A stretch of DNA of 64,000 nt from the human T2T-CHM13v2.0 reference genome, Homo sapiens, in the NCBI RefSeq assembly GCF_009914755.1, contig NC_060928.1; one strand, given 5' to 3'. This document shows positions 1-64,000 of the stretch, piece after piece. The first letter of the stretch is position 1. Every line of letters starts with the position of its first letter. The notes below the pieces were generated by a model. That model did not search any database, was not told where the DNA came from, and was given only the letters and a program-made list of their open reading frames with translations. Position numbers and translations under genes: made by a program.

Positions 1-693
1 TAAAGAAAAGAAATTCCAACCAATAATTTCATATCCAGCCAAAGTAAGCTTCATAAGCAAAAGAGAAATAAGACCCTTTTCAGACAAGAAAATGCTAAGG
101 GAATTTGTTACTAAAAAACTTGTCTTACTATTGGTTCTAAAGGGAGTGTTCAATAGGGAAATGAAAGACCATTACTGGCCACACAAAAACACAGTTAAGT
201 ATGTAGATCATTGACACCATAAAGCAACTACACAATCAAGTCTGTATAATAACCAGCTAACAATATGATGACAGGATCAAATCCACACAAGTCAATATTA
301 GCCTTAAATGTAAACATGCTAAATGCACCCAATTAAAAGGCATGGAATGGCAAGTTGAATAAAGAAACAAGACCCAACTGTATGCTGTCTTCAAGAGACT
401 CATCTTACATGCAATGATATGCATAGGCTCAAAGTAAAGAGATAGAGGAAAATCTACCAAGCAAACAGAAAACAAAAAAAGCAGGAGTTGCTATTCTAAT
501 TTCAGACAAAACAGATTTTAAATGAACAACGATAAAAAAAAAAGACTTTATGTCATAGTAAAGATTCCATTCAACAAGACTTAGCTATTCTAAATATATA
601 TATGCACTCAGCACAGGGGCAACCACATTTATAAAACAGACTCCTAGACACCTGTGAAGGGAGTTAGATAACCACAAAATAATACTAGGAGAC

Positions 694-1080
694 TGATACA
701 GTGTGAATGTCTCCCCTAGATCTCATGTACAGATGTAATAGCATTGTTGGAAGTGGGGCCTGGTGGGAGCTGTATGGGTTATGGGGTGGTGAGAATCCCT
801 CATGGCTTGGTGCTGTCCTTGAAACAGGGAGTGAGTTCTCATAACATCTGGTCATTTAAAAGTGTGTGGCACCACCTTCCACCTTGCTCCCACCCTGCAA
901 TGTGAGATGCCTGCTGCCACTTCACCTTTTGCCATGAGTAAGTTCTTTTAGGCTTCCCCAGAAGCCAAGCACATGTTAGTGCCATGCTTCTGTGCATCCT
1001 TCAGAACTTTTAGCCAATTAAACCTCTTTTTATAAATTATCCAGTCTCCATTATTTCTGTATAGCAATGAAAGAACAAAC
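694..1080 (+). mobile_element. MSTA/MSTB-type ERVL-MaLR solo LTR nested in L1 ORF2
   Basis: Starts tgatacagt; contains 'gtggggcctggtggga', 'gagtgagttctc' and 'agccaattaaacctctttttataaattatccagtctc'. L1 sequence resumes after it. Confidence 0.85.
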
Positions 1081-2899
1081 ACCTTACTGATCAGTATTAG
1101 AAAAATCTTCAAGGCTGAAAACTACCAAAGATATTCAAGACATGAACTCAAAACGTGAGCAAATGGACCAAACATACATGTACAGAAAACTCCATAAAAA
1201 ACAGAAGAATATGAATTATTCTCATTTGCACATGACACATACTTGAAAATCAACGTAAAAATTGAGCCATCTATGACAAACCCACAGCCAACCTCATACT
1301 GAATAGCCAAAAGCAAATTCAAAAAAACTGAAATGACACTAACCACACTCTTAGACCACAGATAAATAAAAATGGAAATCTAGACTGGTAAGATCACTCA
1401 AAACTATACAATTATATGCAAGTTAAACAACCTGCTCCTGAGTTACTTTTGAATAAACAATGAAGTTAAGGTAGAAATCAAGAATTTCTTTGAAACTAAT
1501 GGAAACAAAGATGCAAACCAGAATCTTTGAGACCCAGCTAAAGCAGTGTTAACAGGAAAGTATATAACACTAGATGTCTACATCAAATGTTAGAAAGATC
1601 TCAAATTAATTAGCTAACCAGAAAAACAAGAGCAAACCAACCCCAAAGCTAGCAGGAGAAGAGCAATGACTAACAGAGGTAAACTTAATTAAATTGTGAT
1701 TTAAAAAACATTCAAAAGATCAGGGAAATTAGGCTTATTTTATGAAAGAATAGATAAGACTGATAGACCACTAGTTAGACTAATTTAAAAAAAAACAGAA
1801 GATCTAAATAAACACAATCAGAAATGACAGAAAGAAAATCAATGCCACAGAAATACAAAAATACCCCCAAGACCATTAAAAACACCTCTATACACACAAA
1901 CTAGAAAACCTAGAAAAAAATTGATACAATTCTGGAAATAAACAAGCTCCCATGATTGAAACAGGAAGAAGCTGAAACCCTGAAAAAGCCAAAACAAGTT
2001 CTGAAATTGAATCAGTAACTAAAAACCTACCAACCAGAAAAAAACCCTGGACCAGATTCACAATCAAATTCTACCAGATGTATAAAGAAAAGCTGGGACC
2101 ATCCCTACTGAAACTATTCCAAAAAAAATTGAAGAGAAGGGACTTTTCCCTAACTAATTTTATGAAGCCACTATTTTTCTGATACTAAAATCTGGCAGAG
2201 ACATGACAACAAAAGAAAACTTCAGGCCAATATCTTTGATGAACCTAGATGCAAAATTCCCCAGCAAAATACTAGCAAACCAAATTCAGCAGTACACAAA
2301 AAAGCTAATCCACTACGATCAGGTAACCTTTATTTATGGGACGCAAGGTTGGTTCAACATATATAACTCAATGAATGTGATTCATCATGTAAACAAAGGT
2401 AAAAATAAAAAACACATGATCATTTCAACAAATGCAGAAAAGGCTTTCAATAATTCAACATCCCTTCATAATAAAAATTCTCAACAAACTAGATATTGAT
2501 GGAACATACCTCAAAATAATAAGAGCCATCTATGACAAACCCACAGCCAACCTCATACTGAATAGCCAAAACCTGAAAGCATTCCCTTGAGAACTGAAAC
2601 AAGGCAAGGATGCCTATTCTCACTAATCCTATTCAGCGTAGTACTGGAATTCCTACCCAGAGCAATCAGGAAAGACAAAGAAATAAAAACCATCCAAATA
2701 GGAAAAGAGGAAGTCAAACTGTCTCTCCAGATGCTGTGATTTTATACTTAGATAACCCCATTGTCTTTGACCAAGAGCTCCTAGATATGATAAACAACTT
2801 TAGCTAAGTTTCAGGTAACAAAATTAATGTACAAAAATTACTAGCATTTATATACACCACCAACAGCTAATCTAAAAACCAAATCAAGAATGCAATCCC

Positions 2900-3638
2900 T
2901 GGTTCTAGATCCCTGAGGAACCACCACACTGCGTTCCACAATGGTTGAACTAACTTACATTCCCACCAACAATGAAAAAGAGTTCCTATTTCTCCACTGC
3001 CTCGCTAGCATCTGTTGTCTCCTGACACTAATAATCGCTCTTCTGACTCGCATTGAGATGGTATCTTATTGTGGTTTTGATTTACATTTCTCTAACATTG
3101 ACCCAGCAATCCCATTACTGAATATATATCTAAAGCAATATAAATCATTATTCTATAAAGATACATGCACATGTATGTTTATTGCAGCAGTATTCACAAT
3201 AACAAACACATGGAACCAACTCAAATGCTCATCAATTGATAGACTGCATAAAGAAAATGCGGTACATATACACCATAGAATATTATGCAGCTATAAAAAG
3301 GCATGAGATCATGTCATTTGCAGGGACATAGATGGAGTTGGAAGCCATCATTCTCAGCAAACTAACACAGGAACAGAAAACCAAACATCACATGTTCTTA
3401 CTCGTAAGTGTGAGCTGAACAATGAGAACACATAGACACAGGAAGGGGAACAACACACACCTGGGGCTGTTGGGGAAGGGGGAGGGAGAGCATCAGGACA
3501 AATAGCTAATGCATGTGGGGCTTAAAACCTCGGTGATGGGTTGATAGGTACAGCAAACCACCATGGCACATGTATAACTACGTAACAAACCTACACATTC
3601 TGCACATGTATCCTAGAACTTAACGTAAAAAAAAAAAA
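2900..3638 (+). mobile_element. 5'-inverted (twin-primed), truncated L1PA8-L1PA10-like element
   Basis: Antisense L1 segment 2900-~3095, then sense segment ~3096-3638 with 3' UTR and poly(A). TSD aatgcaatccc at 2889-2899 and 3639-3649. Confidence 0.9.
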
Positions 3639-3665
3639 AATGCAATCCCATTCACAATAGCCACA

Positions 3666-3700
3666 AAAATAAAATAAAACAAAATAAAATAAAATAAAAT
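3666..3700 (+). repeat. (AAAAT)n microsatellite
   Basis: Direct tandem pentamers. Confidence 0.9.
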
Positions 3701-5499
3701 ACCTAGGAATACAGCTAACCAGGGAGGTGAGAGATCTAGAAAAAGAAGTATAAAATACTACAGAAAGAAATCAGAGATGACACAGACAAATGGAAAAACA
3801 TCACATGCTCAGGGATAGAAAGAATAAATACTGCCTAAAGCAATTTACAGATTCAATGCTATTCCTATTAAACTACCAGTGATATTTTTTACAGAATTAA
3901 GACAAAACTCTTTTAAAAAGACAAAATTAATTTAAAATTCATATGGAATCTAGAAAGAGCCTAACTATCCAAAGGAATCCCAAATTAAAAGAATAAAGCT
4001 GAAGCATCACGTTACCTGACTTCAAATTATACTACAAGGGTACGGTAACCCAAACAGCACAATAGTAGTACAAAAACAGACACATAGATGGATGAGACAG
4101 AATAGCTAGCCCAGAAATAAAGTCACACACCTATAACCATTTGATCTTTGACAAAATTGTCAAAAACAAACTATGGGGAATGGACTTCCTATTCAACAAA
4201 TGCTGCTATGATACTGGCTAGCCGTATGCAGAAGATTGGAACTGAACCCCTTCCTTATATCATATATGAAAAATGAAGCCAAGATGGATTAAAGCCTAAA
4301 ATGTAAAACCTAAAATAAAAACCCAGAAAGAAAACCCAGGAAATACCAATTCTGGATGTTCGCCCTGACAAAGATTTCATGATCAAGGCATCAAAAATAA
4401 TTGCAACAAAATAAAAATTGACCAATGGGACCTAATTAAACTAAACCATTTCTGCACAGAAAAAGAAACTATCAACAGAGTAAACAACCTATAGAATGGC
4501 AGAAAATATTTGCAAATTGTGCATCTAACAATGGTCTAATATCTAGAATCCTTAAGGAACTCAAATTAACAGGCAAAAATCCAACAACCCCATTAAAATG
4601 TGGGCAAAGGGCATGAACTGATGCTTGTCAAAGGAAGACATACACATGGTCAACAAGCATATGAAAAAGTGCTCAGAATCACTAATAATTAGAAAAACGC
4701 AAATCAAAATCAAAATGAGATACCATCTCACAACCAGTCAAAATAGCTATTATTAAAAAGTCAGAAAATAACAGATGAAGATACAGAGAACAGAGAACAC
4801 TTATACACTGTGGGTGGGAATGTATATTAGTTTAGTCACTGTGGAAAGCAGCTTGGCAATTTCTCAAAGAACTTAGAACAATGATTCGACCCAGCAATCC
4901 CATTACTGAGTATATACCAGAAGAAAATAAATCGTTCTACCATAAAAACACATGCATGCGTATGCTCATTGCAGCACTATTCACAATAGCAAACACATAG
5001 AACCTAAATGCCCATCAACAGTAGACTTGATAAAGAAAATGTGGTACATATACACCATGGAATGTTACACAGCCATAAAAAAGAAAATCATGTCCTTTGC
5101 AGCAATATAGACAGAGCTGGAGGACATTAGCCTAAGCAAAGTAACACAGAAACAGAAAACCAAATGCCACCTTGTTCCATGTTCTCACTTATAATTAAGA
5201 GCTAAACATCAAGTACACATGGACACAAAGAAGGGAACAATAGACTCCAAGGCCTACTTGAGGGTGGAAGGTGGAAGAAGGGTGAAGATGTAAAAACCAC
5301 CTTTGTGTATTATGCTGATTACCTGGGTAACAAAACAATCATGAAGGTACACCAAATCTCCATGACATGAAAATTACCCATATAACAAACCTGCACATGT
5401 ATGCCCTGTACCTATAATAAAAATTGAAAGAAAAGAATGGTAACTAACATTTATAAAAAGTATCTTAAGTGATAGGCTTTTTCTAGTTTATTTTCTCAT

Positions 5500-5650
5500 G
5501 CATCAAGTCTTTGAGTCCTTAAATTAAACTGTAAGTTTGGTACTGTTATTATCCTCATTTTAAGGTAATGAAACTAAGCTACAGAAAAGCCACTTGCTCA
5601 GAGATGGAAAGTGGCAGATATAGGAGTCACAATTAGGACTCTGTCCAGTG
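5500..5650 (-). mobile_element. MIR fragment
   Basis: 'ttattatcctcattttaaggtaatgaaactaagct...acttgctcagag' resembles the MIR core. Confidence 0.55.
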
Positions 5651-5919
5651 TCCCTTCTCCAAACATTTGTGTGACACTTCCCTGATAGAACACATAAAAT
5701 GCTCCAGGGGGCTTGTGGGTGCATCTGCAAGGTGGAACTGTAAACCCCTGAAAAAAACATGATGGGAAAAAAGCAAGCCAATCTCACTCCAAGCCAGAGC
5801 CAGAGCTTTTCTTTATGCATCTTAATGATCATTCATTCTCATTAGGATGATACCATTCCATCCTTATACATTACCACACTAACACATGATTAATAGTTAC
5901 CGTTAGGCAGCTACCTCTC

Positions 5920-6456
5920 TGTGATGGTTAATATTGTCAACTAGATGGGATTAAAGGATGCAAAGTATTGTTCCTGGGTGTGTCTGTGAGAGTGTTTCCA
6001 AAGGAGACTAACATTTGAGTCAGTGGACTGGTAGAGGAAGACCCACCCTGAAGCAACTTATCTAATCAGCTGACAGCACGGCTAGGATAAAAGCAGGCAG
6101 AGGAACGTGGAAGGACTAGACTGGCTGAGTTCTCCAGCCTTCATCTTTCCCCCATGCCGGATGCTTCCTGCCCTCAAACATCAGATTCCAAGTTCTTCAG
6201 CTTTTGGACTCTTGGGCTTACACCAGTGGTTTGCTAGGGGCTCTCAGACCTTCAGCCACAGATTGAAGGCTGCACTGTTGGCCTCCCTACTTTTGAGGTT
6301 TGAGGACTCAAACAGGCTTCCTTGTCCTCAGCTTGCAGACAGCCTATGTGGGACTTCACCTTGTGATTGTGTGAGTCAATACTCCTTAATAAACTCCCTT
6401 TCATATATACATCTATCTTATTAGTCCTGTCCCTCTAGAGAACTCTGGCTAATACA
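5920..6456 (+). mobile_element. MLT2A2-like (HERV-L) solo LTR
   Basis: tgtgatggttaatatt...gtccctctagagaactctggctaataca; TG...CA termini; ~537 bp. Confidence 0.9.
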
Positions 6457-8224
6457 GTATCAAAAGAAACAAAACAGATTAACAATTACATTTCTTTCCT
6501 GGTGATTCTAATTCTAGATGGCCTTATTTCTGCAGTAAATTGCAACCTCAAAATATTGCATTATTATCCAATAATTGCCATGTTTGTGCATTACTATAAT
6601 TTATATAATACTCATTTTATCTTCTGGATTCAAAATGTAACTACTCAATTTCCGTCTTTCACTTTAAATTATGTTAGTTGTTTTATCTACGTCCCCAAAC
6701 ATCTTGTTTCTGACCAAAAATACCATAATATCTATAGTATCTATGTCATTAAATCATCAAGGATACAACTAAACAATTGAATTCATGTTTTTTTCTTCTG
6801 CATAAAATCAAGTATAACATCTAGATAATTTATTTTTCTAATGCAAGTATTCTGTGGCATGAGGAAATAGCCTTAATGTGTACATGGCTCCATAATTACA
6901 CAGTACATAGTAGTATTATAATAGTATTTACTAGTATTTTACAGGTATTCGACTTCATGTTTATTGCCTCTGTTTAGCACTCAATGGTAGCACTGAATAT
7001 ACTACCTCTTCTCTGAAATTTCAAAATATGTTTGATGCAGATTCTGTAAACATTTTTTGTGCAATATGTAGTTAAAACAGCAACAGAAAGCCTCAGTTGC
7101 AGCACCCACACGTTCTATATTGAAACACATACTGAAGATTTTAAGAATTCTGAAGCAATACTACCACTTTTCAAAAATGCCTGTGAGTCATCCCTGGAAG
7201 GCTTTCCCTTTCTTTTCCTAAAACTGTAATAAAATGCTAGTGAACTGACTTAAATGATGATCTGTATCCGTTATAATAATAATAATAAAAAAAACACTTT
7301 CAGAAATAAATTGAATGATATTTTGACCTGCCACACTAATGGAGAAAAGCATATGCCTTCTTTATCATACATCTTCCTTGAAGTATATCTTAAGGTCTCT
7401 TTGTCACTGGCATCAACAGCTGAAACATTAAGCTCTCTTGGCTCCTTTAGTAGGAAGATCCAGTTTGACCTAAGTCATTGAAGGTAAAAAGCGCATATGA
7501 TTTAGGGGCTCTAATGCAATAGTTAATAGCTCTGCTAGAGTAGCACATTTTATGTCCCCAGTCGATGCTTCCTGTTTCATTTACTTTAATTATCCAACAT
7601 TTTAGATACAATTCTTTTCATCCAACTTCCCTGTTTTCTTAGAGTTAATTGCTGCTCATAATCGTAGTACTGGATCATTGAGGAAGAAGAAAGTAACTAT
7701 TCTTTGAAGTCATGTATTCTTCCTGCTGATAGCAGAATTATTCCCTAAAGGATATTTCTAGCACTTTGTCCATTTCAGTTACAATTGTCTTCAGAGACAT
7801 GATTTCTATCACTTTCCCTGAAACATCACTTGACACATTATTCATTTAATGGGTTTTATGATTTTTTCCTTTTATACAAAAAACATACATTCCATTTTCT
7901 TAATTTCGTCTCACTTTTACTAGATATGAAACATAATGGCTTAAGTAATTTCTCTTCAATTTCTAACAACTACATTCTCTATGTAAGGTAGTGACATAAA
8001 ATGATCATAGTGTAATTTTTATCTATATCACATAATATTAAATTGGTTTTTCACCTATTTTATTATGAAAATTGATCTATATCTTAAGATATTTACCTTT
8101 CAAAAGCACCAAATAGTTGATTAATCACTGAGAGAAAAATAAGCAAAATATTTTATTGGATAATCACAGTCTTCTAAAATTTTATTTTTAAAAGTTAGTC
8201 ATACATTCACTTGGTGTAAAATAG

Positions 8225-8474
8225 AGAAGGTATCAGAAGTTATATAATCAAAATAAAATCCTCTCCTACACTTTGCTCCAAAAGAACTCATTACCCCAAC
8301 CAATTTCTCCATCAGTCTTTCAAAGATATTTTCTTACCTATTATCTATGCAAGCAAAACAAACACATGTATAAATATAATACATTACTATACACAAAAGA
8401 AATAATGAAACAAAAATGGTAGCACAAGATAAAAATTATTTTGCAACTTATGACACTTAATATATCATATTGGT
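8225..8474 (+). repeat. Source copy of a ~250-bp local duplication (second copy 10428-10671), within a probable old L1M relic
   Basis: By-eye alignment ~90% identical, with one 5-bp indel. Confidence 0.9.
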
Positions 8475-9796
8475 CTTTCTATATTATTGCTAATACAGCT
8501 GCCTCATTCTCTTTGATAACTAGTTCCAAATTTTTAGCACTAGAAGTGGAAAAATGTAGTCAGATTCTGAATTGATTTGAAGGTAGAACTGACAGGAACT
8601 TCTGGGTGTCAAGAATTATTCTAATTTTCTTAAAACTGGAAGGATGCAGTCACCTTAACCTAGATGGAGATGATTATAAGTAGAGAAAGAGCTTGGGAGA
8701 TGATCAAGAGCTTAGGTTTGAACATGTTAACTTTGCTATACATATTAGGCTTCATAAATATATATACTTATATATTTAAGAAATTTTACATCTACTTCCA
8801 TTTTATTAAGAGTTTTCATCCATAATTGATGTCGAGTTTCATCAAACATTGGTCCTAAATTTATGGAGAGGCAGATAGGAATTATTGGTTATTTTAAACA
8901 GTCTGATTATCCGTTCCATATAATCAACATCGTGATTATCTAATAACTTAATGGGATTTTTAAATGGTAGCTCTTTTCTGGAGTTTCTATATTGGAGATT
9001 GATATGTATATAGCAAAAAGCTGCATATCCATAATTATTCAGGAAGGCTATTGTGTTGTTTCATTACGGAAACAATCTCATTCTATTATCTATGTTGTGC
9101 CTGGAGTGGAACTCAGAGGACCTGATTTTAAATTTGTCTGTTTTTCTACATTACCACATGAGAATATAAAAGCAGATCAGATGTAAATACTGATCACCAA
9201 TGACTTTATAATTTGAAAGTAACCTATTGATTAGTGTGTGCTTGCCCAAACTATCTTTTGCATGTTAGGCATAAAATTCTAAGCAGAGACATCCTCGTTG
9301 ATGACTATTCACAGCATTGCTAGAGTCACTGTTCTTGCCCAGAGTTAGTACAATGTAGTACCTCATACAAACCAAACGTTTTCAGATGGGATTCTTCATT
9401 TTTTCTTGTCCTAGGACTTCTGGTTGCTGCTGCTATTTCAAACACTGTCAAGGACCTCCATTATAATCAGCCACCTCCTGCTGAGGACTTCTCCCCTCAA
9501 ACCAGCACTCAATTCATCCAGACAAGACTTTTAGCTGAGACATCTGTGGTCTACAATGGAATGAAACCAGAATCAACAATCTGGTTAAACTGCACAGCCT
9601 GTCTCATTTATATATGGTTATTTTGGTGCACATTTGAGCTTTCTTTGATTTGCAAAGTGAAAATGCCAACTTTTTGATTATTAATATATTTCAATTATTT
9701 TATAATAAGAAGAAATTATGTATGTGCTATTTATGGGCTAATAAAAATCTCAGCTGAGGTGAAAAGATGAGCAACTGGACAGATTAAACTGAAACT

Positions 9797-10770
9797 TTCT
9801 TTTTAAAAAGTTTAATTGTATGTATTTAAGATGTACAACATGATATACATCGAGATAATAAAATGGTTACTGCAGTCAAGCAAATTAACATATTCCTCCT
9901 CTCACATAGTTAACCCCTTTTTATGTGGCCAGGGCACCTATAATCTACTCTTTAAGCATTAAACATCCCAAGTACAATACCGTATGTATTATTAACTATA
10001 GTCCTCATTTTGTACATTAGATCTCTGTACTTGTTCACCCTACATATCTGGTACTTTGTGTCCTTTGACCTACATCTCCCATTTTTTTCCCTATGCACTC
10101 CTATTCCTGATTACCACTGCTTTATTCTCCATCTCTGTGTATTCAACTTTTTTTTAAGATTCTACATGTGAGATCATGCAGTAGTTTTCTTTCTGTGTGT
10201 GTCTTAATTCGCTTAGCATATTCATCCATATTCATCCATATTGCGGCAAATTGCTCCTACACTGTAGGTGGGAATGGAGATTAGTGCAGCCATTGTGGAA
10301 AACATTATGGTAGTTCCTAAAGAAATTACAGATAGAATTACCATATGACTCGGCAGCCCCTTTTCTGGCTATATACCCAGAGGAAATAAAATCACTACCT
10401 TGTAAAAGTATTTGTATTCCCATGTTCAGAAGGTACCAGAAGTTATATAATCAAAATAAAAGTCTCTCCCACACTTTGTCCCCAAGATCTCATTACTCCA
10501 ACCAATATCTCCATCAGTTTTTTAAAGATATTTTCTTACCTATTATGTATGCAAGCAAAACAAACACATGTATAAATATAATAAATTACTATACAAAAAA
10601 GAAATAATGAAACAAATAGCACAAGACAAAAATTATTTTGCAACTTACTACACCTAATATATCGTATTGGTGTATGTCAAATATACATCATTTCTTTATC
10701 CATTTGTTCACAACACATTATATATACATATAGAATGGAATGGTATTAATCCCTTAAAAAGAATTTTAAA
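9797..10770 (-). mobile_element. L1MA-type 3' end, fragmented and partly inverted
   Basis: Antisense L1MA 3' UTR 9797-~10250; sense fragment ~10252-10428 (ORF track MGIQILLQGSDFISSGY on minus); short L1 fragments 10670-10770. Confidence 0.75.
10428..10671 (+). repeat. Second copy of the 8225-8474 segment, embedded between L1 fragments
   Basis: Shares e.g. 'atgcaagcaaaacaaacacatgtataaatataata' exactly with the 8.3-kb copy. Confidence 0.9.
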
Positions 10771-10831
10771 TCAAAACTTTCTTGAGGCCGTCTCAGCATA
10801 TATCCAATCAGTAGATACTCAGTTTAAAGTT

Positions 10832-10950
10832 AAGAGGAGGAAGAGGAAATAACAGGAGAAAAGAAGAATAAGGAGGAAGAGAAAAGACAGAGGAAGAGTG
10901 AGGAGTGGAAAGAAAGTAGGAGGAAGGGAAAGGTGAAGAAAGGAAATAAA
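10832..10950 (+). repeat. GA-rich polypurine low-complexity tract
   Basis: Almost entirely A/G. Confidence 0.8.
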
Positions 10951-11496
10951 AATGGCACAGAGTGATATAAAACATATTCTGCTCCATTTATAGAATCTAC
11001 ATTTTCTGCATCTACCAGCATTAGAGAGGAAAGTTGGACATTAACATGGAAATGTTTTTCCTCATAAACCCAGTATCCAATTTGTATTGGCTATAGACAT
11101 TAAGTTAGGTCATTTATTAATGCTTTATTTTCAATTCTCTTTTGTTCTTGCATCTGCTTTTGTATGAACAAAGCCTGCACTGTAATCAGTTCTGTCCTCA
11201 GTTTTCTTAGTAGACTCATAAACAATAATTCTGGAATACTAAAATAATACTACATATTTTTTAAAATCACTAAGTGCCTTCCAAACAGTTGCTTTCAGTG
11301 TATTCTCAGGCACATAACAACAACAAAAAAATACATTTGATTTACTACCTTTTTGTTTTTATTTTGTTGATATTTATCAAATTTTAAACATGATGCCAAA
11401 AATAATGATATCTTTATAGTTATAAACTCTACTTAGGGAAAAATTTCTGATGGTAAAAGTATAAATCAGAAAATTTGCCTACTGAGATTTCTTTTT

Positions 11497-11780
11497 TGAG
11501 ACAGAGTCTCACTCTGTCATCCAGGCTGGAGTGCCATGACATGATCTGTGCTCACTACAACCTTCACATACCAGGTTCAAGAGATTCTCCTGCCTTAGCC
11601 TCCCAAGCAACTAGGATTACAGGTGTCCGCCACCATGTCCAGCTAATTTTTTGTATTTTTAGCAGATATGGGGTTTCACCATGTTGGCCAGGCTGGTCTC
11701 AAACTCCTGACCTCAAGTGATCACCCAGCCTCAGCCTCCCAAAGTGCTGGGATTACAGCTGTGAGCCACTGCACCTGGCT
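11497..11780 (-). mobile_element. AluS-family element
   Basis: Dimeric Alu; TSD agatttcttttt at 11485-11496 and 11782-11793. Confidence 0.95.
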
Positions 11781-11804
11781 AAGATTTCTTTTTGAAAAAG
11801 AAAT

Positions 11805-12014
11805 TTTCACATGCATCTGTGTGAAGAGACCACCAAACAGGCTTTGTGTGAGCAATAAAGCTTTTTAATCACCTGGGTGCAGGCGAGCTGAGTCCAAAAA
11901 GAGAGTCAGTGAAGGGAGATAGGGGTGGGGCCATTTTATAGGATTTAGGGGGGTAGTGGAAAATTACAGTCAAAGGTGTGTTCTCTTATGGGCAGGGGCG
12001 GGGGTCACAAGGTG
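11805..12014 (-). mobile_element. Partial 3' LTR7 (upstream half of U3 missing)
   Basis: Aligns with 14485-14696 and joins pol sequence directly at ~12014/12015. Confidence 0.9.
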
Positions 12015-12450
12015 ACCTGAACTAACCTGTAAGACTTGTCTGGTTTTTTGGACAGGTAAAACGGGGGAATTATAAGGAGAGTTTATAGGCTTTAAAAGGC
12101 CATGCTGTAACAGGTGAGTGATAACAGGCTTTAATCCTTTTAAAGCATGCTGTGGGATGGGATATTGGCATTGAGAGGGGTAAGGGTGATTAGGTTTTAA
12201 TGGGATGGTAAGGGGTGTATGATTGGTCACCAAGGAGGGAGTAGAGGTGTCCTATACTTGTGGATTAAGGTGGGGAGATACAAGGAGAGGATGTGAAAGA
12301 GGCTTTTTACTGGGGAAAAGGGTGGTGATGAGGTGTGGTCGTAGCCTAGGAATAGTCAGGGAAGCAGATAACTTAGTTAAAATGTCTCGACCTAATAAGG
12401 GAGCTAGGCAGGTGGGGATAACTAAAAAGGAGTGCATAAAAGAATGTTGT
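12015..12450 (-). pseudogene. pol: HERV-H protease C-terminus and RT N-terminus remnants
   Basis: Peptides HSFLVIPTCLAPLLGRDILTKL (protease LLGRD motif) and QYPIPQHALKGLKPVITHLLQHGLLKPINSPYNSPVLPVQK. Confidence 0.85.
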
Positions 12451-12786
12451 CCTAGTTGGCATCAGAGTTGGGGAGTTTTAAGAGGTTTAGGAGCCTGGCC
12501 GTCAATACCCACAACAGTTATGGACGCAAGGGAAATAGGCCCTTGAAAAGAAGGTAATGTGGAGTGGGTAGCCTCCATATTGATTAAGAAGGGGACGGGC
12601 TTACCCTCCATTGTAAGAGTTACCCAAAGCATCTGTGATGGTCCAGGAGGCTTCCAAGGTGATCAGGCAGCACCAGTCTTCAGCTGTTAAGCTGAGAAGA
12701 TCTGGGAAGAGGTCAGTCAGAGAGCCTTGGGCCAGAGTTCCAGGGGCTCTGGGAGTGGCTGCCGGGTGATTTGGACAGTCTGATTT

Positions 12787-13922
12787 TCAGTAGGGTCCTG
12801 CACAGATGGGACACAGCTTAGGAGGAATCCCGGGCTCTGGGCATTCTTTGGCCCAGTGGCCAGATTTCTGGAACTTGAAATAAGATCCTGGGGGAGGAGG
12901 TCCCATAGGAATGCTTGACTGCTGCAGCTTAGGCATTTGGAAGTTCTTGTATGCTGGAGATGTGGCTGGGGTTTCTCTCACAGTGGACGGAAGGAATTGC
13001 AACTCAGAAATATGTTGCTACTTGGCTGTCTCTATTATTGTACACCTTGAAGGCGAGGTTAATTAAGTCCTGTTGTGGGGTTTGAGGGCCAGAATCTAAT
13101 TTTTGGAGCTTTTTTAATGTCGGGAGCAGGTTGGGTAATAAAATACATATTGAGAATAAGACGGCCTTCTGACTTTTTAGGGTCTAGGGCTGTTAAGAAT
13201 CTCAAGGTTGCTGCCAAATGAGCCATGAACTGGGTTTTTATATTGATGAAAAAGAGCCTAAATGCTATCTGATTTGGGAGAGGTCAGATAAAGAAAAAGG
13301 AACATTAACCTTGGCTATGCCTTTAGCTCCAGCCACCTCTTTAAGAGGAAATTGTTGGGCAGGTGGAGGAGGGCTAGTCACAGAACAAAACTGTAAGCCA
13401 GACTGGGTGTGAGGAGGGGAGGTAATAGAAGGATTATAGGGTGGAGGAGCAGAGGCTGAGGAAGAACTGGGACCTGGCTCAGCCTGGCGAGGAGCAGCCT
13501 GGGGAGGAGGGAAGAGGTCAGATGGCTCTGTAGAAAAGGAAGATTGAAAAGACTCAGCAACACTTGGGGTTGGGACTGAGGGGACAGGCAGGAGGGAAAG
13601 AAGGAAGATTTGGGACGAGTTGCATTGGGAACAGAGATTAGGGAGGGACCAATGTGCAAAAGAATGCCTGGACGTCAGGCACCTCAGATCATTTGCCCAT
13701 TTTTCAACAAAAGTTATCTAGTTCTTGTAGGATGGAGAAATTGAAAGTGCCGTTTTCTGGCCATTTAGAACCATTATCAAGTTTGTATTGGGGCCAAGCA
13801 GTGTTGCAGAAGAAAATAAGGCATTTAGGTTTTAGGTCAGGTGTGAGTTGAAGAGGTTTTAAGTTTTTGAGAACACAGGCTAAGGGAGAAGAGGGAGGAA
13901 TGGAGGATGGAAGGTTGCCCAT
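12787..13922 (-). pseudogene. gag: HERV-H gag remnant (matrix, proline-rich region, degenerate zinc knuckles)
   Basis: MGNLPSSIPPSSPLACVLKNL...FFCNTAWPQYKL...WPENGTFNFSILQELDNFC starts at 13922. Knuckle relics YFKFQKSGHWAKECP and CPICAGP. Broken by stops. Confidence 0.85.
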
Positions 13923-14459
13923 AGTGAAGGAGGCAAGCCCAGAGAAAAGAGACAGTAGAGACACGGAGAGAAGGGGTGGGGGGGTGTTTGCCCCCCAGAA
14001 AAGTGGTGCTTGCCACTAAGGGTGAAGGATCAAGGCAGACGTCCACGCGGTGATCAGACACCTCTGAAATGTGGTGAATAATCAGGCAGGCATCCCCGCA
14101 GTGATTAAACACCAAGGGAAGACTGTTTTTCCGAGTCGGTGACCTGCGCGGAGTTTTGGGTTCATGGATAAAACGCATCTCCTCTGTCTCTACCAGAAAA
14201 GAAAAGGAACTGAAATTAAGAGAAGGGAGAGATTGAAGTGTGGCGCCAAGATTGAAAGGAGAAAGATGTTGAGGGATAGTGAGAGAGGTTGGAGAAGAGA
14301 GTAAACAGAGGCCGCTCACCCGGTTTAAAATTGGTGAGATGTTCCTTGGGCTGGTTGGTCTGAGGACCAGTGGTCATAGGTGGATCGTTCTCAGGGAGCA
14401 AAGAGCAGGAGGACAGGGGATTGATCTCCCAAGGGAGGTCCCCAAAGGGAGGTCCCTTG

Positions 14460-14482
14460 ATGCGAGTCACGTTTCGGCACCA
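14460..14482 (-). promoter_or_regulatory. Retroviral primer-binding site, atypical (Phe/His hybrid)
   Basis: Minus strand TGGTGCCGAAACGTGACTCGCAT, 2 nt after the LTR end. Confidence 0.85.
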
Positions 14483-14484
14483 AA

Positions 14485-14895
14485 TTTCATGCGCGTCCGT
14501 GTGAAGAGACCACCAAACAGGCTTCGTGTGAGCAATAAAGCTTTTTAATCAACTGGGTGCAGGCAGGCTGAGTCTGAAAAGAGAGTCAGTGAAGGGAGAT
14601 AGGGGTGGGGCTGCTTTATAGGATTTGGGTGGGTAGTGGAAAATTACAGTCAAAGGGGGTTGTTCTCTTACGGGCAGTGGCAGGGTTCACAAGGTGCTCA
14701 GTGGGGCAGCTTCTGAGCCAGGAGAAGGAATTTCACAAGGTTAATCACTCAGTTTAGGTGGGGCAGGAACAAATCACAATGGTGGAATGTTATCTGTTAA
14801 AGCAGGAAACGGCCATTTTCACTTCGTTTGTGATTCCTCACTTGCTTCAGGCCATCTGGATGTATACGGGCTGGCTTGGGTTCAGAGGCCTGACA
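14485..14895 (-). mobile_element. 5' LTR of HERV-H (LTR7B-like)
   Basis: Minus strand TGTCAGGCCTCTGAACCCAAGCC...TATAAA...ATTAAAAAGCTTTATTGCTCACAC...CATGAAA. Confidence 0.92.
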
Positions 14896-15124
14896 GGAAT
14901 CTACCTATTTACAGTTTTCTAGCCTTCAGCTAAGGAAAGTCCCAAGTTAACTGTTACATGGTTCAGTCATCTAGCAAGATATTGAGGAAAAGTGAAAAGT
15001 CAATATAAAGAACAAAGTAAATACAGAAAAATGGAGTAGTTTTGCTATGCCTATTAATATATTATACATATAATATGTAACATGTATTATATACATAAAA
15101 TATACTTTTTATTTACTACATATC

Positions 15125-15691
15125 ACATAGATAATTGGTTCTGTTTCTCTGAAAAGATTCTTTTGAGAGAAAATAAGAGAGAGAGGGAACAAGAGAGAGA
15201 GAAACAAACAAATTTATGTATATGTATATCCTACTGGTTCTGTTTCTCTGGAGAGAATAGATATATATTCTCTAGAGAGAGAGAGAGAGAAGGATTTATG
15301 ATGGGAATTGGCTTACATTATTATGAAGGCCGAGAAGTCCCACAATCTGCCATCTATTTACAAGCTAGAGAACCAGAAAAGCCATGGCTTAAAACAGTCT
15401 GAGTCCAACAAGTCTGAAAGCCGAAGAAACAGGAGCACTGATGTCAAAGGACAGGAAAAGATAAATGTTCCTGCTCTAGCCCAATCTTCCTTTTTATTCT
15501 TTTTTGTTCTATTCAGGCCCTGGATGGATTGGATGAGGCCCACCCATGTTGGTGAGGGCAACTCTTTACTCAGATTCAAATGCTAATCTTTTCCAGAAAC
15601 GCCCTCACAGACACACCCAGAAATAATATTTTACCAGCTCTCTAGGCATCCCTCAGCCCAGTCAAGTTGACACATAAAATTAATCATGACA
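15125..15691 (-). mobile_element. MLT2C/MLT2D-type LTR with rearranged microsatellite-bearing end
   Basis: 'cacagacacacccagaaataat...cagtcaagttgacacataaaattaatcatgaca'; (GA)n tract. Confidence 0.8.
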
Positions 15692-16108
15692 GATCATGTG
15701 TATCAATAAGGAGGTGACTCTGGAATTCTCTGCCTCAAGTTTCGTGTTAGTGAGGTTCTGAATGCTCAATGACATGCTGACTACACAGAGTAGAGAAGAT
15801 TTCTTGGAGCAGCTAATTCAGCTGAATATTTGATCAAAGGTGATCACCTATGAAGAAAATAATTATGCTTTTTATTAAGTTGTGCTTTAAATTCTCTAAA
15901 TTTGCCATTTTCTCTAATAATTAGCTCAAGTATTGTCCTGTCTCAAGAAACTTAAAAAAATAAAACAGGCAATTTTTGTTTACTGAAAGAGAACTGTGGA
16001 AACAAAGACTTTTCATTAAAAATCAATTTCTTAGGAAAATTATTATGTGACAGTACTCATTGCATAACATAATGGTGAGGAATAGATTGAAATACTAGAG
16101 AAACAAAC

Positions 16109-16471
16109 TCACGCGCGTCCATGTGAAGAGACCACCAAACAGGTTTTGTGTGAGCAGCAAGGCTGTTTATTTCACCTGGGTGCAGGCGGGCTGAGTCCGA
16201 AAAGAGTCGGCAAAGGGAGATAGAGGTGGGGCCATTTTATAGGATTTGGGTAGGTAGAGGAAAATTACAGCCAAAAGGGATTGTTCTCTGGTGGGCAGGG
16301 ACAGAGGTCACAAGGTGCTCAGTGGGGGAGCTTCAGAGCCAGGAGAAGGAATTTCGCAAGATAATGTCATCAGTTAAGGCAGGAACTGGCCATTTTCACT
16401 TCTTTTGTGATTCTTCACTTGCTTCAGGACATCTGGATGTGTAGTGCAGGCTTGGGCTCAGAGGCCTGACA
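16109..16471 (-). mobile_element. LTR7-family solo LTR (different subtype from the provirus LTR)
   Basis: TGTCAGGCCTCTGAGCCCAAGCCTGCAC start; AATAAA-type poly(A) signal; perfect TSD caaac at 16104-16108 and 16472-16476. Confidence 0.95.
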
Positions 16472-18744
16472 CAAACCTATAATTATATTCATTAATCTTA
16501 TTTTCAACATTTGAAAATGAATCGTGAAAAATTTTATTAAGTGTCAAAACTTTATAAATGCTTTATATATCTAAAGATTATTTAAATTTTAGACCAATGT
16601 AACCATTTTTCCTCCTTTACAAAATTTCTAATACTTTATACGTTTCCATTCTTCTTTGGTGGCATGGAGAAAATAATTCCCATTGAAGAACAGAGATTGG
16701 TCTGTATAATTATTATTTGACACCATGTATATTTACCAGGTGCTTTCTGCATTTACAGCATTGAGGTCCCAAACATACATGGCATGAGAGAAAGACCAGC
16801 ACACAGCCCCTTTCCAAAGAGTTCAAGGAGAATTGACTGCTATTTTTTTCTATAACAAAGTGTCTGGATTATGACTGTTTCAACTTTCGAAGCTTCTGAA
16901 CACAGAACAGTTTAATAAGCTCAGTGATCTCTAAGAAACATTTGCCAGAAAGAAAACCTGCGGATCATGATTTCAAAGTGACTCAAACAGAGCTTTTCGC
17001 TACAAAGTGCCTTTTCAATTAGAATGCTGGAAATCAGACAGTGCAAAGATGTAAGGTAACCAGGGAAGGCAAGTTAGGGCTGCCTATGGCTAGATAGAAC
17101 TATTCCTTTCTCGTTTAGTTCAGCTCCTTGAAGAAACCTGAGGTGCAAGAGCAGCACATACCAATTTCTTGCATTTTCTCCCTTGTTTTGGTCTTGAGTG
17201 CCTTTATATGGTGTCTTATTCCTTCAAGTCTATTGTGAAGCTTCTATTAGTTTTTAAAAGCTTTTGTTTCCAAGAAGTAGGTTGCTACCTCTCCCACAAC
17301 AAGAAAATAAAATTACTAAGTACTACAACCTTGGGCCTGTTTCTAATCATTGGGAGATAAAATGAGGGGATCATTTGACAGTCACTGTACGCTGGAAACA
17401 TCAACTAATGACCTTTATTACTAATGACCTGGGCCCTCAGGCAATGAACCTAGACAACACTGATTAAGAGAGAAGCCTGCTGGTTTTTACAGCCATATAA
17501 AATTGAAGGAATCTTTGTGTTTAATAGAGAAGGAGTAGGACAGAGAAAGAAACGTAAAAATGAATGAGCTATAAAAAAAAAGACTTTTTTTCTTCCATTG
17601 TGCTGCATATTAGAGAACTAGTTAATAAATAGTAAGGCTCAGAAATACTTTTGAATTAATGTGTGGGACTGAGTCTTTGGAATAGATGAGTCTTTAAAAA
17701 ATAACAATTATCCGCTGAATCCTGCAATCCTGTACACTTTGTCTACATGTCCCTAGAAAATGTGTCATGTCTAAACACAGCTATATCAAGCACCACAGAC
17801 TTAGCAGAGTCTTCACAACTTCCCACCTGACTTCTGTAGTGAGTTTATCCATTAATATAATAAGAGTCCTCAGGGGTCTCTTCTGTTAAGTGCTCTTTCC
17901 GTTCTCCTGAAGTGGCACCAGGGGACTGCTCCACTGCTCCTCTTGGCAGGGTGTTTTTACACAGGAACCACCCACTACTTAAAACACTTCATTGAGATTC
18001 CTGTCCAAACTTTATTTAACCGTTGTTAGTCCATTTGTCCATGTCCTAGGGGTGTAATTAATGTAGCTGCTTCATATCCCCTCTTCATTTTAAAAGGACG
18101 TTAATACTTAAATCCACACTGGTCTCAAATATTTCAACCATTATGTTCACACATAGTGATTATTTCTGTAGTTGCATTAGAAAATTATCTTATAAAAATG
18201 ATTTGAAGAAGAAATATTGTGAAAAACCATAGAAGCAGATTAAATAAAATTAAAATCACACACAAGCCCAACACCCCATAGATGTCATCAGTTTTACCAG
18301 TTGGTTATATTTTCGAAGAACCTATCTTTCTTAAAAAAGTGAGTTTACACAATGTATAGAATTCTTATATTCCTCTTTTTATTGAACAGTGTATTGAGAA
18401 AATTTTCCTATGATGTTGGGAATGTAACTTTATTGGCAGTCCATGCTGAACATGTGGAATGTGCTACTCCAACAGATATTCCAGAGGAAAATAATCAGAT
18501 CAAACAATATGTTATTTCAAAGCCAATCAGCACATAATTCATAGCTGTTAAATTCAGCTTCTTGGTTAATATATGAACTGGTTGTGAGAATTGACAAATT
18601 GTTTCTAAGCTCCCGAATAATATTACTAATTTAACTAGCTTATGACTTATTAAAATGCTTTCCCTAAGAAGAATAAGATACAACATTAGATCATTGTTAG
18701 AGGAAAAAACGATTAACTGTATTTTAATGGATCCAGTGTATTAA

Positions 18745-18850
18745 TTATGTAGGCGATGGTTACCCTGAAAGCCTACACTTCACAACTACACACTGGGTCC
18801 AAGTAACAAAGCTGCACTTGCTCCCTTCAAATTTATATTAATTTTTTAAA
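18745..18850 (+). mobile_element. Short L1PB/L1MA 3'-end fragment
   Basis: 'gatggttaccctgaaagcctacacttcacaactac...gtaacaaagctgcacttg' resembles that 3' terminus. Confidence 0.6.
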
Positions 18851-18909
18851 AGTGTTTTTTCTCCCCTTTGTAGAGATATGTTGAGTTTGACAATCATACA
18901 TTTGGATCT

Positions 18910-19350
18910 GTTTCATTCCTTCATGCATGAATTAATTCAACAAACATTTATTACTAGAGATTATGTTAGGTGTTGTCAATACTAAAGAAAAAAATAGAAA
19001 AGAGCTTGACACTCATGTATCTTACATTCTAATAATGGGAGCATATAAAATCTAGGGAAGAAAGAGCAATGTGCTAGACAGCTTTCTGGAAGGATTAAAT
19101 CTGTCAACAGAGTTCTCCATCAGGAGTTAGCATTGAAATTGAGACCAATGCATGACAATGAGAAGAAGTGTGGGCAAAGTATTTCAGTCAGAAAAACATC
19201 TGCAAGGCCCCTGAGGCAAGAAAGATCTTGGCCTCTTTGGGAAACAGAAGTGAGAGCAGTTGCTGGTGAAAGCAATTAAGGTAAGAGAGGTATTGAAGTG
19301 AGGATAGAGAGGAGCTGGGGCCAGATTTGTGCAGTGCCTTCAGGGCATGG
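18910..19350 (-). mobile_element. L2 relic
   Basis: 'cattccttcatgcatgaattaattcaacaaacattta' L2 tail; 'tgcaaggcccctgaggcaag'. Confidence 0.65.
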
Positions 19351-19779
19351 CAAGTGTTGGGGCCAAACCGAAGGCAACACATTATTCCTGTTCTTGGAGG
19401 TCCCACAGAAAGGTGAGAATTTCCACTTCTCAGAAGGGAAACACAGCATGAGAATTCTAATCCATTTACCTGAGAAGAATAGAAGAGTATGTCGGTTTTA
19501 CTCTCTTCTGCATCCTTGTTTTGGCCTAAGAGCTCCGAAAATGGTAACAATTCCCTGCAAACTCTGTCCTTCACGAGGAAAGCCAGGGTCCAGGCCTGCC
19601 TTCTAGAGGCAGGTCTGTAAGTTGGCCTCTCTCTGTGAAGTCATGATTCTGCATCTCTATGTCCTCTCTGCAGACTCAAACATGCCCTTAAGCGTGCCTC
19701 TTCCAAGGGCTGGATAAGTGATGAGTACATCTGTGTTTGCCATATTATCTAAAAAATGTCATAAACACTTAATGGGGCT

Positions 19780-19980
19780 GCCATGCTGCTTAAACATATG
19801 AACTCATTTATTCCTCAAAACAACCTTGAGGTGAGTATGATTATTTTTCCTATTTTATAGGTAGAGAAATTGAGGCACAAATAAATTAAATGACAACTCA
19901 ATGTGCAGTGGAGAGCTAGTTAGTAGTAGACCCGGAATTTGAACTCAGGTTGCCACTAAAGTCTATGCTTTCAGCCATAT
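19780..19980 (-). mobile_element. MIR
   Basis: 'ctcatttattcctcaaaacaaccttgaggt...attttataggtagagaaattgaggcac...ggaatttgaactcagg'. Confidence 0.75.
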
Positions 19981-20043
19981 CATTAATGTCTCTTCAACTC
20001 TGCTGTGTATCTGCAATACTTTAATGAAAAATTTAAATATTAG

Positions 20044-20595
20044 TGTGGAAGACAGACACCAAAATGACTCCAAATTATCTCTACTTCTTTGCATTAATGG
20101 CCTTGTGTAACCCTTTCACCTTGAGTGTGGAAGGGACCCGTTACTTGCTTTTAACCAATAAAATATGGCAAAGGGCTGGAGTGTTGCTTTCATGATTACA
20201 TTACATAAGATTGCAGTTTCCATCTGGCTAGGAGCCTATTGACTCGCTCCTTTGTGGGTTTGGATGAAGTAAGCTTGCCATTGGAAAGGCCCACATGACA
20301 AGAAACTGAAAATGGCCTCTGACCAACATTCATCAAGGGTCTGAGACTCCCAGTCCAGTAGCCAACAAGAAACTGAATCCCGCCAAAAGTGGATCCTTCC
20401 CTCCTTAATTGTCAGATGATTGTCCTGCCCTACTAACTCTTTGATTGTACCCTCGTGATAGGTCCTAAAGCAGAGGACCTAACTAACCATGTCTGGATTC
20501 CTGACACAACAGAAACTATGAGATTAAAAAAAAAGTACTATTTTTAGTCACCAAATTTATTGTAATTTGCTGTGCAGAAATAGATGACAAATTCA
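20044..20595 (+). mobile_element. MLT1E/F-type MaLR LTR
   Basis: 'ttgtgtaaccctttcaccttgagtgtgg', 'aggcccacatgacaagaaactga', 'aagcagaggacctaactaacc...gattcctgac'. Confidence 0.75.
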
Positions 20596-21659
20596 GCTGG
20601 TAGTAGGGCATATATATTGGCTAGAGCGGCAGTATATTAGTGACATATTGGCACCAATACACTGTTTTCTCCTTATCTTCTATCTCTTGTTCAAGTTGTG
20701 ATACTATTATAGCCTGAGTATTCTTTCTGGAACTGGATATATCATGTCCTTTCTAGATCATGGCTAGTTCTCAAAAGGGGAAGTCAACTAGTTTGGGCTG
20801 CTTTCCTGGAATCATCAGATCCACAGTTGGTAGCCTTACTCATGATGACCTGCAGTCCCCTTGCATGGCTTTATCATATCGTTTTCTTCACTGGACCATC
20901 CTCTCAAGACCGTCCATTGGAAGCAGTTACTTTCTCACTGACTCACACCACACGTAACACACTCATGAAAAGTAGAAATACATTATCATCAGTCTAATTT
21001 CATTGTTTTGGTTAGAATAACAACAATAAAAGAAAAATAAAATACAAGCCAATAGTCAAGTGGCAATAACCAGTACTAGGTTATTACTTCTGTTTTCTTA
21101 TCAGAGTCCTTGTAATTTATAATCAAATTATATTTGTTTTCTCTCCTTTACTCACTGGCTCAGCAAATGTTGTAGAATAAAAGGAATAAATAAAAGCATC
21201 AATTGATTTCACTTATGGCAAAGATCGCTGGACAGTGAGAAGCATCAGAAAGGAAAAACACAAGAAAGAATTATAAGATGAAGAGACAGCGAAATAAAAA
21301 TAAAGGAGTACAAAAAGCAGCACACTTTGTCTTTACCAGAAAATAAAATTTGCCCTGATATTTAAAGCGGCAGTTAAGCAAACTGACACTAAATTCACAT
21401 GTAACTATTCCCTACTCCATCCTTTAACAGGTCTAGAGTCAGAACAACTTTCATAAATGCTATGGCTAACTTTTCATCTGTGAGATTTTAAAAACTATTC
21501 CATTTACTAAAAAGATTTCACTGATCAATAGTTCCTGTTTAGTTTGTGGGTTATTATTAATTTCCATTAATTTAAAAATATCATAAAGGGCAGCAACTAT
21601 TTTATGAATAAACATAATTGCATCCCCCAAAGATTTTACTGACTTATCTCGCAAGGTTT

Positions 21660-21703
21660 TGTTGTTGGTGTTGGTGTTGGTGTTGTTGTTGGTGGTGGTG
21701 GTG
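21660..21703 (+). repeat. Compound (GTT)n/(GGT)n microsatellite
   Basis: Direct inspection. Confidence 0.9.
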
Positions 21704-23375
21704 GCTTTGGTTTAATATTAATGGAGCATTATATGAAGAATACAATTCAGAACATGACACAGGCTAATTCTCAGCTGAAATAAAGCCTTTTAGAAAGCTA
21801 ACATTTTTAAAAGCAGAGAAAGTGTAGTAGATTCAAAATCGTGCACTTCAATTTACACAAAATATTCACAGTGTATTATGTCACAGGTGAAGAGAATAGT
21901 GATACTAGATACTTAGATTGGACCAGATCTATAATCTCCAATGGTCAGTTAGAATTTTAACATAAAATACTTAAATTATCCACAGCAGATCACTGAGAAA
22001 AGTATGTATGGTCAGCTTGTGCTCTAAATTTACCATTTCAAAACCTTCATTAACTATAAACATATGAAAAAGTCAACATCCTCAGCATTAAAAAGGTCAA
22101 ATTCACATTATTAATCTATACTTCATTTATACACTGGTTTATTTTCTCACCAAATAGATTTTCTTCCTTTTTAATTATCTATTTTTGTCAAATATGCCAC
22201 TATAAACCAGAGACTCAAGCCAAAAATATAGTCATTCTAGGGTTTGACTTCTTTAGCCACTACTCTAGGCATTGGAATCAAGGACCTGTTGGTTAAGTCT
22301 CCTTACTACACTGTGAATCCACTGCTATCCCGTCACTATTTCAGATTCCTTTTAAATGTGGCTTGCCTCTGCTTCTGAAATAGTCTCCAAATTTGTCTCC
22401 CTGCTTTTGTGCTTCCCTCACATCTTTCCTCCACAGTTCATGTCAGTGTGATATTCCTAAGATTGAGTTCACGCTTATCAACCCACCACCCCTAAAACCA
22501 TCTATAGTTTCTCAATACCTTTTGACTAAAGTTCCAGTTTTTCAAAATGACATACAGAGTCCTGAGGAATGACACAGGGACCTTCAGAATTCTCTGCCTT
22601 CAGTCATATTTCTCCTAACATAGCCCACCCTGTGCCGTTCTTTTTCAAACTGCTTAGATGTCTTGTGTTTGTGAAGTTCCCTCATGCCAATCAACATCCG
22701 ACCTGGTTATGCCACGTCACCGTGTCTTTTCTATTTCTGGTTGCTCTCCCTAGAAGAGCTTCACTGCTCTGACCAGGAAAAGGATATTTGGCCATCTTTC
22801 AACAAGACATCCTAACCCCTCCCCATCCAAACAGAAATGAGCACTTCTAGACTTCAGCCATTGTCAACTTTCTACATATTTTCATAATCTATAATACTTT
22901 TATACACATATTTATGTGTTCTTATTCTAAAGTAGGTCATAAATACCTAAAATAAATTTGTTTTTGCATCCTGAACACCTAGAAAGAATGCCATAAATGT
23001 TCATTTATGGATTTATTTTGAAATAATAAATATATATTATGATATAAACTATTCAGTTTATATAGCTTCATTTATTGTACATTTGATTTTTATTTGAACA
23101 AAAAATCATAAGGTCATGATAATATACAAAAATGTAGAAATACAAATGTTTGACATATTATCCATTGTGAATTTTTCTTGAATATTCTCCCCTTTACTTT
23201 GCTTTATTCCCCATTTCGAGAAGTTAGACTTTTTCTTACTCAATACAGTATCTCATGGGAGTGATGGAAAAGGTAGAAAAGAGACTTGTTCTGCCTGTTG
23301 CCTTCCAAGAGCCTAGTTCCCTTAGTAAATGAAAAAATATTATGTATACAATAAGTATTTAAGAGGGGTACACTA

Positions 23376-23704
<329 letters not shown>

Positions 23705-24639
23705 TTACCCCAAATGGAAAAATGTCTCTTGGAAAAGAGACAAGGGAGATACGGGACATGATGAGGACAACATATTAAAATGGGCGGTTCCCTCCCAGAA
23801 AAAAGAGTCTGAGCCTTTCTTCACAAACAGTACCAAAGAAGTGGAGAAGCAGACCCTCAGCCTTCCAGGGATTTCTGTGCTCTTCTTTACATGGAAAGAG
23901 CAGCGTGACAGTTGTGCCTATGAATATGACTGGAGCATAGAGGAAACAGAACCACCTGAGGAGTCAAGGAGGAACAAGAGATGCCGAAGTGGCAACTTAG
24001 TGGTATATGGATTGGTAAACAGTCCAGACAAAACAGTGGATCTTACTCATATAAAAAGAAGACATTGAGGCCCCAGTGAGTCCCTCCAATGACTTTTATA
24101 ACATTTCCCAAAACTTAATATCATCTTAGGAAAAAGAAAGGGATTGGTTCTATCTTGAATAAAATTATGTTTCTGCCATACTGGCAAAAATTTATTTGAG
24201 TTATAGAAAATAAACTTCTATGGAAACAAAGATTCCTACCTGCTACATAAGTTTGAGGCAGAGCATTCCCAGACAGAAACTTCATTTATAGCCAATATTT
24301 GTTCCAGTTACCTTAATAACAATACTCTTCATTGAATACTGCATCAGTCACTCAGGTGATTGAGTCAGCCATTTATATCATCATGGTTGACAGGTTTTCA
24401 ATCACTGTACTTTTGTCAATTAAATATAAGCATATATGCCTCACTACTGTTTCTGTTTCTGTTTACTGGTTTCAACTTCAACTAATTCTTGGCTTGATTT
24501 CAAATTTATCACATTTTAAGTAATTCAAGGTATGACTTTACAAGAAAAGTCTTCAGAAAGTTTCACCACCCCCTCTAGCACAACTGAGAATGAATAATTT
24601 ACACCTTTCCCAGGTAGCTTACTGCTTCATCTCTTGTAT

Positions 24640-24802
24640 CATAGATATTTATGTGACTTTCTTATTATCTGTCCTAGCCTATAAGCTCCTAGATGATCTA
24701 CTTATTTTTGTGTATTAAACATTTTTGTATCTCCCACAGGGTCTTGTAAACTTATTTAAAGGTGGAGGTGCTCAGTAAATATTTATTGAACCAATGAATA
24801 AA
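24640..24802 (+). mobile_element. L2 3'-end relic
   Basis: 'tataagctcct...aggtgctcagtaaatatttattgaaccaatgaata'. Confidence 0.6.
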
Positions 24803-26109
24803 AGAGTAAGCCAAATTTTCTATGTTCTCATTCTGTGAAGCCAAAATCACAAATCCATATTAGAACCAAAGCACATTAGGATAGAAAAGACTTATGCCTA
24901 CAGCCAAGGAAGATGTTAATATAAAAACTGATTATTTCTTAACTATTTCAAATCTAGACATTGTTATTAATGAAATGTCCTGGTAAGATACAAGTTATCT
25001 TAAAAGTGACCTGTGCACTTTGTGTAATATTTAAAGGTATCTGTGGGGATTTTTGGAAGTTCCATATCACTTTGGAAAAATCTTCAACTAGATTATTCAT
25101 GCCATGAGCTAGACAACCCTCCCTGGGGGATGTTTCCACTCTGTGTAGTTGGGAGTCTGAGTAATGTTCTCTTGAAGATTGTCTTATACCATGAGGTGAG
25201 GTACTGCATTTGGTACCAGCTGCAATCTCCACATGGTTTTCTGCTTTCGTTTCAGAAAAACACATTGAAATAGACACATCTGAACATGATAAATGTAGGG
25301 ATCACTGTTGCAGAGTCCTGTGCACTGTAGGAAAGGATGCAGACAGTCAGTCAGATGGAGAGTTTAAAAGGGCATCCTGGCTGCCTAAGCAATCTGAAAA
25401 CCATCAAAAGTGATAAATCTAGTGATATTCTTAGGTCATGTTCCAACTTCACAGTTTGAATATAACCAAAGTTCAATTTGTGATCCAATTTCTCTCCTAC
25501 ACACTATCAAAGTATGCTTTCCTTTTTGACAATATCACTTTTTGTTAACTGGGGTTCCACTCATCCACTTATACAAAACATTGAACTCCACTAGTTCTTT
25601 TATTAGTCATTGTCCATAATGAAACTGTGTTTATGTTGTATCTAAATGTCCAATAGTATCTTATTATGATTCTGTCTGATACTTATCATTTAAATGTGTG
25701 CATGCCCCCGCCATTCATGTATATTAACAATGCCTGCCCTAGACTATATCCACCAAATGTCCCAACTAAATTGATGAAATGTGACAAAAATGAAAAATAA
25801 GTTTTGCTTTGTGTCATTAATACCTATTGATAGATATCCTAAAAATTTAATTTATTGACACTTTTCATATTTTGTAAGAACCTACTCTCTCCTGGGCACT
25901 GTATTTGGCATTGGAAATACATCTTACTGACATACTGAAAAGCCCTAAATGGAAAAATGCCCACTAATGACTCAGAATGAGAACATTCATAGTGGCGATG
26001 ATGACAGCCACCTGAATTAAATGACAGAAAGTTAGGGATGTCTGATTCACCTCTCTTCACACACACATTGAAACACAACACAAAAGAAAAGGCGATATGG
26101 AAAAATTTC

Positions 26110-26368
26110 CAAGTTTATTTTAGAAAATTTGAAAAACACCAAGGTGAAAAAGAGACAAAAGCTATTAATATTTTGACCCACAGTTCTCAAGACTTTGTTA
26201 TTTTACTTGTTTCAGTGTTCACAATTTTTAAAAGGAAGAAGGAATGGGTAGTGCTAATTTTGAATCAGAAATTACCTATTTCTGAATAAACTGAAACACT
26301 TTATAGATCCTATGTTTCCAGGATAATAAATGGTAAGTTACAATGGCCAGATTGCATTGCTGCTATGC
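26110..26368 (+). repeat. Left arm of 259-bp inverted repeat
   Basis: Reverse complement of 26773-27031 at 256/259 positions, no indels (checked block by block). Confidence 0.98.
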
Positions 26369-26772
26369 ACTGGAAGTTAAAACTGTTTTATTTTAAGTCT
26401 GGCAAATACCAATAAAACGTTCACTAACCGAAGTTCTGATGAAGCCCTGGGGCGAGATAGCAGGTGCACACAAAGAAAAACCATGATATGTTTCTCTTCA
26501 CTCACCAGTACTGTACTCACTCACCCCAAGTCTCTAACAAATTCAGACATTTTTGTGGACAGAAGGAAATAAGCCACTCCCTTATAATACTGAACCTGGT
26601 TTATAAAGCATTCAAGGCTGTTTTAAGCTTTCTCACTATCTCTTATCTCTCTTTATACAATAATTCTTTCCCACATCAATTTTTAGAGATGTGTTGCATT
26701 TCACAGAGGAAAAAAGAAGTGCATTAGAGCTTTATGTCTGGCCATAGCTGTAAGGGACTGAACCTTGCCAAG

Positions 26773-27031
26773 GCATAGGAGCAATGCAATCTGGCCATTG
26801 TAACTTACCATTTATTATCCTGGAAACATAGGATCTATAAAGTGTTTCAGTTTATTCAGAAATAGGTAATTTCTGATTCAAAATTAGCACTACCCATTCC
26901 TTCTTCCTTTTAAAAATTGTGAACACTGAAACAAGTAAAATAACAAAGTCTTGAGAACTGTAGGTCAAAATATTAATAGCTTTTGTCTCTTTTTCACCTT
27001 GGTGTTTTTCAAATTTTCTAAAGTAAACTTG
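26773..27031 (-). repeat. Right arm of 259-bp inverted repeat
   Basis: Partner of 26110-26368; paired coordinates sum to 53141 throughout. Confidence 0.98.
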
Positions 27032-28043
27032 CATTATCCTTGCAATCTTGAAAAACTAAATGCTCTCCAAAATGATGCTGAGAACCAGTTTAAACTAGGT
27101 CAGTCTTATGTTTTTAACAGATACCAGGACAGCTGGGATCTTGCTCTATTGGATTTGATTCAAAGATGATGTAGAATTTTGTGCTCTACACAAGAACTGC
27201 CATATGAGTCAACAGAGTTTGTGACCTTGCTCAGACTTTAACTAAATAGGCTGGTATACCAAGCCCTTGAAATTATCTGCCTTGGAGGAAACACAGTGAA
27301 GTGAAATTAAACCAAAAAATTTACCAGAGCACAAAAAACTTCTTCTAGTACCCAGAACAATCAACAATAAAATATGTTTTGGTGATGATATCATGGACAT
27401 GCTATGACAGGTTTAATTTCAAGTTTTAAGGCAAGGTTTATGCAAAATAGAAAAAATAAATTCAGGTATTCAGGTAGCTCGGTGCAAGGGTTAAATGGAT
27501 TTATGTTTAAGTCTTATAAGCAGTAATCACACAGAAAAAAATAATGACAAGGATGACAGTATTAATAAGTGGGAAAACTAATACAAATGGTTAGATGATC
27601 AGTAAGAAAATGACTCTATTTTATTTAAAGTTCAAAATAGCCCCAGAATATTGGTTTTGGTAATATAAATTGTCTAAGGGTGTTATCTTTCCTACTTCTT
27701 TCTCATTAATTGACTTAGCATGGTAGTTTACATGTAATTGGCAAGGTACCCTGCCAGGTTATCACCTGTCTCAGATGCACCCTTTTCCTTCATGCCTTTC
27801 ACTATGAATCTGGAGGTACTCAATTCTCAAAAATTAAAAACCAGCCCATATTCTATAAGTGTAGTGTCATACAGAAAAAGAAAAAAAAAAGATGGGTCTA
27901 TAAATGAATTGCATTCATTTTTCTGGAACAATAACCACCAAAAAAAAAAAAAACCCAACATAGCAAAATACTATATTAATTTACTTCAGGACCAAATGAA
28001 CAAAATCACTGGACTTTGTAAAACCCTATTGTTTCGCAAGACT

Positions 28044-28062
28044 TACTGACACCTGGTGGCTA
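28044..28062 (-). promoter_or_regulatory. Candidate CTCF core motif
   Basis: Minus strand TAGCCACCAGGTGTCAGTA, close to the CTCF consensus (CCACCAGG.GGC.G). Motif match only. Confidence 0.5.
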
Positions 28063-28609
28063 AATCTCAACAGACTTTGCAATAAACAGAGAAGAGCTCT
28101 TTTTGCCAGGCAACATATAGGATTTGCAACACACTTGACATTGAGGGAACACTAAACACATAGCTCTAGTCTAAGCAGAGTAAGAAAATCTATGTCAAAG
28201 CAGAACTCTGCAATTTATTCTTGTTCAATGGCACTCATGAGTATTCATTTTCAAGTTTTCAGGTGTGAAAACTTGAAATTGAATTGTCAATAACTCAATT
28301 CATCTGCTCCAAGTTACCATGTGGAGAACATCTGAGAGGTTGGGGGCTGAAAGAAAATCACCAAGAGGTCTTTTACTTATCTTGAATAGATTTTGGTCCT
28401 TCTTCCTTTACATACAAATGAACTAGTAAAAATACCTGTATTTCTTTTTAAACCTCAGCATTATGTGATAGATGTTCATTTTATGGTCTAGTTATTTTTT
28501 TTCTCCAGATAAAAAACAACATAAAAATTATATAAATTCACAGCTCAGAGAAACTGTATACATTGAATTAGTGGTAACTTCATGCCTTCCCATGGTTATA
28601 ATTTTATCC

Positions 28610-28770
28610 AGTGCTTCTTAAACTCTAGTGTGTGAAGAATCACTGTTTTCTTATTTTAAAATGCACCTTGACAGGGCACATGTCTAGGGCACCTGATTCA
28701 AGTAGATCTTGTGTGGGGATCTGGAGTATGTACTTTTAACCTATTCTTGGACTAGTTCTTAGAAATCCCA
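28610..28770. mobile_element. MER5-like hAT DNA transposon relic
   Basis: 'cagtgcttcttaaactctagtgtg...gaatcac...tgattcaagtagatct...tttaac'. Confidence 0.55.
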
Positions 28771-29987
28771 CTGGAATCCATCTCTCACCCTTTAATTTTT
28801 TCTGATCCTTCTCAGATTCTCAGTATCCTGATTGTCTCTGTAATCCCCAACTTTCTGATCTATTTCCCAGCTAGCTTCTGTTTCTACCTCTTCTAATAAC
28901 ATCATCCTGATTTTCTTTTAAGGAACTCCTCTACAATTTCAGTCACGTTGAGCCAATGCAATTCAGAAAAGTCCAACCCCATGCCTCCTCAAAATTTGGG
29001 CATGTGAACCAGGCCTGGACAAGCGGGTCATTTCATTTCCTACCCTATAGTAATTAGTTTGGGGTGGGTAGATGACCTAGAATTAAAGGAGGCTTTTATT
29101 GTGATAATTGTTGAGAAAGAAACACTAGCTCTCATCGGGGTCACTTAGCTGGTAGAATATGACCTTGGAGATGCTATTGGCCATCTGTGTCATTCTGTAT
29201 GAAAAATAAAATCACACACATAAAAACAGAGCTAAGAGATGTTGAAACACAGCTTTCTGCAGTACTGTTTGAGTGCCTTTGAGGTTTTTGTTTTTTGCTT
29301 TTTTGTAAATAATTCAATCTAATCATAAATAACTATAAAGGAGCTCAAAATAAATCTAAGAATGCAAAGGTTAGGAATACATAATGGGTTATTAAAGGAA
29401 GATAGAGGTTTAAATAACAACTTTGGGAAATGTTAATTTATCAACTATGCTAATTTAAGTTTAGACATATTATATAGCACAACACTGAAAACGTGAAAGT
29501 AGCCATGAATGTATTGTTCCTGACTGCAATAAGAAAGCTCTTTATATATCACCAGAAGATAGGATTTTGCGATAGTTTTCTGCTAAGTGCTCAGTATCCC
29601 TTTCTTTATCTACAGAAAGATTTATTTTTGGTAATGTGTATTATAATTCATAACATAATGTTGGATATCTATCACTTTAATAACATTTAATTTCCTCTTT
29701 AATCTGTTAATGTAATAAATTACAATATTAGATTTCCTGACATCAGCTAATCTTTGAAGTCGTAAGACTACTTCATGAGTTGTTTTTCTCTTAATACAGT
29801 GTTAAGCTATATTTGCAAGGTGTTACTTATTTGCATTAATTTTGTTGTTTTGGTTTTGCTTACCTCATAGAACTAGTGGAAATATCTAGAAACTTTAAAA
29901 TAAAATAAGAGTTTTAGCTTCCTTGAAGGGTTGGTGAAATTTAGTTTCTATGTTGCATTTTAATTTTTTTTTTAACTTGTGATTCCC

Positions 29988-30437
29988 TGACAAAAACTCT
30001 TTTCTTGACCCTCAGTTTCCTCTGAGCCCGACTAGGCCCTGTCCTGGGGTATATCCTTCAAGAACCCAATTTTAGCAAGAATTCTACTAAGTTAGTTTAT
30101 CCAGGATCCCCCAACCTTAATATCAGATCATCTTCAATATCTGATCAGGTTCTTCTTCCTCCACCATTCCCCAGGGAATGTCTGATCACACTGGCCTGCC
30201 TTCAGCAAGAATCTGGTTAAGCTGGTTTTAGCTATAATTCTTTTTTAACCCTGATGTTTTCTCTTAGTAATTTTCCATCCACAATTCCCCATTTGGCTCC
30301 CTGGGTATAAATTCCCACTTTTCCTTGTTGTATTTGGAGTTGAGCACAATCTCCCTCCCCTACTACAAAATCCCACAGCAGTAGTCCCTATAGCTATCGT
30401 GATGGTTTCTATGAATAAAGTCTGCCTACTATTGTCA
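29988..30437 (+). mobile_element. MER31-like ERV1 LTR
   Basis: Repeated 'agcaagaat...aag' units, 'tctgatca', TATAAA (~30306), AATAAA (~30414). Confidence 0.7.
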
Positions 30438-30628
30438 GGAATCAACCTCAACTGTAAATGTTTTCAGCTTAGGGACTAGTCCTGCCCCTCTGCACATCTA
30501 ATACTTAGCACAGACTTTGCCATGTAGCAGATCTTAGATGAACATATCTTCTATCAATTAAGGTAATACAGTTGGATAATTTTTTGGATCTGACCACGCA
30601 AAAATGAAAAAAAAATCTTTCTTCAAAC

Positions 30629-31045
30629 TGTCAAAAATATAAATCAAATCAAATTAGCAAAGGAAATGTTAATGTTTATTCTCACACAAAGAGGAAGTGC
30701 AGATCGTGATCCAACAGACTAAACTCAAAGTAATGGGTTAGAAGCTCAGAGGAGGGATGTTACAGGCTGGCTTACATAGTGAAAATTAGGGAGTTTTTTT
30801 AACCTGTGCAGTCTTTGGTATTGCAATGGGATTTCCCGATAGGAGGGGATCAATTAATAGGAATTATTTTTACCATTTTTGGAAGGTGACTTAGTTTTAC
30901 TTTTGATTATCAGAGGCATTCACAAGAAATAGCCTGTTTAGTTTTATTTACATTCACAAATCAAGAAAGATTAACTTTTGCTTGTGGGGCCTAACTGGCT
31001 TGCTCTGCTTGGTGAATTCTCAGGACTTTTATTTTATTTTAACAA
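30629..31045 (-). mobile_element. Probable old ERV1 MER-type LTR
   Basis: tgtcaaaaa...tttatt...ttttattttaaca termini; family uncertain. Confidence 0.35.
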
Positions 31046-32644
31046 TTCAAACTCTGTGTAAATTCTTCCCAAATAATAAATGATCCCTCTACTCTAAGAT
31101 AAGATAAACAAAGTTGTTTAATAACAATATTGTTAATTGGATACTATTTCTTAAATTCCTATGGACTGTTTTTCTGTTTTAGCTAGTTTGTTATGCTATT
31201 ATTCCTACATGCAAAATGATTCTTTTATGTAATTCAGATGGAAGAGAAGCCTTGTCTAAATTCAAACAGCAAGTTAGCCCACTGTACCATATAGGCAGTC
31301 AATCTATGTCAGCTCAAGTTCAATAATCACAGCAAGGCAACAAAATCACTAATCTGATGAAAATAATGAGGACTAGTGAACAGAATAATATGTAATGACA
31401 AAGATTTAACAAAAAGAGATTATAGTGTGTTATATAAGCAATAGTGTTTCAGTTCAAAGTTGAAATTCTGCAGCTTACTGAACAGCTCTTCAAATTGGCA
31501 TTCACTCAGTTTCCACAGCTCTTAAATATCACAGCATACAACCATATATTAAACATTAAAATGTTCATTTTTGTCTTTTAAGAAATGACAGCCTTCTAGA
31601 GAAAACATTGAGACAGAGAAGACAACCAAATTCTGCACATTAAATGTGTAAAATGTTTTCAAAAACCTGAAAATCTCTACCTATGTTCTGCTTTTTCAAA
31701 AACAAAGGAAATGAAATAGAGTGAGACGATAATGAATGCACATATATTTGTTACTCATGTTTTGGAGATGAACCCTTATATCCAAATAAGGAAATAAAAA
31801 TGAAATAAAATTTCATTAAAAGATACACTAGAACCTAACAAACCATATAGGAAACACGATTAAGTGTACAACCTTTAAGTAATATGTTACTCTCTCTATA
31901 ATATAAATATTCCTCTTTGGCTTGAGCATGCGAGGCTAAATATCTCATTTATTATTATACGACATGTTCCTTCCAAGCACTTAAATATTTCTATAAGGTT
32001 TTGTATTTCATTTTGTTTTGCTTCTGGATTAGAATTTCTTGCAATTGGAATTACTAATTAGGAAAATACAAGGAGTTCCACGTTTAGGTTTGCATAGTTT
32101 TCCTAAATGTAGGAATTTTTAACGATATCTTAAGCTTTAAAAAAAATCCTGAAAAGGAAATTATAAATTGTATTGGCATAAGAGAGAGATTTTAGGCAAA
32201 TGGACACAGATGGGAAGTTTCAGAACTTTACACAATTCTTAAATAAACATTTTTCTTCCAATCTTTTTCTTGGGTGATTAGATTAATTTTGTAGAGATTG
32301 AAATCAAGTGAATTATTCACATATGCACTTAATACTTTTGAAACAGTGGTTGAGAAGTTTTCTCAGTATATTTTTCTACATCATAAAGAGCCCCAAACAC
32401 TGTAGTAATTTCTCCCATGAAATATATAAATTGTCGTATATAAACCCCGACTATTGTTGCTGAGTTGGGCTTCAGGATTTTCTCTTCTGGGCATTATAAC
32501 AAGTTAAAAACCTGTATTTGCCTTAAAATTCATTGTCCAACCACATAAGCCTCCAATATGACAACTCTGATTATTTTAGGGCTCTTTTGTCTAACCATAA
32601 ACATTTTTTACAAAATCATTTTAGATTTTTTTTTTACATATGAG

Positions 32645-33135
32645 TATAGGGAAGAAAAAGTAGAAAAAGTAGTATATTTTTCTTACCCATCACGAAGTTT
32701 ATGGCTGAGGCCCCTATAATGAAAGACAGATTAACAAGTGAAAAGCATACAGATCAATTTAAGTTTTGCATGGCATGGAAGCCTTCAGAAATTAAGACCT
32801 GAAGAAACAGAGAAAACTGTATTTTTATGGGCTGTCATGAAGAAGTACAATTAGAAGACAAAATGATATGATAAAATGGTAATAAAATTGGGGAAACTTA
32901 GCAAACCCTGTTTGGTCAGAATCTTCTTGGTGTCTCTCTTCTTTCATTTCCTCCAGGTACAGGGAGGAATCCTCTACAATGAGGGTCTTATAACCTTTAG
33001 GGCAAGGTCATAGAATTCTTCTATGGCCTGAGTCAGAGGAGAACAATAGGAGAAGGTCAGATAAACCTTCCTACTTCTGCCATTTTTTAAAAATGTCAAG
33101 GTGCCACATTTGGAGGTAGCATGCCCTGCACCCTG
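32645..33135 (-). mobile_element. MER66/MER73-like ERV1 LTR
   Basis: 'aaagacagattaacaagtgaaaagcatac...gccttcagaaattaagacc', 'aaggtgccacatttggaggtagc'. Confidence 0.65.
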
Positions 33136-35702
33136 TAGAGGACAATAATTATTTCAAGAAAACATAACCCTTGAAGGCCAAAGTGCGTACCAAATGGAAT
33201 GCACCACATTTCTGTAAAAAATTAGTTAAGTTTTTGAATGACTATTATGTGTCAGGCTATGAATTGATGAGAAAGTGGTGAATTAACTAGGTGTTGAAAG
33301 AAATAAAAGAAAAAATGTTTTGTTGAGGAAGCTAGAGGTAGGAGTATAGTTGCAGAGGCCTAGGACATATATATTGTAGCATTCATTGATCTTTCCACAC
33401 CATCTAACATTTCTATATGATGAAACTTCACCTGCAGAGGCCCAGGACATGTATTACTATTCAGTTACTCATTACTCTTCTCTCCAAGCAGGAGTGTGCT
33501 GAGTAAGACTGAAAACCAAGCGTAGCAATGTATTCTTTATTACAATTATATTGGTTGTCCACAAGGATGTACACCACAGGGAAGGAAGGAATAAGTTAGT
33601 TTCCCTGTAATTTATTCAATGGTAAAGAGTAGGGAAAATTTACAAGGTAGAAAGGAGTAAGAATAGCATTAAAAGTTGAAAAGCCTGGTTCAAATATTTA
33701 CATTTTTATTCCTGTGTAGATTTGGAAAATGAAATTCTGTAGAAAATGCCCTAATTTACCAAAGTCAGACACTTAGAAATGGATTTATAAATATATGTTT
33801 GTTTTCTGAGCTCCCGGTTAAGTGTTGTGAAGGAGAAAGAAACCACATTTGCTGTGTTTATTTCATACTCAAAGCCACAATGCCCAGATTCTGTAGAGGT
33901 TCAATAAATACTTATTGAATTAATTAACAGATGCATTAATTCTCAGTCCATAAGCTGCATCATCATTTTCCTGTTTGGATTAAGAAAAAAGAGAAGCAAA
34001 ATGTTAAAATGTTAATATATATCAAAAACTAATATTTTAAAAACTGCTTCTTAGCTACCAGGTTAAATTTCCAGTTGAATCAAAGCTAAGGAGTATCATC
34101 AACTTGTGAAAATAGGTTTAGTAATGCAAGCGTAGGCAGCACAGTTGCGTAAAGAGCATCATTATGATTCTTTCCCCTTTTCCTTACTCACATTTAAGAA
34201 ACCATCAAATTACATTCTGGCACGCACAGCATATTGGGAGAATAGGGTGGCCAAAGTACATGGCATTCGTTACTGAATTTGAACAGTATGATAAAACTTC
34301 ATACCCCTTAATAAGTCTCAGAGCAGCACATGTTCTAATATTGAAAATGAAACATTATTTGTAAAGAATTAGCATGCCAGAAAGTCTTGTTAAGATGAGG
34401 TTTTAAGAATCTTTAAATAGCTGATATTTAAAGAAATAACAGCCTCATGATTGGAAGATGCTTAATTCAGTTAAGTATGTACTCTCCAAGCTAATGAATT
34501 GCTTTTTGAGAGAGAATCACAGTACACTTGGATGATAAAGTAAAATTAATTAACTCAGTGTCACAGTACACAGAGATTTTGAAACATGAAAAGCACATAA
34601 CCTGAGCCTGAGCCACAAACTGGATTTTCCAGATGTAGACCTAGATGATAGCTGTAATTCACGTCATTTTATGACATTTCATGGAACATTTGGTTATTAT
34701 GACATTTATGATGCAATGAAATAGGCTATAAAATGCTGTAAATTGTTGGGAACAAAAGACATTCATATATGTGATGGGCATTTTAGTTTTAATCAAGGTA
34801 TTAGTAGGTTAAATCAAAATTCAACTCAGAGTTGGATGTTAAAGTTTTAATTTAGGTTTCTTTCTTTTTTCATTCTCCCTCCCACTCTCCATCTCTCTTT
34901 TTCTGACTACTTTGTTCCTTCTTTTCTATGAAATCAAATGTACAGGACTAAAAATTTTAAAAAAGAATTTTTTTTTCATATTTTCTGTTTCCATGTTTCT
35001 AGAGAGTGAAACAAATTTATGAACCTATGAATGAGAGAAGCAAATTCATAAATTGAAAATTGCATGGTTCCCAGTTCATTTGGATATCTCATGCCTTTCT
35101 AAAATGTGGAAAATGAAAAATTTCTGGTAGTAAGTGATGACTATGGTTTTCCTACATCTGGTAATATTATTTCCTAAAAACTATTTTAGCACCTGCTGTC
35201 AGATTTTTTTAAAGTGTCAGAATTGACTCCATTGAATTATGCACAGAAATTAATAATAAAGTGTTTTTCCAGGAAGTAGATTTTAAAGGCATAGATATTG
35301 ATCTGAGGAAGAGAAAGATAAATAAGAGAACTTTACTAAAAAAGCTTGGCTATTCTTTTAGATATCATTATTACTTTGTTCAGTTTAGTATTTATAAAGT
35401 TACCAGAGTATCATTTGAATATTAAAGTTTGATACTGTATACATTACCACCAAACTGTTCCGAAAATATAATCAGCCACTATGCTAAAATAAGTGTAATG
35501 GTAAAAGGCCCAGTTACAATACTATATGAAGACAAATAAGAGTATTGCTATTATTACAAAGGATACAGCATTCCAAACTCACACTATTATGGTTGTTCCA
35601 CAAATAAAAAGCTAGTTTCATCACCAAATGCATATAAACAATACTACTATCTAATTATTATCTATTGGCAAGCTCACCTTTTACTACTAGGATTAAAGAT
35701 AA

Positions 35703-37007
<1,305 letters not shown>

Positions 37008-37485
37008 AAAGATAAAGGCAGTTGTTCAAAATACTTCAAGTGTTAAAAATAAAAATATATAGAAGTATTATCTAAAAATTTTTCTGACATTATTTTTTAT
37101 GTTTTAGGAAAACATATTATTACATAAATAAACTCTGGAACATGAAAATACAATTAATGAAAAAGCAATTATCATAATATAATTACTTTTATTTTTCAAT
37201 ATATTTGAAGCATGTTGTTGAATTTGTCATTTCTCATTTAATACACAAAGCAAATTTTTAATGTAGATATTGTTATGTCTATTTTAAAAATAAGAAACTT
37301 AAAGTAAATAAAGTTAATTTCCTTAAGGTGACACAGCTGATGAGGGTTTGAATCTACACCCAATGAATGACAATTTTCCCTGGTTTTTGTTGCTGTTGTT
37401 ATATTGTTGTTTTGTTATTGTTATTTTTGTCGTCATGCAAATTCAAACTGTTTCTGGAGGTATTTGTGGTCAAAGATCAGGATAA

Positions 37486-37788
<303 letters not shown>

Positions 37789-37804
37789 AGATCAGGGTAA
37801 TCAA

Positions 37805-38212
37805 TAGGGATTTTTATCTCCCACAAAGTTCATATTTTGAAGCCCTAACCCCCAATGTGATAGTATTTGGAGGTGAAGCATTTGGAAAATAATTAGGTTT
37901 AGAAGATATCCTGAGTATGGTGTACTCAAAATGTGATTAGTGCCTTTAAAAGAAGAGGAAAAGACACAAGAACATTCTCTCTCTGTCTGTTTCTCTCTCT
38001 CACTCCATGTGCACACATGGAGGAAAGATTGTGAGTACTCTGAGAGATGATGGCTGTCTACAAGTTAGAAAGAGAGCTCTCCCCAAGGACCATATCTACC
38101 AGCACCTTGATCTTAGACTTCCCAGCCTCTAGAATTGTGAGAAATCAATGTTGGTTTTTTAAGCCATCCTGCCCATGGTATTTTGATACAGTGTCCAGAG
38201 CTGACTAATATA
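37805..38212 (+). mobile_element. MLT1A-type MaLR LTR
   Basis: 'tgaagccctaacccccaatgtgatagtatttggaggtg', 'agcaccttgatcttagacttcccagcctctagaattgtgagaaat'. Confidence 0.85.
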
Positions 38213-39258
38213 GAAAGAAAAGTCAAAAAGGTTTTATTGGGAGAGGTCTTTTTTTATTTAAAAAAAAGTGCTGTTATGAGGAAATATAGATTAATCTAAC
38301 TTTACAAGGAGAGGCTGTCTCTCATAAGCTTCATCATCCTGAATAAGACTATATCACCCGTAAACACTCTCAGATTCGGGTACACCAAACATTGATTGAC
38401 AAGTTTTGTATGCTAAGCTCTATCCTAGATCCTTCAAGTAAAATAGATAATTTTAGTCCTCAAGAAATCCATAATAACTATCCTATTGTTCCATTTTACA
38501 GGTGGTAAAGCAGGCTTGAGGATCTCGCTCAAGGTCACGTGATGATTAAGTTTCAGGACAAGACTCTAATCTCATGTCTTCATACTCCCAGTAAAGCACT
38601 CTATTTTCTATATCCTCTGTGTAATAATTTCATTGATCCATGCTGGAAACATGAGTGCATATTCCCAACAATCCATTTTGTTGCTGAAATTATTATTGAT
38701 TATAATATATTAATAGTATCAGTGAATTGGTTTTATAGAAACATCAGATATTTTAGTATCAGAAAAATTGAAACTGCAGAGTTTTGTGTCCTTATGTTTT
38801 TAATTGTTCAATATTAATTTTCAATTTACATACTATAAAATTCACTCTTTATGACATACAGTTCTATGAATTTTGGCAAATGCATACAGTTGTGTATTTA
38901 CCACCACAGTCATAATATAGAATAGTTTCATTCCCCTAAATTTTCCTTCTGTGGTCCAATCTCTTCCACTTTTCCAAATCCCTGGAAAACACTGATATAG
39001 TCTCATCAATACAGTTTTGTATTTTCAAAAATGTTATATAAATGGAATCACTTAACATGTACCTTTGGGGGTTTAAGTTCTTTCACTTGGAAAAGTTAAT
39101 TTGAGATATGTCCATATTATTTCATAAATCTATATTTTCTTCTTCATATTCCTGGGTAAAATCCATTGTATTGATGTATTACAATTTGTTTAATCATTCA
39201 AAAATTGAAATACAAATGATTTTTTTTCAGATGTTTGATGGTTAAGAATAAAGCTGAC

Positions 39259-39293
39259 TTTTAAAGTATAAGAAAAATAAATAAATAAATAAA
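39259..39293 (+). mobile_element. 35-bp ultra-truncated L1PA insertion
   Basis: ttaaagtataa (L1PA 3' terminus) plus A-rich tail, flanked by a perfect 15-bp TSD aagaataaagctgac (39244-39258, 39294-39308). Confidence 0.8.
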
Positions 39294-39464
39294 AAGAATA
39301 AAGCTGACATCTATTCAGAAACAAGTTTATATTTAATTATAAATTTGTATTTCTCTAGAGAAAATACCTAGAAGACGGATTGTTGGGTCATATGGCAAGT
39401 ATATGCTTAATTTTACAAGAAATTGCTAAACGATGTTGCAAAGCAATTGCACCATTTTATGCTC

Positions 39465-39916
39465 CGTATTAGTTAGGGTTCTCTAGAGGGACAGAACAAA
39501 TAGGATAGATGTATATATAATGAGGAGTTTATTAAGGAGTATTGACTCACACGATCACAAGGTGAGGTCCCACACTAGGCCATCTGCAGGCTAAGGAGCA
39601 AGGAAGCCAGTCCAAGTCCTAAAGCTGAAAAACTTTGAGTCCAATGTTCGAAAGCAGGAAGCATCCAGCATGGGAGAAAGATGCAGGCTGGGAGACTAAG
39701 CCAGCCTAGTCTTCTCACGTTCTTCTGCCTGCTTTTATTCTGGCCACACTGGCAGCTGACTAAATTGTGACCACCCAGATTGAGGGTGGGTCTGCCTTTC
39801 CTAGTTCACTGACTCAAATGTTAATCTCCTTTGGCAACACCTTCACAGACACACCCAGGATCAATACTTTGCATCCTTCAATCCAATCAAGTTGACACTC
39901 AATATTAACCATCACA
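39465..39916 (-). mobile_element. MLT2A1-like solo LTR
   Basis: gtattagttagggttctctagaggg...attaaccatcaca, 452 bp; TSD tgctc (39460-39464, 39917-39921). Confidence 0.93.
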
Positions 39917-42900
39917 TGCTCTTACCAGCAAATAGTTCCAGTTGCTCCACATCCTCACCAGCACTTAGTATTGTTAGTTTTTGTTTCTGATTTTGTTTTT
40001 GCTATGCTAATAAATACATTCCAGTATTTCATGTGATTTTAAGTCCCATTTCCCTAATGATTAATTTTGTTGAGCATCTTTTCATATGCTTGTGTGTTAT
40101 CAAAACATCTTCCTTGCTGCAGCATCCAGATATTTTGCTCATTTTATATGTTTATTTTCTTTTTGTTTGATTTTTATAATTTTAGAATTCTAAACACAAT
40201 TTATTTGTCAGTGTGATTTGTAAATATTTTCTCCAGCTCTGTGGTTGACCCTTTTATTGTCATGATAGTTCCTTTCACAGAACAAAAGGTTTTAATTTTA
40301 ATAAACTCTAATTTATCAAGTTTTCTCTTTTGCATTATGCTTCTGATGTCTTATGCAAAAACTCACAAACTCAAGATTATAAAGATGTTAACTTACGATT
40401 TCTTCCATAAGTTTTAGAATTTTACATTTTACATTTAGGCTTGAAATCCATTTTGGCTTACCCTTTATAAAATACGTGAGGTATGTGTTGTGGTCCATGG
40501 TTTTGCGTATGGATGTCCAATTGTTTTAACACCATTTATTGAAAATACTTTTTTTTCCACTAAACTGCATTTGTGCCTTCATCAAATACCAGTTTATTAT
40601 TTGTTTGGGTCAATTTCTGGACTATTTGTTCTGTTCCATTGATTTATGTTTTATATTTTAACCAACTACACAATGTTTTGATTATTTTAACTTAGTAGTA
40701 AGTCTTGAAATCAGATAATATGAATATTCCAAATTTGTTCTGAAAGGGAAAGAACAAGGAGGATTACATTCAGTGTTTTATATGGGCCAACTCTGGAGAT
40801 AATTCACTTCACATCATTAACAAAATGTAATCATATAGCCATACATAACTGCAAGTGATGCTTGTAAATGCAATTAATATCTATCTAAGGGAAGAAAAGG
40901 ACCCAAGTTTGGTAACCAGCTGCCCAGTTTCTGCAACAAACATCAATAAATATTTTGTGTCATTTTTAATGACAGCACAGCCAGGATAAACTAATTTTAA
41001 TTCAACTCCATCTTTCCAATCTCATCTTTCATTATTCTTTAATTAAACTTTACTAAACAGTGATACATCCCTAAGTTCTATGATTATGTTTTCTCCTATT
41101 TCTTCTGCTTTAGCGTTACTTCTCAAAATTTCTACCTGTCACTTCCAGATTGTTTCAGGTACCACCTGCTAAATGACATATTTCTGGATTCCTTAAAATA
41201 GGTATTATCTTCCCTTTTTCTCAACCTTCAAAATACTTTAGCAATGTTTTACTTATAACTTTCCTTTCTACATAGTAATTTATATACTTTTATGACTTCT
41301 ACTAGGTTTATAGTCCTTGAAGAGAATGGCCATAGTTTATAAATATGTAAAATTCATTCCTGTATCCATAACAGAATAACTTAGTAAACATATGTTTGTT
41401 TTACTGTTGATGGTTCAGCCAAATGGCCCTAACATTCTTAGCGAATGAAATTGAAGTCAGCATCAAGTCAAAGCTCAAATAATAGAATATCAGAATTCAT
41501 ATGGCATTTTGTCATGATCACATATAGGGACCAAAATATTGCTGTCTAAATTACAACTCCTAAATCTGTCAAGATTAAAAAAGGTGACTGAAGGGCAGAA
41601 GGGTGGGCTACTGTTTCCCAACGCCTAGAAATTATGGTTATCCTCATGGCCATGAGTTTTTTAAAATCACATAAGTTACTGCCAAGAGAAGAAAATCAAT
41701 TTATACCTCTACAACTTCCTATTCTTCTTGTCCATCATAGGCTAATTGAGATTTCCAAAGGGACTTTGAGTTATAAACTTGAGAAGGAGGAAAAGAAACA
41801 AATAATGAAATAAGGGTGGTGACCCTGAGCCTAAGGTAATTTGAAATATTCTTTGAGCCTGTATAAGTCAACTCACTCAGTAATAAAATAAAGAGCATTA
41901 TCTGGCTCAAACCTCATTAATTAAATTAAAAGGTACAATTCCATTAATTAATTTAGTCTACAATATTCTAATAGAATCACTGTGCATCCTCAGCATTTTT
42001 GTACCTAATTTTTGTTGTAGACAGTCCCATTCTACTTTAATTTTCTCCATGTTCCATTGTGCAGCATGATTTGTATTTTTAATCTAGGCAAATGTATTTA
42101 AACAGTTACGTACAAATAGCACACACAAGCGTATCTTTTTTCTTCAATATTACATCTGCTCTTTTATTTCTAGGAAAACTGATATATTTGTTAATATACA
42201 CACACTTATGTTGATGATTTTTTTGTTTTCTTATCCAAAAAGTATCATATCTCTCAAAATGTTATGATCCAGTTTCTAAAACCAGAAATATAAAATCATC
42301 CTCCATTCTATACCATCTGAGTTTTAATTTAGTCAAGTTCAATTGATTATACGTCCCAGAGATAAGTCTTTTTCCCTACCCAATCATCATTGCCCTATTC
42401 AGATATCTGTATCTTATTGCCTGGATTACTACAATAGCTTAATAATCTGCCTCTTTCCCCCTAATCTGTTAGTGACACTGCAATCATTGTTAGTGAATAC
42501 CCTCAATTATTCTCCTTTTTAAAGTTTCTTCAGAGACTGATCATTATCTGGTAGAATAAAATTCCAATTTCCTAGGAAGAATGCCCTTCAAAATTTTTCT
42601 CAGCCCCAATTAACCTTAAGGTTTTTGTTTGTTTTTTAACTTGGGTCTCAGAAAAGTAAAAAACAAAACAAAACAAAACCAACCAAAAAAAAACTGTTTT
42701 TGGTCTTTTCCTTTGAGAACAGTATTGTTTCTCATCAATTATTCAAATGGATTTTCAGCCTTTCCAAAATTTAAGATCTATTGTCTACAATTTTATCCAT
42801 GACTTGTCTCCATAGCTTCATGACTCAACATGCTTTCCTATATTCTTCCAGCTTCCAGAAATGTCTTTATTCTCTTGTTTTAAATATCCCCATCCATACA

Positions 42901-43088
42901 AAAGACGCGTAACACAATATAATATAACTACTATACAAGCTCCATCCCACAATTCAAATACCTCTTGCTTCTTTTCAGTTCTTACTCCAACTTTATTAAA
43001 ATCTGTTAGATTATTTACTCCCACTTAGATTTAAAATTTATTAGATTTAAAGACTTCTCTGAGCAACTAGTATATTTTGTATACAGCT

Positions 43089-43660
43089 TGTGGTAGCCTC
43101 TTCTAAAATAGTTTCGAATGATGCCTTATGCCTGGTATTCATGCCCTTGTGTAATCTCCTCCATTTCAGTGTCAACTGAACTTAATTATTTGCTTCTAAT
43201 GGATAGAATACAGCCAAAGTGATGGAACGTCATATCCAACATCAGCTTACAAGAAAGATTCTAGCTTCCATCTTGCTAACCCATTCTTGCTCTCTCATTT
43301 CCTTGCTTTGATGAAGAAAGTTATCATGCTGTGAAATGCTGTACGGAGAGGTGTATGAGACAAAGTACTAAGATAGGTGTCTGGCCAACAGCTCATGAGG
43401 AACTGATTCCCTCAGTCCAGCTACCAGAGAAAAACTGAATCCTGCCAACAACCACATGAGCAAGCCTGAAGATGGCCTTTCTTCCTGTAGAGGCTTGAGA
43501 TGACCGCAGCTCCAGCTGACACTTGACTGCAGTCTGTGAAGGACCAGAGTGAGAAGACACAATAAAGTCATTCCCGGACTCCACCTCTACAGAAACCTGA
43601 AATAATAAATGTTGCTTTAAGCCACTATTTTGAAGTAATTTATTACTCAATAATCTATCA
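43089..43660 (+). mobile_element. MLT1F-type MaLR LTR
   Basis: 'cctggtattcatgcccttgtgtaatctcctcc', 'actgaatcctgccaacaaccacatgag', 'aataaatgttgctttaagccact'. Confidence 0.8.
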
Positions 43661-45304
43661 TAAATATATATCTTTTGTATTTTGTTTGCTTCTCAAGAAG
43701 AATACACAATAGAGGAAAGAATGTGAGTTTTGGAACTAAACCAAATTGAGTTAAATGTTACTTATGCCATATCATTAACAGAGTGAGTGTGGATTAGTTA
43801 CAATATCAGTTTCACTACTGATCAAATTTGTTATCTATGTTATATGGTTGCTGTGAGAACTGCACCTTACAAATAACAGATGCTCAATATTATTGTTATT
43901 CTATTATTTATTTATAGGAATGACCCTTCTGCTGATATATCAGACTCTTAAAGGCAGGAACAATGTCTTTATTCACTTTTGTATCACAGCACTTGACATA
44001 TGGTATTCAATAGTAAATGTTGAACTTAAAATTAATTAAGTAATGAAAAATGTGTATTACAATACTTCTTTCTCTTGAAAGTAAGCATTCAGACACATAC
44101 AGTGATTTGAATTCTTAGTGACTTAGTGCTTAGCCATTGAAAAAGCAAACCTGGACCCAATTCCTTTATACAAAAGTTGAAAGTTTATTTTGCATGCAGC
44201 TTTTTCCCCCTTCATCTTCAAGCAACTATGGTTTTCATGTTGGCTTTAATGTAAAAATATATTCATTATTAATTACTTCATTTAACTCCAATCAGTAGTG
44301 AAAGCAAAACCTTCAAAGAATGCTCATCAAAGTAAAAGAGAGCTGAAGTTTCATTCATCATTGTTGAAACCATTGTTCTCTCTTCTTCCTCCCTCACTTA
44401 GAGTTCGCTACTTAATGAAATAAATAAATAATATTGTAAGGCACACTACTCTGTAATTCCTCAAGGATAAATTTTATTGTTTATGAATTAAAGACAGATT
44501 TCCCCATAAAAGCTCTGATTTTTAAAAAACTACCTCCCTTCTATATCTCATCTCTTAGCATTTTTAAAGAGAGAACCTCAAACTCTCACCTCCAGACTAA
44601 CGTTACTCTTAAGTAACAAGTCTTCTCCACTCAGATATGGCTTGTCACAATCTCTCCTAGACTTTACATATTCTGTGAGCAAATCAGCAGAACATATTCA
44701 TCTGTATTTTGCTACAGTTTCAATACCTGTAGACAAGTCAGCAAATTACCAAAGCAGTAGTCCTCATGCATATAATCCCTCTCTACTGGATCATCCATGT
44801 CAGCATAAAAAAATGCTGCTATTTCTCCCTTCTAACAAAGGCTTCTCTCAATTGCACTGCATTAACCCCACAACTATTATTTTGTTTATTTATTGTCTTT
44901 ATGGTAATACACTTCCAAAGAGTTTTCTATATTAAAAATTTCCTCCAAACTCTTTCCTCTAATTCTCTCGTAAACATTTCAGTTAGGCTCTCACTCTATA
45001 GCTCCACAGAAATTACTATTACCCAAATAGCAATAATCTTGATGCAGCTAATCCAATTATCAATCCTCAACCCTAATTTTGAGGCATCACAGTTCATTAA
45101 AAAATTTGACATGGTAGGTCACTCCTTTCTCCTTGAGATATTTTCTTCTTTTGACTTTCTGGGTGCAGCCATCTCCTGGTATCTTTCTCACATCATTAGC
45201 TGCCCCATATCAATCTAGTTTTTGGTTTCTCCTCATCTTCCAAATATCTTAATCTAAGAGCTCCCAGAGCTCAATCATTGGATTTCTTTTTCTCTATAGT
45301 TTCA

Positions 45305-45608
45305 CCGCCCAATCAAAATATAAGCTACAAATATGAGCCAAATATGTAATGTTAAATTTTCTTCTAGCTACATTAAAAAGAAAAAATAAACAGAAAAAAA
45401 TTAATTTTAATTATATATAATCCAATGTGTTGAGATCTCATTTCAACAATTAGATAAGTTAGTAAAATGTTTTCCATTCTTTTTTGCATACTACGTCTTC
45501 AAAATCTGGTGTATATTTCACACTTAACAGTACGTCTCAATTGGGAGTAGTTGTATTTCAAGTGGTCAGTGTCTATATGTGGTTGTGGTTACCATATTAG
45601 ACAGAGAA
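45305..45608. mobile_element. MER33-like hAT DNA transposon
   Basis: 'atgagccaaatatgtaatgttaaatttt...tcttcaaaatctggtgtatatttcacactt...gtggttaccatattagacag'. Confidence 0.75.
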
Positions 45609-45667
45609 TATCTATATCCTCACTCCCTTAATGTTTGCTTTCTTGTTTCATGGTGTTAAATACCTTC

Positions 45668-46217
45668 TGTATTAGTCAGGGTTCTCTAGAGGAACAAAAC
45701 CAATAGGATAGATGTATATATGAAGGGGAGTTTATTAAAATGTATTGACTCACACGATCACAAGGTGAAGTCTCATAGTAGGCCATCTGCAAGTTGAGAA
45801 GCAAAGAAGCCAGTCTGAGTCTCAAAACCTGAAAAGTAGGGAAGCCAACAGTGCAGCCTTCAGTCTGTGGCTGAAGGCCTAAGAGCCTCTGGCAAATCAC
45901 TGATGTAACTCCAAGAGTCCAAAAGCTGAAGAACCTGCAGTCTGATGTTTGAGGGCAGGAAGCATCCAGCACAGGAGAAATATGAAGGCTGAAAGACTCA
46001 GCCAGGCTCCTCATTCCACTTTCTCCAGCCTACCCTACTTTATTCTAGCCACACTGGCAGCTGATTAGATGGTGCCCACCCTGATTGAGGGTGGGTCCGC
46101 CTCTCTCAGTCTGCTGACTCAAATGCTAATCTCCTTCGGCAACACCCTCACAGATACACCCAGTTACAATACTTTGCATCCTTCAATCTAATCAAATTGA
46201 CAATATTAACCATCACA
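45668..46217 (-). mobile_element. MLT2A2-like solo LTR
   Basis: tgtattagtcagggttctctagagg...attaaccatcaca, 550 bp; TSD ccttc (45663-45667, 46218-46222). Confidence 0.93.
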
Positions 46218-48104
46218 CCTTCTTTATGATGATGACTCCCAAATTTGTACTACAAAGCCAGATCTCTTCTCTGAAGTTTATACTTTTATATACAACTAAC
46301 TATTAATACTTGATCTTTACATTTAAATATGTAATACTCATCTCAGACTTAACATATCCAAAAACAAACTCTTGATCTCCCCCTTCTATTCCCCCCAACA
46401 CACATACATTCCGTTCTCCCTCATTTGATTTTATAGCAAATGTCAGGATTCCAATTATTCAGTCCAAAAATTTTGAGTCATTCAGGATTTGGTTTTGCTC
46501 TCACAGTCTACAATCTTGTTGGTTTTACTTTCAATATATTTCCAGAATATGATCGTTTCCCACCAACTCAAGTTCAAACACTATAATCTCTTGCCTGTAT
46601 CAGTGTTCTAGTGTCCCAACTAATCTTTTGTATCCTTTACATATTTCCCAACACAGTAACTAGGGTGGCCCAGTTTAAATATATCAGGTGATGTCACTCT
46701 GCTTTTCAAAACCCTTCAACAACATACCATCTCATTCACAAAAAGGTAAACGTCTTAGACCTAGATATTCATCTTCTTTTCATCTCCTGTTGCTCTTTCT
46801 GCACGGCCACACCAGCACTCTTGAACAAGGATTATACTTGCTCTTTGCTTTGCCTGAAACCTGTTTTCTTCATATATTCATGTTGCTGACTCTCTTTTTT
46901 AAGTCTTTACCCTTGTGTCTTCTTTGACCATTTTAAAACAAACTGTTACCCCTTCCACTAGCAGTCTTCATTCTCTTTCTTTGCTTTATTTTCCCCCATA
47001 GACATTATCGCTACCTAAAAACTATATATTTTACTTAATTATTTTGTTTATTGTCTGTCTTCCCCACCAGAATGTAAGCTCTGATGAGGATAAGTATTTG
47101 TGTCTGTCTGGTGAACCACTGGACACTTATCACTGAAAGAATGCCTAAACATAGAAGGTGGTCAGTAAATGTCTGTTAAATAAACATATAAATAAACTAA
47201 CATATTATAGTGTTATGATGACTTCAAAAAATAAGCAGTTTAAGAAATAAATACATCTAGACAAAGACACAGCACATATTTTCTTATCAATCATTCTTGT
47301 AAATTGTGGCATTATTTTGTTTTCCATTACTTAAAGCATCGCATCATGAAGTGTAAGACCTATCTAATCAATGTGAAACTGGCTCACTTCTCACAGAGAA
47401 GAATAAGGTAAAGGAAGAAGAAAATAGGCCTCTCTCACCCCATTAGTATTTTCAAAATAAGTAAATAATTTTAATAATGACTACTACTGGTTACTGCCTC
47501 TTATTGCCAAACCTATCATTATTATATAATATTTGTACATACTTCATATACTTAATTGTTAACAGATAATACTTATATTCCAAAGAAAAAAAATTACTCA
47601 ACCACTCCTACCCATTTTGTATAGTCTGAAAAAATAGTTCTGAAATAGACCTTGGAAAAGTAGAGCAAATAATAATCACTTCATCAAAAGTTATCAATAT
47701 GTCTCCATCAAGTACTTTCGCAAATAAAAGTTAGAGACACACAGCTCCACCTGCTGCATTTATTGATGCCTAGACTGTAAAGTAATTTGTACTTTGGAGG
47801 TACTAATTTGGATGTGGTCCAAATATCATTTATCTTTTGTTGTTTCCTATTACTTAATTTTCATATGAGCTTTACACATTTATTTTTGTACTAGATCCTG
47901 AACAAATTTTTTTTTTGGTACTCAGGCTCTAGTCAGAAACTGTGGACATGTTTAAAGCACAGGTACTTCTCGAGGGAAAATAACAAATGTCATTTTGGGG
48001 AAAGCATGCACTGATGTTATCTAATATTCTGTGGGTTTTCAGTGCTCTCTTCCAAATGCAACTTACTTAAAAAAATCTTCTGGTTATTTCATATTATGCA
48101 AGAT

Positions 48105-48365
48105 TTAGAGATAATGTGAATAGAAGATAACAGCACAGACTCCAAAGGTAGCATGCCTGGATTCCAATTCTCACTCTGGCCCTTACTGGATGTGTGGTCT
48201 TTGAAAAGTTACTTAGCCTTTCAATGTCTCGTTTTTCTTGTGTACAAAATGTGATACTAATTATCTCTCCTGTATAACATTGTTATCAGACAAATTAATA
48301 CATGTAAAGCATTTGGAAAAGTATCTAGAATGTATATAATACTTGATCAACAGATGAATTATTAC
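48105..48365 (+). mobile_element. MIR
   Basis: 'gcctggattccaattctcactctg...cttactggatgtgtggtctttgaaaagttacttagcct'. Confidence 0.7.
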
Positions 48366-49746
48366 TATTATTATATTATAATTCCATATTATATTATATC
48401 TATTACTAATAAAATACAAAGCTTTTTCATGGTAGTATAGCAATAACAAAGAAGTATTATTTACCTCCAATCTGGTAAAGAATGTAGAAAACTCTCTGGG
48501 AAACTTGTCAGTGAGTTGACATAATATAGGCTATAAAAAGAAAAAAAAGTTGAAAAAGATGTTATCAAACTTATTTCATTAAGGAATTTCTCTGGTGTAA
48601 CCCTGGAAGTATTATGCTTTGGGGCATGCACATTAAATGCAAATTCCCTATTATGACATTTAAAATTTCATTTATCTATTTATTCAAAAATGCAATATTT
48701 TTTCACCAATTGTTGATTGATGGCTTACAATGCCAGATTCTAGAGAGACAATGAACAGAATATGACTCCTACATTCAAAGTGTTTATGATCTGAGAAACA
48801 TAGACAAATAAATAATCACAAAAAATTAGGAACTATTACAACCAAAGAAAATACAGGCTACTAGATGAGTACAAATGGATAAGGGCACATATCCAGTATT
48901 TGTAGTAAAGAGCTTTAACAGAAGGCTTCCTGGAGGCATGAAGTCTAGGCCAGCTCTTGAAGGCTAAATAAGGATTAGTCCAGAAAATGAAGATAAGATG
49001 TGGGAGCATGATCTCATTAGATAAGATAGCATTAGAGAATTTTAAGATCAAGAAGTAACATAGAACATTAACAAAACTGAAAATAGTTCAATTTGATTAT
49101 TGCTTCAAGTGACATCTAAATAGAACCAGGCAAGACATGAGTTTTGGAAGATTCAAAAAATCAGATAATTACAAGGTATTTTCTGCCAGTAAGATGAAGG
49201 ATTTGGGCTTTATGCTGAGTACTGGAGGTGTAAACTAATTAGACTCTTTATTTAGAAAATAGGGTAAAGAATCTGGCAGGGAGCAATGGGAAATCTGGGA
49301 GACTGGTGAGAAAGCTTCTGCAGATCTAAGTGAGATAAGAAAGTAGCTGACTTTGAGGACTTAAGAGGTCAGTCCAGTGTGTGCCCTGTTACACAAACCA
49401 GAATGGCCAGATTCTTTCTGACAACTTCCTCTCCTATCTTCCCACCCCATATTCATTCATATTCATATTCTTATCCCATAATCATGCCACATTCATGCTT
49501 AAAATGCTTCAAAAACTCTCCATTTCCTAGAATGAACATAAAATTCACTTAACAAGACCTATAAGGCCTTGCTCAGTCTGACTCATATATATATGCTACC
49601 AAGCACATCTCACACCACTGGCTCCTAGGCCCTGTCCTGAGGATACTTCCCCTTGCCACAGGGCCTTTGCTAATACTTATCCTCTTCTCTCATTTTCGCC
49701 TGATAAATCCTCACTCTTATTTCGTGTCTCATCCCATCTTTACTTT

Positions 49747-50035
49747 TTTTTTTTTTTTTTTTTTTTTGAGACAGAGTCTTGCTCTCCTGCCCAGGCTAGA
49801 GTGCAGTATTGTGATCTTGGCTCACTGCAACTTTTCCCTCCCGAGTTCAAGCGATTCTCATGCCTCAGCCTCCCGAGTAGCTTGGACTAGAGGTGTGTGC
49901 CACCATACCTGGTTAATTTTTTGTATTTTTAGTAGAGACGGAGTTTCACCATGTTGGCCAGGCTGGTCTGAAACTCCTGAACTCAGGTGATCCACCCGCC
50001 TCAGCTTCCCAAAGTGCTGGGATTACAGTTGTGAA
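49747..50035 (-). mobile_element. AluS element lacking ~15 nt at its 5' end, inside an L2 relic
   Basis: TSD cccatctttacttt (49733-49746, 50036-50049); long poly(T). Confidence 0.95.
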
Positions 50036-51061
50036 CCCATCTTTACTTTCTCAGGATACCTTTCCCTGGTATCCCAAAGTTAAATTATGTTATTTTAGTG
50101 CTTTGTCTCTCTCATTCATATATTCATCACAATGATAACATTTTATGTATTGGCATGGTTATAGAATTAATGTTTATCATTTGTTTCCAACATTAGAATG
50201 TGAGCTCCATTAGGAATGGATTCATGCTTATTCTTGCTCCTCATAGTTGACCCAGTGTCTAACACAATGTCCAATATACTGCAGTGTTCAGTAAGTATTT
50301 TTTAAATGACTGAATGACAAAGTTGGTCTTTGAAGGAGGAGAGGGGGGCAAATACAATGCTAAGCTTTCTGATTTGGACAGGAGAATAGCTATTAGTATG
50401 ACTATTTCTGGCAGGAAATACATAGGTTTATTGATAGAAACCAGGAGATAATCTTGCAACATGTTGTAGTTAATATACTTTTAAGACATCCAGGTAGAAG
50501 TACACGTAGGTAGTTCGATACATAGCCCTGATGCTTAGAAGGTAGATATAGCTGGAGGTACCAAATTGAAATTCTTTAACATATAAATTATAATTGAAAC
50601 TATGGAAATGGATGATTTTTTCTTGGCAGTGTGTCTACTAAGTAAGAACAGGTCTAAATAACTTTGGAAAGAATCTTGAGTTTCACCAATATACCAGCAT
50701 TAAAGAGTGAGTAAAGGTGGGATAGTCCTGCAAAGGAGACTGAGAAAGTGGCCAGGGAGAATCCTGGAAGCCAAAGGAAAGGGCATTTCCAAAATAAGCC
50801 TACAGTCAAAGTGTCATCTATTTACAGAAAAAGTCAAAAATATATTATTGAAACTTGTAGTTGAGAAAAATGAGAAAGTGACTAGAAAAGATAAGGTACC
50901 AAACATAATTACTGAGGAGTGTTGAAAGTCCAATTTATATTTTTATACCAAATTTATGATGATAACAATAAAATTGATTATGTAAATTATTTTGCATAAG
51001 GGATGAGGATCCTGGATATAAATACAAAACAAAAGTAGATGGTTGAATTCATTCAGGGTTT

Positions 51062-51376
51062 TTGTTTTTTGTTTTTTGCTTTCTGTTTTTTTTTTTAGAT
51101 GGAGTTTTCACTCTTGCCCAGCTGAAGTGCAGTGGCACGATCTGGCCTCACTAAAACCTCCGCTTCCTGGGTTCAAGTGATTCTCCTGCCTCAGTCTCCC
51201 TAGTAGCTGGGATTACAGGCATGCACCACCATGCCCAACTATTTTTTTGTATTTTTAGAGAGATGGGGCTTCACCATGGTCTCAGCCAGGCTGGTCTTGA
51301 ACTCCTGACCTAGTGATCTGTCCCCCTCAGCCTCCCAAAGTGCTGGGATTACAAGCATGAGCCATCATGCCTGGAC
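51062..51376 (-). mobile_element. AluS element
   Basis: Antisense Alu dimer ending gagccatcatgcctggac. Confidence 0.93.
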
Positions 51377-51499
51377 TAGAGTTTGGGGTTTTAATGAAAG
51401 TGTGACAAAAGACCAGAAGTAAGGCAGTGTGATAGTGATGACTGCTTGCAAGAGATGGACTACAGAATCCAAGATGGATAGGACTGTGGGCAAAGGCAA

Positions 51500-51939
51500 T
51501 GTCTTAGTCAATTTAGTGTTGCTATAAAAGAATACCTGAGGCTAGGTAATTTACAAAGGAGCAAAAAGTTTATTTGGCTCATGATTCCGATGGTTGGAAA
51601 GCAGATTGGGCATCTGCATCTGGTAAGGGCCTCAGGCTGCTTTCACTCATGGAAGAGGGTGAACGGAAGTTGTCCTGTATAGAGATCACATGATGAGAAG
51701 AGAAACAAGAGGGAGAGAGGAAGGAGGTGGTAGGCTTTTTATAACAACCAGCTCTCCTGGAAACTACTAGAGTGAGCAGAGCACTCACACCTCCTTGCCC
51801 AGAAGTGCATTTAATCTGTTCATGAGGGACCCACCTCCATGACCCAAACACCCCCACTAAAGTCCCACCTCCAACATTGGGGATCAAATTTCAACATGAG
51901 ATTTGGTGAGGACAAACAAACCATATTCAAACTATAGTA
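51500..51939 (-). mobile_element. MSTB-type MaLR solo LTR
   Basis: tgtcttagtc...gttgctataaaagaatacctgaggct...caaatttcaacatgagatttgg; TSD ggcaa/ggcta. Confidence 0.88.
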
Positions 51940-52234
51940 GGCTAGAAGATGAAGATGCATCAGGAGAATTAGAGGGGTCAACGGAGTGGAAGCTCCAAAG
52001 AGTTTGAGATATAGCAGAAACAGTGGAAAGCAAATTAGAAGATAAAAGAGGTTTTGGCCAGAGACTGCAGAGTTTGAGTTTAATATTTCAGAAATGAAGT
52101 GGCTTTAGGTTGTGACAAGTACCAAGATAAGTACCAGGGTATGATGGAAAGAGAATGTGACTAAGGACTAGTGTAATCTTGTTGAAAATGAGAAAGTCAA
52201 AGAACACAGAGCCAGGGATTTTGGATGAATCATC

Positions 52235-52716
52235 TGTACTGGGTTGAAAAATTTTTCCCCAAATTCATGTGCACTTGGAACTTGTAAATATGACTTTATT
52301 TGAAAGTAAGATCTTTGCAGATATAATCAAGTTAAGATGAGACCATACAGAATTAGGGTGGGGCCTAATTCAAGTATGACAGATGTCCTTTATAAGGAAA
52401 AAATTGGAGCATGGACATATAGATAGATAGGGTAGAAGTCCACATCAAGATGGAAGCAGAGATTGGGGTGATACATTCAGACACGAGGGAGTGCCAAAGA
52501 CTGCTAGCAACCATCAGAAGCTAGAAGCTAGAAGCTGCCATCAGAAGCTAGAAGCAAGGAAGGATTATTGCAAAAAGCTTTCAAACACAATATGGTCCTG
52601 CCAACAGCTTGATTTTGGACTTCTACCTTCAAGAATTGTGAGAGAATATATTTCTGTTGTCTTAAGCCACCGACTTTGTGGTAATTTACTATGGCACCTC
52701 AAGGAAAGTAATATAC
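52235..52716 (+). mobile_element. MLT1C-type MaLR LTR with internal tandem duplication (ccatcagaagctagaagc)
   Basis: 'tctttgcagatataatcaagttaagatgag', 'gatggaagcagagattgg', 'ttaagccacc'. Confidence 0.85.
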
Positions 52717-53544
52717 CATCCATATTGATATAAAACTCTGTATAATTGCAGGATTGAGATGAGGAAGATTATGTTTAACTCAAAGCTAAGGACTGCAGAT
52801 TGATGGGTATAAATAGAGACTAATGCATAGACTGGTTTACAAAAGAAACAGATTGGGTAAGTTGGACAGGGTTTTAAAAGCAACTAACTCCATCAAAAGT
52901 ATGGAAGGAATTTATTATGGCTTGAATTTATCATTCTAAAAAAAATTTCTAGTCCAGCACAACGGGACAGTGATGGCATTAAGTTCCCCTTCAATCTCTC
53001 CACTCATTTAAAGAGAAGCAGACTCTGATAATTGGAAGACCTCTTCCACCTTTCTGAGAAAATCAGACTTAAAAAAATTGATTTCAGAAAGGCACAATCT
53101 ATGTTATTAGTTAGATTTAATGGACAAATAAAATCTGTTATGCCTGGTAAGAACAATTTTGATTTAAAAAATAACTTTTAAAAATTTCTGGTTGTGAAAG
53201 TAGCACATGAGAATAGTAAAATGATTCAGACAGTCCTTAAAAGAATTAAGAGAAAAGTAATCATTCATAATTTTACTATGTAGGGGCAACCACCATTAAT
53301 ACTGTAGTATATATAGAATCAAATAACTATTACACACTTATTTTAACAGTATTATAATTTTAATAGATGCCAAACATTTAATTATATGAAGAATCATAAT
53401 TAATTTAGTGCCTTAAAGATGTTATTTTTCAAAGTATTGTTATTATAAGCATAATTCAGTTAACATCTTGTACATATATTTTTGCACACATACCAATCAT
53501 AGAAACTTGGGAAGAAAAATCAATGAAATACACTTATCAACTCA

Positions 53545-55333
53545 GATGATAGGTTAGTCAGAATGTACTAGTTGCTGTAACACTTCACACCAAAATTTAG
53601 TGGCTTAATGCAGTAAAGTTTATTTCTTGGTCATGCCACAGCCTATTATGAGGAAAGAAGATTTTTTCCAAGTGGTGTTTTACAGACTCAGGTTCCTCCT
53701 ATATCAACACTTTGCCGTTGTCTAGGGACTGGAGTCCTTCGGTGGGTTCCCTACAGAGAAAGTGTGGAGGATCACTTTGCAGATTTTTTTAGGAGTTGGG
53801 CCTAGAGGTATCACACATCACTTTGATCCACACTCCATAATTAAGTCATATGATCATATTTATGAAAAACATGGTCTAGCTGTGTGCCCAAGTGGAAAAG
53901 GAATATGTCTTTTGGTCAACTCATCACAGTCTCTGACATAGTATATTTCTCTGGTCCCGAAATATTCGTTAGTTTCATGTTTTTTTCTACTTACTCCTTT
54001 CTCAGAGATATATTCTGAAACGGCAGGCACTGGAGAGCAGACATATAGAAATGCCACAAGGGAGGCCTTATCATGACCCCCTATAAGTGGAAGATATTAC
54101 TTGACACTCTTTTTAGGCCTTCCCTGGTTTCACAGCCTATTCCTCTTCATGCAAATATGGGAACTAAAACATTATTTTATCTTTTGGTCAGTGGCTTTCA
54201 AGTTCAGGCTCATGTTTCCTTTGGTAATATTATTATATTCTCTCATAAATGTGGTCTCTTATATTTGCTTCCAGTGAGTTCCGTGTGGCACTAACTGCAG
54301 CCAAAGCTATTTTTCAGGCAAAAAAATTCTCAAGACTCTTTCTTGCTTTCTCAAACCCATGGGGCAATCTCAAGGTAACAGAAATTACTTTGGCCAACTT
54401 TAACAATAGGTGGAAAGTCCATATGTTTAATCTAATCTTTACCACAGAAATGACTCATTGTTTTCAATTTAGAAGCTTTGCAATATCTTTGGTGCTTAAA
54501 GCTTTTTTCAATCTTGTCTTTGACTGTTTAAATCTAGGGAGCGTAAGGTTTTATAAACTTTTATTGCTCTAAATCTCTGTACTCTCTAAATTCCTTTTCA
54601 CATCCAGTTACACACCAGCCAAGACTTTCTTGAGCTCATTATTTTCTTCTAACTTGCCAAAGGCAGCCAATAATGCATACTAACACACAAACACTTTGAT
54701 TCTTTCCAACCACTTTCTCTAGAACTATAAGATCAGTAAAACATGTAGTCTGCTTTCCAAATATCCCACTACCATATTACTAGATTGCCATCTTCCTACC
54801 CTCTGATAACAGTTTCCTTGCTGCCAGCCATCTGTCTACTTAACTCAGTGCCTCATATATTAGGTTTTGCTATGGCAGCATTACACTTTAAGGTACCAAT
54901 TTGTGTAAAAATCAGTGTTTATTAAAAACAACACCCAAATTTTAGTGAATTATTAACACAAATGTTTTATTTTCTCAGCATGCAATTATGCAACGCATGG
55001 GTTCTTTGTTAGCCAGCTGTCCTGAATGGGTCTTTTCCATACAGTGAATCAGGCACTCAGACACCTTCCAACTCATAGTTCCTCCATCCTTTCGGGTCTT
55101 CAAGTCCTATGCTGAATTATCATAATTCAATTGTTAGATATGAAATAAGATATAATAAATTATGTATGAAATTTTTTAGTGGTCGGGATTTAAGGTGTTA
55201 TATAACACTTCCAACAGTTTCCATTGGACAAATCTTAGTCACATGACCACCTAGTAGAAGGTCTACCATCTAATAAGAAAACTTATTCAGCTATATGCCC
55301 AAGAAAAAACAGGAAAGTGGGCTTAATGAGCGC
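53545..55333 (-). mobile_element. Ancient two-LTR MLT1(K/L-like) MaLR remnant with internal sequence
   Basis: Colinear degenerate LTRs at ~53545-53938 and ~54903-55333; MaLR internal start motif (minus aattggtacc) at ~54892-54901. Confidence 0.55.
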
Positions 55334-55359
55334 TTGTCTCAATAAGCTTATTGAGACAA
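55334..55359. repeat. Perfect 26-bp palindrome
   Basis: ttgtctcaataagcttattgagacaa equals its own reverse complement. Confidence 0.98.
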
Positions 55360-55527
55360 CCTCTAAACAAGTTTTACATTTTGATACTTGTTACCACATT
55401 GTCCATCAGAAATACACCAGATTATCTGTCTATCAGCATTGTATGAGAATCCTCACCTTCTTTACAATCTCACCAACCTTGGAATTATATTATTAAGGTC
55501 TTTAATAACTCTCACTCTAGAATATAA

Positions 55528-55783
<256 letters not shown>

Positions 55784-55965
55784 AATTTTATAATTTTTTA
55801 TGCTTGCATTTAATTAATATGAATTTAAAATCTTCATTATTTTTTGGTCACCTTTATTTGCTATTTTATCTGTTCCTGTTATTTGCACCTTTGGTATTGG
55901 TGCAAATGGTATTGGGCCATTCAGCTTCTTCTTAATCAGTGTAACTCACAAAGTAACTCAGTTAA

Positions 55966-56200
55966 TTGTGTGTGTGCGTGTATGTGTGTATTATATATAC
56001 ATACACACAGTTATATATAATATATATTAGATATAAACATATATTATATATAATATATATTAGATATAAACATATATATAATATATACACACAATTATAT
56101 GATTTGTATTTAATAGAATTATATATTATAAATAATTTATATATAAGGTAAATATATATAACACATTTATAAGGATTATATATGGATATATATAATTCTT
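55966..56200. repeat. (TG)n/(TA)-rich low-complexity tract with 33-bp tandem duplication (56011-56076)
   Basis: ttatatataatatatattagatataaacatata x2. Confidence 0.9.
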
Positions 56201-56767
56201 TAATTTTTTTTCTTTTTTTCTGCATATAGGGTAAAAATTTTTCTTAAGTATGTTCACCATTTCTTTGAATTCTCCTTCTGCATATTAATTGAACTCCTTG
56301 CTATTTAAAAAATTATTTGAAGGTATCATTATTTTTACTTTAAAGTTTATAATCTCTTATTTGTTGAAAAATTAATCCTTTAATTTCCATGTAAGTAAAA
56401 ACAATTATCTTTTTGTATAAATCTTTTTTGAGATTATGATAGTCATTGGCATTATCTTGTCTTATGAATTATAACTTTTTTGTTATAGTTGTATATGTTT
56501 ACTCACATTAGAATTGGACATCACTCTTTTAACCTGCCTTTGATCTCCCAAAGTGTATGTTGATTCTATTTTAATCTTTGTCCCTGTTTTACCCAGTGTT
56601 CATTTTAAAACCTCTTCTAAAATTTAGATATTCTGCAGATGTATTTAATCTATTTTGTCTTTCAGCTGCCTGAGAAAGATCAGACAAACTATAATAACAT
56701 ATGAGATCATTTAATTTTCTACATTTTGGAAAGTATCATTAAATTCAGTTAGGGTAACTTATTGCAT

Positions 56768-57577
56768 TGAGAGGTGAAGCCAGCTGGACTTCCTGGGTTG
56801 AGTGGAGACTTAGAGAACTTTTTGTCTAGCGAGAGGATTGTAAACACACCAATCAGCGCTCTGTGTCTAGCTAAAGGATTATAAATGCACCAATCAGCAC
56901 TCTGTGTCTAGCTAAAGGATTGTAAATGCACCAATCAGCACTCTAAAAATGCACCAATCAGTGCTCTGTGTCTAGCTAAAGGATTGTAAATGCCCCAATC
57001 AGCATTCTGTAAAAACACACCAATCAGCGCTCTGTGTCTAGCTAAAGGATTGTAAACACACCAATCAACACTCTGTAAAATGGACCAATCAGCTGGACAT
57101 GGGCGGGATCAAATAAGAGAATAAAAGCTGGCCACCTGAGCCAGTAGTGGCAACCCACTCAGATCCCCTTCCATGCTGTGGAAGCTTTGTTCTTTCGTTC
57201 TTACCAATAAATCTTGCTGCTGCTCACTCTTTGGGTCCACACTACCTTTATGAGCTGTAATACTCACCATGAGGGTCTGCGGCTTCATTGCTGAAGTCAG
57301 CGAGACCACAAACCCACCGAGAGGAACAAACAACTCCAGACACACCACCTTTAAGAGCTGTAACACTCACTGTGGAGGTCTGCGGCTTCACTCCTGAAGC
57401 CAGCGAGACCATGAACCCACCAGAAGGAAGAAACTCCGGACACATCTGAACATCTGAAGGAACAAACTCCGGACACACAATCTTTAAGAGCTGTAACACT
57501 CACTGTGAGGGTCCGCAGCTTCATTGTTGAGGTCAGCGAGACGAAGAACCCACCAGAAGGAATAAACTCCAGACACA
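56768..57577 (+). mobile_element. LTR12-family (ERV9) solo LTR
   Basis: tgagaggtgaagccagctggacttcctggg start; tandem CCAATCA enhancer repeats; AATAAAA TATA-like box ~57120; U5 tandem repeats ending agacaca. Confidence 0.95.
56840..57095 (+). promoter_or_regulatory. Array of 8 CCAAT boxes (NF-Y type) in LTR12 U3
   Basis: Eight ccaatca occurrences in ~24/41-bp repeat units. Confidence 0.8.
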
Positions 57578-58117
57578 CCATTAGGCAGTGACTATGTTTG
57601 TTCTATCATTTCATGAATAAAGCTATTTTGGTAAGAGAAAACAAGGCTATTTCAAAGGTGACCTGCATCCTTTCTTTATATGTTGTTGTTAATCCACAGT
57701 CACAAAGAATGGCTCTTAGAAGACACTTTCTTGAAAATGGACAATTCTAAAGTCTGTACTTCTCAAATTGAGCTAAAACAAAACACCATGGCACTTACAG
57801 ATTTACATAATACTGAGCTCAGCTTGAAGCTTAAAGTAAAACTGTTATCCAAGTAGGTAATTGAAACTTGTTAGATATTTGTGTCAATATAATCAAACTT
57901 TCAACCTCGACATATTTGAATATCATCAAATATTGATGTATTTGAATATTTATATATAACATTAATAGGAAAATACATATGAAAATCCTTTTCCTCTTAT
58001 TAAAATTGATAAAGCAAAATTGTTTGAGTCACAACTAGGAAAATGAACAGTGTTTACTCTTAACTCATACAAAGTTAATAGTTAAGATGTTGGATATCAT
58101 TACTTAAGGAAATTATC

Positions 58118-58645
58118 TGTATCAGTTATCTTAAAACAAGGGCTTAAAACTTAGTGGCTTAAAATAACAACAATCATTTAATTTGATCCAAAATGCAATT
58201 GGGGCAGGTTTCAGAAAGGTTTTTCATCATTGCTCTCTGGAAAACCCACACGGTGGCTTAACTACAAGCTGGAGAATCCACTTCCAAGATGGTCTATACA
58301 AATGGTTGGCAAGTTAGTAGTAGCTGTCAGCAGGGAGCCAACCTGGTCTAGGGGCCAAGAGGTTAGGTCACTTCTCTATTTAGGCCTCTCCATTATCTAG
58401 TTGCTCATGGTGGCTGGGTTCCAAGAGCAAGCATGCAAAAAAATCAGTCAGAAGTTGTATTACTGTTTATGACACAGACTTAGAAGTCACATGGCAGCAT
58501 TTCTAATATAGATTTAATTACATCCAGGTTTGAGGAGAGGGAATATAGAACTTATCTCTGGATGTAAGGAATATTAAAATAATATTTTAAGAGGAGAATG
58601 TGAAATGGGAGATATCGTAGGTACTTTTGGAAAATATTGTCACTT
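58118..58645 (-). mobile_element. MLT1H/G-type MaLR LTR
   Basis: 'aaaacttagtggcttaaaataacaac', 'gctggagaatccacttccaagatgg', 'agaagtcacat'. Confidence 0.7.
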
Positions 58646-60489
58646 AAGTTATTAAAGCAATGTCGTTAATACCTAGGTCTCAGATCTATAAGACAATAGA
58701 AACTGTACCTTGAAAATGCATCCATTGATGTTTATTTTTCCAATATTTTCTCCTTTTCTTAAAACAAATTTCTTGAACAAAACAATCTTTACGAAATGCA
58801 ATAAAAACTGTATATGTGAAAGAGGAAGTCAACGAAATTTCCTTAGAGTCACTCATTTGAGTAGGTCATTATGAGAAAACAAAATCTAGGTGCAAACAGA
58901 ATCAACAAATTTTTCTGCTACATTTGAAATCTTTTTAAACTTTTTATTTTACATATTTTATATCTCTGTACTGTGATTTCTGTATGCTTTCTTGTTGTAA
59001 TATTTGAAATAATTCAATATCAGTTAAGCCATAATTTTTTTCTATTATTGAGCAGATATAACCAAAATAATAATTTTAAAAGATAAAATATAAATCAAAT
59101 TTATATTAAATAAAGATCATTTTCTCATGATCAGGAGGAGAAAAGCAAGTATTTATTGCCTTAAAACAAACACAAAAGAGGCCAGGAGATGAGATAATCA
59201 TATCTTCAGAGGCAGAAGTTAAGCTTTTCAATTATTGTTTGTATATTTCTATAATTCAATGTAAGTATCTTATAATATATATGAAATACGAGGTTATAAG
59301 TAAAACTTCCAGATTATAATTAATCCCCCAAATAAGATCTCATTCTTCACATGAATTTTCTTAGGATTCCTTTCTGTGGGAATTCTATTTTTCAGAATTC
59401 CTAAAATGTATTAAAAACAGAACTCAGTAAAACTGGTATAATTTAAAAATTTTTAATAATCTATAGAAATTAAATTAGAATATTGAACTGGTACCATGTC
59501 TGAAGCATGTTTAGTAAAATATACATGAAACCAGTTTGACTAAATTAAAATGTATGCTAGGTAAAGTACTAAAAAAAAAACCCCAACAATCTGGGAAAAT
59601 TTATAGTCTATATGATAAATAACTTAATTGATATATTTACCTTTTTCAGTGATTTTCTTATGACATACATGGGTAGGAAAACTCGGGTTATCAATTTGAC
59701 ACATGAGATTTTTATCTTAACACAGGAACATAAAGAATATAGAGTTTTGCAACACTGTGGTGACATTTCACATGTTCAAAAAATCTCAATTATTCAGAAA
59801 ACAGCCAAAAACTTAGATGTAGGCAGCCAAAACAGTCAAATGTAAACACATTGAAGAGCTTCTCAGACATCCAATCACAGCCAATTTACCATTATTTCAT
59901 ATAACACCTTATCAAGCTAGATTAGCACTCTCCAACAACACAACAACAACAAAGGCATGCCTTCAACAGCATGGGAGAATGTAGAAAGGAGAAAAGTTCC
60001 ATTGACTGTATGTATGTGTTTCAGGAATTCTGTTACATATTTTTAAAATTTTGTTTACTTGATTCACACAACAGGCACTTCCTGTTATCCTCATTTTTCA
60101 GGTGAAGATAGAGAGCTTCATTTAGTTTGAGTAGCTAGCCCACAATGGGAGATCCAGGGTATAGCTGAGGTTTGTCTAACTCCAAGGTTCATTCAGTTTT
60201 CTCTGTAAGTATACTATCCTGTTTCCCCTGGGAAGACAAGAAGTGACTGCTGTGGCAGGTGTACTGACCACAGGATGATTTCTGACAGTTTGACATCAAG
60301 AGAGAACCAAACACTGCAGAATGAAACATTGAGAACAAAATGACAGTCTGGGGCAATTTATGTTTAAGGAAAATTTTCCAACTCAGCTCAAATGACTCAC
60401 TCTATTACAACCCAGATGAATAACTAATACTGAAAATAATTTTCTCCACAAAGTATGTAATAGAATTCAGAAAGATTTTCATATCTATA

Positions 60490-60533
60490 ATCCATCCATC
60501 CATCCATCCATCTATCGATTCATCCATCCATCC
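60490..60533 (+). repeat. (ATCC)n microsatellite
   Basis: Direct inspection. Confidence 0.9.
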
Positions 60534-60813
60534 AACCATATTTTCTCTGCTTAGAATATAAACTTTTATTACAGGGAAAATAATTTGGTTAGGAGTCAGG
60601 TGACCTGGGCCCCAGGTCATTCAGTCAAATCCATACTGAAAACCTTTCAATTTATCACCCTATTACTCAGCCCCATCTTCATCCCTCACTCCACCACTTA
60701 CTTTGTTTCTCATTTTCTGCCATAGTTGTTCTTTTAAAAATGCTGAGGACATTGATTTTTAGTTTTAGGAGTTAATTCAAAATGGCCATTTAATGTCTTA
60801 AAATCTCTTATAT

Positions 60814-60978
60814 ATTTTTCTTTATTTATTATACTTAAAGTTCTGGGATACATGTGCAGAACCTGCAGGTTTGTTACATAGTTATACACCTGCCATGGTG
60901 GCTTGCTGCACCCATTAACTCGTCATCCACATTAGGTATTTCTCCTAATGCTACCCCTTCCCTAGTCCCCCACCCCCC
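60814..60978 (-). mobile_element. L1PA7-like 3'-end fragment, truncated at the G-rich tract
   Basis: 'ttatacttaaagttctgggatacatgtgcagaac...cattaggtatttctcctaatgcta'. Confidence 0.9.
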
Positions 60979-61744
60979 TTTTTTAAATTCTATTTTTCTA
61001 CAAGGGTGTCATTAATTAAAAGTCCATACCAAAAAAAAAAAAAAAAAAAAGCAACTTAGAGATTCCACTTTTGGAAAGTTCTACAGACATAGTCAGAAAA
61101 ATATTTCCCCCATTGTTCATGTGACTCTACAGACTTGTTTGTATTTTCAGAAATAAAAGCATTATTAACAAACTAATATTAGTTACATTTCTATTATCAT
61201 TGTGTATATTATTTACATAAATTAGGCCATTCTTAGGACTTTTTCCAGTTATCAAACTTCATAAGTCTTTCTAAAATGACCCATTTTAGTCAACATATTC
61301 ATACAGAGACATTTCAAAAGGCATGGAATTTTACTGGAATACACAAATTATTATCATTACATGTCACAAGTAGGAACCCAAAACATGAATTTTCCATTCA
61401 AACCGTTCCCCGTTTAAAGATGAATTCAGATTAGGCATATGTAGCACATGATTAGGCATGCATTACTTGTTTTTTTTTTCATTAATGTTTACTAAATGTT
61501 AATGTCCTCAAGGAAAAGGATATTTATCTAATTTGTGTTAGGCAAAGTTCATTCGAATCTGTTCTTCTCCATCATGTAAATCCCAGGAGTGTGCAAAACA
61601 CTTTGCACTTGAAGTTAATGGAAATCAATTTGCCCAACTTCTCTTATTCTGATTAATTTTGATTGGATTTTGGATGAGGTTGGATTTTTAACTTTTTGTT
61701 GAGACTAATGACATAATGGGAGGAAAATGACATTGTGGATGTGT

Positions 61745-61960
61745 GTTCTGTGACAGGTACTAGGCTTTGATTTTTTTGTTTCTGTCCCAGATATTAGCTC
61801 ATTAATTCTTCACAATAATTTTGGCAGATAGAGTGTGTTAGGTCAAGTTAGAATATGAGGAAATTGAATCTTAGGAAACTTAGAAAACTTAAGATATTTT
61901 CCCAAGCTACATAGTTAGAAAAAAGCAGTGCCAAGAATTTGAATTCATGACCAGCTATAA
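61745..61960 (-). mobile_element. MIR
   Basis: 'attagctcattaattcttcacaat...atgaggaaattgaatcttag...ttcccaagctacatagttagaa...aagaatttgaattca'. Confidence 0.65.
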
Positions 61961-63066
61961 ATTAGATGTCAGACAATACAAATCAATTCCATAAAACATA
62001 TGATCTAAAATTTCCTAGCTAGATTCAATGCAAAACTATATTTCATTAAATTGTCATTTGTAACAAATAATATGTTTTATTTTATAACTTTTATACTTAT
62101 CAAAATGCCACGGTTTTTTCTCATTTTGATTTGCCCTGAATAATTGCAGCATAATTTTTATAAAGTTTTGATTATTAAAGCTTCAAAATCCTTTAAATAT
62201 ATTTGTAACCCTTAATTATTGAAATTCTATAGAAGTTTAACTATTTTACTCTTATGAAATTCCTTGAAAGCAGTATGATTGTTCGTTTTTCAAGGCGTTC
62301 AACTAAGACGGAGGAAAAAGTGGTTGCTTTCTTGGATGAGTTTGTCAAATTCTCTTTTGTACCATAATGAAAGCGTTATCCTTTTTTTTCCCTCTCAATT
62401 TGTCACTCGTTAATCATTCACTATTTTGTTGTTTCATATTGTCACATCATTCACTGCACTGCTTTTCTCATTAGGCTCATCCAAATGATAAATTACTCCC
62501 TGAAAGGTTGAGATTTCAGTCTTCCTTTTTTGGCAATGCTTCCATTGATCTTTTATGCTATTCTGGTCATTCCTGAAGAAATGGTCTTATCACCTCCATG
62601 CTCCATGTAGTATGTCCTCAGTCCACGTGGGCTTTCCTCTGTATTATTCATCTAAAGCAAAAGCAAACAAAACCACTTGCTGTTTAAAACATTACTTTTA
62701 ATTAAAATGAACCATCGCATAATAAGAACAGCATATGCATTGAGGAGAACTGTTTCTCATCTTAGACTGCACTGGCAGAAGATCAAGGAACTGCTCAGCC
62801 GTCTCTTTTGCTTGGCCTGTGCAGTCATTGACAGTCCAGCATCCAGGCCTGAAGTGAAACATTAGAAGGAATTTGCTGCAGAAACATGAGATGATAGAGA
62901 GATCTACATCTCTCCTGATCTTCCAGGGTTCTTGCCAGCATCATTTACAGGTATTTTTGTTCATATTTGGTCCAGAGTTTCTTCAGAACTGAAAGTCTAC
63001 CTCTCAATATTGTCTCTGACTACCTACTCATGGCAATTCAATCATTTGAAAATATTACTAATCACT

Positions 63067-63373
63067 GGCTGGGCGCGGTGGCTCACGCCTGTAATTCCAG
63101 CACTTGAGGAGGCATAGGTGGGAGGATCACGAGGTCAGGAGATAGAGACTATCCTGGCTAACACAATGAAACCTCATCTCTACTAAAAATACAAAAAATT
63201 CGCTGGGTGTGGTGGTGGGCGCCTGTAGTCCCAGCGGCTCGAGAGGCTGAGGAAGGAGAATGGCGTGAACCCGGAAGGCGGAGTTTGCAGCGCCACTGCA
63301 CTCCAGCCTGGGCGACAGAGTGAGGCTCTGTCTCAAAAAAAAAAAAAAAAAAAAGAAAAGAAAGAAAGAAAAT
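63067..63373 (+). mobile_element. AluY-like element with ~13-bp right-arm deletion
   Basis: Diagnostic 'gatcacgaggtcaggagat', 'cctggctaacac', 'gaatggcgtgaacccgg'. TSD aatattactaatcact (63051-63066) / aatattacttatcact (63374-63389). Confidence 0.95.
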
Positions 63374-63579
63374 AATATTACTTATCACTTAGCTACAATC
63401 AATGTGGGACTGGTGGAGTCAGTTAGTGGGTAGATTTCTTGTAATAGGGCAGCAAGTAATCTGCAATTAGCACTCAAAGGCATCAAAGATAGAGGGAAGG
63501 TTGCCAAAGGACAAAGCCTTCAAGGGAGGTATGTTTATTTCTTTAAAATCGGCCGCTTCAGGTGCCTTTCTCTCACTCC

Positions 63580-63882
63580 TTCCACCTACCAGCGTTCTGT
63601 CCATTCTTCAAGGAAAAGCTCAAGTTACACTTCTGAAGGAAACCTTGAATCCTTCTCTACTGGCATGATGATTGTCCCCTTTGCTTGTATTGTCTTGTCA
63701 CATATTTCTCATTTCTATCAGAAGCATCCCTCACCAGCATTGTTTTAGTTGTTTATGTGTCTGATTACTCACTGAATCATAGAAGAACTATATAAAAATT
63801 GATTTTTCTGTTTAATCTCCCTTTATACCTACTGCTGTGCCTGCATGGAAGACAAACTCAATAAATGTTTGCTGAACTGACC
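63580..63882 (+). mobile_element. L2 3'-end relic
   Basis: 'ttcttcaagg...gctcaagttacacttct' ... 'gtgcctgcatggaagacaaactcaataaatgtttgctgaa'. Confidence 0.6.
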
Positions 63883-64000
63883 TAAAATATCAAAGCTGTT
63901 GTTTGAATGTGGCCAAACTGAAAGCTCACAGTGTAATTTGATCCTGATCCGTAACATCAAAGGTGCTTCCATCTAAACCCTGAACTCTGCCTTCTGATGA

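What the first reader, a model, noticed from the sequence alone, without database searches (positions are those of the whole stretch)
26110..27031. Near-perfect 259-bp non-transposon inverted repeat around a 404-bp spacer: candidate invertible DNA segment or long dsRNA hairpin
Seen: arms 26110-26368 and 26773-27031 pair at 256/259 positions with no indels (mismatches 26118/27023, 26179/26962, 26362/26779). Identity stops abruptly on the outside and decays on the inside. The arms match no repeat family I recognise and show no TIR/TSD structure, and they are far more alike than the two HERV-H LTRs in this window. Established: close inverted repeats mediate recurrent micro-inversions and arm-to-arm gene conversion, and give ADAR/Dicer substrates if transcribed. 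Inference: either a very recent template-switch duplication, or an old repeat kept homogeneous by concerted evolution with a spacer that may flip. A transcript from either strand would form a ~250-bp duplex with one G-U pair and one A-C mismatch.
Basis: partly seen in the sequence, partly recalled or inferred. Interest (0 to 1): 0.8.

Follow-up and report, generated by a model that had tools for sequence, protein, structure and literature searches.

The report
Young local inverted duplication, gene desert
A 259-base stretch of ordinary, non-repetitive human DNA on chromosome 4 was copied once, backwards, 404 bases away from itself; this is a real but ordinary scar of a replication or repair error, and nothing shows that it has a function.

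Summary
Arms 26110-26368 and 26773-27031 pair at 256 of 259 positions with no indels, around a 404-bp spacer.

It is not a transposon. The arm matches only these two places in the whole T2T genome. There is no target-site duplication, and the arm has no weak relatives in 262 kb of other human DNA.

Both ends of the homology are sharp. The reported "decay on the inside" is at chance level.

Arm divergence is 1.16% (95% CI 0.24-3.4%), about what a single neutral duplication some 1-30 million years old would show. Concerted evolution is not needed to explain it. The arms are not GC-enriched and are roughly 100 times more diverged than classic gene-converting palindromes.

There is no Rfam match and no annotated gene within 100 kb. 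The locus was not found in the supplementary text held for two inversion studies.

The structure fits a known class: local opposite-strand non-tandem duplication, or 3-2-1-4 template switch. A staggered-break micro-inversion is the main rival.

Which arm came first, the age, and whether the spacer flips all need ape outgroups and pangenome data, which these tools do not hold. Interest is low.

The parts
26110..26368 (+). Left arm of the inverted repeat (259 bp, 30.9% GC, no CpG)
   Evidence: 256/259 complementary to the right arm, no indels; this arm and the right arm are the only two places in the whole assembly that match at E<=0.001.
26369..26772 (.). Unique 404-bp spacer (38.4% GC, 3 CpG). 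Its two halves share no internal inverted homology.
   Evidence: composition; local alignment of the two halves is at chance level, with 60 of 300 shuffles scoring as high; 2 chance-level hits against 262 kb of other human DNA.
26773..27031 (-). Right arm, the reverse complement of the left arm. It differs at 27023, 26962 and 26779.
   Evidence: 99% identity, minus strand, E 1.7e-125.

Best explanation
This is a single-locus, evolutionarily young, selectively neutral local inverted duplication.

A 259-bp stretch of unique, AT-rich intergenic DNA was copied once onto the opposite strand and inserted 404 bp from its source. The likely cause is a replication or repair error. In the four-point template-switch model this is the 3-2-1-4 pattern. 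In long-read surveys it is called 'non-tandem duplication, opposite strand'.

Since then the two copies have picked up 3 substitutions. On this reading the spacer is simply the ancestral DNA between the source and the insertion site.

The element has no demonstrated function. Its only likely activity is passive. It is a potential hairpin or fold-back substrate when long single-stranded DNA is exposed. It is also a short, sub-optimal substrate for recombination between the arms.

Shown: the structure, its uniqueness in the genome, sharp boundaries, the absence of transposon hallmarks, and the level of divergence.

Inferred: the mechanism, which arm is the source, the age, and neutrality.
For: Structure and uniqueness:
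- 256/259 identity, no indels, sharp boundaries on both sides.
- Only the two arms match in the 3.1-Gb assembly. The 2.4-kb neighbourhood matches only itself and the arms, even at E<=10.
- The arm, spacer and flanks give 17 chance-level hits (best E 0.004; arm best 0.066) against 262 kb of other human DNA. A known interspersed repeat from the window gives 65 hits.
- No flush TSD. Flank similarity is at chance level (P 0.078 and 0.27).

Age:
- Divergence is 3/259 = 1.16%, Poisson 95% CI 0.24-3.4%. That gives 5.8-11.6 My (outer limits 1.2-34 My) at 1e-9 to 0.5e-9 substitutions per site per year (the rates are recalled, not from a call). A plain neutral history is therefore enough.

Fit to a known class:
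- In one human genome, 21 of 166 supported local rearrangements were non-tandem opposite-strand duplications, and 6 more had a deletion as well (PMC5829575 Table 2, passages read).
- 2 of the 3 mismatches lie within 8 nt of an arm end (P = 0.013, post hoc). This fits the reported error-prone synthesis next to the junctions of replicative rearrangements (PMC6902434, passages).

No sign of function:
- 0 Rfam matches at E<=1 in 25000-28200. The hub annotation lists no gene within 100 kb.
- In a published scan, 88% of long, highly paired predicted dsRNAs in the human genome are intergenic and mostly unedited (PMC11838218, section 10 read).
Against: - No outgroup or population data could be consulted. 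The ancestral single-copy state, the source arm and the ancestral orientation of the spacer are all untested.
- Both junctions have at most 1 nt of microhomology. In one human join-point series, only 19 of 159 junctions had <=1 bp of match. The junctions therefore look more like end-joining than classic microhomology-primed switching.
- At 259 bp, the copied tract is much longer than the tens of bases typical of the short-range template switches modelled.
- The clustering of mismatches at the arm ends would also be expected if gene conversion homogenises the interior of the arms.
- Absence of transcription is inferred from annotation only.
Confidence: 0.55

Rival explanations
1. By-product of a staggered-break micro-inversion. 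The ancestral order was flank-B-C-flank. One break was staggered by 259 nt across B and the other was flush. After fill-in, the B-C piece was rejoined inverted, giving flank-B-C'-B'-flank. The arms are then the filled-in overhang, and the spacer is inverted relative to the ancestor. This origin is also neutral.
For: - The predicted product is exactly an inverted duplication of non-repetitive DNA flanking one segment, with sharp ends and end-joining-like junctions. At most 1 nt of microhomology is seen here.
- In Drosophila, 17 of 29 fixed inversions carry such duplications. Twelve of these have a duplication from only one breakpoint. The median size is 321 bp, range 46 bp to about 1.9 kb (PMC1885836, abstract and passages read). 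An arm of 259 bp falls inside that range.
Against: - The model was established for large Drosophila inversions, not for a 663-bp human segment.
- The human long-read survey lists 21 plain opposite-strand non-tandem duplications. It names no recurring 'inversion with flanking inverted duplication' class and gives only a single unique delINVdup case.
- Unwinding 259 nt for a staggered break is a difficulty the authors themselves acknowledge.
Confidence: 0.2
2. An older inverted repeat whose arms are kept alike by arm-to-arm gene conversion, with a spacer that can flip by recombination between the arms.
For: - The arms meet published criteria for recombinogenic long inverted repeats: stem >30 bp, identity >85%, spacer <2 kb (quoted in PMC4319165, passages).
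- 2 of 3 mismatches sit within 8 nt of the arm ends, while the 243-bp interior has one (P = 0.013, post hoc). Conversion would leave this pattern because it needs flanking homology.
- Inversions mediated by inverted repeats recur in humans and apes (PMC6748972, passages).
Against: - Arm divergence of 1.16% is about that expected without any conversion. From recall, it is roughly 100-fold above the arm divergence of Y-chromosome palindromes.
- The arms are GC-poorer than the spacer and the window (30.9 vs 38.4 and 35.8%). This is the opposite of what long-term GC-biased conversion predicts.
- There is no eroded homology beyond either arm end that would mark an older, larger repeat.
- Validated human NAHR inversions used inverted repeats of 654 bp to 24.2 kb, so 259 bp is below that range.
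- No entry beginning 100465-100467 appears in the supplementary text held for the T2T inversion paper or the 65-genome paper. This is weak evidence, because those methods may miss a 404-bp flip and stored files can be truncated.
Confidence: 0.12
3. A transcribed hairpin-RNA locus. A transcript through the 922 bp folds into a ~259-bp duplex that feeds ADAR, Dicer or dsRNA sensors.
For: Either strand would fold into a near-perfect 259-bp stem: RNA MFE -518 kcal/mol, z -37. Template switching is a published route to new hairpins.
Against: - No annotated gene within 100 kb (hub annotation).
- No Rfam match at E<=1.
- No CpG island: 0 CpG in the arms and 3 in the spacer.
- Long, highly paired dsRNA-forming repeats are mostly intergenic (88%) and unedited (74%). 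The authors read this as intolerance of such repeats in transcribed loci.
- No expression data could be consulted.
Confidence: 0.03
4. A non-autonomous DNA transposon or foldback element with 259-bp terminal inverted repeats.
For: The overall layout is long terminal inverted repeats around a short core, 922 bp in total.
Against: - Only this locus matches in the whole genome.
- No TSD of 2-11 bp.
- No weak relatives in 262 kb, whereas a real interspersed repeat gave 65 hits.
- Ancient human DNA transposons would not retain 98.8% identical terminal repeats (established knowledge).
- No Dfam library was available, so a very old, degenerate repeat underlying part of the sequence cannot be excluded. 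That would not explain the 99% arm identity.
Confidence: 0.03
5. An assembly artefact in T2T-CHM13.
For: None found.
Against: - Fold-back or chimeric read artefacts give perfect palindromes with no spacer. Here there are 3 arm differences and a 404-bp unique spacer.
- The surrounding 2.4 kb is single-copy sequence.
Confidence: 0.02

Closest known systems
Localized 'non-tandem duplication (opposite strand)' in human long-read surveys (Frith & Khan 2018, PMC5829575)
   Same: A few hundred bases of local sequence are present a second time, nearby and in reverse orientation, with no transposon involved. The class is frequent: 21 of 166 supported local rearrangements in one genome.
   Different: Those cases were polarised with chimpanzee and gorilla as the ancestral state and were polymorphic. 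Here the ancestral state is unknown, and 1.16% arm divergence suggests a much older, probably fixed, event.
Short-range template-switch mutations, four-point model, pattern 3-2-1-4 (Loytynoja & Goldman; Walker et al. 2021, PMC7954356)
   Same: The reverse-complement copy of nearby sequence creates a single new inverted repeat with a loop.
   Different: The modelled events lie within tens to hundreds of nucleotides and are usually short. Here the copied tract is 259 bp, and the junctions show at most 1 nt of microhomology.
Inversion-associated inverted duplications from staggered breaks (Ranz et al. 2007, PMC1885836)
   Same: Inverted duplicates of non-repetitive DNA flank one segment. The size range is 46 bp to 1.9 kb with a median of 321 bp, and often only one breakpoint is duplicated.
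   Different: The model describes large Drosophila inversions. Here the flanked segment is only 404 bp, and whether it is inverted relative to the ancestor is unknown.
Recombinogenic long inverted repeats (Wang & Leung criteria) and genome-wide repeat-pair maps (Fernandez-Luna et al. 2024, PMC11794170)
   Same: It meets the stem >30 bp, identity >85%, spacer <2 kb criteria. It also meets the >=200 bp, >=80% identity threshold of the T2T-CHM13 map, which reports 627,791 inverted pairs.
   Different: About 73% of mapped inverted pairs overlap SINEs, and the median identity is 84%. This pair is non-repetitive and 98.8% identical. I did not find it in the 2 supplementary files held, which are not the full pair lists.
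Large sex-chromosome palindromes under arm-to-arm gene conversion
   Same: Two inverted arms around a unique spacer.
   Different: From recall, those arms are kilobases to megabases long and >99.9% identical. Here the arms are 259 bp, 98.84% identical and not GC-enriched.

Membership tests
Long inverted repeat (LIR, Wang & Leung criteria as quoted in PMC4319165) | Stem >30 bp, stem identity >85%, internal spacer <2 kb | tested here: met
   259 bp, 98.84% and 404 bp. Criteria read.
Local non-tandem opposite-strand duplication / 3-2-1-4 template switch | Two copies of otherwise unique local sequence in opposite orientation, with discrete ends | tested here: met
Local non-tandem opposite-strand duplication / 3-2-1-4 template switch | The ancestral state has one copy, and the spacer is co-linear with the ancestor | not testable with these tools
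   No primate outgroup or pangenome sequence is held. Skew-based polarity was uninformative.
Local non-tandem opposite-strand duplication / 3-2-1-4 template switch | Microhomology at the switch points (typical, not obligatory) | tested here: not met
   At most 1 nt at either junction, whichever arm is taken as the copy.
Staggered-break inversion with inverted duplication | Inverted duplicates of non-repetitive sequence at the ends of a segment, tens of bp to ~2 kb in size | tested here: met
   259-bp unique arms. Published range 46 bp to 1.9 kb.
Staggered-break inversion with inverted duplication | The flanked segment is inverted relative to the ancestral arrangement | not testable with these tools
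   No outgroup is available.
DNA transposon / MITE / foldback element | Multiple copies in the genome | tested here: not met
   2 of 2 genome matches are the two arms themselves. The 2.4-kb query finds only itself. No weak relatives in 262 kb, against 65 hits for a control repeat.
DNA transposon / MITE / foldback element | Target-site duplication flanking the terminal inverted repeats | tested here: not met
   No flush direct repeat of 2-11 bp. The longest shared word in the 20-bp flanks of the whole unit is 3 nt.
Palindrome under concerted evolution | Arm identity far above the neutral expectation for its age; arms more alike within than between species | not testable with these tools
   The age is unknown without outgroups. 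The observed 1.16% is compatible with no conversion at all.
Palindrome under concerted evolution | GC enrichment of the arms from biased gene conversion (expected, not obligatory) | tested here: not met
   Arms 30.9% GC, spacer 38.4%, window 35.8%.
NAHR-mediated polymorphic inversion | Both orientations of the spacer observed among haplotypes | not testable with these tools
   Only one haplotype is held. No entry starting 100465-100467 in the supplementary text held for PMC10150506 or PMC12350169. The 612-candidate catalogue of PMC13629690 could not be consulted (main text only).
NAHR-mediated polymorphic inversion | Flanking inverted repeats in the size range of validated cases | tested here: not met
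   259 bp, against 654 bp to 24.2 kb in the 24 validated NAHR inversions.
Known structured RNA family | Match to an Rfam covariance model | tested here: not met
   0 matches at E<=1 in 25000-28200, both strands.

The most novel reading that the evidence does not exclude
This would be an autosomal mini-palindrome that is older than it looks. Arm-to-arm gene conversion keeps the interior of the 259-bp arms identical and leaves mismatches only at the arm edges. Its 404-bp spacer toggles recurrently in human and ape lineages. If so, it would be an IR-mediated invertible segment with arms well below the 654-bp minimum of validated human NAHR inversions. It would also be a tractable locus for measuring the lower size limit of recombination between inverted repeats.
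Probability: 0.1. Interest if true: 0.5.

Novelty: new member of a known kind. Interest (0 to 1): 0.15.

Why it matters
It matters little as it stands. It is one more example of a common class of local rearrangement, it lies in a gene desert, and nothing indicates function.

It has modest value as a clean test case. Both arms are unique, transposon-free sequence, the ends are sharp, and three arm-specific variants are available as markers.

With ape T2T assemblies and pangenome haplotypes it could show three things:
- whether such inverted duplications arise by copy-insertion or by staggered-break inversion;
- whether 259-bp arms 404 bp apart undergo gene conversion or flip the spacer;
- whether substitutions cluster at the junctions, as error-prone repair synthesis predicts.

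Tried and rejected
- **Eroded homology beyond the arms.** Gapped local alignment of the spacer halves and of the 300-bp outer flanks was at chance level. The 'inner decay' is rejected.
- **TSD and flank repeats.** Nothing flush. The CCTTGC 6-mer shared by the flanks of the right arm (P 0.078) and the TGGAA shared by the flanks of the left arm (P 0.27) are chance-level.
- **Polarity from strand composition.** The AT skew of the arms is +/-0.039, against a block standard deviation of 0.157. Uninformative.
- **Tandem repeats and composition around the locus.** Nothing relevant.
- **Rfam.** No match.
- **Base-rate sampling.** One arbitrary 200-kb block of chromosome 1 was fetched. In it, 0 of 20 inverted pairs with spacers <=5 kb reach >=100 bp and >=90% identity. 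4 of 265 inverted pairs reach >=95% over >=100 bp, all with spacers of 6.9-68 kb.
- **Catalogue look-ups by T2T coordinate prefix.** No hit in the supplementary text held for PMC11794170 (2 files), PMC10150506 (3 files) or PMC12350169 (2 files searched, 1 unreadable). A search for 'chr4' in the PMC6748972 supplements found nothing; 12 of 18 files were searched. These negatives are weak. Files may be truncated or use other coordinate systems, and a 404-bp flip between 259-bp repeats may be below the resolution of those methods.
- **Print search for this locus.** Eight literature searches returned no paper that names it.

Full report
**Observation.**
The repeat finder reports a single long inverted pair in 25000-28200, with arms 26110-26373 and 26768-27031, 98% complementary. 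Comparing 26110-26368 base by base with the reverse complement of 26773-27031 gives 256 of 259 matches and no indels.

The pair cannot be chance. The BLAST E-value within the window is 2e-130. The 922-nt unit folds far better than any of 20 dinucleotide shuffles, both as RNA (-518 kcal/mol, z -37) and as DNA (-327.5 kcal/mol, z -40). Of the 52 repeat pairs that a self-BLAST finds in the window (20 inverted, 32 direct), it is the only one with >=95% identity over >=80 bp. The LTR-like direct pair at 39463-39916 / 45666-46217 is 82-85% identical. I did not verify its family.

**Two details of the reading are wrong.**
First, the identity does not decay on the inside. The next five positions are 3 matches in 5. 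A gapped local alignment of the two spacer halves scores 19, against a shuffle mean of 17.1 (sd 2.4; 60 of 300 shuffles score as high). The 300-bp outer flanks score below the shuffle mean. Both ends of the homology are therefore abrupt, as a single copying event with two discrete junctions would leave them.

**Not a transposon.**
- The arm finds exactly two places in the 3.1-Gb assembly at E<=0.001, namely the two arms.
- The surrounding 2.4 kb finds only itself and the arms at E<=10. That tool skips very common words, so I ran a separate check.
- In a sensitive BLAST (word size 7, E<=1), the arm, spacer and both flanks were searched against 262 kb of other human DNA: the rest of the window plus an arbitrary 200-kb block of chromosome 1. 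They gave 17 chance-level hits in total (best E 0.004; best for the arm 0.066). A known interspersed repeat of the window (23373-23649) gave 65 hits.
- There is no flush target-site duplication of 2-11 bp around either arm or around the whole unit. The longest words shared by the 20-bp flanks are at chance level (6-mer P 0.078, 5-mer P 0.27; 20,000 random placements).
- No Dfam library was available. An ancient degenerate repeat underlying part of the sequence cannot be excluded, but it would not explain 98.8% arm identity.

**Age, and whether concerted evolution is needed.**
Three differences in 259 bp is 1.16% (Poisson 95% CI 0.24-3.4%). I recall human substitution rates of 0.5e-9 to 1e-9 per site per year; these figures come from no call. 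At those rates, two copies diverging independently would be 11.6 or 5.8 My old, with outer limits of 1.2-34 My. So the arms are about as different as a single neutral duplication of roughly human-chimpanzee age should be. Nothing requires homogenisation.

Three points speak against a long history of gene conversion:
- The arms are GC-poorer (30.9%) than the spacer (38.4%) and the window (35.8%).
- No eroded homology extends beyond the arms.
- From recall, the arm divergence is about two orders of magnitude above that of sex-chromosome palindromes.

One observation cuts both ways. Two of the three mismatches lie 8 and 6 nt from an arm end, and the 243-bp interior has one (P = 0.013 by simulation; the test was chosen after seeing the data). 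This could mean conversion of the interior. It could equally mean error-prone synthesis next to the junctions. [quoted passage not shown] If the two junction-proximal differences arose in the event itself, the interior divergence is 1/243 = 0.41% (CI 0.01-2.3%), and the duplication would be younger.

**How it most likely arose.**
The structure is what long-read surveys call a localized non-tandem duplication on the opposite strand. There were 21 such events, and 6 more with a deletion, among 166 supported local rearrangements in one human genome (PMC5829575, Table 2 and passages). In the four-point template-switch model, the patterns 1-4-3-2 and 3-2-1-4 are the majority in great-ape genomes and "generate single inverted repeats" (PMC7954356, passages). 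On this reading, the 404-bp spacer is simply the ancestral DNA between source and insertion point.

Two points weigh against a classic microhomology-primed switch:
- Both junctions have at most 1 nt of microhomology, whichever arm is taken as the copy. In one human join-point series, only 19 of 159 junctions had <=1 bp of match.
- 259 bp is long for a short-range switch.

The main rival for the origin is a staggered-break micro-inversion. One break staggered by 259 nt and one flush break, followed by fill-in and inverted rejoining, give flank-B-C'-B'-flank. This predicts exactly the present layout and end-joining-like junctions. In Drosophila, 17 of 29 fixed inversions carry such inverted duplications of non-repetitive DNA. 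Twelve of these are duplicated at one breakpoint only, with a median size of 321 bp and a range of 46 bp to about 1.9 kb (PMC1885836, abstract and passages).

The two origins differ only in whether the spacer is inverted relative to the ancestor. I could not test that. Strand-composition continuity gave no polarity signal (arm AT skew +/-0.039, against a block sd of 0.157).

**What it does.**
Nothing indicates a function:
- Rfam gives no match at E<=1 on either strand of 25000-28200.
- The hub annotation lists no gene within 100 kb.
- The arms have no CpG and the spacer has three.
- A genome-wide scan of predicted human dsRNAs found 31,017 that were >96% paired. Only 2,018 were both >300 bp and >96% paired. 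Of these, 88% were intergenic and 74% unedited, which the authors read as intolerance of such structures in transcribed loci (PMC11838218 preprint, section 10 read). This locus, at 259 bp and 98.8% paired, sits just under their length cut and shares the intergenic location.

As DNA, it meets the published criteria for recombinogenic long inverted repeats (stem >30 bp, identity >85%, spacer <2 kb; quoted in PMC4319165). Widely spaced inverted repeats become unstable mainly when long single-stranded DNA is exposed (PMC10164571, abstract only).

Validated human NAHR inversions used inverted repeats of 654 bp to 24.2 kb (PMC6748972, passages). At 259 bp the arms are below that range, so any flipping would be infrequent.

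I found no entry at this T2T coordinate in the supplementary text held for the T2T inversion study, the 65-genome study or the repeat-pair map. These are weak negatives, for the reasons given under Tried and rejected. The 612-candidate inversion table of PMC13629690 was not available to me (main text only).

**How unusual it is.**
- The T2T-CHM13 repeat-pair map reports 627,791 intrachromosomal inverted pairs of >=200 bp and >=80% identity. Their median identity is 84%, and about 73% overlap SINEs (PMC11794170, sections 6, 7 and 12 read). This pair meets those thresholds but is atypical, being non-repetitive and 98.8% identical.
- In my own small control, an arbitrary 200-kb block of chromosome 1, 0 of 20 inverted pairs with spacers <=5 kb reached >=100 bp and >=90% identity.
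- Scaling from the 21 polymorphic cases per genome, I infer that the genome should hold hundreds of fixed inverted duplications of this kind. This is an inference, not a count.

**Verdict.**
The finding is a real, precisely described, single-locus inverted duplication of unique DNA. It is most likely a neutral scar of one replication or repair error in a gene desert, and a new example of a known class. The invertible-segment and hairpin-RNA readings remain physically possible but have no support here. Ape outgroups and pangenome haplotypes would settle the origin, the age and any flipping.

Noticed in passing
window 39463-39916, 45666-46217 (direct) and 5920-6457 (inverted to 45667-46217): Three copies of an LTR-like repeat of about 450-550 bp. 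The direct pair lies about 6 kb apart and is only 82-85% identical. The third copy is 82.6% identical in inverted orientation, 39 kb away. The family was not verified.
   Followed up: no
window 11813-12014, 14487-14758, 16109-16379: A repeated unit of about 200-275 bp occurs three times in direct orientation at 84-90% identity. Two of the copies fall at the starts of the two RefSeq enhancer intervals (14622-15821 and 16080-16661) (hub annotation). The enhancers may be built on a locally duplicated or repeat-derived module.
   Followed up: no
window 8225-8474 and 10428-10671: A direct repeat pair, 250 bp, 90% identical, about 2 kb apart.
   Followed up: no
window 56823-57577: Overlapping direct self-matches at 85-94% identity indicate a tandem array.
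   Followed up: no
L011:7783-8520 and L012:5383-6120 (chromosome 1 control block): An inverted pair of 738 bp at 98.4% identity, separated by 6.9 kb. It is the closest high-identity inverted pair in the 200-kb control. Whether it is a young LINE pair or another local inverted duplication was not checked.
   Followed up: no
window 26332-26338 (mirror copy in the right arm): The left arm contains GGTAAGT, which I recall as the textbook 5' splice-site consensus. In AT-rich DNA with no annotated gene, this is most likely coincidence.
   Followed up: no
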